Assembly: GCA_048940925.1 (NCBI GenBank)
Contig: JBHLOC010000009.1
Span: 1-64,000, forward strand
Reading direction: 5' to 3'
Length of the DNA stretch: 64,000 bases
Source: Promethearchaeota archaeon
Lineage (GTDB): Archaea > Asgardarchaeota > Lokiarchaeia > Sigyniarchaeales > SOKP01
Positions 1 to 64,000 of this stretch are shown piece after piece. A program made the position numbers and the translations under genes. Each line of letters starts with the position of its first letter. Within the stretch, counting starts at the first letter, position 1. The notes beneath the pieces were generated by a model. The model had not been told where the DNA came from. It searched no databases and saw only the letters and a program-made list of their open reading frames with translations.

Positions 1-246
1 TGGGATTAAAATTAGTCTTTCTCCTTCTTTCTTCTCAACAATAAATGATTGTTCATTAACCAGTTCATCAGAAGATTTAGCTGCAAAAATTTCAACTGGT
101 TCTAATTGAGGAGTTGCATATTCTTCATAACCATACCTCTCAGCAACATCTCTTATTGTATCAATTATCCAATTAACCTCACGTAAATCAGAAGGGTAAT
201 AATCATCCAAACCTCTTAGTGGTTCTTTTGAAAATTTCTTGGACAT
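1..246 (-). CDS. hisS: Histidyl-tRNA synthetase, N-terminal part (runs off window edge)
   Basis: Manual translation from ATG at 246: MSKKFSKEPLRGLDDYYPSDLREVNWIIDTIRDVAERYGYEEYATPQLEPVEIFAAKSSDELVNEQSF..., matching the HisRS N-terminus (RG..D..P, YGY..TP.LE). Not in the ORF track. Confidence 0.9.
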   Translation of the reverse strand, partial: MSKKFSKEPLRGLDDYYPSDLREVNWIIDTIRDVAERYGYEEYATPQLEPVEIFAAKSSDELVNEQSFIVEKKEGERLILIP

Positions 247-560
247 CAAATCACATATATTCTGTATAACGATTATTACATTTTAAAAAAGAATTTTAAC
301 AAATATTTTTTTCGATCTTTTTATCTTATTAATCTATTTTTATTCAAAATACTCATAATATTTCTCTAAAGGTAGTTTTTCATTTTCAATAGGATCTTTG
401 AAAGGCATCTTCACTAAATTCAATTTATTAAATCTTTTAATTAAGTTATATTTTATATTCATAACAGTAAATATACGATATTAATAAAATTTTAATTCTA
501 CATTAAGTTTAATTACAATTTTATTTTATATTCTCTAAGACTATTCAATCTCTCAAAGAG

Positions 561-1649
561 TTGTCATTATTGGAAGAAAATTGGAAAGATAAAGTTTCCA
601 CACCTGCTCTTGTTGTAGACTACAACCTTATGAAGAAAAACATTGAAACAATGGCAAAATTTGCTAAAGCAAATAATGTTAATCTAAGACCTCATGTTAA
701 AACACATAAGTGTCCTAAAATTGGTAAGATGCAACTAGAAGCGGGGGCGAGTGGGATCTGTGTTGCAAGAGTTGGTGAAGCTGAAATCTTTGCTGAACAT
801 GGATTTGATAATATCTTAATTGCCAATGAAGTAATTGATTTAAATCAAATTAAAAGGTTAGTTGAATTAAATAAAAATTCTCTTGTTAGAGTATGTGTTG
901 ATTCAGAGAAAAATATCAAAGATTTAAATAAAATTGCCTCTAAGGAAGGAATAAATTTAGAAGTATTACTTGAAGTAGATGTTGGTCTGGGAAGAAATGG
1001 TGTCGAACCAGGAAAACCTGCCTTATATTTCGCTAATTTAATTAAAGATAGAAAAAATTTGAAATTAGTTGGTCTTCAAGGATATGAGGGTCATTTAACT
1101 GCTGTGATTGATCCTGAACTCCGGAAAAAAAAAACCGAAGAATGCATGAAATCATTGGTAGAAACAAGAGATTATCTAAATAATAATGGATTTGAAATTA
1201 CTTATTTAACTGCAAGTAACACTGTGACTTACAGATTCTCAGCAAAATATGAAGGGATTACTGAACTTCAACCTGGTACTTATATATTCAATGATGAGCA
1301 TTATCACCGAGTTTCTCCTGAATATGATATAGCTGTTAGTGTTTTAAGTACTGTTACTAATAATCCTGGAAGGAGAGTATATACTATTGATGCTGGATTA
1401 AAAGCAGCAACAAATGATAACGGAAATCCAGTCTTCAAAAAATATCCAAAAAGTAAGATCAAAGTTATGACTGAAGAACACTCAATCATTAGAACAGGTC
1501 CAAGGGATCAGTTTGAAATTGGTCAAAAAATAGAACTATTTCCGAGTCATATTTGTACTACTGTTAATTTATATGATTTTTTTACTATAATTAAAGATGA
1601 CAAATTCATTGGAAGGTGGGATATTCTTGCAAGAGGTAAAAATTATTAA
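561..1649 (+). CDS. DSD1 / D-threonine aldolase family PLP-dependent enzyme (alanine racemase fold)
   Basis: TPALVVD, RPHVKTHK (PLP lysine), GRNG, YEGH, EEH, HICTTVN motifs; TTG start. Confidence 0.85.
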   Translation: MSLLEENWKDKVSTPALVVDYNLMKKNIETMAKFAKANNVNLRPHVKTHKCPKIGKMQLEAGASGICVARVGEAEIFAEHGFDNILIANEVIDLNQIKRLVELNKNSLVRVCVDSEKNIKDLNKIASKEGINLEVLLEVDVGLGRNGVEPGKPALYFANLIKDRKNLKLVGLQGYEGHLTAVIDPELRKKKTEECMKSLVETRDYLNNNGFEITYLTASNTVTYRFSAKYEGITELQPGTYIFNDEHYHRVSPEYDIAVSVLSTVTNNPGRRVYTIDAGLKAATNDNGNPVFKKYPKSKIKVMTEEHSIIRTGPRDQFEIGQKIELFPSHICTTVNLYDFFTIIKDDKFIGRWDILARGKNY

Positions 1650-1672
1650 TAAAAAGAGGTGAATAATTAATT

Positions 1673-2053
1673 ATGGTTAATATTCAGAAGGTTTTTCCAG
1701 AAAATGTTACCGTAGCAGGCCCATATACTCCTGCTATAAAAGCTGGAAACCTACTTTTTGTATCAGGTCAAGGACCAGCCCGAGGTACAACAGAAATAAA
1801 AGAACAAACTCAAACAGCACTCGAAAATATAAAAAAAATAGTAGAAGCTGCAGGAGGTAATGTTTCAAATATTGTAAAAACGACTATTTTTTTGAAGAAT
1901 ATCAACGATTTTGGAAAAATGAATATGATCTATAAAAAATTTTTTGAGGAAAATGGTGTAATTGAAAATTTTCCAGCTAGGTCTACTGTGGAAGTCTCGA
2001 ATTTTCCTGGGACTGGAATGTTAATAGAAATAGATGCCATCGCAGTTCTTTAA
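1673..2053 (+). CDS. ridA: RidA/YjgF family enamine/imine deaminase
   Basis: GPY, SGQ, FPARSTVEV, IEIDAIA; SD GAGGTGA upstream. Confidence 0.9.
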   Translation: MVNIQKVFPENVTVAGPYTPAIKAGNLLFVSGQGPARGTTEIKEQTQTALENIKKIVEAAGGNVSNIVKTTIFLKNINDFGKMNMIYKKFFEENGVIENFPARSTVEVSNFPGTGMLIEIDAIAVL

Positions 2054-2231
2054 TAAAAATCTAATTTTTTTAAGGTCAAGGGTACCACTATTGTCTCTAG
2101 TACAAACTAAATAAAAATGTAGTTCTTGCATCAATATTATTTTATATTTTTTATTGTGTGATAAAATAAGATTTTAATTATTAAGCATAATTTACATTTT
2201 ATAATCTCACCAAATTTAAGGAGAGCTTTAT

Positions 2232-2879
2232 TTGTCAAGTGAAAAAATTTTTGAAGAAATGGCAAATTCTATTGTTAATTTAGACGAAGATAAAGCAGTT
2301 AACTTAGCAAAAAAAGCAATAAATGAGAAAAAGGACCTTCTAAAAGTCATTGAACAAGGATATGCTGCAGGGATTAGAAAGGTTGGAGAATTATGGGAAG
2401 AAGGCGAATTTTTCTTACCGGAATTAATACGAGGAGCACAAATTATGCAGAATTGTTTGGATTTAATAATTCCTCATCTTCAAAGTGGGAGAGATCAATT
2501 ATCGCTTGGTAAAGTAATAGTAGCAACAATAGAAGGAGATATACATTCAATTGGAAAAACAATTGTTGGTACAATGCTTAGAGCATATGGATTTGAAGTT
2601 TTTGATTTAGGGGCTGATGTTCCTGCTGAAAAAATAATTGATGAAGCGATTAAAAAAAATGTAGATGTAATTGGAATTTCAGCGCTTTTAACAACTACTA
2701 TGATTGGTCAGAAAAAAATTATTGATAATTTAAAAGAAAGAAACTTGATTGATAAATTTAAAGTTATTCTTGGGGGTGCACCTGTTACTAAATCTTGGGT
2801 TGAAGAATGTGGTGCAGATGGTTTTGCTGAAAATGCTGTAGAAGCAGTAAAATTAGTAAAAACTTTACTAGGGAAATAA
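2232..2879 (+). CDS. Methyltransferase-cognate corrinoid protein (MttC/MtgC-like)
   Basis: B12 cap domain plus GDIHSIGK (DxHxxG), SALLTTT, GGAP. Confidence 0.92.
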   Translation: MSSEKIFEEMANSIVNLDEDKAVNLAKKAINEKKDLLKVIEQGYAAGIRKVGELWEEGEFFLPELIRGAQIMQNCLDLIIPHLQSGRDQLSLGKVIVATIEGDIHSIGKTIVGTMLRAYGFEVFDLGADVPAEKIIDEAIKKNVDVIGISALLTTTMIGQKKIIDNLKERNLIDKFKVILGGAPVTKSWVEECGADGFAENAVEAVKLVKTLLGK

Positions 2880-2907
2880 AATTGAGATATGGAGGGAAGA
2901 TATAAGT

Positions 2908-3789
2908 TTGGCATTTCAAGATTGGTTGAATGATGATTCTAAAACTATCCTATTTGATGGTGCGTTCGGGACAATGTTAATCAAAAAAGAACTATTAGAG
3001 CCAGGAAAAATTCCTGATTTATTAAATATTGAAAAACCAGATTCTATTAGTGAAATTCATAAGTCTTATTATGATGCTGGTGCTGATATGTGCCAAACTA
3101 ATACGTTTGGTGCAACACCATTAAGTCTAAGGCGTCATAACCTTGAAGATAGAATTGTTGAGATTAATAAGAAGGCATTAGAGAATATTAAAAGGGTTTG
3201 CCCTTCTGAAAGTTTAATAGTTGGTGATATTGGGCCCAGTGGGGAATTTAGACCACCTGTAGGGAACGCTACTAATGAGGATTGGCGTTTAAACTTTACT
3301 ACTCAAGCTAAATTATTAGAAAATGGTGTTGATTTATGGCATATTGAAACGATTTCTGATATTGAAGAAATGTTAGCAGCAGTAAGAGCAATAAAAGAGA
3401 TTTCTAAAAAACCTATTATTGCTTCAATAACCTATAAAAAGACAAAAAGAGGATTTTTTACAATAATGGGTGATTCATTAGAGAAATGTATTAGAATATT
3501 GGAGAATGAAAATGTAGATGTTATTGGTGCAAATTGCACTATAGGCTCAAATGATATGTTGGAATTATTAAAACAGGCCATTCAATTAACAAATAAGCCC
3601 ATCTCAGTAAAACCAAATGCCGGAAAACCGAGATTAGAAGGTTTTACAACTTTTTATGATCAACCCATAGAAGATTTTGTTAAAGATATTTATGAAATGA
3701 TAAAGCTAGGCGCGAAAATTGTCGGGGGTTGTTGTGGTACATCCCCTAAAACCATAAGAGAGATTCGCAAAATAATAGATTCACTTTAG
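2908..3789 (+). CDS. Homocysteine S-methyltransferase domain protein (stand-alone MetH Hcy module)
   Basis: FDGAFGT, TNTFGA, ET, GANC, PNAG, GGCCGT zinc-binding motifs. Confidence 0.92.
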   Translation: MAFQDWLNDDSKTILFDGAFGTMLIKKELLEPGKIPDLLNIEKPDSISEIHKSYYDAGADMCQTNTFGATPLSLRRHNLEDRIVEINKKALENIKRVCPSESLIVGDIGPSGEFRPPVGNATNEDWRLNFTTQAKLLENGVDLWHIETISDIEEMLAAVRAIKEISKKPIIASITYKKTKRGFFTIMGDSLEKCIRILENENVDVIGANCTIGSNDMLELLKQAIQLTNKPISVKPNAGKPRLEGFTTFYDQPIEDFVKDIYEMIKLGAKIVGGCCGTSPKTIREIRKIIDSL

Positions 3790-3803
3790 AGGGGGATATT
3801 TAT

Positions 3804-5231
3804 ATGCCTATAATTAGACCAAAAATTCAAATATTAGATACTCAGCATAAGAAATTAATTCTAGAAGAAGCTAAGTCGATATTAGAAACTCAAGGTATTT
3901 TTATTGAGAATCAAGAAGCACTTGATATGTTTAATCAACATGGGTTAAATCACAAAGATTTTCGTTATTATATTCCATCTGATCTTGTAGAGAAATGTTT
4001 AGATTCAGTTCCAAATAAAATCACTCTTTTTGATCGGGATGGCAATGAACATATTACGCTAGAAGAAGATCAAGTTCATTTTGATCCTGGGTCTGCAGCT
4101 ATTTTCATACTTGATGAGAACACTGGAGAAATAAGAGAGGGTTTGTCAAAAGATTATATTCAATTTTCTAAGATAGTAGAACAATTAAAGTATATAGAAG
4201 CTCAAAGTACAGCATTGATATATCAAGATGTGCCAAAGGATGCTCAAGATTGGCATAGATTATATTTAGCATTATCAAATTGTTATAAACCAATAGTCAC
4301 AGGGACATTCCGTAAGGAAAGCTTCTCAATTATGCGTGAAATCCTTCTAACTTGCAGGAATTCCGAAGACGATCTTACTCAAAAACCCTTAGCAATTTTT
4401 GATGCCTGTCCCAGTCCACCTTTAAAATGGTCAGATCTGACAACTCAGTCCTTAATAGATGCTGCTAGAAGTATGATCCCCTCGGAATTTGTATCAATGC
4501 CTTTAGCTGGAGCAAATGCTCCAATAACATTAATTGGATCAGTTACTCAGCACTGTGCTGAATGTCTTGCGGGAGTTGTTATTGTTCAATTGACAAACCG
4601 AGGTGCTCCGTTAATTTGGGGGGGTTCTCCAGCAGTATTTGATATGAAACAAGGAACCACACCAATGGGCGCAATAGAAACAATGATGATTAATCTTGGT
4701 AATATTGAGATGGGAAAATTTCTGAATTTACCTACCCACGCATATATGTCTTTAAGTGATTCTAAAGTCCCTGATAGTCAAGCTGGTTTTGAGGCGGGAA
4801 TGGGTGCATTATTAGCTGGTTTAGGTGGAATTAATATGGTTTCAGGTCCGGGTATGCTTGACTTTGAATCAACTCAAAGTATTGAAAAACTAATAATTGA
4901 TAATGAGATAATAGGGATGGTTAAAAGACTTTTAGAGGGTATTGAGGATTATGGAACGCCATATGCTTCAGAAATTTTGAAGGATTATGATGATAAGGAA
5001 GAATTATTATCCCATTCTTCTACTCTAAAATATTTTAGAAAAGAATTATTCTTTCCGAGTGATATTATAGATAGAATGACTCGAGATTCTTGGAAAGCCT
5101 TAGGTTCAAAATCTGCTAGAAAAAGAGCAAAAGAATTAGCTTCAAAAATGTTAAAAAAATCCCCTATAAAGCCTATTGATACATTACTTCAAAAAGAATT
5201 GGATAAGATCGCTAGAAGTCATTTAATGTAG
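3804..5231 (+). CDS. MttB-superfamily methylamine/quaternary amine:corrinoid methyltransferase, non-pyrrolysine
   Basis: SPPLKW, PLAGANAP, SDSKVPDSQAGFE, GPGMLD; uninterrupted ORF with Leu at the position preceding SDxK, where MttB has Pyl. Confidence 0.9.
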   Translation: MPIIRPKIQILDTQHKKLILEEAKSILETQGIFIENQEALDMFNQHGLNHKDFRYYIPSDLVEKCLDSVPNKITLFDRDGNEHITLEEDQVHFDPGSAAIFILDENTGEIREGLSKDYIQFSKIVEQLKYIEAQSTALIYQDVPKDAQDWHRLYLALSNCYKPIVTGTFRKESFSIMREILLTCRNSEDDLTQKPLAIFDACPSPPLKWSDLTTQSLIDAARSMIPSEFVSMPLAGANAPITLIGSVTQHCAECLAGVVIVQLTNRGAPLIWGGSPAVFDMKQGTTPMGAIETMMINLGNIEMGKFLNLPTHAYMSLSDSKVPDSQAGFEAGMGALLAGLGGINMVSGPGMLDFESTQSIEKLIIDNEIIGMVKRLLEGIEDYGTPYASEILKDYDDKEELLSHSSTLKYFRKELFFPSDIIDRMTRDSWKALGSKSARKRAKELASKMLKKSPIKPIDTLLQKELDKIARSHLM

Positions 5232-5342
5232 TTTTTGTTATTTTATCTCCTTATTAAATATTACTTTATAATATTAGAGATATTGAGCAAGACTATTGTA
5301 GAAAAGATTTTATCATAACATAGTCGTGCAGAATTAATGTAA

Positions 5343-6062
5343 TTATCTTTTAATTTTAGCTAAATAAGCACCATACTCGTCCTTGTGGAGAATCTCACAC
5401 ATCCAATCTAAATTATTAGCAAGATTATTTAATGTTTGAGGATCAATATGCAACCATTGAAATTTTTCTCCTAATACATCTCCAAATTTTATCTGTAGTC
5501 TGATTTCTCCAAGGTAATGTCCTTTTTTAACGTTTTCTTCTTGGTAAGCCAGATGAACTTGATTTGTTGTCATTCGGATATCAATTGAATCGAATAATAT
5601 AATTCCAGCTGGGTTTAATATTTTTTTACAATAATTGAGGAATTTCGAAAGCCCAGACAAATTCTCTACAAATCCTATTGATCTACCCATAAGAAGAATA
5701 GTATCAAATGTTTTATTTTTTAATTCATAAACAGTAGAGCATTTTACGTTTTTTACTCCTCTTTTCCTCATAATTTCACAAGCATAAGGAGAAATATCAA
5801 TTGCTAACACTTCCAATCCTTGCTTTTGAAGAACTAGGCTATGTGGACCAACACCGGCTCCGATATCCAATACACTTCCATGACATAATGCGAGTGCTTG
5901 TTTTTCGATTGATGGGAAGGTATTTTCACTTCTGAAATTAAAAAGGAGTGAAACTTCCTCTTCTAATCCATCATCGCGATAAAAAACAATTTTTGTATCT
6001 TTATTTCCTTCATAGAATTCTTTAAGTGCTAAACCAAAAGGTTCCATTGCTTTCCAATACAT
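5343..6062 (-). CDS. Class I SAM-dependent methyltransferase
   Basis: VLDIGAGVG, FDTILL motifs. Confidence 0.85.
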   Translation of the reverse strand: MYWKAMEPFGLALKEFYEGNKDTKIVFYRDDGLEEEVSLLFNFRSENTFPSIEKQALALCHGSVLDIGAGVGPHSLVLQKQGLEVLAIDISPYACEIMRKRGVKNVKCSTVYELKNKTFDTILLMGRSIGFVENLSGLSKFLNYCKKILNPAGIILFDSIDIRMTTNQVHLAYQEENVKKGHYLGEIRLQIKFGDVLGEKFQWLHIDPQTLNNLANNLDWMCEILHKDEYGAYLAKIKR

Positions 6063-6221
6063 TAGATAATTATTTTTATCATAAATTTTAAATTTTTTTA
6101 GTATACGTTTTTGTCTTTTTTAAATTCATTGCGAAATTAGAGAAAATCCTAAAATGCTATTGACTGAAATTTATAATTGTTAGAGTATTTACTTAAATTA
6201 ATCGAATACTAAGTAAGTTGA

Positions 6222-6500
6222 TTGATTATTCCCAAACTAATAGAAAATAAGGAAAAGAAATTTTCACTTTTTTTAAATAAGAACAGATGTGGAGGATGTT
6301 ATGCTTGTGTCGCAATTTGTCCCACAGGTATTTTAGAGATTAGTGATGAACTAAATTATAGAATAGCTTATATCCCTAAAGTAAAGGAAGGAAAGGAAAA
6401 ATATTGTGTAGGATGCCGCAGATGTGAATATTGTTGTCCAGATTGGTGTATTTATGTTCTGGATGAGGAAGAAATACAAACAGAAAAAGCTAAAACATGA
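6222..6500 (+). CDS. korD: 2-oxoacid:ferredoxin oxidoreductase delta subunit (2[4Fe-4S] ferredoxin)
   Basis: Two CxxCxxCxxxCP motifs; first gene of the OFOR operon. Confidence 0.8.
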   Translation: MIIPKLIENKEKKFSLFLNKNRCGGCYACVAICPTGILEISDELNYRIAYIPKVKEGKEKYCVGCRRCEYCCPDWCIYVLDEEEIQTEKAKT

Positions 6501-6519
6501 TAAGGGGAGAGAAAAAAAA

Positions 6520-7692
6520 GTGAATATAAAGAATAGTAAAAGATATTTACCAGAAGGTAAATATGTTATGATGGGAAATGTTGCAATGTCGGAGGGAGCA
6601 TTAGCAGCGGGTCTGAATTTTTTTGGTGGTTATCCAATCACACCATCAACTGAAGTCATAGAACATCTTGCTAAAAGATTACCAGAAGTTGGGGGGTGTT
6701 CTATGCAAATGGAAGATGAACTGGCATCAATAAATGCTGTCATTGGTGCTTCTTTTGCTGGTGCAAAAGCTATGACTGCTACATCTGGACCAGGTCTCTC
6801 TTTAATGGTTGAAACAATTTCAATGGCTGCAAATCTTGAGATTCCTTTTGTATTATGTGATGTTCAACGAGTTGGTCCAGGTAGTCATGGACCTGTAACC
6901 CAACCTCACCATAATGATTTAGGGTTGATACGGTTTGCTGGTCATGGGGAATTTCAAGTTATCGCATTAGCACCAATGACCTGTCAAGAACTTTTTGACT
7001 TAACAATAAAAGCTTTTAATTTTGCTGAAACTTATCGATGTCCTGTATTTATTCTCTCTGATGCTTATTTAGGACATCTTCATGAGGCTGTTTATATTCC
7101 ACCAAAAGAAGAAATAATGGGGAAAGTTATTAAGCGTGAATTACCTCAAGATCATTCTAATAAATTCTCTTTTATGGATGCTAATTCTGGTGAATATATC
7201 ATCCCCAAACCTCCAATAATCGGCACAGATTATTTCCCACTTACATCTCTTCAATTGCCTCATAACAATCAAGGTTTTCCAATGTCAAATGCGTTAGAGT
7301 TTATGAAAGTACTGATTGAAAAGGTAAAATCTAATATAGATAAAATTTCTATAACTGAGGAATATAAATTAGACGATGCAGATATAATTGTCATTGCATA
7401 TGGTTTACCTGTTAGGACTAGTTATCGTGCAGTTGATATAGCTAGAAAAGAAGGTATAAAGGTTGGAATTTTTAGACTAATAACAGTATGGCCATTTCCT
7501 GATGATAAAGTAAAGAAGGCGGTTAAAGATGCCAAAGCGATTATTATACCTGAATTAAACTATACAGGATTTATCGCAGAACAAGTTGAAAGAGTTAAGA
7601 AACTTGAAACACCAATATTCAAAATTCCTAAAGTTGGTGTGTTTCATCATCCAGATGATATATTAAAAATTATTAGGGAGGTCTCAAAATAA
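6520..7692 (+). CDS. korA: 2-oxoacid:ferredoxin oxidoreductase alpha subunit
   Basis: GYPITPSTE, QMEDE, ATSGPG, QRVGP. Start moved to the in-frame GTG at 6520 behind a GGGGAG SD, because the track start at 6424 overlaps korD. Confidence 0.9.
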   Translation: MNIKNSKRYLPEGKYVMMGNVAMSEGALAAGLNFFGGYPITPSTEVIEHLAKRLPEVGGCSMQMEDELASINAVIGASFAGAKAMTATSGPGLSLMVETISMAANLEIPFVLCDVQRVGPGSHGPVTQPHHNDLGLIRFAGHGEFQVIALAPMTCQELFDLTIKAFNFAETYRCPVFILSDAYLGHLHEAVYIPPKEEIMGKVIKRELPQDHSNKFSFMDANSGEYIIPKPPIIGTDYFPLTSLQLPHNNQGFPMSNALEFMKVLIEKVKSNIDKISITEEYKLDDADIIVIAYGLPVRTSYRAVDIARKEGIKVGIFRLITVWPFPDDKVKKAVKDAKAIIIPELNYTGFIAEQVERVKKLETPIFKIPKVGVFHHPDDILKIIREVSK

Positions 7693-8609
7693 TGTCAGGT
7701 TTAGGTCCTCGTTACCCATCAGAGAAACCAGATCATCCATATGTCCAATTTTCATTTGGAGGATTTCTTTCTGGTAATTATAATTCACTTTTTTGTGCAG
7801 GTTGCGGATATGGAATAATAGGGCATCTTTTTACCCGTGTATTTGAGGATGAAAAAATAGATCCTAAATTATACCCATTAATTATAGGAATTGGTTGTTA
7901 TACTCAACTAGTAACATTAGTACATCACGCTTCTCAAAAAATCTTTGCTCTCCATGGTCGAGCACCAGCATTAGCAACAGGTATAAAAATGGCTAACTTC
8001 AAATTAAAACCAATCATTTTTTCGGGTGATGGAGATTGTTTAGGAATTGGTGGAAATCATTTTATTCATATGTGCCGTAGAAACCTCGATTGCGTAATAT
8101 TAATTTTTAATAACAGTATATATGGCATGACAGGAGGACAAGGTGCTCCAACTACATTATATGGAGCAGAAAGTACAACTACACCCTATAAGATGTTTGA
8201 GAATAGAAGTGATGCTGTAAAACTAGCTTTAGCTGCAGGAGCGTCGTATATTGCAAGGATTACAGTTGCACATCCACGAACTCTTATGAAATATTTTAGA
8301 AAAGCTTTAAAACATAAAGGTACTTCTGTAATTGAAGTGGTAACTCCGTGTGTAACATATTTTGGGAGGAGAAATTTGAATACTTTAGGTGCTGAAAATA
8401 GAGAATTAGAGGGTGAAAAAATGGACAATACCCTTAAAATGCTTGATTGGATAAGAAGAAATAGCGTTCGTATAAATCAAGCGAAATTCATGACTGAAGA
8501 GGAATTGTTTAATAAATATATTATTGGTGAATTTAGATACGATAAAGACAAGCCAGAATATTCAGAAGAATACAAGAAAATCCAAAAGGTTGCTATGGAG
8601 GAAAGGTAA
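7692..8609 (+). CDS. korB: 2-oxoacid:ferredoxin oxidoreductase beta subunit (TPP-binding)
   Basis: CAGCG, GIGC, HGRA, GDGD...NN, YGMTGGQ, PC; TAATG stop/start overlap with korA. Confidence 0.9.
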   Translation: MSGLGPRYPSEKPDHPYVQFSFGGFLSGNYNSLFCAGCGYGIIGHLFTRVFEDEKIDPKLYPLIIGIGCYTQLVTLVHHASQKIFALHGRAPALATGIKMANFKLKPIIFSGDGDCLGIGGNHFIHMCRRNLDCVILIFNNSIYGMTGGQGAPTTLYGAESTTTPYKMFENRSDAVKLALAAGASYIARITVAHPRTLMKYFRKALKHKGTSVIEVVTPCVTYFGRRNLNTLGAENRELEGEKMDNTLKMLDWIRRNSVRINQAKFMTEEELFNKYIIGEFRYDKDKPEYSEEYKKIQKVAMEER

Positions 8610-8611
8610 AA

Positions 8612-9208
8612 ATGAATCGATATGAAATTCGAATTTCTGGATTTGGCGGACAAGGCGTGATTACGTTGAGCAAAATGATAATCACAGCAAGTTCACTGTT
8701 TGAAAATTTAGCAGCAACCCAAACCGAAGCGTATAGCGCGTCAGCGAGAGGAGGAACCTGTTGGGCTGAAGTAGTGGTAGATTTAGATAAGGATGTTAAG
8801 ACTATTGATTACCCTAAGGCATTAAGTCCTTATGATTTTTTAATTGTACTTTCAGAAGAATCTGCTAATCGTATAAGTCCTGATAATATAAAGAAAGAAT
8901 CCGATACAGGATTTTTAATTTGGGATCCTTCAACTATAAAAAAATTTAGAGCAGCAAAAAGATTTGAAAAAGGATTTAGCCTACCTGTTCAAAAATTAGC
9001 AGTTGAAAATTTTGGAAATATTGTCTTTGGAAATTCAATCTTATTTGGAGCATTTACTGTACTTTCAGGAATTATTTCAGAAGAATCTGCTATTGAAACA
9101 TTAAAGCGATTTGTTCCCAGATCTACATTAGATAAGAATCTAGAAGCTTTTGAACTTGGAAAGAAGGAAGCACAAGATTTCCAAAAACAAATATTGGAGG
9201 GAAAATAA
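8612..9208 (+). CDS. korC: 2-oxoacid:ferredoxin oxidoreductase gamma subunit
   Basis: GFGGQG, ARGG, N...F..G terminal motif. Confidence 0.9.
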   Translation: MNRYEIRISGFGGQGVITLSKMIITASSLFENLAATQTEAYSASARGGTCWAEVVVDLDKDVKTIDYPKALSPYDFLIVLSEESANRISPDNIKKESDTGFLIWDPSTIKKFRAAKRFEKGFSLPVQKLAVENFGNIVFGNSILFGAFTVLSGIISEESAIETLKRFVPRSTLDKNLEAFELGKKEAQDFQKQILEGK

Positions 9209-9213
9209 AGATT

Positions 9214-11040
9214 ATGTATATTGACAAAGTGCAAAAAGGTTGGCAAGAGTTAGATTCTGAGATAATAAAGGCGGGTAAATGTGTATATTGTGGAGCTTGT
9301 GGGGCATTTTGTGCAAATATTAAATTTGATTTTGAAAAAGAAATACCAATTGAAGATGGATCTTGTAAAGATGTGAATTCATGCCGAGATGGTTTTGGTT
9401 TATGTTATAATATTTGCCCTAAAACAGGAATCGATCAAATTCCTTTATCATTATTGGATAAATGGGTGTTTGGAAAAGAGTATAACAAAATATTAGGACA
9501 TTACATAGATATTGTATCAGTTCGACTTTCAAGCAAGGCTAAAGAATTATTACCTATAGAAGCAGGTCCAATAACAGCTCTTTTGACTATAGCAATGGAT
9601 GCTGGTTTAATTGATTGTTCGATAGTTACTACTAAAGATGAAAATTTTAGACCATTTCCTATAATAGCAACTAATAATAATGAATTATTTAAGAGTATAG
9701 GATATAAACCTAGCCAAAGTCCAACACTTTCTTTAGTTGGAGATGCTATAAATAAAGAGTATACTGATATTGCTATAGTTGGAACACCTTGTCAAATTCA
9801 AGCACTAAGGAAAATGCAGAATCATCCTCGATTTGATTTTGAAGTATTTGATCTAGTTACTCTTGCTATTGGAACATTCTGTTTTGGAACTTATTATAAT
9901 CAGTTGTTATCTGAATGTTTTAAGAAATACAAGGTGAAGTTGAATGAGATCTCCAAAATTAGCACTGATAAAGACCAATTTAAAATGAAAATTATCGCAA
10001 ATAACAATCTTAAAGAAATTCCACTCAATTTTATTTATGATAACGCGATAAGAAATGCTTGTTTTTCATGTTCAGATTATACAGCATCCTTTGCAGATAT
10101 TTCTGTTGGAAATGTAGGTAGCGAAGAAGGATGGAGGACATTTATAATCAGAACAGAAAAAGGTAAAAAAATCTATGAGTTGGCACTTAAGAAGGGAATT
10201 CTAGAGCAAAAGAAATTAACAAAAGATAATGAAGAATTAGTACTAGATATTACTCGATATAAAACTGATATAGTTAAAATCGAATCAATAGTTAACTATT
10301 CCCCTGAGATTAAAAGTTTTATTATTAGAAGCGAAAGAATCGCTAAGAGTTATAGACCTGGAATGTTCATCATTCTATGGCTTCCAGATATAGATTTCTT
10401 ACCTATGTCTATATCAGATATAAAAGGGAGTTTAATTGAGATAACAGTCCAAAAAATTGGAGAGGGAACAGCTAAGTTATTTGACTTGAAAGAAGGAGAC
10501 ACTATAGGAATCAGAGGACCTTTTGGAAACACTTGGAATTATGAAGATGCCTTTAATATACTTATAGTTGGTGGGGGCATGGGAATAGCAGGGTTGACTT
10601 CATTAATAGAACCTTTAAAGAAAAATAAAAAGAATGTTATTGTCACTATTGGTGCTAAAGATGAATCTTCTTTAATTTTTGCTGATCGATTAATAGACAT
10701 GATTCCAAGTACCATTTGTTCAACTGATGATGGATCAGTAGGTAAAAAATGTTATGTTACTGAGACACTTGAAGAAATTCTTGAAAGCAATAATATCGAT
10801 TTAATTATTACATGTGGTCCTGAAATAATGATGAAAAAAATACTAGACATAGCTGAATCCAAAAATATTGAAATACAGGCATCCTTAGAAAGGAAAATGA
10901 AATGTGGTCTTGGATTGTGTGGCTCTTGTTGTGTAGGATCAATTAATGATATTAGTGTATGTAAGGATGGACCAATATTTGATTTAAAAACTTTAAAGTC
11001 AATTCCTCAATTTGGCACATATAAAAAGAATTTTAAATAA
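9214..11040 (+). CDS. Fusion: FrhB/FpoF-like F420-binding Fe-S flavoprotein + PyrK/NfnA-like FAD/NAD(P)/[2Fe-2S] electron transfer subunit
   Basis: N-terminal CVYCGACGAFC...GLCYNICP, GTPCQ, FCFG, CFSCSD...DISVG (FrhB); C-terminal PMSI, GPFG, GGGMG, CGPEIM, MKCGLGLCGSC...CKDGP (PyrK). Confidence 0.85.
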   Translation: MYIDKVQKGWQELDSEIIKAGKCVYCGACGAFCANIKFDFEKEIPIEDGSCKDVNSCRDGFGLCYNICPKTGIDQIPLSLLDKWVFGKEYNKILGHYIDIVSVRLSSKAKELLPIEAGPITALLTIAMDAGLIDCSIVTTKDENFRPFPIIATNNNELFKSIGYKPSQSPTLSLVGDAINKEYTDIAIVGTPCQIQALRKMQNHPRFDFEVFDLVTLAIGTFCFGTYYNQLLSECFKKYKVKLNEISKISTDKDQFKMKIIANNNLKEIPLNFIYDNAIRNACFSCSDYTASFADISVGNVGSEEGWRTFIIRTEKGKKIYELALKKGILEQKKLTKDNEELVLDITRYKTDIVKIESIVNYSPEIKSFIIRSERIAKSYRPGMFIILWLPDIDFLPMSISDIKGSLIEITVQKIGEGTAKLFDLKEGDTIGIRGPFGNTWNYEDAFNILIVGGGMGIAGLTSLIEPLKKNKKNVIVTIGAKDESSLIFADRLIDMIPSTICSTDDGSVGKKCYVTETLEEILESNNIDLIITCGPEIMMKKILDIAESKNIEIQASLERKMKCGLGLCGSCCVGSINDISVCKDGPIFDLKTLKSIPQFGTYKKNFK

Positions 11041-11099
11041 TTAATTCCTATTTTTCTGAGATTAAGAGTAAGATTTGAGCAATAATAGAGATTTTAGAT

Positions 11100-11474
11100 A
11101 TGAAATATTGCATAAATTGTGGAGAAAAAATTGAAGTTGATGCGGATTTCTGTACCAAATGTGGTCATAAACAACCTAACTTGGGAATAATATTAGCCCA
11201 AGATCCGCATTCACAATTTACTGAACAAGAACAAGTAGGAAAGAAAAAAAAGAAATATTCCAAGGAAGAAATAATTGATGCTATAGGTTGTATTATTATT
11301 ATTGCTGGAATTGTTGTTTTGATTTTTCTTTATGCTTTTTTTAAGGAATGGATTGCCTTTTTATGGCCTATTATCCTAGCTATTATAGTGATTAGCTGTG
11401 TTATTAGATTATTAGGGGCAGGAATTGTTGAATTAATCCAAAGAAGGAAAGATAGGAAACATAGCCAAAAATAG
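11100..11474 (+). CDS. Zinc-ribbon membrane protein
   Basis: CINCG...CTKCG followed by two hydrophobic helices. Confidence 0.75.
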   Translation: MKYCINCGEKIEVDADFCTKCGHKQPNLGIILAQDPHSQFTEQEQVGKKKKKYSKEEIIDAIGCIIIIAGIVVLIFLYAFFKEWIAFLWPIILAIIVISCVIRLLGAGIVELIQRRKDRKHSQK

Positions 11475-11547
11475 GTTTAAAGAAGAAAAATTTGAAGGAA
11501 TAAATTTCATAATATTGATTCGGTATTTGCTTACTCAAATATTTACC

Positions 11548-13149
11548 TCATTCTCTTTTACTCAAACTTTTTACACCGAAATATAATAATGGAATAGCTA
11601 TTGAGAGAGAAACTAGCAAAAGAGGTGTTAAGTATAGAAATTTGGCTATTATAGGTGTTGAAGGTCTCGGAAAAAGCAGTATTATAAGAATAAAGATAGA
11701 TTGGAAAGGAACCATTTGAAGAACCATAAGCATAAGAATATTTGTGGTCATAATTCGACCTTTTTCTTCAAATGAGGGGTTAAAACATTGAATCCCAATA
11801 GATTGAGAAATTACAATCTCACAATTCAATACAAAAAAACAAAAGAAAAAAAGTGTAGTAAAAAAATCAAACTTCATAAATAAAGCAAAAAAAAAAGTTA
11901 AGCCTATAGTTATAAGGATATTAAAAATAAGCATAGATATCAAATATGAATAAACAAGTGCTGAAATATTTCGTGGTGATCTTTTATATACCCATAATAA
12001 GTCTTTATTCCCCACAAAAATGTAGCTTCCAAAAAGCATTCCATAAAGCATACCACCTATATAAATCAAAATTACTACTATTAATGATTCACCAATAAAT
12101 CCTATTTCTGTACCAAACGTTAATGGAAATAATACACCCAATATTCCTACTATACTCGTTGTATATACTATTTTCATAATATTCTCCCTTCTCCTTAAAA
12201 ATTCTTTCAGCTGAGCATTTATTAACCCTTCCCATTTATGACCAGATAATTTTCGAATAATTAGGTAGAATTTGTTTTCTTTCTCTATAACAGAAGTAAT
12301 TCTTTCTATCCCTCCCTCAACAGTGAAAAAGTTCTCCGCTTTTTTAAAAGAAAGGTACAATATTCCTAAAGGCACTATAATACATAAAGAAATACTCCAC
12401 CAAATGTCTAAAATATAACCACTTATTAAGATCGGATCAATGACGTACAATATGATATTGGTAAACCATAGAGAGGGGTAAAACATCACCCAGTTTCTTA
12501 ACTTAGGATTGTCCATTAAAAACTTAAAAAGAAATTGTAGGGAATAAACCATCACAACCATAATAATTGCAAGAATAAATAGTATAACTTTACCCCAATC
12601 TCTTGCTCTTTCGCTTTTAGCTATTTTATGTTCTATCCATGATGCTAAAATTGAACCTAATAAAGTAGCAAACATGATAAGTATTGTTATGCATACATAT
12701 ATCACGATATATTGAATAAAATTTAAATTAATAATTGGATTAAGCATTCCAATAATTATTGGCGCTATAAGTAAAACCCCCAAAAAATATATAGGAACTT
12801 TGCCAATAAATTCACCAATGAAGATATCCCCTGGGGTTGCTGGGGAAGCTAATATAATTTCTTTAAATCCAATCTCAGTCTTTCTATATATACTATTTAA
12901 TGGATAAATAACTATGGTCAGGAAGACAGCCATCATTCCATATTCAATAATAAGAGCTACAGCAAATAAAATATCAGGATTTTGGGCTGCTACTGTTGGC
13001 ATGAATAAATCAAATAGCAGGGGGGCAAGAAGAAATGCCCATAGTATAAAAAATGAATATAAAAGGATAAAAAATAATATTCTATGGTTTCGAAATCGGT
13101 TTGTTCTGAGTCTAAGCTCATTCTTGGCTATTATTTTCCATAGAGACAT
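11548..13149 (-). CDS. Putative ABC-2 exporter permease (paralogue of 13368..14996)
   Basis: Multi-TM with two repeated halves; downstream of ABC ATPase. Confidence 0.75.
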   Translation of the reverse strand: MSLWKIIAKNELRLRTNRFRNHRILFFILLYSFFILWAFLLAPLLFDLFMPTVAAQNPDILFAVALIIEYGMMAVFLTIVIYPLNSIYRKTEIGFKEIILASPATPGDIFIGEFIGKVPIYFLGVLLIAPIIIGMLNPIINLNFIQYIVIYVCITILIMFATLLGSILASWIEHKIAKSERARDWGKVILFILAIIMVVMVYSLQFLFKFLMDNPKLRNWVMFYPSLWFTNIILYVIDPILISGYILDIWWSISLCIIVPLGILYLSFKKAENFFTVEGGIERITSVIEKENKFYLIIRKLSGHKWEGLINAQLKEFLRRRENIMKIVYTTSIVGILGVLFPLTFGTEIGFIGESLIVVILIYIGGMLYGMLFGSYIFVGNKDLLWVYKRSPRNISALVYSYLISMLIFNILITIGLTFFFALFMKFDFFTTLFFFCFFVLNCEIVISQSIGIQCFNPSFEEKGRIMTTNILMLMVLQMVPFQSIFILIILLFPRPSTPIIAKFLYLTPLLLVSLSIAIPLLYFGVKSLSKRE

Positions 13150-13367
13150 TTTTAATTTTGATTTTTTTTTTTTAATATTTAAGAATTTTTTTTATCTATT
13201 TTCTCAAGTTTTTTAATATGATATTATTCTGATTTTATTAGATCACTGGTTATGATTTTTTTGGAACTGTTTGGCATCAATATTATTCATGATATATAAT
13301 TTAATTTAATCTTTATGAAGTTAAAAAAAATAATTATTAAAATAATCAAGATTAAAAAAGTTATTTC

Positions 13368-14996
13368 TTATTCAATTCTTTTAAGTCTTTTAAACCCGAA
13401 AATAAATATTGGAATAGTCACTATCGCTTGGATCCCTAAAAAGATTGCCAATAGCAAATTAACTAATATTTCTGAAGTCGGGAGTATTGTAATAATTTCA
13501 ATTATTAGGAATATAAAAACAATTAACTGCCCTAATTGGACTGCTATTGTCATAAAAATATTTCCACCCATATTTTTTCCTTTTTCTTCAAATGCAGGAC
13601 GAAAGCATTGCACTCCAACAGTTAATGTGATTGCTAGAATACCAGATAAGAAAAAAGAGACAAATGACACTATACTATCTATGATTTCAAATTCTAGAAA
13701 GATACTAAAAACGATTGTGAATCCTATATCCATCAGAATTATTAATATAATCATTGAAAACAAATAAGAATATACAAGCCCATTGATATGCCTAGGAGAT
13801 TTTTTATACACCCAAAGTAAATCTTTAGAACCTACAAAGATATAATTCCCGAGTATAATACTCAACATGAATCCACCCATAAAGATTCTCATCAGAGTAG
13901 TGATTGCTTTGGTTATAAGTTGACCAGTTACGTCTTCAATATCAGGCATGAGCAAGGGATAAACAAGACTGAAAAAAGATATAATTCCTATAACATAGAT
14001 AAATTTCATGATATTTTCTTTTTTCCGAAAAAATTCTTTAAATTGCACAATGACCAACCCTTCCCATTTATTCCCAATAAACTTTCTAAAGAAACCATAG
14101 AATTTACTTTCTCCTTCAATAATTGTAGAGGCAGATACTTTCTCAATACCTCCTTCTAGACTATAAAATGAATCGGCTTTTTTATATGAAAGATAAAAAA
14201 TAAATAGTGGTACGGTGATTACCAATCCGAGACTTATCCAAATATTAAGTATATAAGAATCTAAAAGCGATGGATCTAATATGTAAAGAATTATGTTTGA
14301 AAACCACTGTGCAGGATAAAAAGATAACCAATTTCTAAGTTCTGGATTGTCCATTAAATACTTAAAGAGGTATTGTAGGCTATAAATAAGAGCTACCATT
14401 CCCACGGACATTATGATGAGTAGTGCCTTAGCAAGATCTCGGTACTTTTCTGAATCTGCAATTTTATGTTCAATCCAAGAAGATAATATTGAACCAATCA
14501 GTAGAGCAAATATACACATTCCGAATATATCGATATAAATGACAAGAGTTTGTAAAAAATTTAGATTTATAAGGGGATTTATGAGTCCCACTACGGCAGG
14601 AGTAAGACCTAACACATACAACAACATAAATGGTAATTTCCCTATAAATTCACCAAGAAAAATATCTCCAGGGGTTATAGGAGCCGCCAAAATCATCTCT
14701 TTATGTCCAATCTCTGATCTTCTATAAATAAAATTCAATGGATATAATATTAAAATTAAAAAGAATATCATTAATATGTATTCGATTATTAGAGCAACCG
14801 CAGGTATTATATATGGTTGAATAGTCTCACTTTCAGCCAATGTTGGCATGAAAGAATCAAATATTAATGGTGCTAAAAAGAATCCCCATATTAACAATCC
14901 TATATAAAGAATTGCAAAAAATAGGAGACGTTTTCCTCGAAATTTACTTGTTCTCCTTTTAAGTTCAGTTTTTGCAATTACGTTCCATAATCCCAT
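13368..14996 (-). CDS. Putative ABC-2 exporter permease
   Basis: Multi-TM; shares blocks such as PGDIF.GEFIGK, SWIEHKIA, KDLLWVYK.SPR with its neighbour. Confidence 0.75.
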   Translation of the reverse strand: MGLWNVIAKTELKRRTSKFRGKRLLFFAILYIGLLIWGFFLAPLIFDSFMPTLAESETIQPYIIPAVALIIEYILMIFFLILILYPLNFIYRRSEIGHKEMILAAPITPGDIFLGEFIGKLPFMLLYVLGLTPAVVGLINPLINLNFLQTLVIYIDIFGMCIFALLIGSILSSWIEHKIADSEKYRDLAKALLIIMSVGMVALIYSLQYLFKYLMDNPELRNWLSFYPAQWFSNIILYILDPSLLDSYILNIWISLGLVITVPLFIFYLSYKKADSFYSLEGGIEKVSASTIIEGESKFYGFFRKFIGNKWEGLVIVQFKEFFRKKENIMKFIYVIGIISFFSLVYPLLMPDIEDVTGQLITKAITTLMRIFMGGFMLSIILGNYIFVGSKDLLWVYKKSPRHINGLVYSYLFSMIILIILMDIGFTIVFSIFLEFEIIDSIVSFVSFFLSGILAITLTVGVQCFRPAFEEKGKNMGGNIFMTIAVQLGQLIVFIFLIIEIITILPTSEILVNLLLAIFLGIQAIVTIPIFIFGFKRLKRIE

Positions 14997-15018
14997 TTTA
15001 AATAACGCTTTTTTTATC

Positions 15019-15834
15019 TTATTTTTTCTTCTTTTTCTTTTTAGAACTTTGGTTATTCACAATGCTCTCTTCCCTCCATGCAAGTAAATCATCAATATGA
15101 CTAACACCCATTATTTTAAGATACGCTTCTTCTAGATCTTTTGCATTTACAGAGTCAATTATTTCTTTTGGACTCCCCTCAACCTTAAGAATTCCTTTGT
15201 CAATTATTCCAATTAAATCGCATAACTCTTCAGCAGCATCTAATAGATGCGTACAGATAAAAATAGTCTTTTCTGCTTTTTTCGCTAGTTCAGAGATTAG
15301 ATCCTTAACCATTCTCGCAGCAGCAGGATCTAAATTAGAGGTGGGCTCATCTAAGAAAATTATTTTTGGATCTTGAATTATGGCTGCGCACAAACAGACT
15401 TTTTGTTTCATTCCTCTGGAATATCCTTCTAAAAGGTCATTTTCTCGTCCTTCAAGATCAAAAATTTCGAGTAACTCATCTATTCTTGATGATATTAACT
15501 CTTTTGGTAAATAATATAATTCTCCTATAAACTCTAAAAACTCTCGAGCTGTTAGTTTTTGATATAATCCAGGTGATTCAGGTAAAAATCCAGAGTTAAT
15601 TTTCACATCTGTACTTTGAGTTGTAATATCGAAGCCTACTACTTGAGCACTACCTGAAGTGGGTGTTATAATTGAGTTTAACATCCTTACAGTTGTAGTT
15701 TTACCTGCACCATTAGGTCCTAATAAGCCATATGTTTTGCCATAGGGAATTTTCAAGTTTAGATTTTTTACTGCAATTAAATCCCCAAAATTTTTTGTGA
15801 GATTTTTTGTAACAATTGCATAATTTTCAGAAAT
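15019..15834 (-). CDS. ABC transporter ATP-binding protein (ABC-2 type), probable ATT start
   Basis: GPNGAGKTT, YSRGMKQ, LDEPT, H-loop. The frame stays open to ATT at 15834, adding ISENYAIVTKNLTKNFGDLIAVKNLN, the normal ABC N-terminus. Confidence 0.9.
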   Translation of the reverse strand: MSENYAIVTKNLTKNFGDLIAVKNLNLKIPYGKTYGLLGPNGAGKTTTVRMLNSIITPTSGSAQVVGFDITTQSTDVKINSGFLPESPGLYQKLTAREFLEFIGELYYLPKELISSRIDELLEIFDLEGRENDLLEGYSRGMKQKVCLCAAIIQDPKIIFLDEPTSNLDPAAARMVKDLISELAKKAEKTIFICTHLLDAAEELCDLIGIIDKGILKVEGSPKEIIDSVNAKDLEEAYLKIMGVSHIDDLLAWREESIVNNQSSKKKKKKK

Positions 15835-16023
15835 ATTGATTCACATCATTTTATAGTTTATTAATCTTTACTAAAATTTTCTTAGATTAATAAGTTTTTC
15901 TTGAGAACTAAGATATTTTTGCTAATACCATATTAGTCCAATTATCTCGATATATTAAGAGCTCTTAAAGAATTAATTAAAAATGTTAAACTTAATATTA
16001 GTCAGATATAAATTTCAATCAAG

Positions 16024-16866
16024 CTACTGTTTAGGTATCTCAGATGAACAAGAAACTCCAACTTGACATAATCCACATGCATATATATTAATGCCATATT
16101 TTTCATTAATATAGGGAATAGTACTTATAACATGTTCAGAACATTTATGTTTATTATGACCCTCTTCAAAGGTAATAGCATTAACCGGACAATTCTTAAT
16201 ACAATCTCCACATTTGGTGCAAAATTTATAGGGATCCGAAGGTCGTTTGGAAGCATCAGAAGGCAGATTCAAATCTACGATAATGCTTCCACATCTCATT
16301 GCTTTACCTCGGGGATTTATAAAACCATCTGACAATCCAAAAGATCCTAGTCCTGTCGCATACAACATATGTCTATGGCTCCAAGTTGAAGCCCAAATAT
16401 TACGATTGACTTTGTACATATAATTTTCTAACATTGGAGCAATTGCTCTTACTCCTTTTTTCTTCAATTCATTTATTAAATATTTCTGTAACTTTTGGTT
16501 TGCCTGTTCTCCATATAATCTAGTATGAGCCCATCTTTCAGAAGGCATTTCATTAGAATATTCAAAATTTTCTTTTTTAGTATCCTCATTGATGGGGAGA
16601 ACATAAGCAACAACTGATAAATCTTTAAATGTACTTTCAAGACTATTTCGTTTGCAATAAATTTTAAAAGCTTCAATAGGAGTGAGATGAAATTCTCCAA
16701 TTATCTCTTTATACTTCTCAAAGATTGGATCGTTTGCTGAAACAAACCCTACTATTGTATTCGCATTAAAAATAAGAGAACCATCACCAATACTCATTAT
16801 ATTACTATCATCAATCAACAAGAAACTATTTATTTTTTGTACAAACCATTCTTTATTTATTACCAT
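16024..16866 (-). CDS. QueG/reductive-dehalogenase-like cobalamin-Fe-S protein
   Basis: WSHRH..YATGLGSFG, CTKCGDCIKNCP, C...CGLCQ...C. Confidence 0.75.
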   Translation of the reverse strand: MVINKEWFVQKINSFLLIDDSNIMSIGDGSLIFNANTIVGFVSANDPIFEKYKEIIGEFHLTPIEAFKIYCKRNSLESTFKDLSVVAYVLPINEDTKKENFEYSNEMPSERWAHTRLYGEQANQKLQKYLINELKKKGVRAIAPMLENYMYKVNRNIWASTWSHRHMLYATGLGSFGLSDGFINPRGKAMRCGSIIVDLNLPSDASKRPSDPYKFCTKCGDCIKNCPVNAITFEEGHNKHKCSEHVISTIPYINEKYGINIYACGLCQVGVSCSSEIPKQ

Positions 16867-16995
16867 CTCAGAAATACCTTATTTTGAATATAATTGTTGT
16901 ATCTTATTCTATTAGTATGGTTTTAATTTATTTAATAGAGTTGTTAAAATCATAAGTAGTAAAAGTGATTTTCTTTTCTCTAATTTATTTTTATT

Positions 16996-18027
16996 TTAAG
17001 TATATCTAATCCTTGGATCTAATATTGCGTAGATTACATCTGTAAATAAATTAGCTATTACAAATATGATAGTAAAAAGAAAGACTAAAGCACTTAGAAC
17101 CCAGTAATCGGAAAGTATTAATGCATCAACAAATAACTTCCCCATTCCATTTAATCCAAAAGTAGTTTCTGTTAGAACTGCTCCGCCTAATAAACCTGCT
17201 GTATTCATTCCAATAATTGTAACTGTAGGAATTAAAGCATTTCGTAAAGCATGAGAATGTGTCACTTTTTTCTCTAAACAACCTTTAGCTCTTGCTGTTC
17301 TAATAAAATCTTGTTCAAGTACTTCCAACATACTAGAACGAGTTTGTCTTGTAATTGAGGCAAGCATTATAAAAGATAAACAAAATATTGGCAAACATAA
17401 ATGCCATATATAATCTACAATTAAATACCATTCACCTGATATAAATGAATCAATTATAGTAAACCCCGTAACATATGGAGGATCTTGGTTAGTAATGCTT
17501 AAATATCCAGTAGGTTCGAATATAGGAATCACATAACCAAGATAATACTGAAGTAGCATACCTAAGAAAAATACTGGCAGAGATACACCTATTAAAGCAA
17601 GACCTCTCACTATTGTGTCTGGAGTTTTATTTCTATGAATTGCTGATATGAGCCCTGCTCTAATTCCTAAAAATGTCGCTATTAACATAGAAATTAATGT
17701 AAGATCGATCGTTAAAGGCATTCTTTCCATAACGAGATCCCAAACAGGCTGATTTCGAGTAATGGAGACTGATACACCCCAATTACCGGTAAATAATTCA
17801 CCAAGATATCTAAAATATTGAATTAATATTGGATCACATAAACCAAGTTGACATCGCATCCTATGATATAATCCTTGAGCAGGATTATGTAGTCCAGCAG
17901 CAGCTAATCGAGCTGCCACAGGATCCCCAGGCATTAATCTATTGAGAATAAAGGTTAAGGTTAATACACCAAATAAGACAGGAATCATGACTATGATCCT
18001 TCTAATTATATATTTAATCAAACTCAT
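16996..18027 (-). CDS. dppB: Peptide/nickel ABC transporter permease (DppB/OppB)
   Basis: PGDP, RSSMLEVL..DFIRTARAKG, HALRNA, LDPRIR. Confidence 0.9.
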   Translation of the reverse strand: MSLIKYIIRRIIVMIPVLFGVLTLTFILNRLMPGDPVAARLAAAGLHNPAQGLYHRMRCQLGLCDPILIQYFRYLGELFTGNWGVSVSITRNQPVWDLVMERMPLTIDLTLISMLIATFLGIRAGLISAIHRNKTPDTIVRGLALIGVSLPVFFLGMLLQYYLGYVIPIFEPTGYLSITNQDPPYVTGFTIIDSFISGEWYLIVDYIWHLCLPIFCLSFIMLASITRQTRSSMLEVLEQDFIRTARAKGCLEKKVTHSHALRNALIPTVTIIGMNTAGLLGGAVLTETTFGLNGMGKLFVDALILSDYWVLSALVFLFTIIFVIANLFTDVIYAILDPRIRYT

Positions 18028-18504
18028 AACCTTAAAATCCTCCTAATCTCCTTTATATCTTCATGTCAATCTCTAAATCTTTAAATTTTATCCAAGTTGA
18101 GACGACTTAATTGTAATTTATTACTTCTGATAAATATATAAATCTGAGTAATGTTTAGTCAAACGAAAAATTTAATTTAAGTTTTATTTATTTAGATTTC
18201 TGATGGTTTTTCTTTCCCACTTTTCAAGATATTTTGACATATTAACTTCATTATCATCTAGCAATGATTAAAAAATGTATAACATCATTATAGCGGATTT
18301 ATTTATTCTACCTAATTATTATAGTATAAATAATTCTCTATATAAGATATTTAACTTCTTATAAAAAGAGAAATTAGTTTAAAATCCCTAATTTTAAAAG
18401 TGTAATTTTAACTAGTAGTATATGTTAAAAGGGAAAAATTAGAAATATGAAAGCTTTAAATTTTTGCTAAAGTTTTTTAATCCCTAAATTCCTTAATAAT
18501 TATC

Positions 18505-19467
18505 TTGGACCATAATACAAAAAAAGGATTAATTTTTGGAGCTATAGGGGTTTTTTTCGTAGGATTTCAGCCTATTGTTGCTATTGCTCGTCCAGAATCT
18601 CTTGATGCTTTCATTTTCGCAGCAATGACATGTTTGGTTGAAGCATCTATTTTCCTTCCTCTAATGTATATAGAGTTAAATGTAAGTAAATCAAAATTTA
18701 GAGAGAATGATTATAATAGCCAATTACCAGATATATCTATTTGGAATAATTGGAAAAAAAACTTAAGTCTTTTAATTTTTATTGGAATTATCTTTGCTCT
18801 TAATCAGCTTTTATTTTTTATAGGATATGGTTTAGCAGGTGCAGTAAATGGATCTCTAACTCAAAAAACAAGTATTTTTTTTGGGTTATTATTTGGTTAT
18901 ATAATTTTAAAAGAGAGATTTACTAGAATTCAAATCATTTTTTCATTAATTTTATTTTTAGGATTAATGATAGCTATTTCCGGAGGAACTTTCCTTTTTT
19001 CTTCTGAAACAAATATTGAGATAATTTTAGGGGTTTTAATTTTGTTATTTATTACATGCTTATGGATGTTTGGTCACACAATGACCAAACCATTGTTTAA
19101 AAGAGATGAAATTACTCCTATTCAAATGGTTTTCTTAAGAAATATTTTAAGTGGAGTAATCTTAATCACCATCTATTTTTTCTTTTTTCCTGTAGAAAAC
19201 TTTAAGCTGTTCCTTAATCCTATTAATGTATTCTTTTTTGTATTCATGGGAACGGTATACGGAATAGGTTTATTTAGCTGGTATAAAACTCTCTCATATC
19301 TTGAGGTCTCAAAAGCAACAATAGTATTATCCCCAACCCCTATTGTGAGTGCAATTTTTGCTACTCTAATTTTAGGAGAAGCCTTTACTCTTTTTCACTT
19401 AATTGGAACTATAATCATAATTATATCAATAATTATAATTGTTAATCAGAAAAGAGATGAAACTTGA
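18505..19467 (+). CDS. DMT/EamA family transporter
   Basis: About 10 TM in two repeats; ILKE and ILGE motifs. Confidence 0.8.
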   Translation: MDHNTKKGLIFGAIGVFFVGFQPIVAIARPESLDAFIFAAMTCLVEASIFLPLMYIELNVSKSKFRENDYNSQLPDISIWNNWKKNLSLLIFIGIIFALNQLLFFIGYGLAGAVNGSLTQKTSIFFGLLFGYIILKERFTRIQIIFSLILFLGLMIAISGGTFLFSSETNIEIILGVLILLFITCLWMFGHTMTKPLFKRDEITPIQMVFLRNILSGVILITIYFFFFPVENFKLFLNPINVFFFVFMGTVYGIGLFSWYKTLSYLEVSKATIVLSPTPIVSAIFATLILGEAFTLFHLIGTIIIIISIIIIVNQKRDET

Positions 19468-19634
19468 ATGAAGTTCTATGATCTAAAAAATAAAGTATAT
19501 ATATCTATATATATTGAAGAAACATGGGATATTAGTAATAGAACAATTTCTTTTAATACTAAACATAAATTAAAAACATTTAAATATTTTATTATATGTA
19601 AAAATATAAATAAATATATACAAATTGATTTAAA

Positions 19635-20429
19635 ATGATTAATAACGAAATCATTGTTGTGCAAAATTTAAAGAAATTTTTTGGCGAAGTCAAAGCAGTA
19701 AATGGTATTTCTTTTAAAGTGCATAAAGGAGAAGTATTTGGTCTTCTTGGTCCGAACGGAGCTGGAAAGACAACAACTATTAAACTCCTACTCGGCTTAC
19801 TTGAACCAAATGAAGGAGAAATGAGCATTTTTGGGTTAAATCCTGAACGAGAAGAAGTTAAAATTAAAAGAAGAATAGGTTATGTATCAGAAGAACCACT
19901 AATATTCAAATCGCTTACTCCTAAAGATTTATTTAACTTTATAGCTTCCATTAGAAGACTAGACGAAACTACTACTACAGAACGAGCACGAGAATATTTA
20001 GAAAGTTTTGATGCACTTGAATATTATGACCAATTAATAGCGACATTATCTCATGGTAACAAACAAAAACTTCAGATCATTGCGGCTATCCTACACGATC
20101 CAGATTTACTAATTCTAGATGAACCAATTGCAGGGCTTGATGCCAAATCAGTAAAAGTAATGAAAGAAATATTAGATTTACACATAGAAAATGGAGGTTC
20201 TGTCTTATTTTCTACCCATATTATGGAAATTGCTCAAGAATTATGTGACCGTATAGCAATCATAAATAAGGGGAAAATTGTTGGCATTGGAACAATCGAA
20301 GAACTCCGTCTACAGGCAAATAAGATAGGAGCAAGTTTAGAAGATGTATTTTTACGTTTAACCGAACAAGATACATCGGTAATTGAAATTGTAAAAAGAC
20401 TAAGAGCTTCATTTAGAAAGAAAAGTTAA
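19635..20429 (+). CDS. ABC transporter ATP-binding protein
   Basis: GPNGAGKTT, LSHGNKQ, LDEP, STH. Confidence 0.92.
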   Translation: MINNEIIVVQNLKKFFGEVKAVNGISFKVHKGEVFGLLGPNGAGKTTTIKLLLGLLEPNEGEMSIFGLNPEREEVKIKRRIGYVSEEPLIFKSLTPKDLFNFIASIRRLDETTTTERAREYLESFDALEYYDQLIATLSHGNKQKLQIIAAILHDPDLLILDEPIAGLDAKSVKVMKEILDLHIENGGSVLFSTHIMEIAQELCDRIAIINKGKIVGIGTIEELRLQANKIGASLEDVFLRLTEQDTSVIEIVKRLRASFRKKS

Positions 20430-20431
20430 CA

Positions 20432-23017
20432 GTGAAATTGATAATGGAAGAAGAAAAGTTAAAATACTACAAAATAAGTAAATTTCCCTGCTACGAAATA
20501 CTGATGGAGGGTCAAATTGCAAGTGCAGGTGCTCATCAGGCAAAGTTAATTGAAAAATTCAAGAAAAACAAGAAATATATAAAAAATCAATTTTTAGCTT
20601 TAAAGATTGTATTCTCATTTCTTTTTACATTTTTTCCCCTCCTCCCATTAATTATGTATTTTCAAGTTACACAAAATCCAGACCAAACATATACTCCAAA
20701 TACCATTTCTTTTGTATCCAGTTTCATTTTTGGAATATTTTTTGCAGTAATACTTTTATATTTGATAATGTTTGGTCTGGTTTCAACCAGTTCTTTCATG
20801 TCTGGAAATTCTTTCAAATGGTTACAGACACTTCCCTTCTCCAAAAAACAATTGAAAAAAATTGGATTTATGACCATATTCCGAAATCTTGATCTCCCAC
20901 TCATTGTATTAATCTTCTCATCTCCTATTATAATGTTAATTGCAACTCAGAATTTCTTAATTTTTATTACCATGCTCTTAGTTTCTTTTGTAAATGTAGT
21001 TTTTTGCTTTAGCTTATTGGTTATTATAGGAGAAAAAATGAGCTTTATTTTCTCAGAATCGAAGGGGAAATCAAAAAAAGTGAATATTGTTAGAATGTTG
21101 ACTATGATCAGCTATTTCGTAATTGCATTTGCTTCGGGTTTCATAATAACTTGGGGATTTAATTCTGTTGATACACTTCTAGTTACTTTCACTAATAATG
21201 AACCTTCTGATATGATGAATATTATTTTTAGCTTAATTCCATACCCTTTTGCACCAGGATATCTGATATCATTAAGTAGTATGCCAAATCAAGTTCCCTT
21301 AGGAATAATAGGGAGTACGATCATAGGGTTTGCCTTATTCATATTAATTACAGTGATTCTATTTAGGACTGCTCAACGAGCTTTACGTAGCACGATTTCC
21401 ACAGAAATAAAAGTAGAAGAAGTCGAAAAGCGAGAGATAGAAGTAGAAGTAACTCCTAAATCACCTATACTGGCATATTTAAGGAAAGATTTAATATCAA
21501 CGACACGTGATTTACAGTCATTTATGTTTATTTTCTTCCCTCTTTTTTATCCTTTAATACTGATCTTAACCATGCAAGTACCAATTAATATGGCAGTAAC
21601 ATCGATAGAAGGGATTTTAATCCTTTGGTCGATAGTGTTAGCAGTTTATCTATTTATTCCTCCAATGTTAATTGTAGGTTTCTTAAATATTGAAGAATCA
21701 GGCTCATCTACAATTGCATCGTTACCTATTTTACCTCGTGAACAAGCTAAAGCTAAAATCATATTAATGTTATCAATTCAAGGGATATCAATAATTCTGT
21801 CATCTATAGTGCTTATGTTATTAACTGGTTCGATAATTATATTAATATTATTCTTAGTCAGTTTACCTATAGCTTGGACTTTATTATTATTTATGTTTGA
21901 GATGAAGATTCGACTTTTCGGTAAAATAAAATACAAATATATTATTGAGGAGTTAAATAAAGAACATAAAGTTGGAAAATGGATACTAATGTTAGTATCT
22001 TTATTTTTATTATATGTTACGATTTCAATAGCAGGTAATCTCTTGTTCTATATTTTCGGTATAATTACTGCATTAATTGCTTTAGGGATAATAGGGCTCA
22101 TTGGAGTTTCAAGCCTAATATTTGTGTTCACTAGAATGTTTCCCAAAGTTGAAAAAATGCGTGAATACGTCACAGGAGGATTATTACGAGAGAATGTAAA
22201 TATAGGGACTATATTCTTAATGATTTTGTATCTTGTTTTCGGACTTTTAGTGATCCCTCTACAATTGCTCTTTTTACCTATAATACTAAATCTAAATCTC
22301 CTCGGATTGTTATTCTTTCAATTTATCCTATCTTTTAGTCTAACTGCACTTTTATGGCTTGTATTGGTACCTCTTGGATTAAAACTGCCTAAGAGAGAAT
22401 CTTTTAGAGAATTTACGCAGACTATTGGACTAAGTACGGTTAGGCCTATCTGGCGGAATGTGTTACTTGGAATTAGTAATATTATGATAATTGGCTTTTC
22501 TCTAATTCTATTTGGAAATCTCCTTGGGAAATGGACCCTCAACTGGAATGTTTTATTTGGGTTTCCAAGTATTACAACGGGTTTAGGTTGGTTTTTATTG
22601 ATATTAGCGATTATACCTGGAATCTGGGAAGAAGTGGCATTTAGAGGGGTAATATTAAATTTACAATTAAAGAAATATTCACATAGAACTTCAATTATCT
22701 CAAATGGCGTACTATTTGGATTATTCCATTTAACAAATTTAATATTGGGAGCAAATTTATTCTTAACTTTTATGCAAGTAATTTATGCAAGTTGTATCGG
22801 GATTTCCTTTGCTTATATGTATACGAGGACAAGAAGTTTACTCCCATGTATATTAACGCATTATTTACTTGATTCTGTTGGACAGTTATTCCTTTTTGTA
22901 TCAATTCCTAACAATCTAAATTTAGCTTTATATCTAATATTCGGTCTTGGTGTTATACCCATGATTTTTATCATCGCTTTAACAAAATTACTAGTTAAAC
23001 AAAATAGTAGAATGTAA
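20432..23017 (+). CDS. ABC-2 permease fused to C-terminal CPBP (CAAX/Abi) intramembrane protease
   Basis: Multi-TM N-terminal region; C-terminal EEVAFRG, FGLFH, HYLLD CPBP motifs. Confidence 0.8.
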   Translation: MKLIMEEEKLKYYKISKFPCYEILMEGQIASAGAHQAKLIEKFKKNKKYIKNQFLALKIVFSFLFTFFPLLPLIMYFQVTQNPDQTYTPNTISFVSSFIFGIFFAVILLYLIMFGLVSTSSFMSGNSFKWLQTLPFSKKQLKKIGFMTIFRNLDLPLIVLIFSSPIIMLIATQNFLIFITMLLVSFVNVVFCFSLLVIIGEKMSFIFSESKGKSKKVNIVRMLTMISYFVIAFASGFIITWGFNSVDTLLVTFTNNEPSDMMNIIFSLIPYPFAPGYLISLSSMPNQVPLGIIGSTIIGFALFILITVILFRTAQRALRSTISTEIKVEEVEKREIEVEVTPKSPILAYLRKDLISTTRDLQSFMFIFFPLFYPLILILTMQVPINMAVTSIEGILILWSIVLAVYLFIPPMLIVGFLNIEESGSSTIASLPILPREQAKAKIILMLSIQGISIILSSIVLMLLTGSIIILILFLVSLPIAWTLLLFMFEMKIRLFGKIKYKYIIEELNKEHKVGKWILMLVSLFLLYVTISIAGNLLFYIFGIITALIALGIIGLIGVSSLIFVFTRMFPKVEKMREYVTGGLLRENVNIGTIFLMILYLVFGLLVIPLQLLFLPIILNLNLLGLLFFQFILSFSLTALLWLVLVPLGLKLPKRESFREFTQTIGLSTVRPIWRNVLLGISNIMIIGFSLILFGNLLGKWTLNWNVLFGFPSITTGLGWFLLILAIIPGIWEEVAFRGVILNLQLKKYSHRTSIISNGVLFGLFHLTNLILGANLFLTFMQVIYASCIGISFAYMYTRTRSLLPCILTHYLLDSVGQLFLFVSIPNNLNLALYLIFGLGVIPMIFIIALTKLLVKQNSRM

Positions 23018-23177
23018 AAATACAAAATTTTTCTTTTTAATCAATTTATTTATTATATTTTTAAAATGCAAAATAGATTGTTTTAAGTAAGGATTTCAAG
23101 AGTATATAAATAATTCAATATTTATATCCTAAGAAGTTAAAATTGATTTTTATAAAGAAATATAGAAACTGAACTTT

Positions 23178-24818
23178 ATGGAAAGACTAAATTCTTATAA
23201 ACGATCATTTTTATTAAAGAATGCCAAGATAATTGATGGTACTGGAAATCCATGGTTTAAGGCAGATCTATTGATTGAAAATGGTAAAATTAAGGAAATT
23301 TCCCGAAGCATTATAAGTAAAGATGTTGATGAGGTATTTGATGTTCACGGACTAATAGTTTCACCAGGTTTCATTGATATTCACACTCATTCCGATCAAA
23401 CAATTTTTACAAGTCGAGGTGAGAATATATTAACTCAAGGAGTAACCACTCATGTTGTTGGAAATTGTGGTTTTTCTATAACACCCATAGATCAAGAATT
23501 GGAAAAAGATGAAGTTTATGATATGATTAAATCAATTCTCGAATTTGGTGAAAATTACAAATTATATCGACATTTGAATGAATACTTGCTCGATTTGGAA
23601 AAAAAAGGGATCCCTATTAACATAATTCCACTAATAGGTCATTCAATGATAAGATTAATGGTCTTAGGTGTAGAAAATAGGGCGCCTAATCAAGATGAAT
23701 TAAAGAGAATGAAAGAAATACTTAGGGAAGAATTAAAGCAAGGTGCTTTTGGAATGTCAACTGGATTAGATTATCCTCCTGGTTCTTTTGCAAAAACTGA
23801 AGAAATTATTGAACTCTGTAAAGTTGTCTCTGAATTCAAAGGTATTTATACAACTCATTTTCGCGGATTTGCGAGTGGTTTAATAAGAGCAACTAAGGAA
23901 GCAATTAAAATTGCTAGAACGGGAATTTCTGTAGAAATTTCCCATTTTAAACCCTTTGGTTTTTGGGTAGGTGATATTAGAAAAGCTTGTAAAGTGGTAG
24001 AACGAGCCCGTGAAGATGGTTTGGATGTTACTTTTGATGTATTTCCTCATGCATCAAACTATACTTTCTTGTTCGCAATGGTACCTCCCTGGATTTACAT
24101 TTCGAAAGATAGGGTCGATAATGTTAATGCAATAGAGATATTAAAGAAATCTCGAACTGATGATGAATTGAAAAATAAGATACTTCGAGAAATGGCAACA
24201 ATCGCCAGTAGTTTAATGAATATAAAAGAAGATAAAGATTGGGCGAAAGTGTATATAGATGCCCCAAGAAATAAGGAATATAATGGCAAACATGTATATC
24301 AAATTTCATTAGAGAAAAAGATTGATCCACGAGAGGCAGTTATAGAGATTTTAATTGATGAAAATGGATCTGTGAATGCAACTTACCTCTCAATAACCGA
24401 AGAAGATAATATAATAACAATTGTACATCCACTTTCAATGATTGCTTCTGATGGGTTTATAATACCCGAAAATTCAGATGTCTTTCCTAATCCGTATTGT
24501 AATGGTACATTTACTCAAGTTTTAGGGAAATATGTACGTGAAGAAAAAGCTCTAACATTACATGATGCGATTAGAAAAATGACTTCGTTTCCTGCTCAAA
24601 AATTGGGATTAAAAGATCGTGGCTTACTTAAAGAAGAATATTGGGCAGATATCACGATATTTGATGCCGATAAAATAATTGACAAAGCAACTTATGAGAA
24701 TCCTCGATTATATTCTGAAGGTGTTGAATATGTTTTCGTAAATGGAGTGCTAGCTTATAATAAGGGAAATTTTACAGGGGCATTATCTGGAATACCGTTA
24801 AGAAAAACACGATTATGA
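23178..24818 (+). CDS. N-acyl-D-amino-acid deacylase (amidohydrolase)
   Basis: PGFIDIHTHSD, GNCG, STGLDY, SDG, RKMTSFPA. Confidence 0.85.
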   Translation: MERLNSYKRSFLLKNAKIIDGTGNPWFKADLLIENGKIKEISRSIISKDVDEVFDVHGLIVSPGFIDIHTHSDQTIFTSRGENILTQGVTTHVVGNCGFSITPIDQELEKDEVYDMIKSILEFGENYKLYRHLNEYLLDLEKKGIPINIIPLIGHSMIRLMVLGVENRAPNQDELKRMKEILREELKQGAFGMSTGLDYPPGSFAKTEEIIELCKVVSEFKGIYTTHFRGFASGLIRATKEAIKIARTGISVEISHFKPFGFWVGDIRKACKVVERAREDGLDVTFDVFPHASNYTFLFAMVPPWIYISKDRVDNVNAIEILKKSRTDDELKNKILREMATIASSLMNIKEDKDWAKVYIDAPRNKEYNGKHVYQISLEKKIDPREAVIEILIDENGSVNATYLSITEEDNIITIVHPLSMIASDGFIIPENSDVFPNPYCNGTFTQVLGKYVREEKALTLHDAIRKMTSFPAQKLGLKDRGLLKEEYWADITIFDADKIIDKATYENPRLYSEGVEYVFVNGVLAYNKGNFTGALSGIPLRKTRL

Positions 24819-26123
24819 TAATTCATAATCAATCTTTTTTTCATTTATTAAAAAAGCAATACATATTCGTAATGCGCATTCTAATGTTCCCTTTTTAATT
24901 TTATCTAATGTATCTGTAGATTGATGGTAGTAGCTCGAACGAGTCTTCCAATCAGCAGAATTCAAAAATCCTGCTTTAATTCCTGCTTTTGAAAATGCTG
25001 CCGCATCGGAGCCTCCACTTAAACGACCTGCTGTTTTTTCTATTTTTCCTGCCCCAAATCTCTTTGCATTAACCTTAGCACGTATTGTCGCTTTTAAAAG
25101 CTTTTGAATAACTTCTTCAGAATGCCAAGTTCTTGTGGTAGGTTCAAATTCGATTATGTGAAAATGATCAGGAGACTCAAGGCCATCCATATTTATAACT
25201 TGTGTATCATATTTTTTCAACTCTCCATGATGAGCTTCTACATATCTATAAGCCCCTCTCAGACCAGCTTCTTCACAACCAAAACTTATCAATCTTATTT
25301 CAGTATTATTTGGGATTACATCTATTTCTTTTTTTAAATATCGTGCTATTCCTTGAACAACTGAGCAACTACTTAGATTGTCTACTGCACCAGGAACAAC
25401 GTTTCCCTTATCTCCTACTGGTACAAAAAAATAAAGACCTATAATACACGGACTTCCAATTATTGATGTCCAAATCATTATATTAAAAAAAATTGCCTTT
25501 AGACTGATTATTCCAATCAATACAAACAGGAGATGTGAAAATGAAAGAACTAACCACATTAACATTATCAATATTCCCCCAAATGCAAGAGGTATAAATT
25601 TCCATCCTAATAGTTTTATTAATTTGAATTCAATAGCGCTATCCATATGGCTTGAGAAAATTATGATTTTTTTTAATTCTCCTTTTGGTCTAAATTTCCC
25701 AATTACGTTTTTGGAGGCTTTTTTTCGAAATAGAGGATCTATAAATTCTTTATAGTTAAAAAATTCCTCCCACATCACCAAAAAAGGGATTAACACAAAT
25801 AAAAAGGATATTATTGCTAAGATTAACAACCAATAGAAATTTGTAAATATTTGACTTAAAAAATAAAGAAAAATTGAAATTATAATCATAATCATATCCA
25901 ACTTGATCCAACCTAAAAATGCTTTTGGATGACATGTAAAATCTTCAACTACAACATCATCACAGGATTTTTTAAACTCTTTTTCAATAATTTCAGCAGC
26001 TTTAGCTTCTTGAGAACTACAAGGAATTCTCGGCCCCACTTCAGTAAGGATTTGATGAACAAAACCATACATAAATTCTGAATCTTCTTTAGAAATTTCT
26101 ATATTCATAATTGAATTAATCAC
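24813..26123 (-). CDS. M28 family peptidase with inserted transmembrane helices
   Basis: HMDS, GAVDN, CEEAGLRG, GSD, YH motifs; stop overlaps the convergent gene's stop (TTATGA). Confidence 0.82.
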   Translation of the reverse strand: MINSIMNIEISKEDSEFMYGFVHQILTEVGPRIPCSSQEAKAAEIIEKEFKKSCDDVVVEDFTCHPKAFLGWIKLDMIMIIISIFLYFLSQIFTNFYWLLILAIISFLFVLIPFLVMWEEFFNYKEFIDPLFRKKASKNVIGKFRPKGELKKIIIFSSHMDSAIEFKLIKLLGWKFIPLAFGGILIMLMWLVLSFSHLLFVLIGIISLKAIFFNIMIWTSIIGSPCIIGLYFFVPVGDKGNVVPGAVDNLSSCSVVQGIARYLKKEIDVIPNNTEIRLISFGCEEAGLRGAYRYVEAHHGELKKYDTQVINMDGLESPDHFHIIEFEPTTRTWHSEEVIQKLLKATIRAKVNAKRFGAGKIEKTAGRLSGGSDAAAFSKAGIKAGFLNSADWKTRSSYYHQSTDTLDKIKKGTLECALRICIAFLINEKKIDYELS

Positions 26124-26178
26124 TTTTTTAAAAAAACTTTTAACATATTTAAGAAGATTTAATTTAAATGGACTAACT

Positions 26179-26934
26179 TTGAAGTTAATTTTTCCGAGAA
26201 CATTGAAGTTATTGAAAGATCAATATGTTTGTAAAAGCTGTGGATATAATCTAATTGGTTATTACCCAGAATTCTGTCCTTTTTGTGGAGCTTCTTATGT
26301 AAATTTTATTACAGCAGAAGAATGTTCTCAAGAATATTCAATTGTAAGTACTAAAATTAATAATAAAATAGATCGTTTAAGTTCTTACCCTAAATTGGGA
26401 TTAGAACATTCAGCTTATTGTATTAAAATAAAAAGTAAAAATTTTTGGATTGATAGTCCTTCTACTTTCAGTAAGGATTTAGAACCCATGGATAAAATTT
26501 TATTTACACATCATCATTTTTTAGGAGCTTCTAATCTTTATAGGGCTTATTATACAACATTTATTTGGATTCATAAGAAAGATTCTGAACATCCAATTGC
26601 TAGTGAGCACCCGTTTGATAAGAAATTTGAACATGATTTTAGTATTGAAGGTATTGAAGCTCACATTATCAATGGCCATACACCAGGCTTTACATTTTAT
26701 ATTTTTGAAGATGTACTCTTTATTTGTGATTATTTTTTCTTAAAAAAAGAAAAGCTTATTTTGAATCCTTATGGTCCTGCTCATTCAACCATGAAGGGGC
26801 TAAAAAAAATAAAAGAAATCCTTAGAAACCGAAATATCAAAACAGTATGTGGATATAATTATGTTTTAGATTATAATAATTGGAATAAAAAATTATTAAT
26901 CTTAGATAATGATAGTAATGCAACAAAAATGTAA
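26179..26934 (+). CDS. Rubredoxin-like + metallo-beta-lactamase fold protein
   Basis: CKSCGY...CPFCG, then THHHF, GHTPG, ICD; start may be a later TTG. Confidence 0.7.
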   Translation: MKLIFPRTLKLLKDQYVCKSCGYNLIGYYPEFCPFCGASYVNFITAEECSQEYSIVSTKINNKIDRLSSYPKLGLEHSAYCIKIKSKNFWIDSPSTFSKDLEPMDKILFTHHHFLGASNLYRAYYTTFIWIHKKDSEHPIASEHPFDKKFEHDFSIEGIEAHIINGHTPGFTFYIFEDVLFICDYFFLKKEKLILNPYGPAHSTMKGLKKIKEILRNRNIKTVCGYNYVLDYNNWNKKLLILDNDSNATKM

Positions 26935-27043
26935 TTATACTATTCCTAAATAACTCAAGTTAGATTTTAAGAAATTTGTTAATCTTTTTATGTTGAGTTA
27001 ATGTATTATTATTAGGATAGGATTAAATTAGCCAATTTAAAAA

Positions 27044-27892
27044 ATGAGTCATAAATTTAAAGTACTCGAAGTAAAATGCCCTACATGTGGAATAATCAAA
27101 AATATTAGTATTCCCGAAGCGATTTTTTCACAAAAAAAGTTTGGAACTATTAAAGTTCAAGTACCGATAAATGCGGTATGTCCAGAACACCAATTTATAG
27201 TTTTTGTGGATACCAAGGGAATTATAAGGGGCTATGAAAAAATTGACCTACTTATGGCTTCTATTTCTCCTGAAGCAGAGAGTGAAGCTGAAGGAAGAAT
27301 AAATCTTAGAAATTTAATTCAAATGTTTGGTACTTATGGTATGTTTAGTCTAATTCATGCTAAGCTTTTTAATTATCCCGCCTATATTATAAAAGATGAC
27401 ACTTTTGAACATTCTGAAGAAATATTAAATAAAGTTGGGGATAGTATTTTACCTGAAAGGTTTAAGGGAAATAAAACAGTCTATTTACTCGATGAATCTG
27501 ATATTAGTAAAATTAAAATAAAAAATAAAGAATCATTGATAATGGATACACACCAAAATATTTTTCAAACCCCATGGAAAGAAAAATTAAAATTTGAAGA
27601 ACAAATCCTAAAAAGAGCTTTAGAAATTATTGATGAACAAGAACAACAAAAACTACTTCAACAAGATATTTCCCGATTTATAAGTGAAGTGAATTATGTT
27701 GTTTCTTTGCTTGAAGTTGTTGATACTATTTATGAAGATGAGCTAATTGAACAACTGTCTAAAGCTTTGAAAATAAAAAAAATAAGTACTTATCGTTTGA
27801 ATTTGATCAAAGAATTTATCAAAAGAAATATTTCTGCAAAGATTGTCTCAAAAATTAAAAGTAGAGTTGGAGAGTTTTTAAGTATTATTTAA
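27044..27892 (+). CDS. Hypothetical protein with N-terminal Cys/His zinc-binding domain
   Basis: CPTC...CPEH.FIVFVD..G..RGYEKID. Confidence 0.7.
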   Translation: MSHKFKVLEVKCPTCGIIKNISIPEAIFSQKKFGTIKVQVPINAVCPEHQFIVFVDTKGIIRGYEKIDLLMASISPEAESEAEGRINLRNLIQMFGTYGMFSLIHAKLFNYPAYIIKDDTFEHSEEILNKVGDSILPERFKGNKTVYLLDESDISKIKIKNKESLIMDTHQNIFQTPWKEKLKFEEQILKRALEIIDEQEQQKLLQQDISRFISEVNYVVSLLEVVDTIYEDELIEQLSKALKIKKISTYRLNLIKEFIKRNISAKIVSKIKSRVGEFLSII

Positions 27893-28010
27893 CTAATATC
27901 TTATTAAACTTAGTATTCTCCAATTTATAGTAAAAATAAAATAAAGATCGTTAATTAATTTATAAAAACTAACAATAAAAATTATAAATGTTATGAAAGG
28001 TGAAATTTAA

Positions 28011-28805
28011 ATGGTAGTAGTGGGTGATTGGGGCTTTCAAAATAGATTAAATAGAATAATTAAGCCCAAGAGTGGACGATGTGTAATGCTAGCTATAGAT
28101 CACGGGTATTTCGGAAATGTACCTGGTCAGCTGAAATGTTTTGCAGATATGACCCCTTTATTTGAGTATGCAGATGCTCTAATGCTAACACGTGGTATGC
28201 TAAGAAATTGTGTTCCAGCTGAAATTGATATTCCAATAGTCTTAAGAGTTTCTGCTGGAGCTAGTATGCTGAAAGAACTCTCAAATGAAGAAATCAACGT
28301 AGCTGTTGATGATGCATTGCGATTAAATGTCTCTGCTATAACTTGTTCTATCTTTGTTGGTGGAGAATATGAGAAACAGACTTTAATGAATCTTTCAAAA
28401 TTAGTTAATTGGGGACAGCAATATGGTATTCCTACATTAGCTGTGACTGCTGTAGGTAGAGAAATGGTGAGAGACGCACGTTATCTTGGAATGGCAAGTA
28501 GAATGGCTGCAGAAATGGGTGCTACTTTTGTTAAGACTTATTATTGTGAAAATTTCGAGGATGTCACTAGCATTTGCCCAGCACCAATCGTAATTGCTGG
28601 AGGGAAGAAAATCGATGAAAGAGATGCATTACAGATGGCAAAGAATGCAATTGACAAAGGTGCAAAAGGCGTGGACATGGGTAGGAATATTTTCCAGTCG
28701 GACAAACCGATTGGCATGATTAAAGCTGTAAGAGCTATAGTTCATGATAACGTATCAGTTGATGAAGCCTATGAGATTTATAAACAAGGTCCTGTAGGGC
28801 TATAA
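28011..28805 (+). CDS. lsrF: LsrF-like class I aldolase/thiolase (3-hydroxy-5-phosphonooxypentane-2,4-dione thiolase family)
   Basis: DWG...RL, MLAIDHGY, VKTYYC, IAGGKK, GVDMGRNIFQ; SD AGGTGA. Confidence 0.85.
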   Translation: MVVVGDWGFQNRLNRIIKPKSGRCVMLAIDHGYFGNVPGQLKCFADMTPLFEYADALMLTRGMLRNCVPAEIDIPIVLRVSAGASMLKELSNEEINVAVDDALRLNVSAITCSIFVGGEYEKQTLMNLSKLVNWGQQYGIPTLAVTAVGREMVRDARYLGMASRMAAEMGATFVKTYYCENFEDVTSICPAPIVIAGGKKIDERDALQMAKNAIDKGAKGVDMGRNIFQSDKPIGMIKAVRAIVHDNVSVDEAYEIYKQGPVGL

Positions 28806-28951
28806 TTTATTTTTATTTTCTTATTTTTTAGTTTTAATTTAATTTCATATTTAACCTAATATTATTGAGATTTCTACATTTATATGCAAGGAAAAATATT
28901 AATTCAAAATTATTTAAAAAAATGATTTTTCAAATAGAAGGTGATTTATGA

Positions 28952-29359
28952 ATGGTGGATGATATTTTAAAATTCACTAGATTGACTTTTATAATCCATT
29001 TTGTAATAGGGCTTATTTTTACAATTTTCTTTTGGTTTCCTGAGGTTGCTGCAGATATGTATGGGATAACTTATTCTGATGAAACTGTTGCTATGGACAT
29101 GGTGATTGGGGCCCTTTTTGCTGCGTTAACAGTGAGTTCATTATTCGGATTCTTAGCAAAAGAATGGAGGGAAGTTAAAATTGTGGTTATCGCTGAAATT
29201 GTATGGCTTGTGTTAGGTCTAATAGCTTTTATTATTAATTTCTCGGTTTATGAAGTAGGAATGGCAGTCCTACAACTAATCATTGGTATAATTCTTCTGA
29301 TACTCTTTTTATTAGTCTTTTTGCAACAGGAAGAAATCGTAAAAACACTGTGGAAATGA
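28952..29359 (+). CDS. Small integral membrane protein
   Basis: Four hydrophobic helices; SD AGGTGA. Confidence 0.75.
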   Translation: MVDDILKFTRLTFIIHFVIGLIFTIFFWFPEVAADMYGITYSDETVAMDMVIGALFAALTVSSLFGFLAKEWREVKIVVIAEIVWLVLGLIAFIINFSVYEVGMAVLQLIIGIILLILFLLVFLQQEEIVKTLWK

Positions 29360-29504
29360 AGAAATGTATATCAAAATATAATTGTTAAATTTTTTTTTGC
29401 TTATCCATTTGGGAAGTAATTTAATCATTGCTCAAGGTTAAGTTATTAAATCCTAATTTATTTTTTATAGCAATAAATTGACTGTTTTTCACTAATTTAA
29501 TTCT

Positions 29505-30467
29505 ATGTCCTTACCAAAAATTGGCAATCTTGATATTAGATACGTAACGGAAGATATAATATTAATCCATCAAATAAAGCCACCCTTCTTTTTTTCTTGC
29601 TGCGATGGTCTCCTTATATTACCTAAAGTAGGTCGAAATCAAAATACTATAGCACTTGATTTGAATATTGAACCAAAATATGTGAATTCTTTAAATGACA
29701 TTTATGGTCCTGTTTCAAATTATGTTTGTTCTCATGGTCACCTTGATCATACGTGTCATGTTCACGCTTGGGAAGAACTTGGAGCAAAAATTCATGCTCC
29801 AAATCCGGAATCAAGTTATTTGCTAGATCTTCACGAATTTTATAATGGTTTTGGGTTTGATGAACAATTAGATTTTAATACTGTTAAAAAATTCGGAAAA
29901 TCAAATGGATACAAAAAATGCAATCAAGTTAATTCATTTTATCCAGGCGAATCGTTAAAATTTGAAGATTTTGAAATTGACACAATTTCTTTCTCCGGTC
30001 ATTCAAAAGGGCATATAGGCTTTTTTTTACCTAAGGAGCGAGTTTTTCACATTAGCTGTTTAGGATTTGATAAGCCTTCGCCACAAATCGAGGGTTTCGG
30101 ACCTTGGTATGGATTCAAACAATGCTCAATTAAACAATACTATAATGATATTGAGCTAGCCGAAAAAATTTTTATGAATAATGCTAAATTTCTGACTTCT
30201 AGTCATTCCTATATAGTAATTTATCCTGATTCAAGTCCTTTTAATTATATGAGAAATAAAATTCAAATGAAGCAAAAAATAGTTGATGATGCTTTAAAAA
30301 GTTTTAATTTAAGTGAAATAACTAAAAAAGCTTTATTAGCACATTTACTTGAAAAAGATTTATTTTTTCCAAAGAAAAAGTTAAAAGGTGTTGTTTTGGA
30401 TATTTTCAAATTTTGGGAATCATGGATAATTAGAAAACATATACAGAATAGTGATCATTTTCAATAA
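29505..30467 (+). CDS. MBL-fold metallo-hydrolase
   Basis: SHGHLDH, GHS, SSH. Confidence 0.8.
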   Translation: MSLPKIGNLDIRYVTEDIILIHQIKPPFFFSCCDGLLILPKVGRNQNTIALDLNIEPKYVNSLNDIYGPVSNYVCSHGHLDHTCHVHAWEELGAKIHAPNPESSYLLDLHEFYNGFGFDEQLDFNTVKKFGKSNGYKKCNQVNSFYPGESLKFEDFEIDTISFSGHSKGHIGFFLPKERVFHISCLGFDKPSPQIEGFGPWYGFKQCSIKQYYNDIELAEKIFMNNAKFLTSSHSYIVIYPDSSPFNYMRNKIQMKQKIVDDALKSFNLSEITKKALLAHLLEKDLFFPKKKLKGVVLDIFKFWESWIIRKHIQNSDHFQ

Positions 30468-30530
30468 TGCCAAGAAATTTAATATCTTAAAATACTTCTA
30501 AATCTAAATTAAAGAAAAAACTAAAGAATT

Positions 30531-31457
30531 ATGATAATAGATGTGCATTACCATCTTATCCCCATTGAAATAAGACCTCAAGTTGCTCAAGAGATGTTGT
30601 CAGAACCTCTAAGAGTAGCAAAAATTATGAGATTGAACCCTGAAAGAGACTTACTTATTCAAAAAATATGTGAGTTATGGGGCGATCCTGATGGCAAAAA
30701 GGTAATAAAGCTTATGGATAATTCAGGTGTAGATTTCACAGTAGTTTGCCGATCTGACAACATTGATAATAAATTGATGACTTCAGAAGCAAGTCAAACG
30801 CGTAATAAACGTATTAGTGAGATTGCAAAGAAATATCCAAATCGACTAATGGCTTTTTGTGGGGTAGATCCAAGACGTCCAGAAGCTTTAGATATGTTAA
30901 AACAATGTTTTGAAGAATTTGATATGAAAGGATTGAAATATCATCCAGATAATGGGTTTGATCCTAGTGGTCCTCAATCATATAAACTACTTAAATACGT
31001 GGAGAAGAAAAACGGGATATTACTAACCCATACTGGTCCACTTAGGGGAAGACGAAGTAAATTTTCAGATCCTCTACTTCTTGCTGATATATTAGCTGAT
31101 TTTCCAAAGCTCAGAATAATTGCAGCTCACATGGGACAAATTAATTGGAGACCTTGGGCAGCCCTTGCATCTCATCATTCGAATCTTTATGGAGATTTGG
31201 CAATGTGGGGACCCTATGTTTTTTCAAAATTTAATCTATTCTGCCGAGATCTCAGAGATATAATAGATTATGCGGGAGTAGAACAGGTACTTTTCGGTTC
31301 TGACAGTCCGATTTATGATCCTGTTTTACCAATTAAAGATTTAATAGAAAAATTAAAAAATCTTCCAAACGACGCCCCCAAAGGAATCAAATTTTCAGAA
31401 GAAGAAATTGATGCTATTCTGGGTGAAAATGCGGCAAGGATATTAAATTTAGATTAA
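30531..31457 (+). CDS. Amidohydrolase_2 family metal-dependent hydrolase/decarboxylase
   Basis: IDVHYH, GLKYHP, HTG, AHMG, FGSDSP. Confidence 0.85.
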   Translation: MIIDVHYHLIPIEIRPQVAQEMLSEPLRVAKIMRLNPERDLLIQKICELWGDPDGKKVIKLMDNSGVDFTVVCRSDNIDNKLMTSEASQTRNKRISEIAKKYPNRLMAFCGVDPRRPEALDMLKQCFEEFDMKGLKYHPDNGFDPSGPQSYKLLKYVEKKNGILLTHTGPLRGRRSKFSDPLLLADILADFPKLRIIAAHMGQINWRPWAALASHHSNLYGDLAMWGPYVFSKFNLFCRDLRDIIDYAGVEQVLFGSDSPIYDPVLPIKDLIEKLKNLPNDAPKGIKFSEEEIDAILGENAARILNLD

Positions 31458-31468
31458 TTATAAAATCC

Positions 31469-32509
31469 TTAGGGCTCTAGAATTACCTTCAGAGATTTTT
31501 TAGCCTCACATACAATTTTAAATGCTTCTCCAGCTTTACTTAAAGGGAATCGGTGTGTAATTAATTCTTCCACTTTAATTCTTTTTGAAAGGATCCAGTT
31601 ATAGGACTCATAAAGATCTTCTGGAGCAGCACCATATGATGTCATAATAGTAATTTCATTGCGCCAATACTCATTTATAGGAACTTCAAGATTTATCCCA
31701 GGTTCTGGTACGGCAAAAAACACAATTTTTCCTCCAGGTGCTGCACACTTTAAAGCCTGTTTTGCTGCAGATAAAGCACCAGTACAAACAATTATTATAT
31801 CGGCTAATCGATCTTCATTTACTTTTTTCAATTCGTTTGCGATATCATCTTGTGCGTGAAAAATATAATCTGCTCCAAATTTTTTTGCCATTTGCATCCT
31901 AAATTCATTTAAATCGGTGGCTATTATTTTCTCAGCTCCTCTTAATTTAGCCAATTGAATGTGTAATATACCAGATACACCACTGCCTAAAATCAGAACA
32001 GTTAATTCCTTTTTTACATTTACTAATCTTTGAGCACGGCATACGCAACCCAGTGGTTCGATAAATACCCCTTCTTCATATGATACAGTGTCATCTAAGA
32101 CTATTACACCTTTTTTTTCAATATTAATTTTAGGAATTCGAACATATTCAGCAAAACCCCCAGGGTCATAATTTGTATTATGAAGTAAATCACAGGCCGT
32201 ATGATGCCCTTGTTCGCAATAATGACATTCAAAACATGGAACGTGATGAGAAACAAATACTCGATCCCCAACTTTAAGGTGTCTTACATTTTCACCTACT
32301 TCAACTATATCCCCAGCTATTTCATGACCCAAGATTAGAGAATTAACACCTAATTTTTTCATTTTTGCTTTTCGATAATATTCTAAGATATCAGAACCGC
32401 ATATTCCTGACATTTTGATCCTAATTAAAATTTCTCCTGGACCAATTAGGGGTTTTTGCATTTCTGCTTCTCTTACATCATCATTACTAAAATATCGCGC
32501 AACTTTCAT
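31469..32509 (-). CDS. Zn-dependent alcohol/polyol dehydrogenase (MDR)
   Basis: GICGSD, GHE, CxxCxxCx7C, GSGVSG. Confidence 0.9.
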   Translation of the reverse strand: MKVARYFSNDDVREAEMQKPLIGPGEILIRIKMSGICGSDILEYYRKAKMKKLGVNSLILGHEIAGDIVEVGENVRHLKVGDRVFVSHHVPCFECHYCEQGHHTACDLLHNTNYDPGGFAEYVRIPKINIEKKGVIVLDDTVSYEEGVFIEPLGCVCRAQRLVNVKKELTVLILGSGVSGILHIQLAKLRGAEKIIATDLNEFRMQMAKKFGADYIFHAQDDIANELKKVNEDRLADIIIVCTGALSAAKQALKCAAPGGKIVFFAVPEPGINLEVPINEYWRNEITIMTSYGAAPEDLYESYNWILSKRIKVEELITHRFPLSKAGEAFKIVCEAKKSLKVILEP

Positions 32510-32605
32510 AGTTCTATATAGAAAAATTTAATAATTTCACTATAACCTACTTCAATAAAATAATTTAAAGAGTTACTTAAGTTTTTCTGATATTGATAAG
32601 GACTA

Positions 32606-33544
32606 TTAAAGAGATAGGATTTTCTCTAATTCTTCTTTTTTTACATTTAGTTGATCTGTTTCAGGTAATCTCTTTGTTAATATTCGCCAATTATTATCCT
32701 TTTTAAAGATTTCTTTGAATAAAGGTAAAGCTTCATCAAGTTTTTGATGATTAGCTAATGTTACTGCTGTCCAATATTTCATCTCAAGATCATTGGGAAA
32801 CATTTTTCTCGCAGTATTATATTCTTCAAAAGCTTTATTTATATTTCCCTTTTCAAATTCTTGGTCGCCTTTATCCAGATGATTATATGCTCTCCAAAGT
32901 TTCAATAATCTATCCAATTCTTTTAAAGGTTCATTATGATCCTCCACTCTGATATCAATCAGTGGATCATCCCATTTGTTTTCTACTGGTTCACCTCTTA
33001 CTATTAGGATTGCAGCAGACTGCTTTCCTCTTATATCTCCCCCCACTGTCTCTGCAGCTTCCATAGATCTAATAATTCGTTCAGGTAACTGAAGATTTTT
33101 ATATTTTTGAAAAGCTTCTGCCATTTTTGGCCAAACTTTATCCGAAAGCATAAGATTTGCTTGAACTGAAAAATTATCTCCTATGTAATGCCCTGCATAT
33201 TTGATACACTTTGAACCAGTATGAGTAGCTACTCTCCCTTTAGCATCTAAAATAGCTAGTTGTCTTACATCTCTTCCATCATCATCTGAAAGCAAAATAT
33301 CTACTGCTTCTTGAGGTGTATTACCTTGCTTTAATAGTTCAAGTCCTCGTAAACCGAAAGATTTATTTACAAAAGATTGGGTAGCGACTACTCCTAGGCC
33401 AGATTCCCCCCACGACACAACTGAACCAACAGAAAAATAATGACTTTGAACACCTACCCCCATTTCTCCTGTAATGGGATCTCTTGCTACAATAGAATAG
33501 GTATGAACAAATCGAGATGTAATATTAAACTTTGTAATTTGCAT
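32606..33544 (-). CDS. DUF1028 (Ntn-hydrolase-like) protein with C-terminal TPR
   Basis: TYSIVARDP, VATQS, GGDIRGKQSAA, RVEDH; TPR-like tail. Confidence 0.82.
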   Translation of the reverse strand: MQITKFNITSRFVHTYSIVARDPITGEMGVGVQSHYFSVGSVVSWGESGLGVVATQSFVNKSFGLRGLELLKQGNTPQEAVDILLSDDDGRDVRQLAILDAKGRVATHTGSKCIKYAGHYIGDNFSVQANLMLSDKVWPKMAEAFQKYKNLQLPERIIRSMEAAETVGGDIRGKQSAAILIVRGEPVENKWDDPLIDIRVEDHNEPLKELDRLLKLWRAYNHLDKGDQEFEKGNINKAFEEYNTARKMFPNDLEMKYWTAVTLANHQKLDEALPLFKEIFKKDNNWRILTKRLPETDQLNVKKEELEKILSL

Positions 33545-33656
33545 AATTCTATCCTTACAAGCATTCTTATTAAATTATTCTTAAGTACTATTTTTTTCGC
33601 TTAATAAAAAAGATATCAAAAATAAAAAGGATAAAAATATTATAAATTAGTTTTTT

Positions 33657-34310
33657 TCATTTGGTTATCCTGCGTCTTAACAGCTTAAACGCTATATCGG
33701 TACCCATCCCCTGTTTATAAGCTAATTCAATCCAAAGCATTGCAAGAGGTTCAGTAAGCCTTGCATTTGAGAGTGGTCCAACATCGATAACTTCAAAACC
33801 GAGATCGACTCCTAATTGTTTCACTTTTGATTTTGCTACGAAATCATCTCCACAAATAAACAAACTTGCTTGTTGTGAACCAAATTGCAATTTATTTAAA
33901 CTTTCTACTCCAATAGTATGAACAGTTTTTATTACCTTAGCTCCTACTGCCCATTTTGCAACTTTTTCAGCGGCAGATGGAGTAGGTCGTATTAAAGGAC
34001 CTCCTAAATGGGGAACAGCAGTAGTAGTAGAATCTACTAAAATTTTACCATCTAAATTACCCGCTTCTATGATTGATTCCTTTGCCCCTGACCATGGAAC
34101 TGCTAGGATAATAACAGCACCAAATTTTACAGCATCTTCGTATTTTCCACCACTTGCATTAGATCCTATGGAATTAGCTAACTTTTTAGCTTTCTCAGGA
34201 TCCCGAGAACCAAACATAATCGTATGGCCTTTCTCTGCCCAAATTTTTCCTAATGTACTACCCAATCTTCCAGTCCCAATTATCCCAATTCTCATTAATT
34301 CTTCCACCAT
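33657..34310 (-). CDS. NADPH-dependent F420 reductase family oxidoreductase
   Basis: GTGRLG, GSR, LAVP, CGDD, DVGPLSNAR. Confidence 0.8.
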   Translation of the reverse strand: MVEELMRIGIIGTGRLGSTLGKIWAEKGHTIMFGSRDPEKAKKLANSIGSNASGGKYEDAVKFGAVIILAVPWSGAKESIIEAGNLDGKILVDSTTTAVPHLGGPLIRPTPSAAEKVAKWAVGAKVIKTVHTIGVESLNKLQFGSQQASLFICGDDFVAKSKVKQLGVDLGFEVIDVGPLSNARLTEPLAMLWIELAYKQGMGTDIAFKLLRRRITK

Positions 34311-34421
34311 GGATTACTTTATTTAAATATATAAAATTCTAATTCGCTCAATTTTAATTGAAAATATAATAGTTATATATTTATATCTTGAGCTGTAATG
34401 CAATTTTTATAAAAATTAAAA

Positions 34422-35015
34422 TTATATATTAATTAAAGCAGTTAGGATTTTTTTTGCTCTAACAGTATTAAAAATACCACATACGCATGGCCTTGCTAAC
34501 TTTTGTGCTGCTTTTTCAATAGTAATCTTTCGTTGTTTTATTAATTTTACATAATGGGAAATTGATTGTGGAGATATTGTGTGATGGCCACACATGGTAG
34601 TAATTTCTAAAATGGTTTCATCTGGTAATAGTTCTTTCTTACCAAATACTCCTAAGGAATAATGGATTGTATGGAGGGATAAACCAACTTCTTTAACTAC
34701 TTTTTCGATTTCAGATATTAAACCACTTACTACTATTGATATCCCAAAATCTTCTTTCTTGAGAATTTTTAAGACTTCTTTTACTGTTTCTATATCAGTA
34801 AATGTTGCAGTTATAGTAGGAGAGACTTTCCACCCAACTTCGGGCATAATATTTGTCGGATTATATTGCTTTAAGATTTCAGCAATCTTTATTAATTTTT
34901 GGCGCGAATCTGGATACTTATCATTAATACCAGATGCAAGCATGGCTAGAATTACAAAATCTCCCCTTAAATCTTCAATATTTCCTTTTCTATGTAAAGA
35001 GTGAGTCAATCGCAT
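34422..35015 (-). CDS. Conserved hypothetical partner of the adjacent Fe-S protein
   Basis: THSLHR, TTMCGH, CVCGIFN; 10 bp from upstream gene, SD GGAGG. Confidence 0.7.
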   Translation of the reverse strand: MRLTHSLHRKGNIEDLRGDFVILAMLASGINDKYPDSRQKLIKIAEILKQYNPTNIMPEVGWKVSPTITATFTDIETVKEVLKILKKEDFGISIVVSGLISEIEKVVKEVGLSLHTIHYSLGVFGKKELLPDETILEITTMCGHHTISPQSISHYVKLIKQRKITIEKAAQKLARPCVCGIFNTVRAKKILTALINI

Positions 35016-35025
35016 TACCTCCTTT

Positions 35026-35727
35026 TTATGGTCTTCCTAACCCAATATTTACTTTGGCATTTGGTCTAACATTAAAGCCCTCTTGCTTTAATAAATTAAT
35101 AATCTGGACTTTTTCACTTTCGATAATTCTTGAAACAATACCAACTGAAAAAACTGTGTCAATTCTTTTATCTATATCTTTTATTAGATCAAGAACTTTA
35201 CGAACTTTATTTTTAGGGACTTTAAATTCTATAATCGTAGAAAGGACTTTTTCATTTTTTATTTCTTCTTTAATATTTCCTTGGTTATTAATTAAAAGTG
35301 CAGTAACTGGACTTTCAGGTTCAAATTCCACACCTATTTTTGCTAATTGGGTTGTAAATAATTCAATATTTCTAAGATAAGTTCCTACTCCTGGTCGACC
35401 CAATTCAATGGAAAATCCAATTTCTCCGATATTAAATCTATCTGTAACGTCGTTTGTTTTCATTTCTTCTGTACCTCGTCCAGCAATGCCAGTAATCTTA
35501 TGTGTGGCAATCACATTGCTAAACGGACTTCTAATTATTCTTGGCCATTTTAATCGTGTGGTTCTGATTGCATTAACCGGACACTCAACACTTCTATAAC
35601 AGACACCGCATTCAACACATACTTCATAATCTATAGAAGCTCTCTTATCAACTAATTTAATAGCCTGAACAGGGCATACAATAACACATTGCCCACAACC
35701 TGTGCAAATTTCTCTATTTATATCCAT
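35026..35727 (-). CDS. 2[4Fe-4S] ferredoxin-domain protein
   Basis: CTGCGQCVIVCP, CVECGVC...CP, GRGTEEMKTNDVT, ELGRPG. Confidence 0.8.
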   Translation of the reverse strand: MDINREICTGCGQCVIVCPVQAIKLVDKRASIDYEVCVECGVCYRSVECPVNAIRTTRLKWPRIIRSPFSNVIATHKITGIAGRGTEEMKTNDVTDRFNIGEIGFSIELGRPGVGTYLRNIELFTTQLAKIGVEFEPESPVTALLINNQGNIKEEIKNEKVLSTIIEFKVPKNKVRKVLDLIKDIDKRIDTVFSVGIVSRIIESEKVQIINLLKQEGFNVRPNAKVNIGLGRP

Positions 35728-35767
35728 AATTATTGCATTTTTTGATAGATTAGTTTTAATATTAGAT

Positions 35768-37024
35768 TTAGTTAGATTTAATGTTTTCTATATCTTTAGG
35801 TAATGTCCTAAAAATAGGTATAATCAAAAGTGTACACATTAATGCCATTATTGATAAAATTAAATAACCTGGACTATAGAGATTGTTGAATCTTATAAAG
35901 AATTGTCCAAGTAATAATAAACTTATACTCCTACCAAATGTATATGATAAATAATTAAGTGAGTATATTGTAGTTCTAATCTGAGGGGGATTAATTCCGA
36001 GTGTAGCCTGAGTTAACGGGTCAATACCACCAAATAGAAAGGCTCCTCCCAATGCGAGAATAATAAATAGAATAAGAATTGGAAATTCATATGATATGAA
36101 AAACAATAAAAATGCTATAATATAGAGGATTGACCCGCTTGAAAGACATATAAAAACAATTTTCATCCTACCTTTTTTATCGGTTTCATATTTTTTGTCC
36201 CCTAATTTTCCAAATATGGGCCCTGCTGGAATTTGTGAACCAAAAATTATGATTAAGAAAATTGTTGCAAGAGTAGAGTTAACTCCATAATCATTTTTTA
36301 GCATTGAGATGAAAAAAGAGGATATTGCACCTATCGATATGAACATCGCAAAATTCAATAATAATATCCAAATTGTTGATTTCACTTCCCAGATTCGCTT
36401 TAGATCTTTGAATTTTATCTCATATCCTATTCCAATAGCACTCTCATCAATAGCTTTATAAAACTCATCTTTTTCACCTCTTAATGGCTCATCGATTAAA
36501 AATAATAATACTGTACACACAAATCCGCATAAAGAGACAATTAATATCGGTATTTGCCATGTATAATAATCAATTAAGAATCCAGAAAGTATTTGACCTA
36601 GACCATTTCCTAAAACATAAATAGCACTTAAATCCCCGAATTTTTTACCACGACTTTCTGAATCCACTAGATCAGTGATTAATGAGAAAATTAAAGGTAA
36701 AGCCGCTCCAAATCCGATAGCTGTGATTAGTTGATATATTAGAAGACTAAGAAAATTGGTTGAGAATATTGTTAATAAAGTTAGAATTGACCATTCCAAT
36801 GTACTTATAATTAGCAAAATTTTCCTTGGAAATTTATCCCCTAATAATGCCCAAAAAAGAGAACTTATAGCACCAACCATTAAAAACATTGCATTAATAA
36901 AAGCAACCTGACTTTCATTAAAACCTAATGCGGAAGAAATTTCAAAAGCCATTGGTGTAATTATACTAAACAGAGTTGATGAAAAAAGGGTCAAGATAGC
37001 TAAAATTTGTGTATTTTTTACCAT
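35768..37024 (-). CDS. MFS transporter
   Basis: About 12 TM; motif A LGDKFPRK. Confidence 0.85.
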   Translation of the reverse strand: MVKNTQILAILTLFSSTLFSIITPMAFEISSALGFNESQVAFINAMFLMVGAISSLFWALLGDKFPRKILLIISTLEWSILTLLTIFSTNFLSLLIYQLITAIGFGAALPLIFSLITDLVDSESRGKKFGDLSAIYVLGNGLGQILSGFLIDYYTWQIPILIVSLCGFVCTVLLFLIDEPLRGEKDEFYKAIDESAIGIGYEIKFKDLKRIWEVKSTIWILLLNFAMFISIGAISSFFISMLKNDYGVNSTLATIFLIIIFGSQIPAGPIFGKLGDKKYETDKKGRMKIVFICLSSGSILYIIAFLLFFISYEFPILILFIILALGGAFLFGGIDPLTQATLGINPPQIRTTIYSLNYLSYTFGRSISLLLLGQFFIRFNNLYSPGYLILSIMALMCTLLIIPIFRTLPKDIENIKSN

Positions 37025-37177
37025 AATAACTCTCTTTTTATTTTTTTTCTGATTCCTATTGTGTTATCTATATATTTAATATTTGAATTATTCTTATACG
37101 GTAATTTTTAATTTCTTAATCAAATACACTTTAAATAAGAAAACTTTAATTGAAAAAGAGTAAAAAAAAAAGTAGGA

Positions 37178-37381
37178 TTAATTATGTTTATTCGATTTAC
37201 TTCTTATCAGCATTTTAAAATTCTCATCATCTAAATCCTTATACATTTTCAATTCATTTGTTAAAAAATCATTCAAGGCAATTCTTATCGCCTCACTTCT
37301 AGAAGGATAAATTCCCATATCGTTTAGAATTTGAATAGCCTGCAAATATTTTTCTGGTAAATTGATTGTTATTATCTTCAT
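37178..37381 (-). CDS. Ribbon-helix-helix (CopG/Arc/MetJ) regulator
   Basis: ITINLP...YPSRSEAIR. Confidence 0.85.
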   Translation of the reverse strand: MKIITINLPEKYLQAIQILNDMGIYPSRSEAIRIALNDFLTNELKMYKDLDDENFKMLIRSKSNKHN

Positions 37382-37631
37382 TTAACACAACCCCTTTGTT
37401 CAAAAACTTGAAATAATTCTTAAAATTAAATGCTATACTTGATATATTTTGTCGGGTTGTTTATAAATTGAATATATTAATCCTTTAATTATATTAATTG
37501 TTTAATGGCTAACGAATATGTCTTTTTTAGATTTCTAATAAAGATTAATATGTAAAAGCAATAATATATAATACTTTTAGCTTTTTTTTTAGAATAAAAT
37601 AAAAAATTTAAAAGAATATATTATTACAGAT

Positions 37632-38390
37632 TTATGGTCGATTAAAAGATTTAATATGAAGTAATAGCGAAAATGCTGATTTGTATAAATCAGAATGGCT
37701 TACTTCTTTTATATCTTTCAAATATGTAATACTGTAATCTTCTTCTCGTTTTAAGTAAGTAATATTCTTAGTTTTGTGTTCATTATCCAAAACTACATCG
37801 ATTTTTAATATTTTTTTATTCAATTGAGTAGGTAATTGGGGCATCATATTGAAACTATATATTATATCTGAATCCTCGTCATTTTTGGCATCAATAACAA
37901 AAAGTAAATTTGGTTCAGCAACTGCTAGGAAACTTTCTAAAGAATGATAGAGATCATCCACTCTTACCGTTAATTTAGAATTATTTTCAACATCAAATAT
38001 ACTACAATCACTAATCATAGGGAAAATGAATTTTTCTTTTCCTCGAAATGCTAGACTCATTTCATTAGGATTTAGAAATTCCTTTATAGTAGGAGCATCT
38101 TTTTCTAATAAAAATTCACTAGATATTGGTTCACTTTTTACATAAACTATTAGCGAACCAGTAGATATCATATTTATTTTTTGGTAATAAATCTTAAAAA
38201 TAGGGTTGTATGGTAAATTTATTATCTCTTTATTACCCCCCAATCCAAATTGCGCTAAAATGTTTGTAGGCACTTGGCTAGTTAGTGTAAATAACAAAAA
38301 CGACCGAAAAGTTTGGAGTTCAATAAAATTGGTAAAATTCTTGAAATTTTCATGAATTTCATCTATTTTTTGCTTTAATTCATCTGACAT
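37632..38390 (-). CDS. Hypothetical protein
   Basis: 252-aa ORF, no recognised motif. Confidence 0.65.
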   Translation of the reverse strand: MSDELKQKIDEIHENFKNFTNFIELQTFRSFLLFTLTSQVPTNILAQFGLGGNKEIINLPYNPIFKIYYQKINMISTGSLIVYVKSEPISSEFLLEKDAPTIKEFLNPNEMSLAFRGKEKFIFPMISDCSIFDVENNSKLTVRVDDLYHSLESFLAVAEPNLLFVIDAKNDEDSDIIYSFNMMPQLPTQLNKKILKIDVVLDNEHKTKNITYLKREEDYSITYLKDIKEVSHSDLYKSAFSLLLHIKSFNRP

Positions 38391-38455
38391 TTTTACATGT
38401 TCTAAGATAATTTTTTTAAAAGGTTATGTCAATGAATTAAGAATAATAATTAAAT

Positions 38456-38878
38456 CTAACCATTCAAATATTTTGAGAGGAATTCTTCTAAAGAATCTTT
38501 AACATCTGGTGTAATATGATGCTCAATTTCACAAGATAACTCATCTATCACTTCTTTATTTTGTATTTTCAAAACCTTTGCAAAAAATTTATATAACAAA
38601 GAATGTATTTCGCTTAATTGCATAGCAATTTCTTTTCCTTTATCAGTTAATCTTATAGCTTTTCTTGGTTCCCATTTGATTAAACCTTTATTTTTTAATT
38701 TCTCCAGCATCCCGGTTACAGAGGGAGGTTCAATCTGAAGTCTTTCAGCGATTTCTTTATTGGTTACCCAACCACCCTTTTTTTTATGTGAAATATTATG
38801 AATCTCATCTAAATATCTTTGATAACTCTCAGGAATGTCTGAAAACTCGGTAGTTTTTTTATTACTTTTTTTTGTCAT
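38456..38878 (-). CDS. DtxR/MntR family metal-dependent regulator
   Basis: YL..I, IAERL..PPSVT.ML.KL, LTDKG, CEIEHH. Confidence 0.9.
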   Translation of the reverse strand: MTKKSNKKTTEFSDIPESYQRYLDEIHNISHKKKGGWVTNKEIAERLQIEPPSVTGMLEKLKNKGLIKWEPRKAIRLTDKGKEIAMQLSEIHSLLYKFFAKVLKIQNKEVIDELSCEIEHHITPDVKDSLEEFLSKYLNG

Positions 38879-39099
38879 ATCTAAATGAAAATTTTAAATA
38901 TTTGATAAAAATTTAAGCTTGCTTACAAGAATGATAACATCAATCATACTTTAATTTTCTTTCTTTTAATAAAAGTGATTTTATGAATTTTATTTTTAGC
39001 ATTTAAGAAAAATAAATACTGTTCAAATTATTAAAGAATTTATATCTAAATTGAACTTTATAAGAATATAGAATATTAAAATATTAGTTCAAGAAGTAA

Positions 39100-39672
39100 A
39101 TGGCAAAAGATTTTCCTGGTATTTTATTTTTGGTAGTTGGAAATTCTGGAGCGGGTAAAGATTCTATTATTTCTGGTTTAATTAATCAATATCCTTCAAA
39201 TTTAAAAAAAATTTATGCTCCTAAAAGATATATAACTAGACCTCCATCTGAAACTGAAAAAAATTTCTCCATTTCAACATTAGATTTCAAACAAATGGAA
39301 AAAAGGGGAAAATTTGCTTTTAAGTGGCATATTTATAGTTTAGATTATGGAATACCCATAGATATTGAAAATTGGCTTAAGAAAGGGCATCCAGTTATTA
39401 TTAATGTGAGTCGTACTATTGTAAAAGAAGCTAAAGAAAAATATAAAAACGTCAAGGTTATATTTATTTATGTTCCTTTTGATTTAACTTATATAAGAAT
39501 TAAAGATCGAAAAAGAGAAAGTAAGAAATTATTAAATGAAAGAATTGAACGAGCTAGAAATAATCAAACGTTTCCAGAAGCAGACTTCATAGTAGATAAT
39601 TCCGGAAAGCTTTATGATGCTATTAATCAACTTTTAGATTATATAATTAAAATAGTACAAAATACTTCTTAA
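39100..39672 (+). CDS. phnN: Ribose 1,5-bisphosphokinase (PhnN; guanylate-kinase-like)
   Basis: VVGNSGAGKDS, RYITRP, W.IY.L.YG, NVSR, DNSG. Confidence 0.8.
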   Translation: MAKDFPGILFLVVGNSGAGKDSIISGLINQYPSNLKKIYAPKRYITRPPSETEKNFSISTLDFKQMEKRGKFAFKWHIYSLDYGIPIDIENWLKKGHPVIINVSRTIVKEAKEKYKNVKVIFIYVPFDLTYIRIKDRKRESKKLLNERIERARNNQTFPEADFIVDNSGKLYDAINQLLDYIIKIVQNTS

Positions 39673-39737
39673 TCAAAAATAGATAAAATTTTTTTTTAAA
39701 GAATAATTACTTTTAGTAATTTTCAGATAAATCTTAT

Positions 39738-39866
39738 GGCCCGGTTTGTATAGTGGTTAGTATTGGGGACATTTCTAGTTGTTATAGAAACCCTAATGTG
39801 AATCCCTAGAGACGGGTTCAAATAATGAGAATTTTCTTCTCATTGGAACAATTCCCGTACCGGGCC
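39738..39866 (+). tRNA. tRNA-His(GUG) with two introns (39771-39796 at position 32/33; 39822-39851 at position 58/59)
   Basis: Removing both inserts gives a full cloverleaf: G-1, acceptor GCCCGGT/ACCGGGC, C73, D-arm GTAT-AGTGGTTA-GTAT, anticodon arm GGGGA-CT-GTG-AA-TCCCT, T-arm ACGGG-TTCAATT-CCCGT. Both inserts fold into bulge-helix motifs. Confidence 0.9.
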
Positions 39867-39867
39867 C

Positions 39868-39880
39868 TTTTTTTCTCTTT
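39868..39880 (+). terminator. Oligo-T archaeal terminator after tRNA-His
   Basis: TTTTTTTCTCTTT immediately after the tRNA 3' end. Confidence 0.55.
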
Positions 39881-39970
39881 AGAAATGTAGTCTCTTATCT
39901 TAAAAATGGTAAAATAATAATACATTAAAGAGTTTTATTTACAATAATAGACTTAGTTCTTAAAATAAGT

Positions 39971-40426
39971 ATGATAAAGTTAGATCAAGATAAACTTCGC
40001 GATTTATTAGGTTGGGAAAAAAATGCCCCAGTTCCAATCTGTATGGGTGGTGATTATCGAGCCTTAACTTTTTGCTGTAAACCAGGATATTCACTAACAT
40101 TTGGGTTTAAATGTAAAAGAGATGAGACATTACGAGAAATTGGTTTATCCTCTGAAGATTTTATAAAAATAAAAGAGGATTTTTCTAAAGAAAATAATTG
40201 GGATTCAGAAATAGTGTGCTTTGGATCTATTTCTTATTGTTGTATGAGACGGAATGGATGTCCAAGGAGAGATACTGCTCTATTAGAACGATATCCAAAT
40301 ATGACAATGGAAAAAATAATGGTACTATATTTTAAAAAGAAAAAGGAACTTTCAAAAAAAATTTTACAATTTGTTAAAGATACGAGCGGAAAAAAGAAGG
40401 TAAAACCATATTTAGATTTATTCTAA
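39971..40426 (+). CDS. Methanogenesis marker 9 domain-like Cys-rich protein
   Basis: WEKNAP..IC.GGD.RALTFCC, CFGSISYCC....C.RRD. Confidence 0.75.
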   Translation: MIKLDQDKLRDLLGWEKNAPVPICMGGDYRALTFCCKPGYSLTFGFKCKRDETLREIGLSSEDFIKIKEDFSKENNWDSEIVCFGSISYCCMRRNGCPRRDTALLERYPNMTMEKIMVLYFKKKKELSKKILQFVKDTSGKKKVKPYLDLF

Positions 40427-40500
40427 GATTTTGACTTAAGTTCCTTTTTTTCAGATTATTAATAGGAAATTTTATAAATTACAAATTTTTCACTTAATGA

Positions 40501-40662
40501 ATGATGCTTGAACAAGTTATGCCCCATCCAAGTAGACCAGAACTTTATATAAACGAGGTTATTACCCCTCATAATGAGGTTAAGGAAAGCGACAAAATGG
40601 AAGTAAATCGTATTCTTTTAGAAGAAGTCGCTAAGAGAAGAAGTGTAAAAATGGTTCATTAA
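40501..40662 (+). CDS. Small hypothetical protein (53 aa), below ORF-track cutoff
   Basis: MMLEQVMPHPSRPELYINEVITPHNEVKESDKMEVNRILLEEVAKRRSVKMVH; TTTATAAA box about 25 nt upstream. Confidence 0.5.
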   Translation: MMLEQVMPHPSRPELYINEVITPHNEVKESDKMEVNRILLEEVAKRRSVKMVH

Positions 40663-40706
40663 ACTACTAATATTATGAGTGAAATACTAATTAGAAAAAA
40701 ATAGAA

Positions 40707-41732
40707 TTATAATTTTAGATCTATTTTTGTGCAAATTAACGGAACCAAGTATATAGCTATAAAACCTACAATAGCATATCTCACAAATCTATAAATAACA
40801 CTATCTATCTTTAATAAGTAATCAAGGGGCAAGAATACAGCGAATATAATTATTATACCGATGACAATATTTATTATTTTGATTTTATTATTCAGTTCTG
40901 ACGGATTATATTGAACAAATTCCTGTTCTAAGAGATATCCAATACCCAATCCTAATAATGCCCCACTAGTTTGGGCGAAAGCCCCTTCATCTCTATAAAG
41001 GAGGGGAGGATCAACTAAATTTAATCCTGCTGACGGAAACATTAATGTTCCAAAGAGAAATAGCCCCATACACACTCCAACAACTAGAATTATTTTTATG
41101 ACAAAAGATAGTTTATTGAATTGTTTAGAAAAAATCGGTTCTAGATAAATAAAAGCTAAAATAAAACCAATTCCAAATAATAGCCCTCCAATCACATCTT
41201 GAAGGTCATGGACTCCAATAATTAGTCTTGATATCGCAACAAGAAAGATTAGAGCAGAAAGGATGAGAGGCACAATAGAAATTGCTTTGTATTTATACTT
41301 ATCCTTAAATTCATAAGATATATATCCCCAAAAAGTTACAGCATTTTGAGAATGGGTTGAAGGAAATCCATATGATGTCTCTATTAACCCATAATCTTCT
41401 GTTGAATCTTCATTTGTAGTTGGTCGTGGATCTTTAAATATTTCTTTGATTAATCCACCTAAATAATATGAAAATAGTAGACTTAAACCCAGATTCTTAG
41501 CAAAAGACTTATTATAAGCTAAAAATAAGACCAATATGATGATAATGAATACAGTAGGATCGCCTAGATAAGTAATAATTCCAAATATAGTTCGAATTGT
41601 AGAATTTGAACTATAAAATTCTTCATTGAATCCAGTATAATACAAGATGATTCCAACAATCAGAATTGCTAATGCTGTAGCTCCAATGATCAATAATGCT
41701 CGTTTAGACAAAAAATTTTCTTTTTCAGACAT
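40707..41732 (-). CDS. PAP2 family membrane phosphatase
   Basis: K....RP, FPSTH, SR...GVH...D. Confidence 0.88.
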   Translation of the reverse strand: MSEKENFLSKRALLIIGATALAILIVGIILYYTGFNEEFYSSNSTIRTIFGIITYLGDPTVFIIIILVLFLAYNKSFAKNLGLSLLFSYYLGGLIKEIFKDPRPTTNEDSTEDYGLIETSYGFPSTHSQNAVTFWGYISYEFKDKYKYKAISIVPLILSALIFLVAISRLIIGVHDLQDVIGGLLFGIGFILAFIYLEPIFSKQFNKLSFVIKIILVVGVCMGLFLFGTLMFPSAGLNLVDPPLLYRDEGAFAQTSGALLGLGIGYLLEQEFVQYNPSELNNKIKIINIVIGIIIIFAVFLPLDYLLKIDSVIYRFVRYAIVGFIAIYLVPLICTKIDLKL

Positions 41733-41887
41733 TTTTGCTTTAAATAGAGAATTAAGTTAAAAATTTATACATCATAAAAATTAATAAATGTTTTGATTAC
41801 TGCATAATATCAACTAAGTTATGGATTACAAAATTTAGGAAAAAATTCACTAAAGTTATATTAACTGAAAACAACTAAGAAGATTAG

Positions 41888-42547
41888 TTAATCAATCCTG
41901 ATATTTGTGTGCTTTTCATCAATCTTTTTCAAGCGAACTTCTAAAATACCATTAGTATACCGAGCTTTGGCGACATCTGAGTTAATTGCAGATGATAATT
42001 CAATTTCTTTGTAATAGTGTCTATTAGCATTCTCTCCTGTTGATATAATTAAACTATGGGTAGTTGCTTTTAATTCAATATCATTTCTATCTACACCTGG
42101 CATTTCAGCGATAATTAATATATGATCCTTTTCTTCATCAACTTCAATCAAGGGTTCTCTTTTTGATTTGACAACAGGTTCACCAGAATAAGGTTTTGGC
42201 TCAATATTACCAAAAGAATCTATTCTTGGTTTTCCATCTTTGCCAATATTTATATTAAATCCATACATTATTGGAAAACCAAATTTTGATTGATTCTTCC
42301 TGAATTCTTTCATAAGATCTTCGGGGGATAACTTTTGAAAATCAGGAGGTAAATTTTTTGAAATTTTGTCAAAAATCTCTTTAAATAATCGTCTGAATTC
42401 CTTAGATCCAAATAGCTTATTTGGATCTATCACAAATTTATTTGGATCAGAAAAAAATTTCGCGGGATCCTCAAAATATTTGAAAAAATCAAAAGGATCT
42501 TTTGTTTCATCATCTTCATCGTCTTTGTTTTCACTATTTTTAGGCAT
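41888..42547 (-). CDS. hsp20: Archaeal small heat-shock protein Hsp20
   Basis: YGF.I.IG.DGKP, REPL, AEMPGV, A.Y.NGILEV alpha-crystallin motifs. Confidence 0.9.
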   Translation of the reverse strand: MPKNSENKDDEDDETKDPFDFFKYFEDPAKFFSDPNKFVIDPNKLFGSKEFRRLFKEIFDKISKNLPPDFQKLSPEDLMKEFRKNQSKFGFPIMYGFNINIGKDGKPRIDSFGNIEPKPYSGEPVVKSKREPLIEVDEEKDHILIIAEMPGVDRNDIELKATTHSLIISTGENANRHYYKEIELSSAINSDVAKARYTNGILEVRLKKIDEKHTNIRID

Positions 42548-42769
42548 AGAATCAGTCTTAACAAAATATTTGATTTATTTAATTTCAATTAAATTTAATA
42601 ACTTAAATTTTTAATTTAATATTATAATAGCTAAAAATTAAATAGCTTATATACTAGAAAAAATTGTTTAGATTAATAAATTTATTCTACATAAAGAGTT
42701 AATTATCAAAAATTAAAAGTTATTGAGGAGATTAAAATATACTCAGAGCTTAGTGATGACGATAAGAAT

Positions 42770-44539
42770 ATGTATCTTGATGTGCTACGTGAAGCACCAA
42801 TAATGCCCTTTTCTAATTTTGTATCTCGTGGAGATCTCCCCGATAAGATAGATGTGGCGAGACCAAGAGCTTTCATAGATCGTGAAGTTTATAGGTTAGC
42901 ACGTCAAACTTATAAAGACCGAAGTGCGAGACTTATTCCAATATTAGGATCTGCTGGTTCAGGTAAAACTCATGCATACCATTCTTTTAAAGATAAAGAA
43001 AGAGAGAATAGAATGAAATTAGCAGAATCTACAGAAGCACAAGAAATAGATGTAAGCAAATTGGAACCCATAGATTGGAGTATCATTTATGTTCCCAGCC
43101 CACCTGCAAGTATTCGTGTTTTACTTCATGTATATACCTGTATCATTGAGGAACTTGGTGCTGAATTACTCGATATTGTGTCAGAAAAGTTAGTTAAAAA
43201 ATGGGCTGGAGAAAAGAAGGGAATATTCCAAAAAGCAAAAGCTGAAGAAGTAATCCAGATGGGAATAAGAGAATTTCCAGGTGTATTTGCTGATTGTGTA
43301 AAAGCATTGGTAACTTATCAGTTAGATAAAAATAAGAAAGCATTAGCAGAAAGATGGCTTCTTGGAGAAGATTTAGAAGATGTTGAATTAGAAGAGCTAG
43401 GAATTAATTCAGTCCTCGAAGATGATGATGTATGCTTAGCATTAATTAAAATTATTACTGAGAATTTAGATCGAGTTCTAATTCTTTATTTTGACGAATT
43501 AGAATCTCCATACAGATACTTGGGAGAAGCAGCAGAAAGAAAATTCTTAGAAATCTTAAAACGATTGTATAATGAAGTCAAAGGGCTTGTAATTACGATT
43601 GCAGTTTTAAAAGAGATTTGGCCAAGAATCATTGAGATTGCTGATGCCCCTCTAAGATCAAGAATGGAACCTGAGCAAGAATTAAAACCTTTTAGTTTAA
43701 ATGATCTAAAAATATTTTTCTCAAAATCTATGGAATCCTTCTGGGATGATAATAATTTGAATCCTCCACTTTACCCACTATTTCCGTTAAATGAAAAGCT
43801 TATTGAAATGATTTTTGAAAAGACTAAAGGAAATCCAAGAAATTCAATTAAACTATGTAGAAGGTTTATTGATAAAGTTGTAATGGAAGAGATGACTATT
43901 GATCAACTTATGGAAGTTGGTTCTGAAATTGTCGCAACAGCTAAACCAGCATCTGAAATTGAAGAAGAAGTTATAGATTTCTCAAAACCTAGGGAAGTTA
44001 TTAAAAAGACTATTGAAGATATCCTAGCTGAAGAAGAATATTCAATTGAAGTCAATCCTCAGTCCGTAGCAGGAGCTACTTTAAAATGTATTAGTATGGT
44101 AGGGGAGGAGAAAAAGAAAAAGTTCAAAACTCAAATGGAATTCAAATTCAAGCTTGGTAAAAGATCTCAAACTTTAGCTGCATTAATAGAAGCTGAAGGA
44201 AAAAAATGGGGTTTAGAGATCCCATCTATAAAAACTTTCGATCGGAGTGCTGGTGTTGCTGGATATTATGCAGCAAAACGTTTGAAAGATGCTCTCGATC
44301 AACAAGCAATAGATAAAGCATTATTAATTGTTCCTGAGGGTAGTAAAGGTGCGAAATTTGAAAGTATTTTGAAGAATAACCCAAATATTCATAAAATAGA
44401 GCTTAATAATGACACGGGAGAAAAATTGATAGAAAATGCATTAAAACATCCAACGAAGGAAGGTTGGGAAATCACTCGGGTTATTTTCCCTGATATTGGA
44501 GACTATATAGAACCTATCGTTGAAGAAACTAAAGATTAA
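42770..44539 (+). CDS. P-loop AAA+-like ATPase with uncharacterised C-terminal domain
   Basis: Walker A GSAGSGKTH, Walker B LYFDELE, SR, GNPR. Confidence 0.8.
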   Translation: MYLDVLREAPIMPFSNFVSRGDLPDKIDVARPRAFIDREVYRLARQTYKDRSARLIPILGSAGSGKTHAYHSFKDKERENRMKLAESTEAQEIDVSKLEPIDWSIIYVPSPPASIRVLLHVYTCIIEELGAELLDIVSEKLVKKWAGEKKGIFQKAKAEEVIQMGIREFPGVFADCVKALVTYQLDKNKKALAERWLLGEDLEDVELEELGINSVLEDDDVCLALIKIITENLDRVLILYFDELESPYRYLGEAAERKFLEILKRLYNEVKGLVITIAVLKEIWPRIIEIADAPLRSRMEPEQELKPFSLNDLKIFFSKSMESFWDDNNLNPPLYPLFPLNEKLIEMIFEKTKGNPRNSIKLCRRFIDKVVMEEMTIDQLMEVGSEIVATAKPASEIEEEVIDFSKPREVIKKTIEDILAEEEYSIEVNPQSVAGATLKCISMVGEEKKKKFKTQMEFKFKLGKRSQTLAALIEAEGKKWGLEIPSIKTFDRSAGVAGYYAAKRLKDALDQQAIDKALLIVPEGSKGAKFESILKNNPNIHKIELNNDTGEKLIENALKHPTKEGWEITRVIFPDIGDYIEPIVEETKD

Positions 44540-44555
44540 GAATTATAAAATTAAA

Positions 44556-45479
44556 TTAGATATTTTCAAAAAATTCTTTTATTTTATTTTCTAATCCAAA
44601 AAGATCTTTTCCTAAGCGAGAAGCTCTGTGTATATTGTTTTTTATTTTTGTCAAATCCTCAATTAATTCAGGCTCTTCAAAATTGTCTGAAATTTCTATT
44701 AATCTATCGAATGGTTCAATTAATTGAGTATATATATCTAATTTTTCACCAAAAAATTCATTAAATAATTTTGCAATTTCTTTATAAAGACTCTCTCGTT
44801 CTTTTAATAATTCAGGGAACCTTCCAACTTGTTCTCCCTTATTTTGTAAAAATGAAGCAATTTCTTCTTCTTGAATAAGCAGTGCTAATTCTGCAGCCTT
44901 TTGGAAGCTCTTTTTTGCTTTTCTATAAAAGGTATCTTTCAGAAATTGATCTGCGATCTTTACTTCAGCTGCAAGTTTTAGAGGAATATCTTCTCCTAAG
45001 TCTATCAATTCTCTTGCTTCTTGAAGCTGTCCATCGTCAAGCATCTTTTTAGTTCTCTCATTCAAAATATCCTTTATAATTTCTGGCTCTTGTAATTTTT
45101 GAATTAAACTTAATATTGTATTCAAGCTATTTTTTAAAATATCATTCATTTTTTTTTTATCAGTAGAAAAACCTTGAATAACCTTTTCTTCAACATTTTC
45201 AAAGATACTTTTTAATGAGATAAGGTCTTCTTCCTCCTGTAGTATAAAACTTATATAAAGATTTTCTTTATCAATAGGTTCAGCATTAAGTTTACTCGAA
45301 TAATAACGATTATTATCTTTACGAATGGTTACAGTTAAAGAATCTTTTTTTACATGTTTTTCAGAAAATTCCTTTAAAATAGCAGGTGGTATTTTTTCAT
45401 CTTGTTTTAAATAATACTCAGCTAATATATTGGGCCCAAATGATTGATCAATTTCATATAGAATTATTGCACGTGGCAT
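44556..45479 (-). CDS. Longin/uDENN-like domain + helical (TPR/MIT-like) protein
   Basis: N-terminal IILYEIDQSFGPNI (h-D-x3-G-P pattern), beta-rich then helical; all-helical C-terminus. Confidence 0.6.
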   Translation of the reverse strand: MPRAIILYEIDQSFGPNILAEYYLKQDEKIPPAILKEFSEKHVKKDSLTVTIRKDNNRYYSSKLNAEPIDKENLYISFILQEEEDLISLKSIFENVEEKVIQGFSTDKKKMNDILKNSLNTILSLIQKLQEPEIIKDILNERTKKMLDDGQLQEARELIDLGEDIPLKLAAEVKIADQFLKDTFYRKAKKSFQKAAELALLIQEEEIASFLQNKGEQVGRFPELLKERESLYKEIAKLFNEFFGEKLDIYTQLIEPFDRLIEISDNFEEPELIEDLTKIKNNIHRASRLGKDLFGLENKIKEFFENI

Positions 45480-45633
45480 TTTATTATAGCTCTGTTAATA
45501 AATTTTTAGTGATTAATTTATATATTATAGAGTTAATAAGGTTTTGATTTTAAATTTTTATTCCATCTAGATGATTAAGGTCACATATATATAAATAAAG
45601 TAGAAATTAAGTAAAAAAGTAAGGGAGGACCTT

Positions 45634-46551
45634 ATGGTTATTATAGAGGATACATTTTGCGAAGCTTTTGAAGGTCTTTGTTGCCAATTGATGGTAACTG
45701 CTCAAGATAGCGAATTGTTGAATAGAGCAGCTAATGCATTTACTGCTTTACCCTCAACTGTGTTTGGAGATGCTGAAGGAGGTATTGTTAGATGGCTAAC
45801 TGAAAAAGAAACATTCGATGGAAGATTAGGGGCAATAGTTCAATTATGGGTCACAGGAACAGGAAAGAAATCCACATTAAAATTATATGATCAATTAGGT
45901 AAACGGATAAGGCAAGGTATCCTTGTCGTTCCTACGACAGCTGTTTTTAACTACTATCCATATAAATCTGAAATGAATTTTAACATGATGAATAATGTCG
46001 GCCATTGTGGAGATGGTTATGAAGAGATTGTTGAAAAATTTCAAAAAAAAATGATTTCAGTACCTATTATGATGGGATATGATTTTTTAATAGAAGAAGA
46101 AATTTCCTATGCTAAGGGTGTGATGGGGGGGAACTTATGGTTGTATTGTGATTCTGTGAAATCTGGAATTAAAGTAGGCAGAGAAACTGTTAAAATTATT
46201 GCTGAAATTGATGATGTTTGCACACCTTTCGAAGTATGTTCAGCAGGTTCCAAACCGGAAACAAAATTTCCTGAAATAGGTCCATCGACCAATCATCCAT
46301 TCTGTCCTACATTGAAATCTAAACTCGCACCAGAAGATTTTAAAGTCCCTGAAGGTGTTTTATCTATTCCAGAAATAGTATTCAATGCTTTAGATCTTAA
46401 AACAATTGAAAAAACGATGTTAAGAGTAATTGAGAGAATTATTGATTTAGAGGGTTTAATCAAAATATCCTCTGGAAATTATGGAGGAAAATTAGGTAAA
46501 TATAAAATATATTTGCGAGAACTAGGTTTAAAAGAAAATTATTTTTCTTAA
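45634..46551 (+). CDS. ftr: Formylmethanofuran:tetrahydromethanopterin formyltransferase
   Basis: IEDTFCEAF, EGGI, DGR.G, PTTAVFN, GDGYE, GGN, SAGSK, STNH..CP, EIV, GNYGGKLG. Confidence 0.92.
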   Translation: MVIIEDTFCEAFEGLCCQLMVTAQDSELLNRAANAFTALPSTVFGDAEGGIVRWLTEKETFDGRLGAIVQLWVTGTGKKSTLKLYDQLGKRIRQGILVVPTTAVFNYYPYKSEMNFNMMNNVGHCGDGYEEIVEKFQKKMISVPIMMGYDFLIEEEISYAKGVMGGNLWLYCDSVKSGIKVGRETVKIIAEIDDVCTPFEVCSAGSKPETKFPEIGPSTNHPFCPTLKSKLAPEDFKVPEGVLSIPEIVFNALDLKTIEKTMLRVIERIIDLEGLIKISSGNYGGKLGKYKIYLRELGLKENYFS

Positions 46552-46564
46552 AATTAAATTTTTA

Positions 46565-47224
46565 TTACCTTTTTAATTTCTCTAGCTTTTGAAGTTGTTC
46601 TTTAGAATAGATTTTCCCATAATTTTTTGAAAAGATCTTTCTAATTTTTTCTAATGGTACGTCAGTATAGATACCCCAATCTTTAGCATACTCCACGAAT
46701 AAATTCCCTTCATTATCATAAGGAGCTAAAAGGGCATCATTTTCTCCATCATATTCTACTAACGGAACATAACCTGCTTTAATTGCTGTTTCTTTATCAA
46801 AAACAGGAGTTAGCTTTTTCCATTTACCCTCAATATATAATTCACTATAACCATGACAATGAAATGTTCTAGTCCCCATTAATTCTTCGATCCAACTAGG
46901 AATTTTATGATTTATAATATCTATCATGTGGATTCTTGCAGGAATGCCAACTGCTCTAGAAAAAGTAGCTAATAATACAGCTTTTGACATACAGAAGCCA
47001 TTACTTCTGCGTAAGGTAACAGAAGCTTTAAGATTTGCCCTATTACTTGGATTATATGTATACATATTATACTTTATATTATCTCTAACCCAGTAAAAGA
47101 GTGCAATTGCTTTTTCTTTATCAGATTTCAATCCATTGATTATCTCCAAGGCTTTGTCTCTAACTGTTTTTTTATCAAAATCAAGGAATTCAGTTGGTTG
47201 GAGATATTCCTTCATTGAGTCCAT
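46565..47224 (-). CDS. Transglutaminase-like protein
   Basis: YL.PT..D, VRD.I.Y, GFCMSKA, GIPAR, HGYSE. Confidence 0.85.
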   Translation of the reverse strand: MDSMKEYLQPTEFLDFDKKTVRDKALEIINGLKSDKEKAIALFYWVRDNIKYNMYTYNPSNRANLKASVTLRRSNGFCMSKAVLLATFSRAVGIPARIHMIDIINHKIPSWIEELMGTRTFHCHGYSELYIEGKWKKLTPVFDKETAIKAGYVPLVEYDGENDALLAPYDNEGNLFVEYAKDWGIYTDVPLEKIRKIFSKNYGKIYSKEQLQKLEKLKR

Positions 47225-47374
47225 AACTAAAAAAAAAATAGATCATTTTATAATATTTCTCTTAAAAAAAATTATTCAGATCTCTATTTTATTGTTTATA
47301 ACATAAATATAAATTTTAATAATTCAATTATACCTTAAAATTGAGATTTAAATTATAATAAATCTGAGAATACT

Positions 47375-49033
47375 TTGGAAGCTTTAATACTTAGTCGATT
47401 TGACCCATTTTATGGTCCAAAAATCTTTTTGAAAGCACCTAAGTCATTAGAGGATGAAATTATAAATGAAATCCCTTCATTAATGGAACTCCAAACAAAA
47501 GGAATTTTTATTCATATATTTAAAAAAATTAAGGCAGCAAATTTATTCTTTAAATTACCTAATGAGCATGCAAGGGGTGGAAATGAAAGTTTAATGATAA
47601 GTATTATAACTGACCTTAAAAGTAATATATCATTGATGTTAGCTCATGACCTTCTTGAAAGTTTTGCGCGAAATCTAACAAATTTAGAAGGAATTTATTT
47701 AGCTTTTGATAATAAAGTTAAAGATGTCCAGAGTGATCCTATAAAATTGAAAGAAATCGAAAAATACTTCTTCTCATATTTTGAATCTATTAAACCTGCT
47801 CTTAGAACTATAAGAATGGCTGAAAATCGTTATCAAGCTCTATTTAAAGCTGCTAAAGATGCAATTGTTATTATAAATCGTAAAAATGGAATGATTGTTG
47901 ATGCTAACTTAGAAACTGAAAAATTAATCGAACAATCTAGAGAAGAAATAATTGGACTCCATGCGCTTAAACTTGAATTATTTGATGAAGGTTTAATTGA
48001 TCCATCTATGATTGATTATTTGATTGATAATCCACCTCCAATAATTTCAAGGATAAAAAAGTCAACTGGTAAGAAGTTATATTTAGAAGTTAGTGTTAAT
48101 GAAATTAAATTAGGAGATGAGCATTTTATTCAGTATATGTTTCATGATATTACTGATCTTCAAGTAATAGAGGAGAAACTTAAGGATCAAGTTAAAAAAA
48201 TGGATATATTAAATACAATCATCAGTATTGCGAACCATGCTAATAATTTACGAGAGTTATTAACTGATATCCTTGATAATTCTATAGAATTATTTGATCT
48301 TAAAGGATGTTGTATATATTTGGTCGAAAAAGCTGGAAAGCTCGCTAGAGTAAAAGTTCACAAGGGATTTCCTCCCTATTTTATCCAACAAAATAATAGA
48401 TTAGATATAACAAAAAATCCTTATGAAATAGTCTTTAATAAAGGTGTTGTACTTAATAATAAAAATTTTCCGGAATTATTAGACCAATTCTTTGAAGGAA
48501 TTGAGTTTAGTTCGGCTGCTGTACTCCCTCTATTTTCAAAATTCGAAATTATTGGTGCTGTATTTATGATTTTTAATGGTAACAAAATACTTAGCTCTGA
48601 AGAGATGGAATTAATTATTTCTTTGGGTATGGAATTAGGTACAGCGATAGAACGTATCCAAAATAAAGAAGAATTACGACGAAGTGAAATAAGGAATAAT
48701 ATTCTTCTTAATCATATTCCATTTTCGATTTTTAAAATTTCGAAAAATGGAATCTTTTTAGATATTAAATTAGATAAAAATATCAAACAAATTATTGAAC
48801 AGACATTTACAACCACAGAATTTATAGGGAAAAATATAAATGATTTCCTACCAAAAGAAACCGCGGAGGAGACCCAAAACAATATTGAAAAAGCACTTAA
48901 AATAAATAAATCAATCGAAATGAAGTTTGTTTTGCCGATAAATGACAATCAAATTATTTTTAAATCTAATATCGTTCCCTTAGAAAATAAAGAAGTTTTG
49001 GTATTTCTACAAAATTTAACAAGAACCTGGTAA
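47375..49033 (+). CDS. Longin/uDENN-PAS-GAF-PAS sensor protein (no kinase domain)
   Basis: N-terminal FDPFYGPKI...HARGGNESLMIS; PAS (RYQALF..A.DAI...DAN...EIIG...HDIT); GAF (LPL....IIG...EMELI..LG..AIE); second PAS to the C-terminus. Confidence 0.8.
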   Translation: MEALILSRFDPFYGPKIFLKAPKSLEDEIINEIPSLMELQTKGIFIHIFKKIKAANLFFKLPNEHARGGNESLMISIITDLKSNISLMLAHDLLESFARNLTNLEGIYLAFDNKVKDVQSDPIKLKEIEKYFFSYFESIKPALRTIRMAENRYQALFKAAKDAIVIINRKNGMIVDANLETEKLIEQSREEIIGLHALKLELFDEGLIDPSMIDYLIDNPPPIISRIKKSTGKKLYLEVSVNEIKLGDEHFIQYMFHDITDLQVIEEKLKDQVKKMDILNTIISIANHANNLRELLTDILDNSIELFDLKGCCIYLVEKAGKLARVKVHKGFPPYFIQQNNRLDITKNPYEIVFNKGVVLNNKNFPELLDQFFEGIEFSSAAVLPLFSKFEIIGAVFMIFNGNKILSSEEMELIISLGMELGTAIERIQNKEELRRSEIRNNILLNHIPFSIFKISKNGIFLDIKLDKNIKQIIEQTFTTTEFIGKNINDFLPKETAEETQNNIEKALKINKSIEMKFVLPINDNQIIFKSNIVPLENKEVLVFLQNLTRTW

Positions 49034-49054
49034 GGTTACAAAGACATACTATTA

Positions 49055-50104
49055 CTAGTCACTAAGTTTTGTTAACATTTCCTGAATTTTTTTACTCTTA
49101 TTTTGAAATTCAAACGCAAGAGAATCATCACCTAAATGAAGACACAAATTACTTATTTTTTCAAATATTTCAATAGTACTTTCAAAATCTCCTTGCTGTA
49201 ATGCGTCTTCAAGTTTATCCATTAAAATATCTCTTTCAAATATAGGTTGTAATAATGGTGATACTCCAGCATCCATATCTAGGAGATCAGCTATAATACG
49301 TATCATTTTAGGGCGATTATTTGGATCAATAGCCACAAAAGAATATGTCTTATGCCCCAATAATCTTTCAATATCTTCAACTTTCATTGCATTAGGTAAA
49401 TCTTGTTTATTCCCAATGACTGCTAAACGAGCAGTAGGAACAACTTTATTAACTAATTCAAAAAAATACCTACTCTTCTCAAGATTTCCTAAAGAGGAAT
49501 CTGTTATTAGTAATACAGCATCACTTCCTCTGATAAATTTCTCCCAGAGAAAATCGAATTGGTCTTGACCTGCGAAATCCCATAAAAAGAAGAAAAGTTT
49601 ACCAATTTTAATAGTTGCAACCTCACCCGTTATTGTAGGAATATGTTGCATAGGAATTTCTTCAGACTTTATTAATTTAGTGGTGGTGGTTTTTCCTACT
49701 CCTGAAAAGCCTACTAATGAAATTTTAGGTTTTAAATTTCTGTGAACGTTATCAACAATTGGATCCAATATATCACTTAATATTTCGAAATTATCATCTT
49801 TAATATTATCTCCATAAAACTCTAAAAATTCAGTTTTAAATTTTTTTAATTGTGGTTTTATATCATCAAAATTGTCACCTAGGCCTGAAACAAAGAGTAA
49901 AATCATGTTTAAATTCTGATCAGCAATATATGAAAGCTTATATTTAAAAAACTCGTATGAGCCTGCCTCTTCTCCAAATTTCGAAAATGCTGCTTTTTTG
50001 ATTATTTGATACACATTTGAAAAAAGATTACTGTCTAAACCCTTAGCATAACTCCTTTGATATGCTATTGAATCATTTATAACTATAAAAATTTGTCGCA
50101 ACAT
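49055..50104 (-). CDS. Arf-like small GTPase with N-terminal longin-like domain and C-terminal helical bundle
   Basis: G1 GFSGVGKTT, PTI, WDFAGQ, NKQD. Confidence 0.88.
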   Translation of the reverse strand: MLRQIFIVINDSIAYQRSYAKGLDSNLFSNVYQIIKKAAFSKFGEEAGSYEFFKYKLSYIADQNLNMILLFVSGLGDNFDDIKPQLKKFKTEFLEFYGDNIKDDNFEILSDILDPIVDNVHRNLKPKISLVGFSGVGKTTTTKLIKSEEIPMQHIPTITGEVATIKIGKLFFFLWDFAGQDQFDFLWEKFIRGSDAVLLITDSSLGNLEKSRYFFELVNKVVPTARLAVIGNKQDLPNAMKVEDIERLLGHKTYSFVAIDPNNRPKMIRIIADLLDMDAGVSPLLQPIFERDILMDKLEDALQQGDFESTIEIFEKISNLCLHLGDDSLAFEFQNKSKKIQEMLTKLSD

Positions 50105-50131
50105 TTTGAATAATTTGTTATCATTTTAGTC

Positions 50132-51046
50132 TTATTGATAGTATTGACTTAATTCATTCTTTAATTTATCTAATATCTCTGTCATAACTTCTTGGTCTAA
50201 ATTTTCAGATAATAAAATTAAATATTTAAAATTATTATGATATTTATTTATATCTTCTATTAACATATTTAAAATTTTAGAACCTGGGCTTATTATACTA
50301 GTTTTTGTTGTAGTAAACCCAGACGATTTGCTTAAATGATATACTTTTTCATATAAATAGAAAAGAATACTAGTATCAAAATCGTTTGACATCTCTTGAA
50401 TAATCAGATTATTTTCTTGATTAGAAACAAAACAACTTGTCTTAGACAAATTTTTGACAATGTTTTTGATAATTTCTTTTAGATTGGAAGTATCTTTTGA
50501 GAAACCACTTATAGTGGCTGACAATGCATTGTAAGTGGTATATATTAAATTTGGATGCAAACTTGTGAAATAAATTTGTATTTCTTCAGGAAGTTTTAAT
50601 TGGGTAATTATTTGCCTTCGTATTAAAGCGAGCATACTTCCAATTTTCTTAGTGATTAATAGATCAATTTTATGCAGAAATAAAACAATTTTAGCATCAA
50701 ATCCCAGCTTTTTTCTAATTTCATAAATTTTCTTCACATCATCAATAATATCTTGTGAATCTTTGATCCAGGTTGGATAATCAAAAAGATAAATGATTGC
50801 ATTGGTATCTCCGAACGCTAATATTTGTTTCTGTTCATCTTCCAATATAATGGATAATGATTGACCAGGTGCATCAATTAGGCTAACTTTTGTATTCATA
50901 AAATCATGGACAGAATATTGCATTTTAATAGTTGCTTCAAGTGGAAAAAGTACTAATTCATTTGGATCTTCTCCTTCGAAGATTACCTTTTGAATTGTGG
51001 TTTTTCCCATTTCTGGTTTTCCAATAAATGTGATTTTTGTAGCCAT
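50132..51046 (-). CDS. Rag/Gtr1-like GTPase with C-terminal roadblock-like domain
   Basis: G1 GKPEMGKTT, LEATI, DAPGQ, IYLFD, Rag-type G4 HKID, G5 TSL. Confidence 0.85.
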   Translation of the reverse strand: MATKITFIGKPEMGKTTIQKVIFEGEDPNELVLFPLEATIKMQYSVHDFMNTKVSLIDAPGQSLSIILEDEQKQILAFGDTNAIIYLFDYPTWIKDSQDIIDDVKKIYEIRKKLGFDAKIVLFLHKIDLLITKKIGSMLALIRRQIITQLKLPEEIQIYFTSLHPNLIYTTYNALSATISGFSKDTSNLKEIIKNIVKNLSKTSCFVSNQENNLIIQEMSNDFDTSILFYLYEKVYHLSKSSGFTTTKTSIISPGSKILNMLIEDINKYHNNFKYLILLSENLDQEVMTEILDKLKNELSQYYQ

Positions 51047-51228
51047 GTTTTTACCTCATATTCTTATCTAAAAGTTTATGATTTGCAAGAATTATTCAAG
51101 CTACTTTATAATCAAATAAAAGTAAATATATTTAAAGTTGATTAAATCTATAAAATCAATTTTTTTATCTAATTGAGTTATATTTCTAGTGGAATTAAAT
51201 AAGAAATAAATCAAATAAACATGATATA

Positions 51229-52464
51229 TTAAATTTTCGAAGCTATGAAATCGATAATATCTAGTAATTTTATTTTTTCTTTAATCTCCGGTTCCACTTC
51301 TTCATATGCATCACTTAAATTTCCAATACAAAACGGGCAGCTGGTTGTTAATATATCTGCTCCTGATTCTACGGCTTCTCTAATTCTCTCTTTTGAAATA
51401 TCTTTTGCTAAATTCGGAAATTGACTCTTCATACCTCCACCTGCTCCACAACACCATGCATGTTTACGATTTCTTTTCATTTCAAGCAATTCAACTCCTG
51501 GAATTTTTACAATCAGTTCTCTTGGGATCTCATATAAGTTCATATGACGCCCTAGGTGACAAGGATCATGATATGTTACTTTTATCTGTTCCTCTTTAGC
51601 AGGATCGAAAGGAATTTTGTTATTGTTAATCAAATCAATTAAAACTTCAGTAATATGTTTCACTTCAAATGGTAATTCTTCTCCTAATAAATCTGGATAA
51701 TCTTTCTTTAAAGTTCTATAACATCCTGCACAAGCAGTAAATATTGTTTTTGCTCCCATATTCTTAAAAGTTTCGATATTATGCTTTAAAAGTTCGTCTA
51801 CCGATTTATAATCACCTATACGAGCTCCAATAGAGCCACAACACCATTCATTTTTCGATAATGCAATCTCTATCTCAGATACTGATAATATTTTCATCAT
51901 ACTCTTCAATGTATCAGCTTGTCTTAAAGGCATCGTACACCCTGCAAAAAATACAAGTTCTCCTTTATCTTTAATAGCTGGAAATTCTTGAGCCCACTCA
52001 AATTTTTTGGCTATATCTTCGCCATAAGGATTTTTAGTATTATCATTGTTCATATATTGAATCAATTCTGCGTGTCTATCAAGTGGAGCAAAACCAGCTT
52101 CTACTAAGTCTTTCCTCAAGGCATCCCAAACCTTCACATGATCGATCCATTTACTTGTTGGTAATATGATATTTTCATTATGTGTCATATGGCAAACTTC
52201 TGTACAGTTTCCACATTCAGAACATTTATATATCCACTCCGCGAGTTCTTTACTCAGTGGAATTTGTCCTTTCAAAATACTCTTTAGTACATTCATTCGA
52301 CCTCGAGAAAAGTATATTTCAAAACCCTCTTCATCTTTTGCTTCTTTCACAGGACAAGTTAAATATCTCCCAACAAAAGGTCTAATGGAAAATCCACAAT
52401 CTCCGCAATTCATACAGGTAAATATAGCATCCCATTCTTTTTTCAAATTTTTTAATTCACTCAT
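51229..52464 (-). CDS. HdrD/GlcF-like Fe-S oxidoreductase (2 ferredoxin + 2 CCG domains)
   Basis: CMNCGDC..CP, CSECGNC...C, CCG, ACAGC, YHDPC, CCGAGGG, SCPFC. Confidence 0.88.
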   Translation of the reverse strand: MSELKNLKKEWDAIFTCMNCGDCGFSIRPFVGRYLTCPVKEAKDEEGFEIYFSRGRMNVLKSILKGQIPLSKELAEWIYKCSECGNCTEVCHMTHNENIILPTSKWIDHVKVWDALRKDLVEAGFAPLDRHAELIQYMNNDNTKNPYGEDIAKKFEWAQEFPAIKDKGELVFFAGCTMPLRQADTLKSMMKILSVSEIEIALSKNEWCCGSIGARIGDYKSVDELLKHNIETFKNMGAKTIFTACAGCYRTLKKDYPDLLGEELPFEVKHITEVLIDLINNNKIPFDPAKEEQIKVTYHDPCHLGRHMNLYEIPRELIVKIPGVELLEMKRNRKHAWCCGAGGGMKSQFPNLAKDISKERIREAVESGADILTTSCPFCIGNLSDAYEEVEPEIKEKIKLLDIIDFIASKI

Positions 52465-52468
52465 ATTA

Positions 52469-53983
52469 TTAATCCCCCCAAAAATTAAATTTTCCTCTAC
52501 TCAGAATCATATTAGGATCTAGTATTTTCTTGATTGACTTCATTAGATTATAATATTCCTCAGTGTATGCACCAATATCAACCATTAAACGAGACATAAA
52601 ATCTCCCATCATATACCATTGAACACCATGTTTTGTAACTCTTTCTAAAAGTGATTTCCATAATTTTAAATTCGTTTCTTGAATGACATCATAGTTCTCA
52701 CCATTAAAATAACTCCAGAAGCTTGTAAAACCACATGTAATTTCTACATTATTACCATCTATTAATAATATAGGACCACTTCCAGAAATAGGTCTCATTT
52801 TAGTAATATTAAAAATTTTTTGCATATTCTCATTATTTTCCATATCCCATTGATCAATATCGTTCAGAATTTCTGGATATTTATTTACTGGACAAAAAGA
52901 TTCAGCTGTTAATGGTTGATTGGATGGTACCAATCCCCATAAATTGTGATAGAATTGCCAATGTCCTTGTTCAACATAATGCCACTTAGCAATATTACCA
53001 TCCGAAATTTCTGAACCTACGTTTTCTGCTTTATTACTTATCATGATTTCATCTAATTGTTTTGCTTTCTCTTCCAATTCTCCTTCAGAATTGGCTTCTA
53101 TAGTATAAAAAATTAAACCTCTTTTCCTTTTTAAATTCTCATACATGGGCATTAAGCCTTGATCAACTCCAATTCTAACAAGTAAATCCATAATATACAT
53201 TGCATCATAGACATCAATTCCTTTATGTCTAATTTCTGACAAAATTTTTGCTGATACCTCTCTTTCTTTTCGAGGTAATAAGAATGTTTTATACTCGGCA
53301 TATTCTGGTTTAGGAAACACTTGTAAAGATACTTTAGTTTTAACACCAAAAATCCCATTATCCCCACAGAATAGTCCTGCTAAGTCTGGACCATTACCAA
53401 ATCGGTTGAATGGGAATTTTGAATATTTATTTGCTTGAGAACCTGTTTCTATAATATCTCCAGTCGGCAAGACTACTTCTAAAGATACTAATTGATTTGT
53501 ACAGGCACCATATTTAGCACATCCTCCTCCACCAACTGAATGATGTGAAATACCCCCTCCTATTGATGCGGACATGCCTGATCCTGGGCCCATACATCCA
53601 GTATAAAGATTAAAATGGCAAAGATATTCATTTAATTTTCCCCAAGATATTCCTGCTTCAACAGTCACGATAAGATTTTCCTCATCCAAATTTAGAATAT
53701 TATTCATTCTTTTCATATCTAATACAATTCCGTTATCTCCAATAGGTTTACTTCCCCCAAACTCACATATTCCTGCTCCACGAGGAATTACAGCAATATT
53801 TTCTTCATTAGCAATTTTAAGAATTTCTGAGATTTCTTGTGCATCTTTTGGTCGTATTACTATATCAGGTATTCCTTGTAAGACTATATCTACATTTCGC
53901 GAATAAGCATGACGAACATAAAGGTCATTCGAAAGATACTTTTTCGAGACAATTTTCTCTAATTTTTGATATAAATCAGACAT
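52469..53983 (-). CDS. FAD-binding oxidoreductase (GlcD/VAO superfamily)
   Basis: PDIVIRP, PRGAG, VEAG, SIGG, LEVVLPTG, GIFGV.TK, DPNMIL. Confidence 0.88.
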   Translation of the reverse strand: MSDLYQKLEKIVSKKYLSNDLYVRHAYSRNVDIVLQGIPDIVIRPKDAQEISEILKIANEENIAVIPRGAGICEFGGSKPIGDNGIVLDMKRMNNILNLDEENLIVTVEAGISWGKLNEYLCHFNLYTGCMGPGSGMSASIGGGISHHSVGGGGCAKYGACTNQLVSLEVVLPTGDIIETGSQANKYSKFPFNRFGNGPDLAGLFCGDNGIFGVKTKVSLQVFPKPEYAEYKTFLLPRKEREVSAKILSEIRHKGIDVYDAMYIMDLLVRIGVDQGLMPMYENLKRKRGLIFYTIEANSEGELEEKAKQLDEIMISNKAENVGSEISDGNIAKWHYVEQGHWQFYHNLWGLVPSNQPLTAESFCPVNKYPEILNDIDQWDMENNENMQKIFNITKMRPISGSGPILLIDGNNVEITCGFTSFWSYFNGENYDVIQETNLKLWKSLLERVTKHGVQWYMMGDFMSRLMVDIGAYTEEYYNLMKSIKKILDPNMILSRGKFNFWGD

Positions 53984-54123
53984 TTCTATATTAACTCATT
54001 AAATTTATATAAAGCAATTTATAATAGAAACATTAAATTACTTAAATATATTCCAAATTAAATTTAAGTTAAATCGAGATAGAGAAAGCAACCTAAACGA
54101 TTAGGGAATCAAGGGTGTAATAA

Positions 54124-54408
54124 ATTTATTATCGAGGATATATATTAATACGTTTAAAAGCAATTGGTACTGAATGGAAGGTTGTTGAAAAATTGATTAA
54201 TTTAAAATCTACTGATCTAGACGAAGATTGGAAAATCACATATGCAACTCCTATTTATGGGGGTTGGGATATAATGGTAGAATGTTCATTTACTAAAATG
54301 AGAGATTTAGATAAAATATCTACTTTTTGCAAGGTAGATAAAGATTTATCGCAGTGGATAGAAGAAACAACCACATTAATAGGTTCAAAAAAAGATTATC
54401 CTAGATAA
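54124..54408 (+). CDS. Stand-alone Lrp/AsnC ligand-binding (RAM-like) domain protein, probable ATT start
   Basis: Frame open from ATT 54124: IYYRGYILIRLKAIGTEWKVVEKL...IYGGWDIMVE...IEETTTLI, matching the RAM pattern. Confidence 0.72.
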   Translation: MYYRGYILIRLKAIGTEWKVVEKLINLKSTDLDEDWKITYATPIYGGWDIMVECSFTKMRDLDKISTFCKVDKDLSQWIEETTTLIGSKKDYPR

Positions 54409-54465
54409 TATAAGGTTGTAATATTTTGAATTAACTCATATTAGTAATTTAGATTTACTGTTATT

Positions 54466-55089
54466 TTGGGTTGGAAAACCTTGTATAAGATTAGAAAATA
54501 TTCTATTATAACTATAATTTTTATTTTACTAACTATTCCTCTGTTTTTCGGAGTTTTTATAAAATTTTTCTTAATATTTAATATAAATCTAAAGGTGATT
54601 TTAGTTTTAATAACAGGATTTTGTGTCCTTATGATATTGAGTAAATTGACCGAAATATATGGTTATAGCGATAGACACATTGAAATTATGAAAGATCATG
54701 ATATTATAGAGGTGTTTATTAATAACCACAATCAGATAATTGTATGGGTTTTTTTTCCAATAATAATGATAATTGAAGAATTAATCTTTAGATATTATTT
54801 GATTGGTTTCTTATTTTTTATTTTGGGATTAGAATCTTTTCTACTAATACTATCATCCAGCTTAATTTTCTCGCTATATCATATACATACGTGGTTTGTT
54901 ATTAAAAATCTAAGACTTAGGTTGATTAATCTTAGTAATCCCTTTTTATTAGGTTTATTCAATGGGTATTTATTTCTAAAATTAGGGATTATACCATGTA
55001 TTTTGGTTCATTATTTTCTAGCTCTATTTTTATATTACAATTTATATAGAAGATATTTTAAAAGAGAAAATGAAGAAAATAAAAATTAA
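54466..55089 (+). CDS. CPBP family intramembrane metalloprotease
   Basis: EELIFR, FSLYH, terminal H motif. Confidence 0.8.
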   Translation: MGWKTLYKIRKYSIITIIFILLTIPLFFGVFIKFFLIFNINLKVILVLITGFCVLMILSKLTEIYGYSDRHIEIMKDHDIIEVFINNHNQIIVWVFFPIIMIIEELIFRYYLIGFLFFILGLESFLLILSSSLIFSLYHIHTWFVIKNLRLRLINLSNPFLLGLFNGYLFLKLGIIPCILVHYFLALFLYYNLYRRYFKRENEENKN

Positions 55090-55108
55090 AAAAGAAAAGT
55101 GCTAAAAA

Positions 55109-56839
55109 TCATTTTTCTCTCAATAATTTCTTATCTACTTTACCTATGGTAGTAAGAGGCATTTCTTCAATAAATTCAATGATTTTTGGAACTTTATATT
55201 TAGCTAAATTATCTTTTGCATGTTTTAGAATATCATTTTTCGTTTCTTCTGTAGCTTCATATCCTTTCTTTAGTAATACAAATAATTTGACAACCTCAGA
55301 GCCAGGACGCTCTGGATCGGGAATTCCAACAGATGAACAGAGTTCAATTGCTGGATGTTCATTCATTTTATCATCAACTTCTACAGAAAATACTTTAAAA
55401 CCACTTACATTTATCATGTCTTTCGTTCGGTCAACAATAGTAATATAACCTTCCTCATCCATGACCCCTATATCACCACTATAGAAAAATCCATTTTGAA
55501 GAGCATTATCTGTTTCTTTAGGTTTATTCCAATATCCTTTAAATATTTGGGGACCTCTAATAGCTATCTCTCCAGGTTCTCCTAAAGGAACTTCTTTTTC
55601 GTGATCTGCAACATCTACAATTTTTACTTCAGTATTAGGGAAAGGAATACCAACAGTTCCTATTTTCTTCTTCCCTAAATAGGGATTCATTGTAACACCT
55701 GGAGATGCTTCAGTCATACCATAAGCTTCTACAACTTTTTCTTTACCAACAACATCTTCAAATTCATATATACTTTCAGTTGGAAATGGGGCTGCACCAG
55801 AAATATATCCTATTACTGAGCTAAGATCTAGCTTTTTAAACCTTCGATTCTTTACGAGCATCATATAAAGTGTTGGAACATTATACATTAGTGAAACTTT
55901 CCCTTCATAATCTTTCATTTTCCCCACCATATAGTTCGTATCTCTTGGATCTGGAACTAAAATTTGCATACACCCTTGTGCAACTGTTTGTAGACAAAAT
56001 TGCAGACCAGCTAAGTGAAAAAAAGGAAAACCTGAGATGTAAACATCTTTTCCTGGTTTAAGGGCAGGTTCAAACCAATGATTTACTATTTGAATTATAG
56101 ATATTAAATTTTGGTGGGTTAAAATAGCTCCTTTAGGAGGACCAGTTGTTCCACCAGTATATTGAAGTAATAAGACATCTTCTGGTTCAATTTTTATATC
56201 TGGAATTGTTTCACTTGGAGATTTTTCTAATATCTCTTTAAAGTTAGCAAATTCAATTCCTTCTATAGGCTCTACTTTTCCAAATGGGACTTTTCCTATT
56301 TTAATTAATTGTTCTTTCATTTTAGGTTCTATATCTAAAAAATCAGCAACATTAGTTGTAATAACAATCTTCACATCAGTTTCTCCACTTATAATTGCTT
56401 GTCTAACCTTTTCTTCATAAAAAGAATCAAGTGTTAAAATTGCAACTGCGCCAGAATCTTTTAATTGATATATTATTTCATTAGGTTGTAATAGGAAATT
56501 CATACCTGACGCTGCGCATCCAGCATAGAATATTCCAAACAATGATATAATAAACTGAGGAATATTTGGCAAGTTAATAATGACTCGATCTCCTTTTTTA
56601 ACTCCATTATCAATAAGAAAGTTGGCAAAACTTATAATATAGTTCTCAGTTTCTTGATAAGTTGCACGAGTTCCCTGAAAATCATAACAAAGGCTATCAG
56701 GGTATTTTTGAACCGTTCTTCTCATCATTTCTACTAAAGAATAGATTTTGATGTCGATTTCAGGTTTTACATGCCTGTCATATGATTTTAGCCATATTTT
56801 TTCAGAGTATGGGCTGCTCTTCATCATTTTTTCTGTCAT
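55109..56839 (-). CDS. Long-chain fatty acid-CoA ligase
   Basis: YTGGTTGPPKG, YGMTE, SGDIG, DRTKD, GKVDK. Confidence 0.92.
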   Translation of the reverse strand: MTEKMMKSSPYSEKIWLKSYDRHVKPEIDIKIYSLVEMMRRTVQKYPDSLCYDFQGTRATYQETENYIISFANFLIDNGVKKGDRVIINLPNIPQFIISLFGIFYAGCAASGMNFLLQPNEIIYQLKDSGAVAILTLDSFYEEKVRQAIISGETDVKIVITTNVADFLDIEPKMKEQLIKIGKVPFGKVEPIEGIEFANFKEILEKSPSETIPDIKIEPEDVLLLQYTGGTTGPPKGAILTHQNLISIIQIVNHWFEPALKPGKDVYISGFPFFHLAGLQFCLQTVAQGCMQILVPDPRDTNYMVGKMKDYEGKVSLMYNVPTLYMMLVKNRRFKKLDLSSVIGYISGAAPFPTESIYEFEDVVGKEKVVEAYGMTEASPGVTMNPYLGKKKIGTVGIPFPNTEVKIVDVADHEKEVPLGEPGEIAIRGPQIFKGYWNKPKETDNALQNGFFYSGDIGVMDEEGYITIVDRTKDMINVSGFKVFSVEVDDKMNEHPAIELCSSVGIPDPERPGSEVVKLFVLLKKGYEATEETKNDILKHAKDNLAKYKVPKIIEFIEEMPLTTIGKVDKKLLREK

Positions 56840-56927
56840 TTTTGATCAAGATTAAAAATTTTTTTAATTAGATTTAACTTTTTTTATTAGTATTTTTATT
56901 GTCAGATATATATTTAAACCTATTTAT

Positions 56928-57809
56928 ATGATTAAAATGGATATTTACTTTAGAAAATTAGAATTTGAGGATATTCCCGCTATTAAAGATATTAGCAAAG
57001 ATATTTGGGAAGGTTGGGATTATATTCCTGGGATCATTGAACAATGGCTTAAAGATGAAAATTGTTTAAACTATGGAGCATTTATAGATGAAAACAGATC
57101 TATGATGGTCGGTTTTGGACGTATAAAAATTATTAATAATTATTTAGCTTGGTTAGAAGGAGGAAGAGTAAAGTTAGAATATCAGCGACAAGGGATTGGA
57201 AGAGAGATGATAAAATATGCATTAGATTATGCTTATAAAGTAAATGCGAAAGTGGCTCAGTTTGATACCTCATCAACAAACTTAGGATCGCAATCATTAG
57301 CAAAACATTTTGGATTTAAAAGAAAAAAATCTATGAATGTCTTAAATGCTGAGAAAAAAGATATTCAAATAACAGATGATTCAAACCCTGAATTTACCAA
57401 AATCTCAGCTCATAGAGCTAAATCTTTTTATAAATCATTTGATATAAGCCTTGGAGATGAGATTTGTTTTGGGTGGTCTTATACACCATTAAATTATATA
57501 ACAGATAATGATGGTGAATGGTATATACATGATTCTGATGCAATAGTACAAACAATTAAATATAAAAGAACTGTTCTTCAAGAATTTCCAGGAGAAAATG
57601 AAATTTGGTTAATTGCATATGGTACTCCAAAAATAGCATTTGGACTTCTTAAAGCTGTACTTCAAAAAGAACTTCAAAATGAAGGGAGTAATTATTTTGA
57701 AGTTTTTTGTCATCCCGATATTGCAAACCTCATTGAAACAATAGGTTTTTATTATTATGAGGGAAAACCATTCGGAGTTGTATTATTTGAAAAAGATTTA
57801 AATAAATAA
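56928..57809 (+). CDS. GNAT family acetyltransferase
   Basis: WLEGGRV..EYQRQGIG, N..SQ.L....GF. Confidence 0.85.
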   Translation: MIKMDIYFRKLEFEDIPAIKDISKDIWEGWDYIPGIIEQWLKDENCLNYGAFIDENRSMMVGFGRIKIINNYLAWLEGGRVKLEYQRQGIGREMIKYALDYAYKVNAKVAQFDTSSTNLGSQSLAKHFGFKRKKSMNVLNAEKKDIQITDDSNPEFTKISAHRAKSFYKSFDISLGDEICFGWSYTPLNYITDNDGEWYIHDSDAIVQTIKYKRTVLQEFPGENEIWLIAYGTPKIAFGLLKAVLQKELQNEGSNYFEVFCHPDIANLIETIGFYYYEGKPFGVVLFEKDLNK

Positions 57810-57845
57810 ATCATATTTACATTTATAAAAAACTATACATAGGAG

Positions 57846-58916
57846 ATGTTAATGTCTGACGATGCCTATTTGAAACTGAGAGAATTCTTAAATCAATTTC
57901 CTCTAGGGTTTCCTGAAACACCTTCTCAAGTTGAGTTAAAAATCTTAAAAAGACTATTTACTAAAGAAGAGGCTAAAATTACTGTATTATTAACCCCAAC
58001 ACCTAATACTGTTTCTCAGATTGCTAAAAAGTCTGAATTAGACGAAAAACAATTAGAGGAAAGACTAGAAATTATGGCTAAAAAAGGATTAATATTTCGC
58101 ATTCGACGAGATAATAAAACGTTCTTCAATGCTATTCCTTTCATGATTGGATTATATGAATATTCTGTCAAAAAAATAGATAAAGAACTTGCTAAATATT
58201 ATAAAGAATATTATGACACTGCATATCAAGAAGAAATGGGCTTAAGCAATGTTCCAGGATTTAAAGTGGTTCCAATTGAGGAGGCAATTGAATATAATAC
58301 TGTTCTTTTCCCATATCATAAATTGAAAGAAAGTATAAAGAATGCGAGAGTAATTTCAGTAACAGAATGTATCTGTCGTAAAGAAGCAGAATTAAACGGG
58401 GAGGGATGTGATAATCCAATAGAAACATGTCTCAGTTTTGGAGTAGCAGCAGAATATTATATTGAAAATGGTATAGGGCGTGAAATTTCTGCGGAAGAAG
58501 CAATTAAAATTATCAAACAAGCTGATAAAGCTGGTCTAGTTCATGCTGGTGCTAACTCTAAACACCTTTCTAATATATGTAATTGTTGTCCATGTTGTTG
58601 TGCATCAATGAAAGGAATAACACAGAAGGGGCTTGATAAACATAAGTTTATGAATGCTCTGTTCGAATCTATCGTGAATGAAGAACTATGCACATCTTGT
58701 GGAACATGCGTCGACCGATGCCCTGTTGGAGCCATAATATTAGAAGATACTGCTGTAGTTTCAAGAGAAAAATGTCTTGGATGTGGTTTATGTGCTACCA
58801 CTTGCCCTGAAGAAGCTATTGTTTTACATTTAAGGGAAGACCGTGAGGAACCTTTTAATAGAGTAATGGAGATGTCAATGGCTATGTTAGAAGGCAAAAA
58901 AAGTCATACAAAATAA
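57846..58916 (+). CDS. HTH + Cys-rich + 2[4Fe-4S] protein
   Basis: CICR, ETC, ICNCCPCCC, CTSCGTCVDRCP, CLGCGLCATTCP. Confidence 0.82.
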   Translation: MLMSDDAYLKLREFLNQFPLGFPETPSQVELKILKRLFTKEEAKITVLLTPTPNTVSQIAKKSELDEKQLEERLEIMAKKGLIFRIRRDNKTFFNAIPFMIGLYEYSVKKIDKELAKYYKEYYDTAYQEEMGLSNVPGFKVVPIEEAIEYNTVLFPYHKLKESIKNARVISVTECICRKEAELNGEGCDNPIETCLSFGVAAEYYIENGIGREISAEEAIKIIKQADKAGLVHAGANSKHLSNICNCCPCCCASMKGITQKGLDKHKFMNALFESIVNEELCTSCGTCVDRCPVGAIILEDTAVVSREKCLGCGLCATTCPEEAIVLHLREDREEPFNRVMEMSMAMLEGKKSHTK

Positions 58917-59108
58917 AAAATTGTTTAATAAATAAACTTCTCTGATACTCGTTTAATATTTGATCTGAAGTATTAAATTGAATCAATTCAGGTTCAAAAT
59001 TAATCAAAATAAGTACATTATTTATCAATTTTACTTTGTATTTTATATTTCCAAAAGCTGCAAAACAAATTTTAGGAATTTTAATTTTGAAAGAAAGAAA
59101 TTGAAGTT

Positions 59109-60440
59109 TTATTTAAAGTTAGGTAAATATTTTTTTTGAAGTTGACTCATTTCTTTAAAAATAATTTCTGCCATCTCAAAATTTTTGCAGTTAACATCCA
59201 TAGCAAGACAAGCGATAGCGAGATCTTTTGATTCGTTTAAAATAGCTTCTACACACACGTCTTGAATAGAGGCTTCAATCCGTAATAATGCAGCAACGCT
59301 TTTAGAGATATTTCCTAATTTAACTCCATGGATACCCTCTCTATTAACATATCCTGAACATTCTATTACGAGATCTTGAGGAAGATTATCAATAATACCT
59401 TTGTTAGAAATATTAACTGCCATTTCATATGAATTACTATCCGTAATAATTGCCTTGATAATTGGTATCCCTCTTTCTTCTGAATGAGCGTTTAGTATTA
59501 TGCCTTTTTTGGGATATCTTCCCTTTTCAAGTCTTTTATGATATTTTTTTAACCATGTGTTTACTGCTTTGTTTTCAGATTCCATTTTATCCAACCAGTC
59601 TAAGATATCTTCGATTTTAGTATATTGAGATCCAATTTGTAAATACTCACAGACATGATTATCTCCAGCATAACAAAAACAACCAGTTCTATTATAGAGC
59701 TCAAATGTTAGATCAGCAAAATGAAATCTATCCCATTTATCTTGAAAATACTCCATACACTTTGCATTAAACTCGGGCATTAAATTTTTTCCAGTTAATA
59801 AATCTTCTAATCTGAATAGAAACCCAAAGTGGTTTAAACCACCGAGAGTTAATTTCATTTCAGTTATTTCCTTATTTAGCATATCCGATAGATGATATTT
59901 TGTTAATAATTCAATTTGATGACAAAGCCCAACAAATTTTAATCCCGGAATGGATCTTTTAAGTGCTAAACAAATTCTTGACACGGGATTTGAATACACG
60001 ATTAGAAATGCATTAGGACAATAAGTCATAATATCTTGTCCAATTCTAATATGTTCAGGAATTTGACGAGCCGAATGGAAAAATCCTCCAGGACCCCCAT
60101 TTTCTGCCATCATCTCTGTTGAACCGTGTGTCCGAGGAATTAAATTGTCTTGCCGTCGTAATAAGAACCTATCCCCATTTTCAATTGAACAAATGATAAA
60201 ATCAGCATCTTTTAAAGCACTTTTTCGATCCAGAGTTTGTTCAATATTAAATCTATATTTACTGATTTCATTTTCTTTAAGGACAATATCATAGACTCTC
60301 TCTAACTTTTCCTTATTAATGTCATGGAGAACTATCGTAGATCCAAATAATATTTCACTCGAAAATATATCCATTAAAGTGACTGGTCCAAATGCAGCAC
60401 TTCCAGCACCAATCAATACTATTCTTTTAGTTCTTACCAT
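59109..60440 (-). CDS. Glycoside hydrolase family 4 (alpha-galactosidase/glucosidase, NAD+-dependent)
   Basis: IGAGS, ENGGPGG, YSNP, GLCH, GLNHF. Confidence 0.88.
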   Translation of the reverse strand: MVRTKRIVLIGAGSAAFGPVTLMDIFSSEILFGSTIVLHDINKEKLERVYDIVLKENEISKYRFNIEQTLDRKSALKDADFIICSIENGDRFLLRRQDNLIPRTHGSTEMMAENGGPGGFFHSARQIPEHIRIGQDIMTYCPNAFLIVYSNPVSRICLALKRSIPGLKFVGLCHQIELLTKYHLSDMLNKEITEMKLTLGGLNHFGFLFRLEDLLTGKNLMPEFNAKCMEYFQDKWDRFHFADLTFELYNRTGCFCYAGDNHVCEYLQIGSQYTKIEDILDWLDKMESENKAVNTWLKKYHKRLEKGRYPKKGIILNAHSEERGIPIIKAIITDSNSYEMAVNISNKGIIDNLPQDLVIECSGYVNREGIHGVKLGNISKSVAALLRIEASIQDVCVEAILNESKDLAIACLAMDVNCKNFEMAEIIFKEMSQLQKKYLPNFK

Positions 60441-60550
60441 CTACTTGACCTACAAAAAAATACTGAAAAAATTAATAATCCAATGGTATCATTCATTTTA
60501 ATACATAATATTAGATTATTTTTAATAGCTTAATGAATTTTGGATGAAGT

Positions 60551-61687
60551 TTGATGAGTAAAGTTGGTATTGCGACACTCCCATTACACAGTTCTAAAGC
60601 CCCCATGTGGTTATTAAAGCGAATGGCACTTCTCGGAAAGCCAATTTTCAAAATCTTATATGACATGGAAGGTTCAGATGGTATATTAAGAAGATTATCT
60701 GACACATATTGGTTTCAAGGTTTGGGATGTATTTTAGGCTTCGATTGGCATTCGTCGGGAGTTACAACAGTCTTAGGTGGTGTTCTAAAACAAATTATCA
60801 ATCCTCGGGATCATGGCTTAATAATCGCTGGCGGAAAAGGTAAAAATTCTACAAAAGTAAAGGAACATCTTCAAGACAATGCAAGGGCTCTAAGTTTTAA
60901 TGATAATGATATTGAAAAATTCTGTGATATTAGTCGATTGGTAGCTAAAATTGATAATGCTGCTGTCCAAGATGGCTTTAATTTATATCATCATTTAATG
61001 ATTGTCTCTGAAAAAAATTGGGGGATAATCCAGCAAGGACTTGATGTAAATATTAGAAAAGCAAGGAGGTACCACTGGTTTTCTGAAAGCTTGACTAATT
61101 TTTTAGAAAATCCTCATAAAGATATTAGTACAGAAGTAGTGAAAGATAAAACCTTAAATATGGTATCGAGTGAAAGTAGAAAGTGTAGGAAAGTATCAAT
61201 TGATTTGATTGAAGAAGGATCGAATCGAATAAAGCAATATCTTAGTAAATTGAAAAATAGAAATCAAACATCTTTAGATGACTTTATTGAAACTGAACAG
61301 AAAATTAAGAAAAGACCGATTTCTCATTTAAATATGCCTATTCCTTTTTCACTTAAATGGGAAAGTATTGATATTGCTAAAGAATTAACCGTGAAAGATT
61401 ATACAGATTTATTGAGAATTCATGGTTTAGGATCTGGGATGATTAGGGCTTTAGCACTTATATCAGAATTTATTTGGGGAGAACCCCCAAGTTGGAGGGA
61501 TCCTGCCAAATACTCTTATGCTGTTGGAGGTAAGGATGGAATTCCATACTCAGTGAACCTTAAAAGGATGGAAAGATGTGCAACGATACTGGAACAAGCA
61601 ATTGATCAAGCCCGTTTAAATAATAAAGAAAAATTGGATGCATTTAAAAGATTATATAAATTTAAGAATATTCAGAAGATTTTTTAA
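60551..61687 (+). CDS. DUF763 family protein
   Basis: A.LPLH..AP.WL, FDWHSSGVTT, K.D.AAVQDG, A.GGKDG.PY. Confidence 0.85.
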   Translation: MMSKVGIATLPLHSSKAPMWLLKRMALLGKPIFKILYDMEGSDGILRRLSDTYWFQGLGCILGFDWHSSGVTTVLGGVLKQIINPRDHGLIIAGGKGKNSTKVKEHLQDNARALSFNDNDIEKFCDISRLVAKIDNAAVQDGFNLYHHLMIVSEKNWGIIQQGLDVNIRKARRYHWFSESLTNFLENPHKDISTEVVKDKTLNMVSSESRKCRKVSIDLIEEGSNRIKQYLSKLKNRNQTSLDDFIETEQKIKKRPISHLNMPIPFSLKWESIDIAKELTVKDYTDLLRIHGLGSGMIRALALISEFIWGEPPSWRDPAKYSYAVGGKDGIPYSVNLKRMERCATILEQAIDQARLNNKEKLDAFKRLYKFKNIQKIF

Positions 61688-61794
61688 ACTTTACTTGTTA
61701 ATTCATCGCTTCCTGTTTATTCAATGAGAACTAATTTTAGTTTTCCTTTTGTTAAAGTTTAAAAGTGCTCAGTTAATTAAGGATTTGTAAGAAT

Positions 61795-62424
61795 ATGATT
61801 AATTCAGATCAGACGATATCAGTGAATTTCATTTGTCCTTATTGCAAAGAAAGTTTTAAAAAGCAAATAGAGTATGAGAAGAAGTCTGGTCTTTTTAATT
61901 TATTAATAAAAAATCATCCTAAAGGAGAAAATTGTCCTCCCTTTATAGCGTTTATAGATAATAATGGAAGACATAGAGGATCTCAAAAGATTGATAATGT
62001 TGAGGTAGATAATTCACAAAATGAACAATTGCTCGAAGATGCTCAAAGTAAAATTGATGAATTAGATAAGACTGTAAGATTTTACCATTTGAAGGTACCG
62101 AGGAGAGGAGGAAGAGGATTTGAACACAAAGTTTCAAACGTGCAGGATAGAGCATTCATGAGTTCAAAATTTTATTCTCAACTTATAGAATTTTTAACTG
62201 AAACTGAGAGTATCAATACTTTTGGAACAATTAACGTTAATACTGATACTTACTTTGAAGATGGTGTATTAATTTATGGAAAGTATCTCGGAATGGCTTA
62301 CACTATCTATTGGAAAGATCAAAAAACGATACAAAGCAAAAATCTTGAAGAACTAAAGGCTCATGCTAATCTAACTGTAGAAAAATTGTTAGATATTTAT
62401 GATTTAATAGATTTCTTTTTTTAA
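61795..62424 (+). CDS. Hypothetical protein with N-terminal zinc-binding domain (related to 27044..27892)
   Basis: CPYC...H...CPPFIAFID..G..RGSQKID. Confidence 0.7.
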   Translation: MINSDQTISVNFICPYCKESFKKQIEYEKKSGLFNLLIKNHPKGENCPPFIAFIDNNGRHRGSQKIDNVEVDNSQNEQLLEDAQSKIDELDKTVRFYHLKVPRRGGRGFEHKVSNVQDRAFMSSKFYSQLIEFLTETESINTFGTINVNTDTYFEDGVLIYGKYLGMAYTIYWKDQKTIQSKNLEELKAHANLTVEKLLDIYDLIDFFF

Positions 62425-62605
62425 GAAATTTTAATAAGCAAATAAATTCCCTTAAAAATCATAAAAAATAGAAAAAAAGAATTAGTCATTTATTTTAAGA
62501 TTTCCCGATGAAATTCCTTAATAAATATTTTAAAAATAAATGGAAGAATAAAGAAGAAATAAAATAATTATTTTAAAATTATAAAAAAAAGAGAATTGAA
62601 ACAAA

Positions 62606-63124
62606 TTATTGACTTTCGACACTAACTTGGTATTCTTGAGTTTTTTTGTGTCCACAATGAATACAATAGGCAACTCCTTTCTCTGATAAGCTTTCAAGCA
62701 TCGAATTAGAAAATTTATTTCCACATTCACTACAATAGCTTACGTCAGGTTGTATAATTTGTACTGTCTTTTGAATGGGAATAATTGGTTCTTCTTCTTT
62801 TTGAACTATTATAACTTGAGGTGGTTCTTGTTGTAGAGCATCTTGATTTTTATTGGGTTTAGGTTTTCCTGAAATAGCATAATATAGTGCTTCAAAAATC
62901 TTATAAAAGAGAAGACCTAATCCTTTTAAAAGATAATAAACACCTTTTAGAACATAATATATTAAGTAAGCGACTCCTTTCAAAACGTAATAGACAATTA
63001 CCACAGCTAACGCTAATAACGCGAAAATACCAATTAATATAAAAATCTGACCGTATACTGGTTGAGCTAAATACCAATCAAGAATTTCTTGCCAAGGGAC
63101 ACCAAACACATACACATTATCCAT
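62606..63124 (-). CDS. Membrane protein with YYxLKG repeats and C-terminal zinc ribbon
   Basis: TM helix, repeats, CSECG...CIHCG; SD GGAGTGA. Confidence 0.75.
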   Translation of the reverse strand: MDNVYVFGVPWQEILDWYLAQPVYGQIFILIGIFALLALAVVIVYYVLKGVAYLIYYVLKGVYYLLKGLGLLFYKIFEALYYAISGKPKPNKNQDALQQEPPQVIIVQKEEEPIIPIQKTVQIIQPDVSYCSECGNKFSNSMLESLSEKGVAYCIHCGHKKTQEYQVSVESQ

Positions 63125-63282
63125 TTGTAATCACTCCAAATTTAATTTTTTTACTTAATTAAAAGGAGATTTTAATAGAATTAAAAAAATTTGGAGTCCA
63201 ATTTTTAAAGTTTAAAGATTAGAGAGTTATATTAAAATCAAAAAAATCAAAGGTGAATAGATCGAAATAATTATAATTTAAT

Positions 63283-64000
63283 TTATAAGGATAAACCATA
63301 TTCATACATAAATTTGAAGGCTTTTATTGCTTGGTTTATGGTAGTCATGATGGGAATAATTAGTTTTGATTCAGATTGTGCGGCTGCTTTACTTATAAAA
63401 TCAAAAACCCATCTTGAACCAAAACAAATAATAATACAAGGTTTATTAAATTTCTCAGCAATTTGTTTTAGTGCAGTAAATTGTTCTTTAATTCCCTCTA
63501 ATGAATATGAAGCCATTCTTTGGAGTGGTACTCTTGGAACCGAAAAGATGTACAATATTCCGTCGGTATTACTATCTTGGAAAATTGCCTTAATAGAGGG
63601 GATAAGTGTCTGAAACATCGAAGGACCTAAATCAATGGTTCCACCAATTGATACCCAGTTTGGGATAACGGATTTTATTTTTTCAATCGTGCTGGTCTCT
63701 AAATCTGCAAGTTGCAAACCATGCTTTTTAATTTCATCGCACGCTAAAGCCCCTAAACTTCCTGAGCCAGTAATAATAGTAATATTTTTTCCTCGTAATA
63801 AAGGTTGTGTAGCAAAAACATGGGCAATATTAAATAATTCATAAAAGTTATCAACTCTAAAGACATAGGGATACTGGTTAAAAAGAGCATCATAAATTCT
63901 ATCATTTCCAGCAATTGAACCGGTATGGCTATTTACTGCTCTTGTTCCGATATCACTTCTCCCGTTCTTAAGTATTAATATCGGTTTGGTCATTTTCCTA
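63283..64000 (-). CDS. ADP-forming acetate/acyl-CoA ligase alpha-like subunit, C-terminal part (starts beyond window)
   Basis: KPILILK.GR, A.SHTGSIAG (phospho-His), IITGSGSLG...D; frame open to window edge. Confidence 0.85.
   Translation of the reverse strand, partial: RKMTKPILILKNGRSDIGTRAVNSHTGSIAGNDRIYDALFNQYPYVFRVDNFYELFNIAHVFATQPLLRGKNITIITGSGSLGALACDEIKKHGLQLADLETSTIEKIKSVIPNWVSIGGTIDLGPSMFQTLIPSIKAIFQDSNTDGILYIFSVPRVPLQRMASYSLEGIKEQFTALKQIAEKFNKPCIIICFGSRWVFDFISKAAAQSESKLIIPIMTTINQAIKAFKFMYEYGLSL

Follow-up and report, generated by a model that had tools for sequence, protein, structure and literature searches.

A conserved and jointly lost gene triad in Lokiarchaeia encoding a longin-PAS-GAF-PAS sensor, a longin-Arf GTPase and a Rag-type GTPase

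Three neighbouring genes of a Loki-type Asgard archaeon (Promethearchaeota, Lokiarchaeial clade), encoding a longin-headed sensor, an Arf-like GTPase with a longin of its own (lgArf) and a Rag/Gtr-type GTPase, are kept together and lost together, and are probably functionally linked. This conserved, jointly lost triad, a putative regulator-target neighbourhood, is what is new here. It lies in the window, ie the whole stretch of 64,000 nucleotides that was analysed. The sensor gene (47375-49033, + strand, 552 aa, TTG start), read as a FLCN/NPRL2-class longin followed by PAS-GAF-PAS, is convergent with the lgArf gene (49055-50104, - strand, 349 aa), with 21 bp between the two stops. The gene for the Rag/Gtr-type GTPase (50132-51046, - strand, 304 aa) precedes lgArf in the direction of transcription, its stop 27 bp from the lgArf start, and the two form a two-gene operon. 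A preliminary description of the locus had given these three genes with their coordinates, spacings and a set of motifs; all three open reading frames are intact where it placed them, and the spacings and motifs are all present in the ORFs and translations. Its caution that small GTPases are abundant in such genomes was also correct, as small-GTPase ORFs number about 88 in the host genome, and strong matches to Gtr1_RagA about 14. Adjacency therefore needed a conservation test, which it passed.

The phyletic survey covered 54 genomes of the genus. Intact sensor orthologues, with 58-86% identity, were found in 39, and in 36 of the 54 the sensor and a Rag orthologue share a contig at a distance of about 2 kb. 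Both were missing from 15 genomes. Three have the sensor without Rag, for which a contig end, low completeness or a run of N accounts in each case, and with these set aside no partial state of the triad was seen among the 54. In six genomes the flanking genes (AAA589, lg307, transglutaminase and FeS/FAD) are adjacent without any triad gene. On the tree of the flanking genes the block losses map to five independent changes, giving at least five independent losses. Adjacent genes may go in one deletion irrespective of function. The synteny which the preliminary description proposed as a check was found, all-or-none in the 54 genomes and recurring in three divergent contigs (see below), and a functional link has more in its favour than adjacency by chance. 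A relic of the sensor 5' end is left in one of the six triad-less genomes with intact flanks.

The third gene had been called a Rag-type GTPase, and Pfam agrees: Gtr1_RagA (PF04670) matches residues 4-224 with E = 5.9e-21 and 75.4 bits (cut-off 22), and the translation contains GKPEMGKT, DAPGQ, HKID, LEATI and TSL. The G1, G3 (DxxGQ) and G4 (HKxD) motifs are invariant in 22 Rag homologues, H125, K126 and D128 among them. Residues 2-296 align with residues 3-303 of yeast Gtr1 (3r7w). The G domain is assigned to residues 1-180 (50507-51046, - strand) and a roadblock-type domain, alignable with the Gtr1 C-terminal domain, to residues 181-304 (50135-50506, - strand). Judged by this alignment, the gene product is a complete Rag/Gtr GTPase. 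Members of this family are obligate dimers through their C-terminal domains. There is one Rag gene at the window's locus, and two in tandem in some relatives.

In lgArf, Pfam Arf (PF00025) matches residues 123-253 (E = 3.2e-18, 66.3 bits, cut-off 22.3). The G domain, residues 124-275 (49280-49735, - strand), carries the P-loop GFSGVGKT, WDFAGQ and NKQD; 17 homologues show no variation at G137, K138, T139, D176, Q180 and N232-D235, and the top 50 Foldseek matches of this domain are Arf, Arl and GerdArfR1. Pfam gave no match for the longin-sized N-terminal domain of lgArf or for that of the sensor. In the AlphaFold2 model of lgArf (pLDDT 87.3) residues 1-123 (49736-50104, - strand) have longin topology, with DSSP strands at 2-9 and 12-18, a helix at 25-39, strands at 47-52, 55-62 and 67-74, and helices at 79-100 and 110-123 (pLDDT about 90), so that the earlier reading of an Arf-like GTPase with a longin-sized domain in front is borne out. 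This longin is without the GP motif or the loop arginine, and its comparison with the sensor longin family by hhalign returned a probability of 1.9%, ie no profile similarity. Canonical Arf proteins couple GTP binding to membrane binding through an N-terminal amphipathic helix. In the lgArf model the 123-residue longin stands in its place, and the protein is thus Arf-like and not a canonical Arf. Residues 276-349 (49058-49279, - strand) are modelled as a three-helix bundle (helices 283-304, 307-324 and 327-348, pLDDT about 90) which is conserved in paralogues. The homologues of lgArf number about 1035, and are named 'ADP-ribosylation factor-like protein' in Promethearchaeota MAGs.

The sensor is a cytoplasmic protein whose rear part had been read as PAS-GAF-PAS, and the Pfam matches to it are all over cut-off. 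The first PAS domain, about residues 151-270 (47825-48184, + strand), is matched by PAS_9 (162-261, 37.8 bits), PAS (152-249, 34 bits) and TIGR00229 (149-269, 58.8 bits, E = 5.8e-16); the GAF domain, about residues 290-427 (48242-48655, + strand), by GAF_3 (292-427, 34.7 bits) and GAF_2 (290-426, 33.6 bits); and the second PAS domain, about residues 440-552 (48692-49030, + strand), by PAS_4 (479-549, 26.8 bits, E = 6.4e-6). Cys312 of the GAF domain is invariant in 26 sensor orthologues. Domain searches of the window's sensor returned no recognisable output domain apart from the longin.

That longin, residues 1-150 (47375-47824, + strand), is the best-conserved part of the sensor in the 26 orthologues. 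Its AlphaFold2 model (pLDDT 90.8) has two strands, a helix, three strands and helices, ie the longin topology the preliminary description had supposed. The best Foldseek matches are NPRL2 in GATOR1 (E = 1.7e-6) and FLCN (8.9e-4). By VIA-align FLCN scored Z 13.9 (2.4 Å over 135 residues) and NPRL2 Z 13.2, the FLCN and NPRL2 chains together covering Z 12.4-13.9; model residues 1-143 were aligned with NPRL2 chain residues 7-143, as ranges and not as residue pairs. An SMCR8-complex chain gave Z 11.6 (7o2w and 7mge chains, Z 10-11.6), and generic longins Z 9-10. Gly14-Pro15 (47414-47419, + strand), before strand 2, matches the GP motif of GAP longins described in PMC12290439; of 57 members in the family alignment, 53 have the G and 55 the P. 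Arg67-Gly68 (47573-47578, + strand), a candidate arginine finger that the model puts in the loop before strand 5, is about as widespread (R 53/57, G 53/57), and the ranges aligned with NPRL2 are compatible with an equivalent place for the finger. Both pairs are invariant across the 26 orthologues, and GS or GA takes the place of GP in two of the three sensors of divergent triads. By nearest fold and GP motif, the sensor longin as modelled belongs to the FLCN/NPRL2/SMCR8 class, with Arg67 as its candidate finger. The Pfam models Folliculin (PF11704) and NPR2 (PF06218) did not match the window's sensor at E up to 1, and across the 57 family members Folliculin touched one (E = 0.0028) and NPR2 none, so that kinship with the eukaryotic GAP longins rests on the fold and two short motifs. 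A search of PDB sequences by profile found no longin protein. DENN proteins consist of a uDENN longin, then a DENN core and dDENN. The uDENN label of the preliminary description, and with it a DENN/uDENN identity for the protein, is not supported, as PAS follows directly after the longin with no DENN core, and DENND1 (Z 10.4-10.6) ranks below FLCN and NPRL2.

The best explanation of the whole, which we put at slightly under an even chance, is a conserved triad module in which the sensor longin regulates a neighbouring GTPase. The three genes would form one conserved signalling module of the Lokiarchaeial (Promethearchaeota) clade, with the Rag/Gtr-type GTPase and lgArf probably working jointly. 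The sensor longin would dock on one of them, more likely the Arf-like GTPase because many members of the longin family carry an Arf-like G domain in cis, and docking would be governed by ligand or redox sensing in the PAS-GAF-PAS part. The likeliest chemistry would be GTPase activation by the conserved Arg67 beside the GP motif, as neither GTPase has a finger of its own and both have retained the switch-II glutamine. We infer the physical binding, the choice of target GTPase, the GAP mode and the sensed signal; GAP activity of the sensor longin, taken by itself, is possible and somewhat doubtful. GAP longins of the FLCN/NPRL2/SMCR8 class work in heterodimers, the other longin being non-catalytic. 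Candidates for this role are lgArf's own longin, which the preliminary description had thought might pair with that of the sensor, and a 307-aa protein (44556-45479), the gene for which is retained in genomes without the triad.

The longin need not be the output, as a histidine kinase forms the C-terminal end of some close sensor homologues. HisKA/HATPase_c follows the same longin-PAS head in close relatives (including P0154, which belongs to a triad), fusions in the order longin, Arf, PAS, kinase exist, and longin and roadblock domains are established as general GTPase platforms (reviewed in PMC10933270). All this would suit a signal running in reverse, in which the longin, as effector or as platform for docking, would respond to the nucleotide state of lgArf or of Rag, the PAS/GAF part or kinase would be the regulated output, and the kinase-less sensor of the window would be a GTPase-dependent adaptor or decoy. 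We consider this unlikely, as the window's sensor has no recognisable output domain besides the longin, and an Arg-Gly present in at least 93% of members, beside the GP motif, fits catalysis better than docking alone. The 'self-contained pathway' of the preliminary description was an overstatement, given these kinase-ended homologues and the Rag-lgArf pairs of a sister clade that have no sensor.

Regulation of the GTPase by the longin could also take another form than GAP activity. Most characterised longin-GTPase regulators are GEFs (PMC12290439), DENND1 and TRAPP longins match the sensor model with Z 8-10.6, and the family goes unrecognised by the Folliculin and NPR2 models, as might be expected if the longin bound its GTPase as an exchange factor or non-catalytic scaffold, like the DENN, Mon1-Ccz1 and TRAPP longins. 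The FLCN, NPRL2 and SMCR8-complex chains, however, score Z 11.6-13.9 against 10.6 or less for the GEF longins, and the combination of GP and arginine is specific to GAP longins (PMC12290439), which makes an exchange factor or scaffold distinctly unlikely.

Regulation of a neighbouring GTPase by the sensor longin may be compared with known systems. GATOR1 (NPRL2-NPRL3-DEPDC5) and FLCN-FNIP, both eukaryotic longin-domain GAPs, act on RagA/B and RagC/D, respectively. The triad is like them in the fold of the sensor longin, in the GP before strand 2 with a conserved arginine in the loop before strand 5, and in the Rag/Gtr-type GTPase with a C-terminal domain encoded next to the sensor. It is unlike them in having no family-level NPR2 or Folliculin match, no DENN or NPRL2 C-terminal domain in the sensor, a longin fused to prokaryotic PAS-GAF-PAS, and one Rag gene at the locus. 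For a second, non-catalytic longin subunit the triad has at most candidates, and Ragulator, the lysosome and TOR stand on the eukaryotic side of the comparison only. C9orf72-SMCR8-WDR41, which acts on Arf1, is another longin GAP and has GP motifs as well as an arginine finger. The triad shares with it the Arf-like neighbour, the Arf-like G domain being the longin family's usual fusion partner, and a sensor longin matched by the 7o2w and 7mge chains. The Arf-like protein of the triad differs in starting with a longin of its own where an Arf has the amphipathic helix, and in ending with a helical bundle; a partner resembling WDR41 is not known.

It is improbable, in our estimation, that the triad embodies GATOR1/FLCN logic in prokaryotic form, with a longin GAP gated by a small molecule or redox state turning off the Rag/Arf-like pair via Arg67. 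If it did, regulated control of Rag and Arf switches by longin GAPs would be older than the eukaryotes, its first wiring having been to PAS/GAF and two-component sensing. TORC1 nutrient sensing involves a TOR-type kinase, Ragulator and amino-acid sensors around Rag. The earlier proposal of a precursor of this pathway is speculation, as nothing here points to nutrients and Liu et al. (10.1101/2020.10.19.343400) report that Asgard archaea have no homologue of the TOR catalytic domain.

Two prokaryotic systems may be compared as well. In Promethearchaeum syntrophicum MK-D1 a pair of Rag-like GTPases is encoded in an operon (Tran et al., PMC10933270); there, as here, co-transcription joins two Rag/Arf-like GTPases that have longin or roadblock domains, but the MK-D1 pair is predicted to dimerise via two roadblock domains, whereas here one protein has a C-terminal roadblock-type domain and the other an N-terminal longin. 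Myxococcus MglA-MglB is likewise a prokaryotic small GTPase with a roadblock or longin protein as regulator, regulation at the triad being a proposal; unlike the triad sensor with its candidate finger, MglB has neither an arginine finger nor a sensor fusion.

The preliminary description held that the parts are known from Asgard archaea only individually, a view since overtaken by the literature. Fusions of NPRL2-like longin domains to two-component signal-transduction domains (Liu et al. 2020, bioRxiv 10.1101/2020.10.19.343400), longin-GTPase fusions (Tran 2024, PMC10933270) and GP-motif longins with an arginine and possible GAP activity, their GTPase partners left open (Traffic 2025, PMC12290439), have all been reported. 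The sensor is a member of the class in Liu et al. and PMC12290439, with the same head domain, motifs and sensor-type fusion partners, and its domain architecture has been published before (Liu 2020), as has the GAP idea (Traffic 2025). Searched by term, the texts of Liu et al. and PMC12290439 name no target GTPase for the GP-motif longin class. PMC12290439 asks which archaeal GTPases the GP-plus-arginine longins act on, and the triad offers a concrete, testable answer. The proteins look soluble and are of modest size, which brings assays of binding and GTP hydrolysis, an R67 mutant included, within reach. Were GAP activity found, regulated longin GAPs would have arisen before the eukaryotes, with prokaryotic ligand sensing as their first coupling; were it not, a popular inference from fold similarity would be weakened.

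Outside the genus, a sensor gene followed by convergent lgArf and Rag genes is present in three far more divergent contigs. The flanks differ, and the sensor tails are PAS, three PAS domains, and PAS-HisKA-HATPase. Their lgArfs and that of the window fall in one clade (SH-aLRT 97), with about 65% identity in the G domain. A fourth divergent homologue of the sensor is opposite a longer lgArf-like GTPase. The Rag-lgArf operon occurs in the sister clade as well, the pair being tandemly duplicated as a unit, and no such longin gene was found within 7 kb of the sister-clade pairs. At 19 other Rag-family loci a GP-longin was beside Rag in none, and about 7 kb away in one; of the nine divergent longin-PAS homologues that were informative, five lack a neighbouring GTPase. 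That the genes are neighbours by descent only, with the sensor partnering others of the roughly 88 small GTPases or none and the losses being single deletions of a dispensable stretch, accords with the abundance of small-GTPase and longin genes in the host genome, with the collinearity of the entire 12-kb neighbourhood within the genus, with the lack of conserved neighbourhoods for most Asgard eukaryote-like genes (Liu et al., 10.1101/2020.10.19.343400) and with the numerous longin-family members that have no GTPase neighbour, but is of low probability given the recurrence with other flanks at such divergence, five independent losses that each took exactly these three genes, and the fusion of an Arf-like G domain to the longin in the same polypeptide in 33 of 72 family representatives (about 45%). 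The host genome itself also encodes a 1124-aa longin-Arf-PAS-PAS-HATPase protein.

The preliminary description had placed three genes of a candidate signalling locus in this part of the window. Three intact ORFs were found there, and every GTPase motif quoted for them was seen in the translations. The sensor gene (47375-49033, + strand) has a TTG start and encodes a longin-PAS-GAF-PAS protein of 552 aa. It is convergent to two co-oriented genes on the - strand: lgArf (49055-50104), which encodes a 349-aa longin plus Arf-like GTPase, and Rag (50132-51046, 304 aa). The GTPase genes are separated by 27 bp, and the stop codons of the convergent genes are 21 bp apart. The GC content is about 29% throughout. 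A scan of the locus for bacterial promoters and terminators remained at the shuffle level, the models being bacterial and not applicable to archaea. Repeats bordering the three-gene block were just AT-rich chance matches, and a mobile cassette is not indicated.

By its sequence, the 304-aa protein belongs to the Rag/Gtr GTPases. It matches the Pfam model Gtr1_RagA at 75 bits (cut-off 22), can be aligned with yeast Gtr1 over its full length, C-terminal domain included, and its P-loop, DxxGQ and HKxD motifs are invariant across 22 homologues. A phmmer search of the genome with Rag matched itself alone, but the Pfam model gives about 14 matches, so the argument from a sole Rag was dropped. The G domain of lgArf obtains its best Pfam score with Arf, and its nearest solved folds are Arf, Arl and the Asgard GerdArfR1. 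In the AF2 model of lgArf (pLDDT 87) a longin fold occupies residues 1-123 at the N-terminus and a three-helix bundle the C-terminus; as the Arf amphipathic helix is lacking, the protein counts as Arf-like rather than as a canonical Arf. Longin-GTPase fusions are already known (Tran 2024, PMC10933270; Liu et al., 10.1101/2020.10.19.343400), the former publication also describing a Rag pair operon.

In the sensor, Pfam and family HMMs place PAS-GAF-PAS after a 150-residue head, which is itself recognised by no Pfam model. The AF2 model of the head (pLDDT 91) has a longin fold. Its best Foldseek matches are NPRL2 in GATOR1 (E 1.7e-6), yeast Npr2, the Lokiarchaeal longin 8yqg and FLCN, and VIA-align gave Z scores of 13.9 for FLCN, 13.2 for NPRL2 and 11.6 for a C9orf72-SMCR8 chain, with DENN, SNARE and adaptor longins at 9-10.6. 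The link to eukaryotic GAP longins, on which the preliminary description drew, fails at the sequence-family level. When 57 longin domains were searched with Pfam at E up to 1, Folliculin touched one and NPR2 none, ie there was no family-level match, and the family profile returned coiled-coil noise alone from PDB sequences.

The head belongs to the Asgard longins with a GP motif plus arginine finger of PMC12290439, referred to here as the GP-longin family, with Arg67 as the candidate finger. A possible GAP role of these longins has been published, their GTPase partners being left as an open question (Traffic 2025, PMC12290439), as have the longin-sensor architecture and NPRL2-like longins fused to sensor and two-component domains (Liu et al. 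2020, 10.1101/2020.10.19.343400). An exhaustive HMMER search gave 234 cluster representatives. Gly14-Pro15, Asn56 and Arg67-Gly68 are conserved in at least 93% of a 57-member family alignment and invariant in 26 sensor orthologues, in which the longin head is the best-conserved part of the protein. An Arf domain is present in the same chain in 33 of 72 representatives, usually starting directly after the longin. One such protein of 1124 aa, encoded elsewhere in the same genome (C24:21415-24789), consists of a GP-longin head, Arf (E 1.4e-34), two PAS and a C-terminal HATPase_c, and so unites in one chain every element type of the locus but Rag; proteins of about this size contain a second, partial longin-PAS repeat. 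Within the window, a 307-aa protein (44556-45479, - strand) is also a member (HMM E 8.6e-14); it lacks an arginine where the finger would be and is helical at its C-terminus. Its gene converges on that of a 589-aa AAA-like ATPase.

The genome of the window (GCA_048940925.1) contains nine GP-longin genes, about 88 ORFs for small GTPases and about 14 strong matches to Gtr1_RagA. With such numbers adjacency alone is weak evidence. Of the seven unfused GP-longin genes, three have a GTPase gene no more than 2 kb away, a count too small and too post hoc to be given weight. All 12 kb of the region are collinear within the genus; since the unrelated metabolic genes of the flanks are equally so, this synteny alone is uninformative and was rejected as evidence. 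Weight was given to four other lines: the pattern of presence, independent joint losses, recurrence in other contexts, and the fusions of the longin to Arf domains described above. Sensor and Rag orthologue occur together in 36 of the 54 genomes of the genus and neither occurs in 15; in the three with a sensor and no Rag, a contig end, a run of N or low completeness removes the Rag side from view. Six genomes lack all three genes, with the flanks side by side, and one of them keeps a relic of the sensor 5' end. On the tree of flanking genes the absences amount to five independent changes, the sister pairs being supported at 96-100%. The 307-aa GP-longin and the ATPase genes are kept in all six, and it is therefore unlikely that the sensor needs the 307-aa protein as an obligate partner.

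Eleven divergent longin-PAS homologues of the sensor were examined. Three (P0127, P0136 and P0154) are convergent to an lgArf-Rag operon amid entirely different flanks, and a fourth lies opposite a longer lgArf-like GTPase. There is no GTPase gene next to five others, and two are on contigs too short. The sensor tails of the three also differ (PAS; three PAS; PAS-HisKA-HATPase). Identity to the window's longin head is 44-53% for two of them, with the window's domains as query, and 40% for P0154 in the HMMER search; the lgArf and Rag G domains are 65-66% and 52% identical, respectively. The lgArfs of three-gene loci form one clade (SH-aLRT 97), and sensor-less Rag-lgArf pairs form its sister, their neighbours being receiver-histidine kinases and an unknown protein of 269 aa. 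On the synteny that the preliminary description proposed to check, the arrangement is all-or-none in the genus and recurs in three divergent cases, but it is limited to one lgArf clade, and no GP-longin gene was found by HMM beside the Rag gene at any of 19 other Rag-family loci. One of these has a GP-longin about 7 kb away, so there is no general Rag/GP-longin neighbourhood. Among GTDB species representatives, a query with a 10-row alignment returned the arrangement from the genus of the window alone. New here are the phyletic pattern, which is all-or-none and includes repeated joint losses, the recurrence outside the genus with changed flanks and sensor tails, and the clade structure that splits sensor-linked from sensor-less Rag-lgArf pairs.

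In four operons of the sister clade (L029, L032, L036 and L045) the gene directly upstream codes for a conserved protein of 267-269 aa without a Pfam match. Genes for receiver-histidine kinases are found within 3 kb, and L029 and L032 also have a Rab-like GTPase downstream. These loci may represent a second signalling cluster with different wiring. Elsewhere in the window's genome (C63:8907-10076 and 11866-12846), a 389-aa GP-longin whose tail has no Pfam match is encoded 1.8 kb away from a run of three genes, the last of which codes for a Gtr1_RagA-type GTPase (E 4.9e-24); the longin gene and the run are divergent.

The three genes are probably functionally linked. Best supported is a conserved module whose sensor would engage lgArf or Rag through its longin head, and the likeliest mode of the sensor would be that of a ligand-gated arginine-finger GAP; that it has GAP activity on a GTPase, specifically, is a tentative and rather doubtful proposition. 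The strongest rival has the longin read the state of the GTPase and hand the signal to the sensor or kinase part, and the homologues with a kinase tail speak for it. The longin could also be a GEF or a scaffold. A complex prediction of Rag, lgArf and sensor residues 1-150, which scores the sensor chain alone, gave 0.00; it bears neither way on binding and says nothing on the pairing of Rag with lgArf. Neighbourhood by descent without direct interaction would suit the joint losses, contiguous genes being open to joint deletion whatever their function, and fits poorly with the recurrence between unrelated flanks. For the pairing of sensor and lgArf longins raised in the preliminary description, an hhalign probability of 1.9% between the two gives a common origin no sequence-level support and has no bearing on pairing.

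PAS and GAF domains bind many different ligands. Nothing points to nutrients as the signal; the only hint at any input is Cys312 in the GAF domain, part of a Cys312-Cys313 pair (48308-48313) and invariant in 26 orthologues, which could serve as a ligand or redox site.

A subclade of the genus has a tandem second Rag (L093, L096, L102) or a second full Rag-lgArf pair (L100, L110, L116). The additional Rags cluster with the one Rag gene of L088, suggesting that two paralogues of Rag were differentially retained. L043/L088, from a genome (G093) listed under another genus, ranks with the most similar copies of the locus (lgArf G domain 96%, flanks up to 94%). The C-terminal domain of its Rag is just 50% identical, which suggests that the Rag gene was replaced or that the contig was mis-binned. 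The flank at 45634-47224 is a dynamic region: some genomes of the genus have the formylmethanofuran-tetrahydromethanopterin formyltransferase gene (45634-46551) and others lack it, and the tandem copies of the transglutaminase-like gene (46565-47224) number one to three across orthologous loci.
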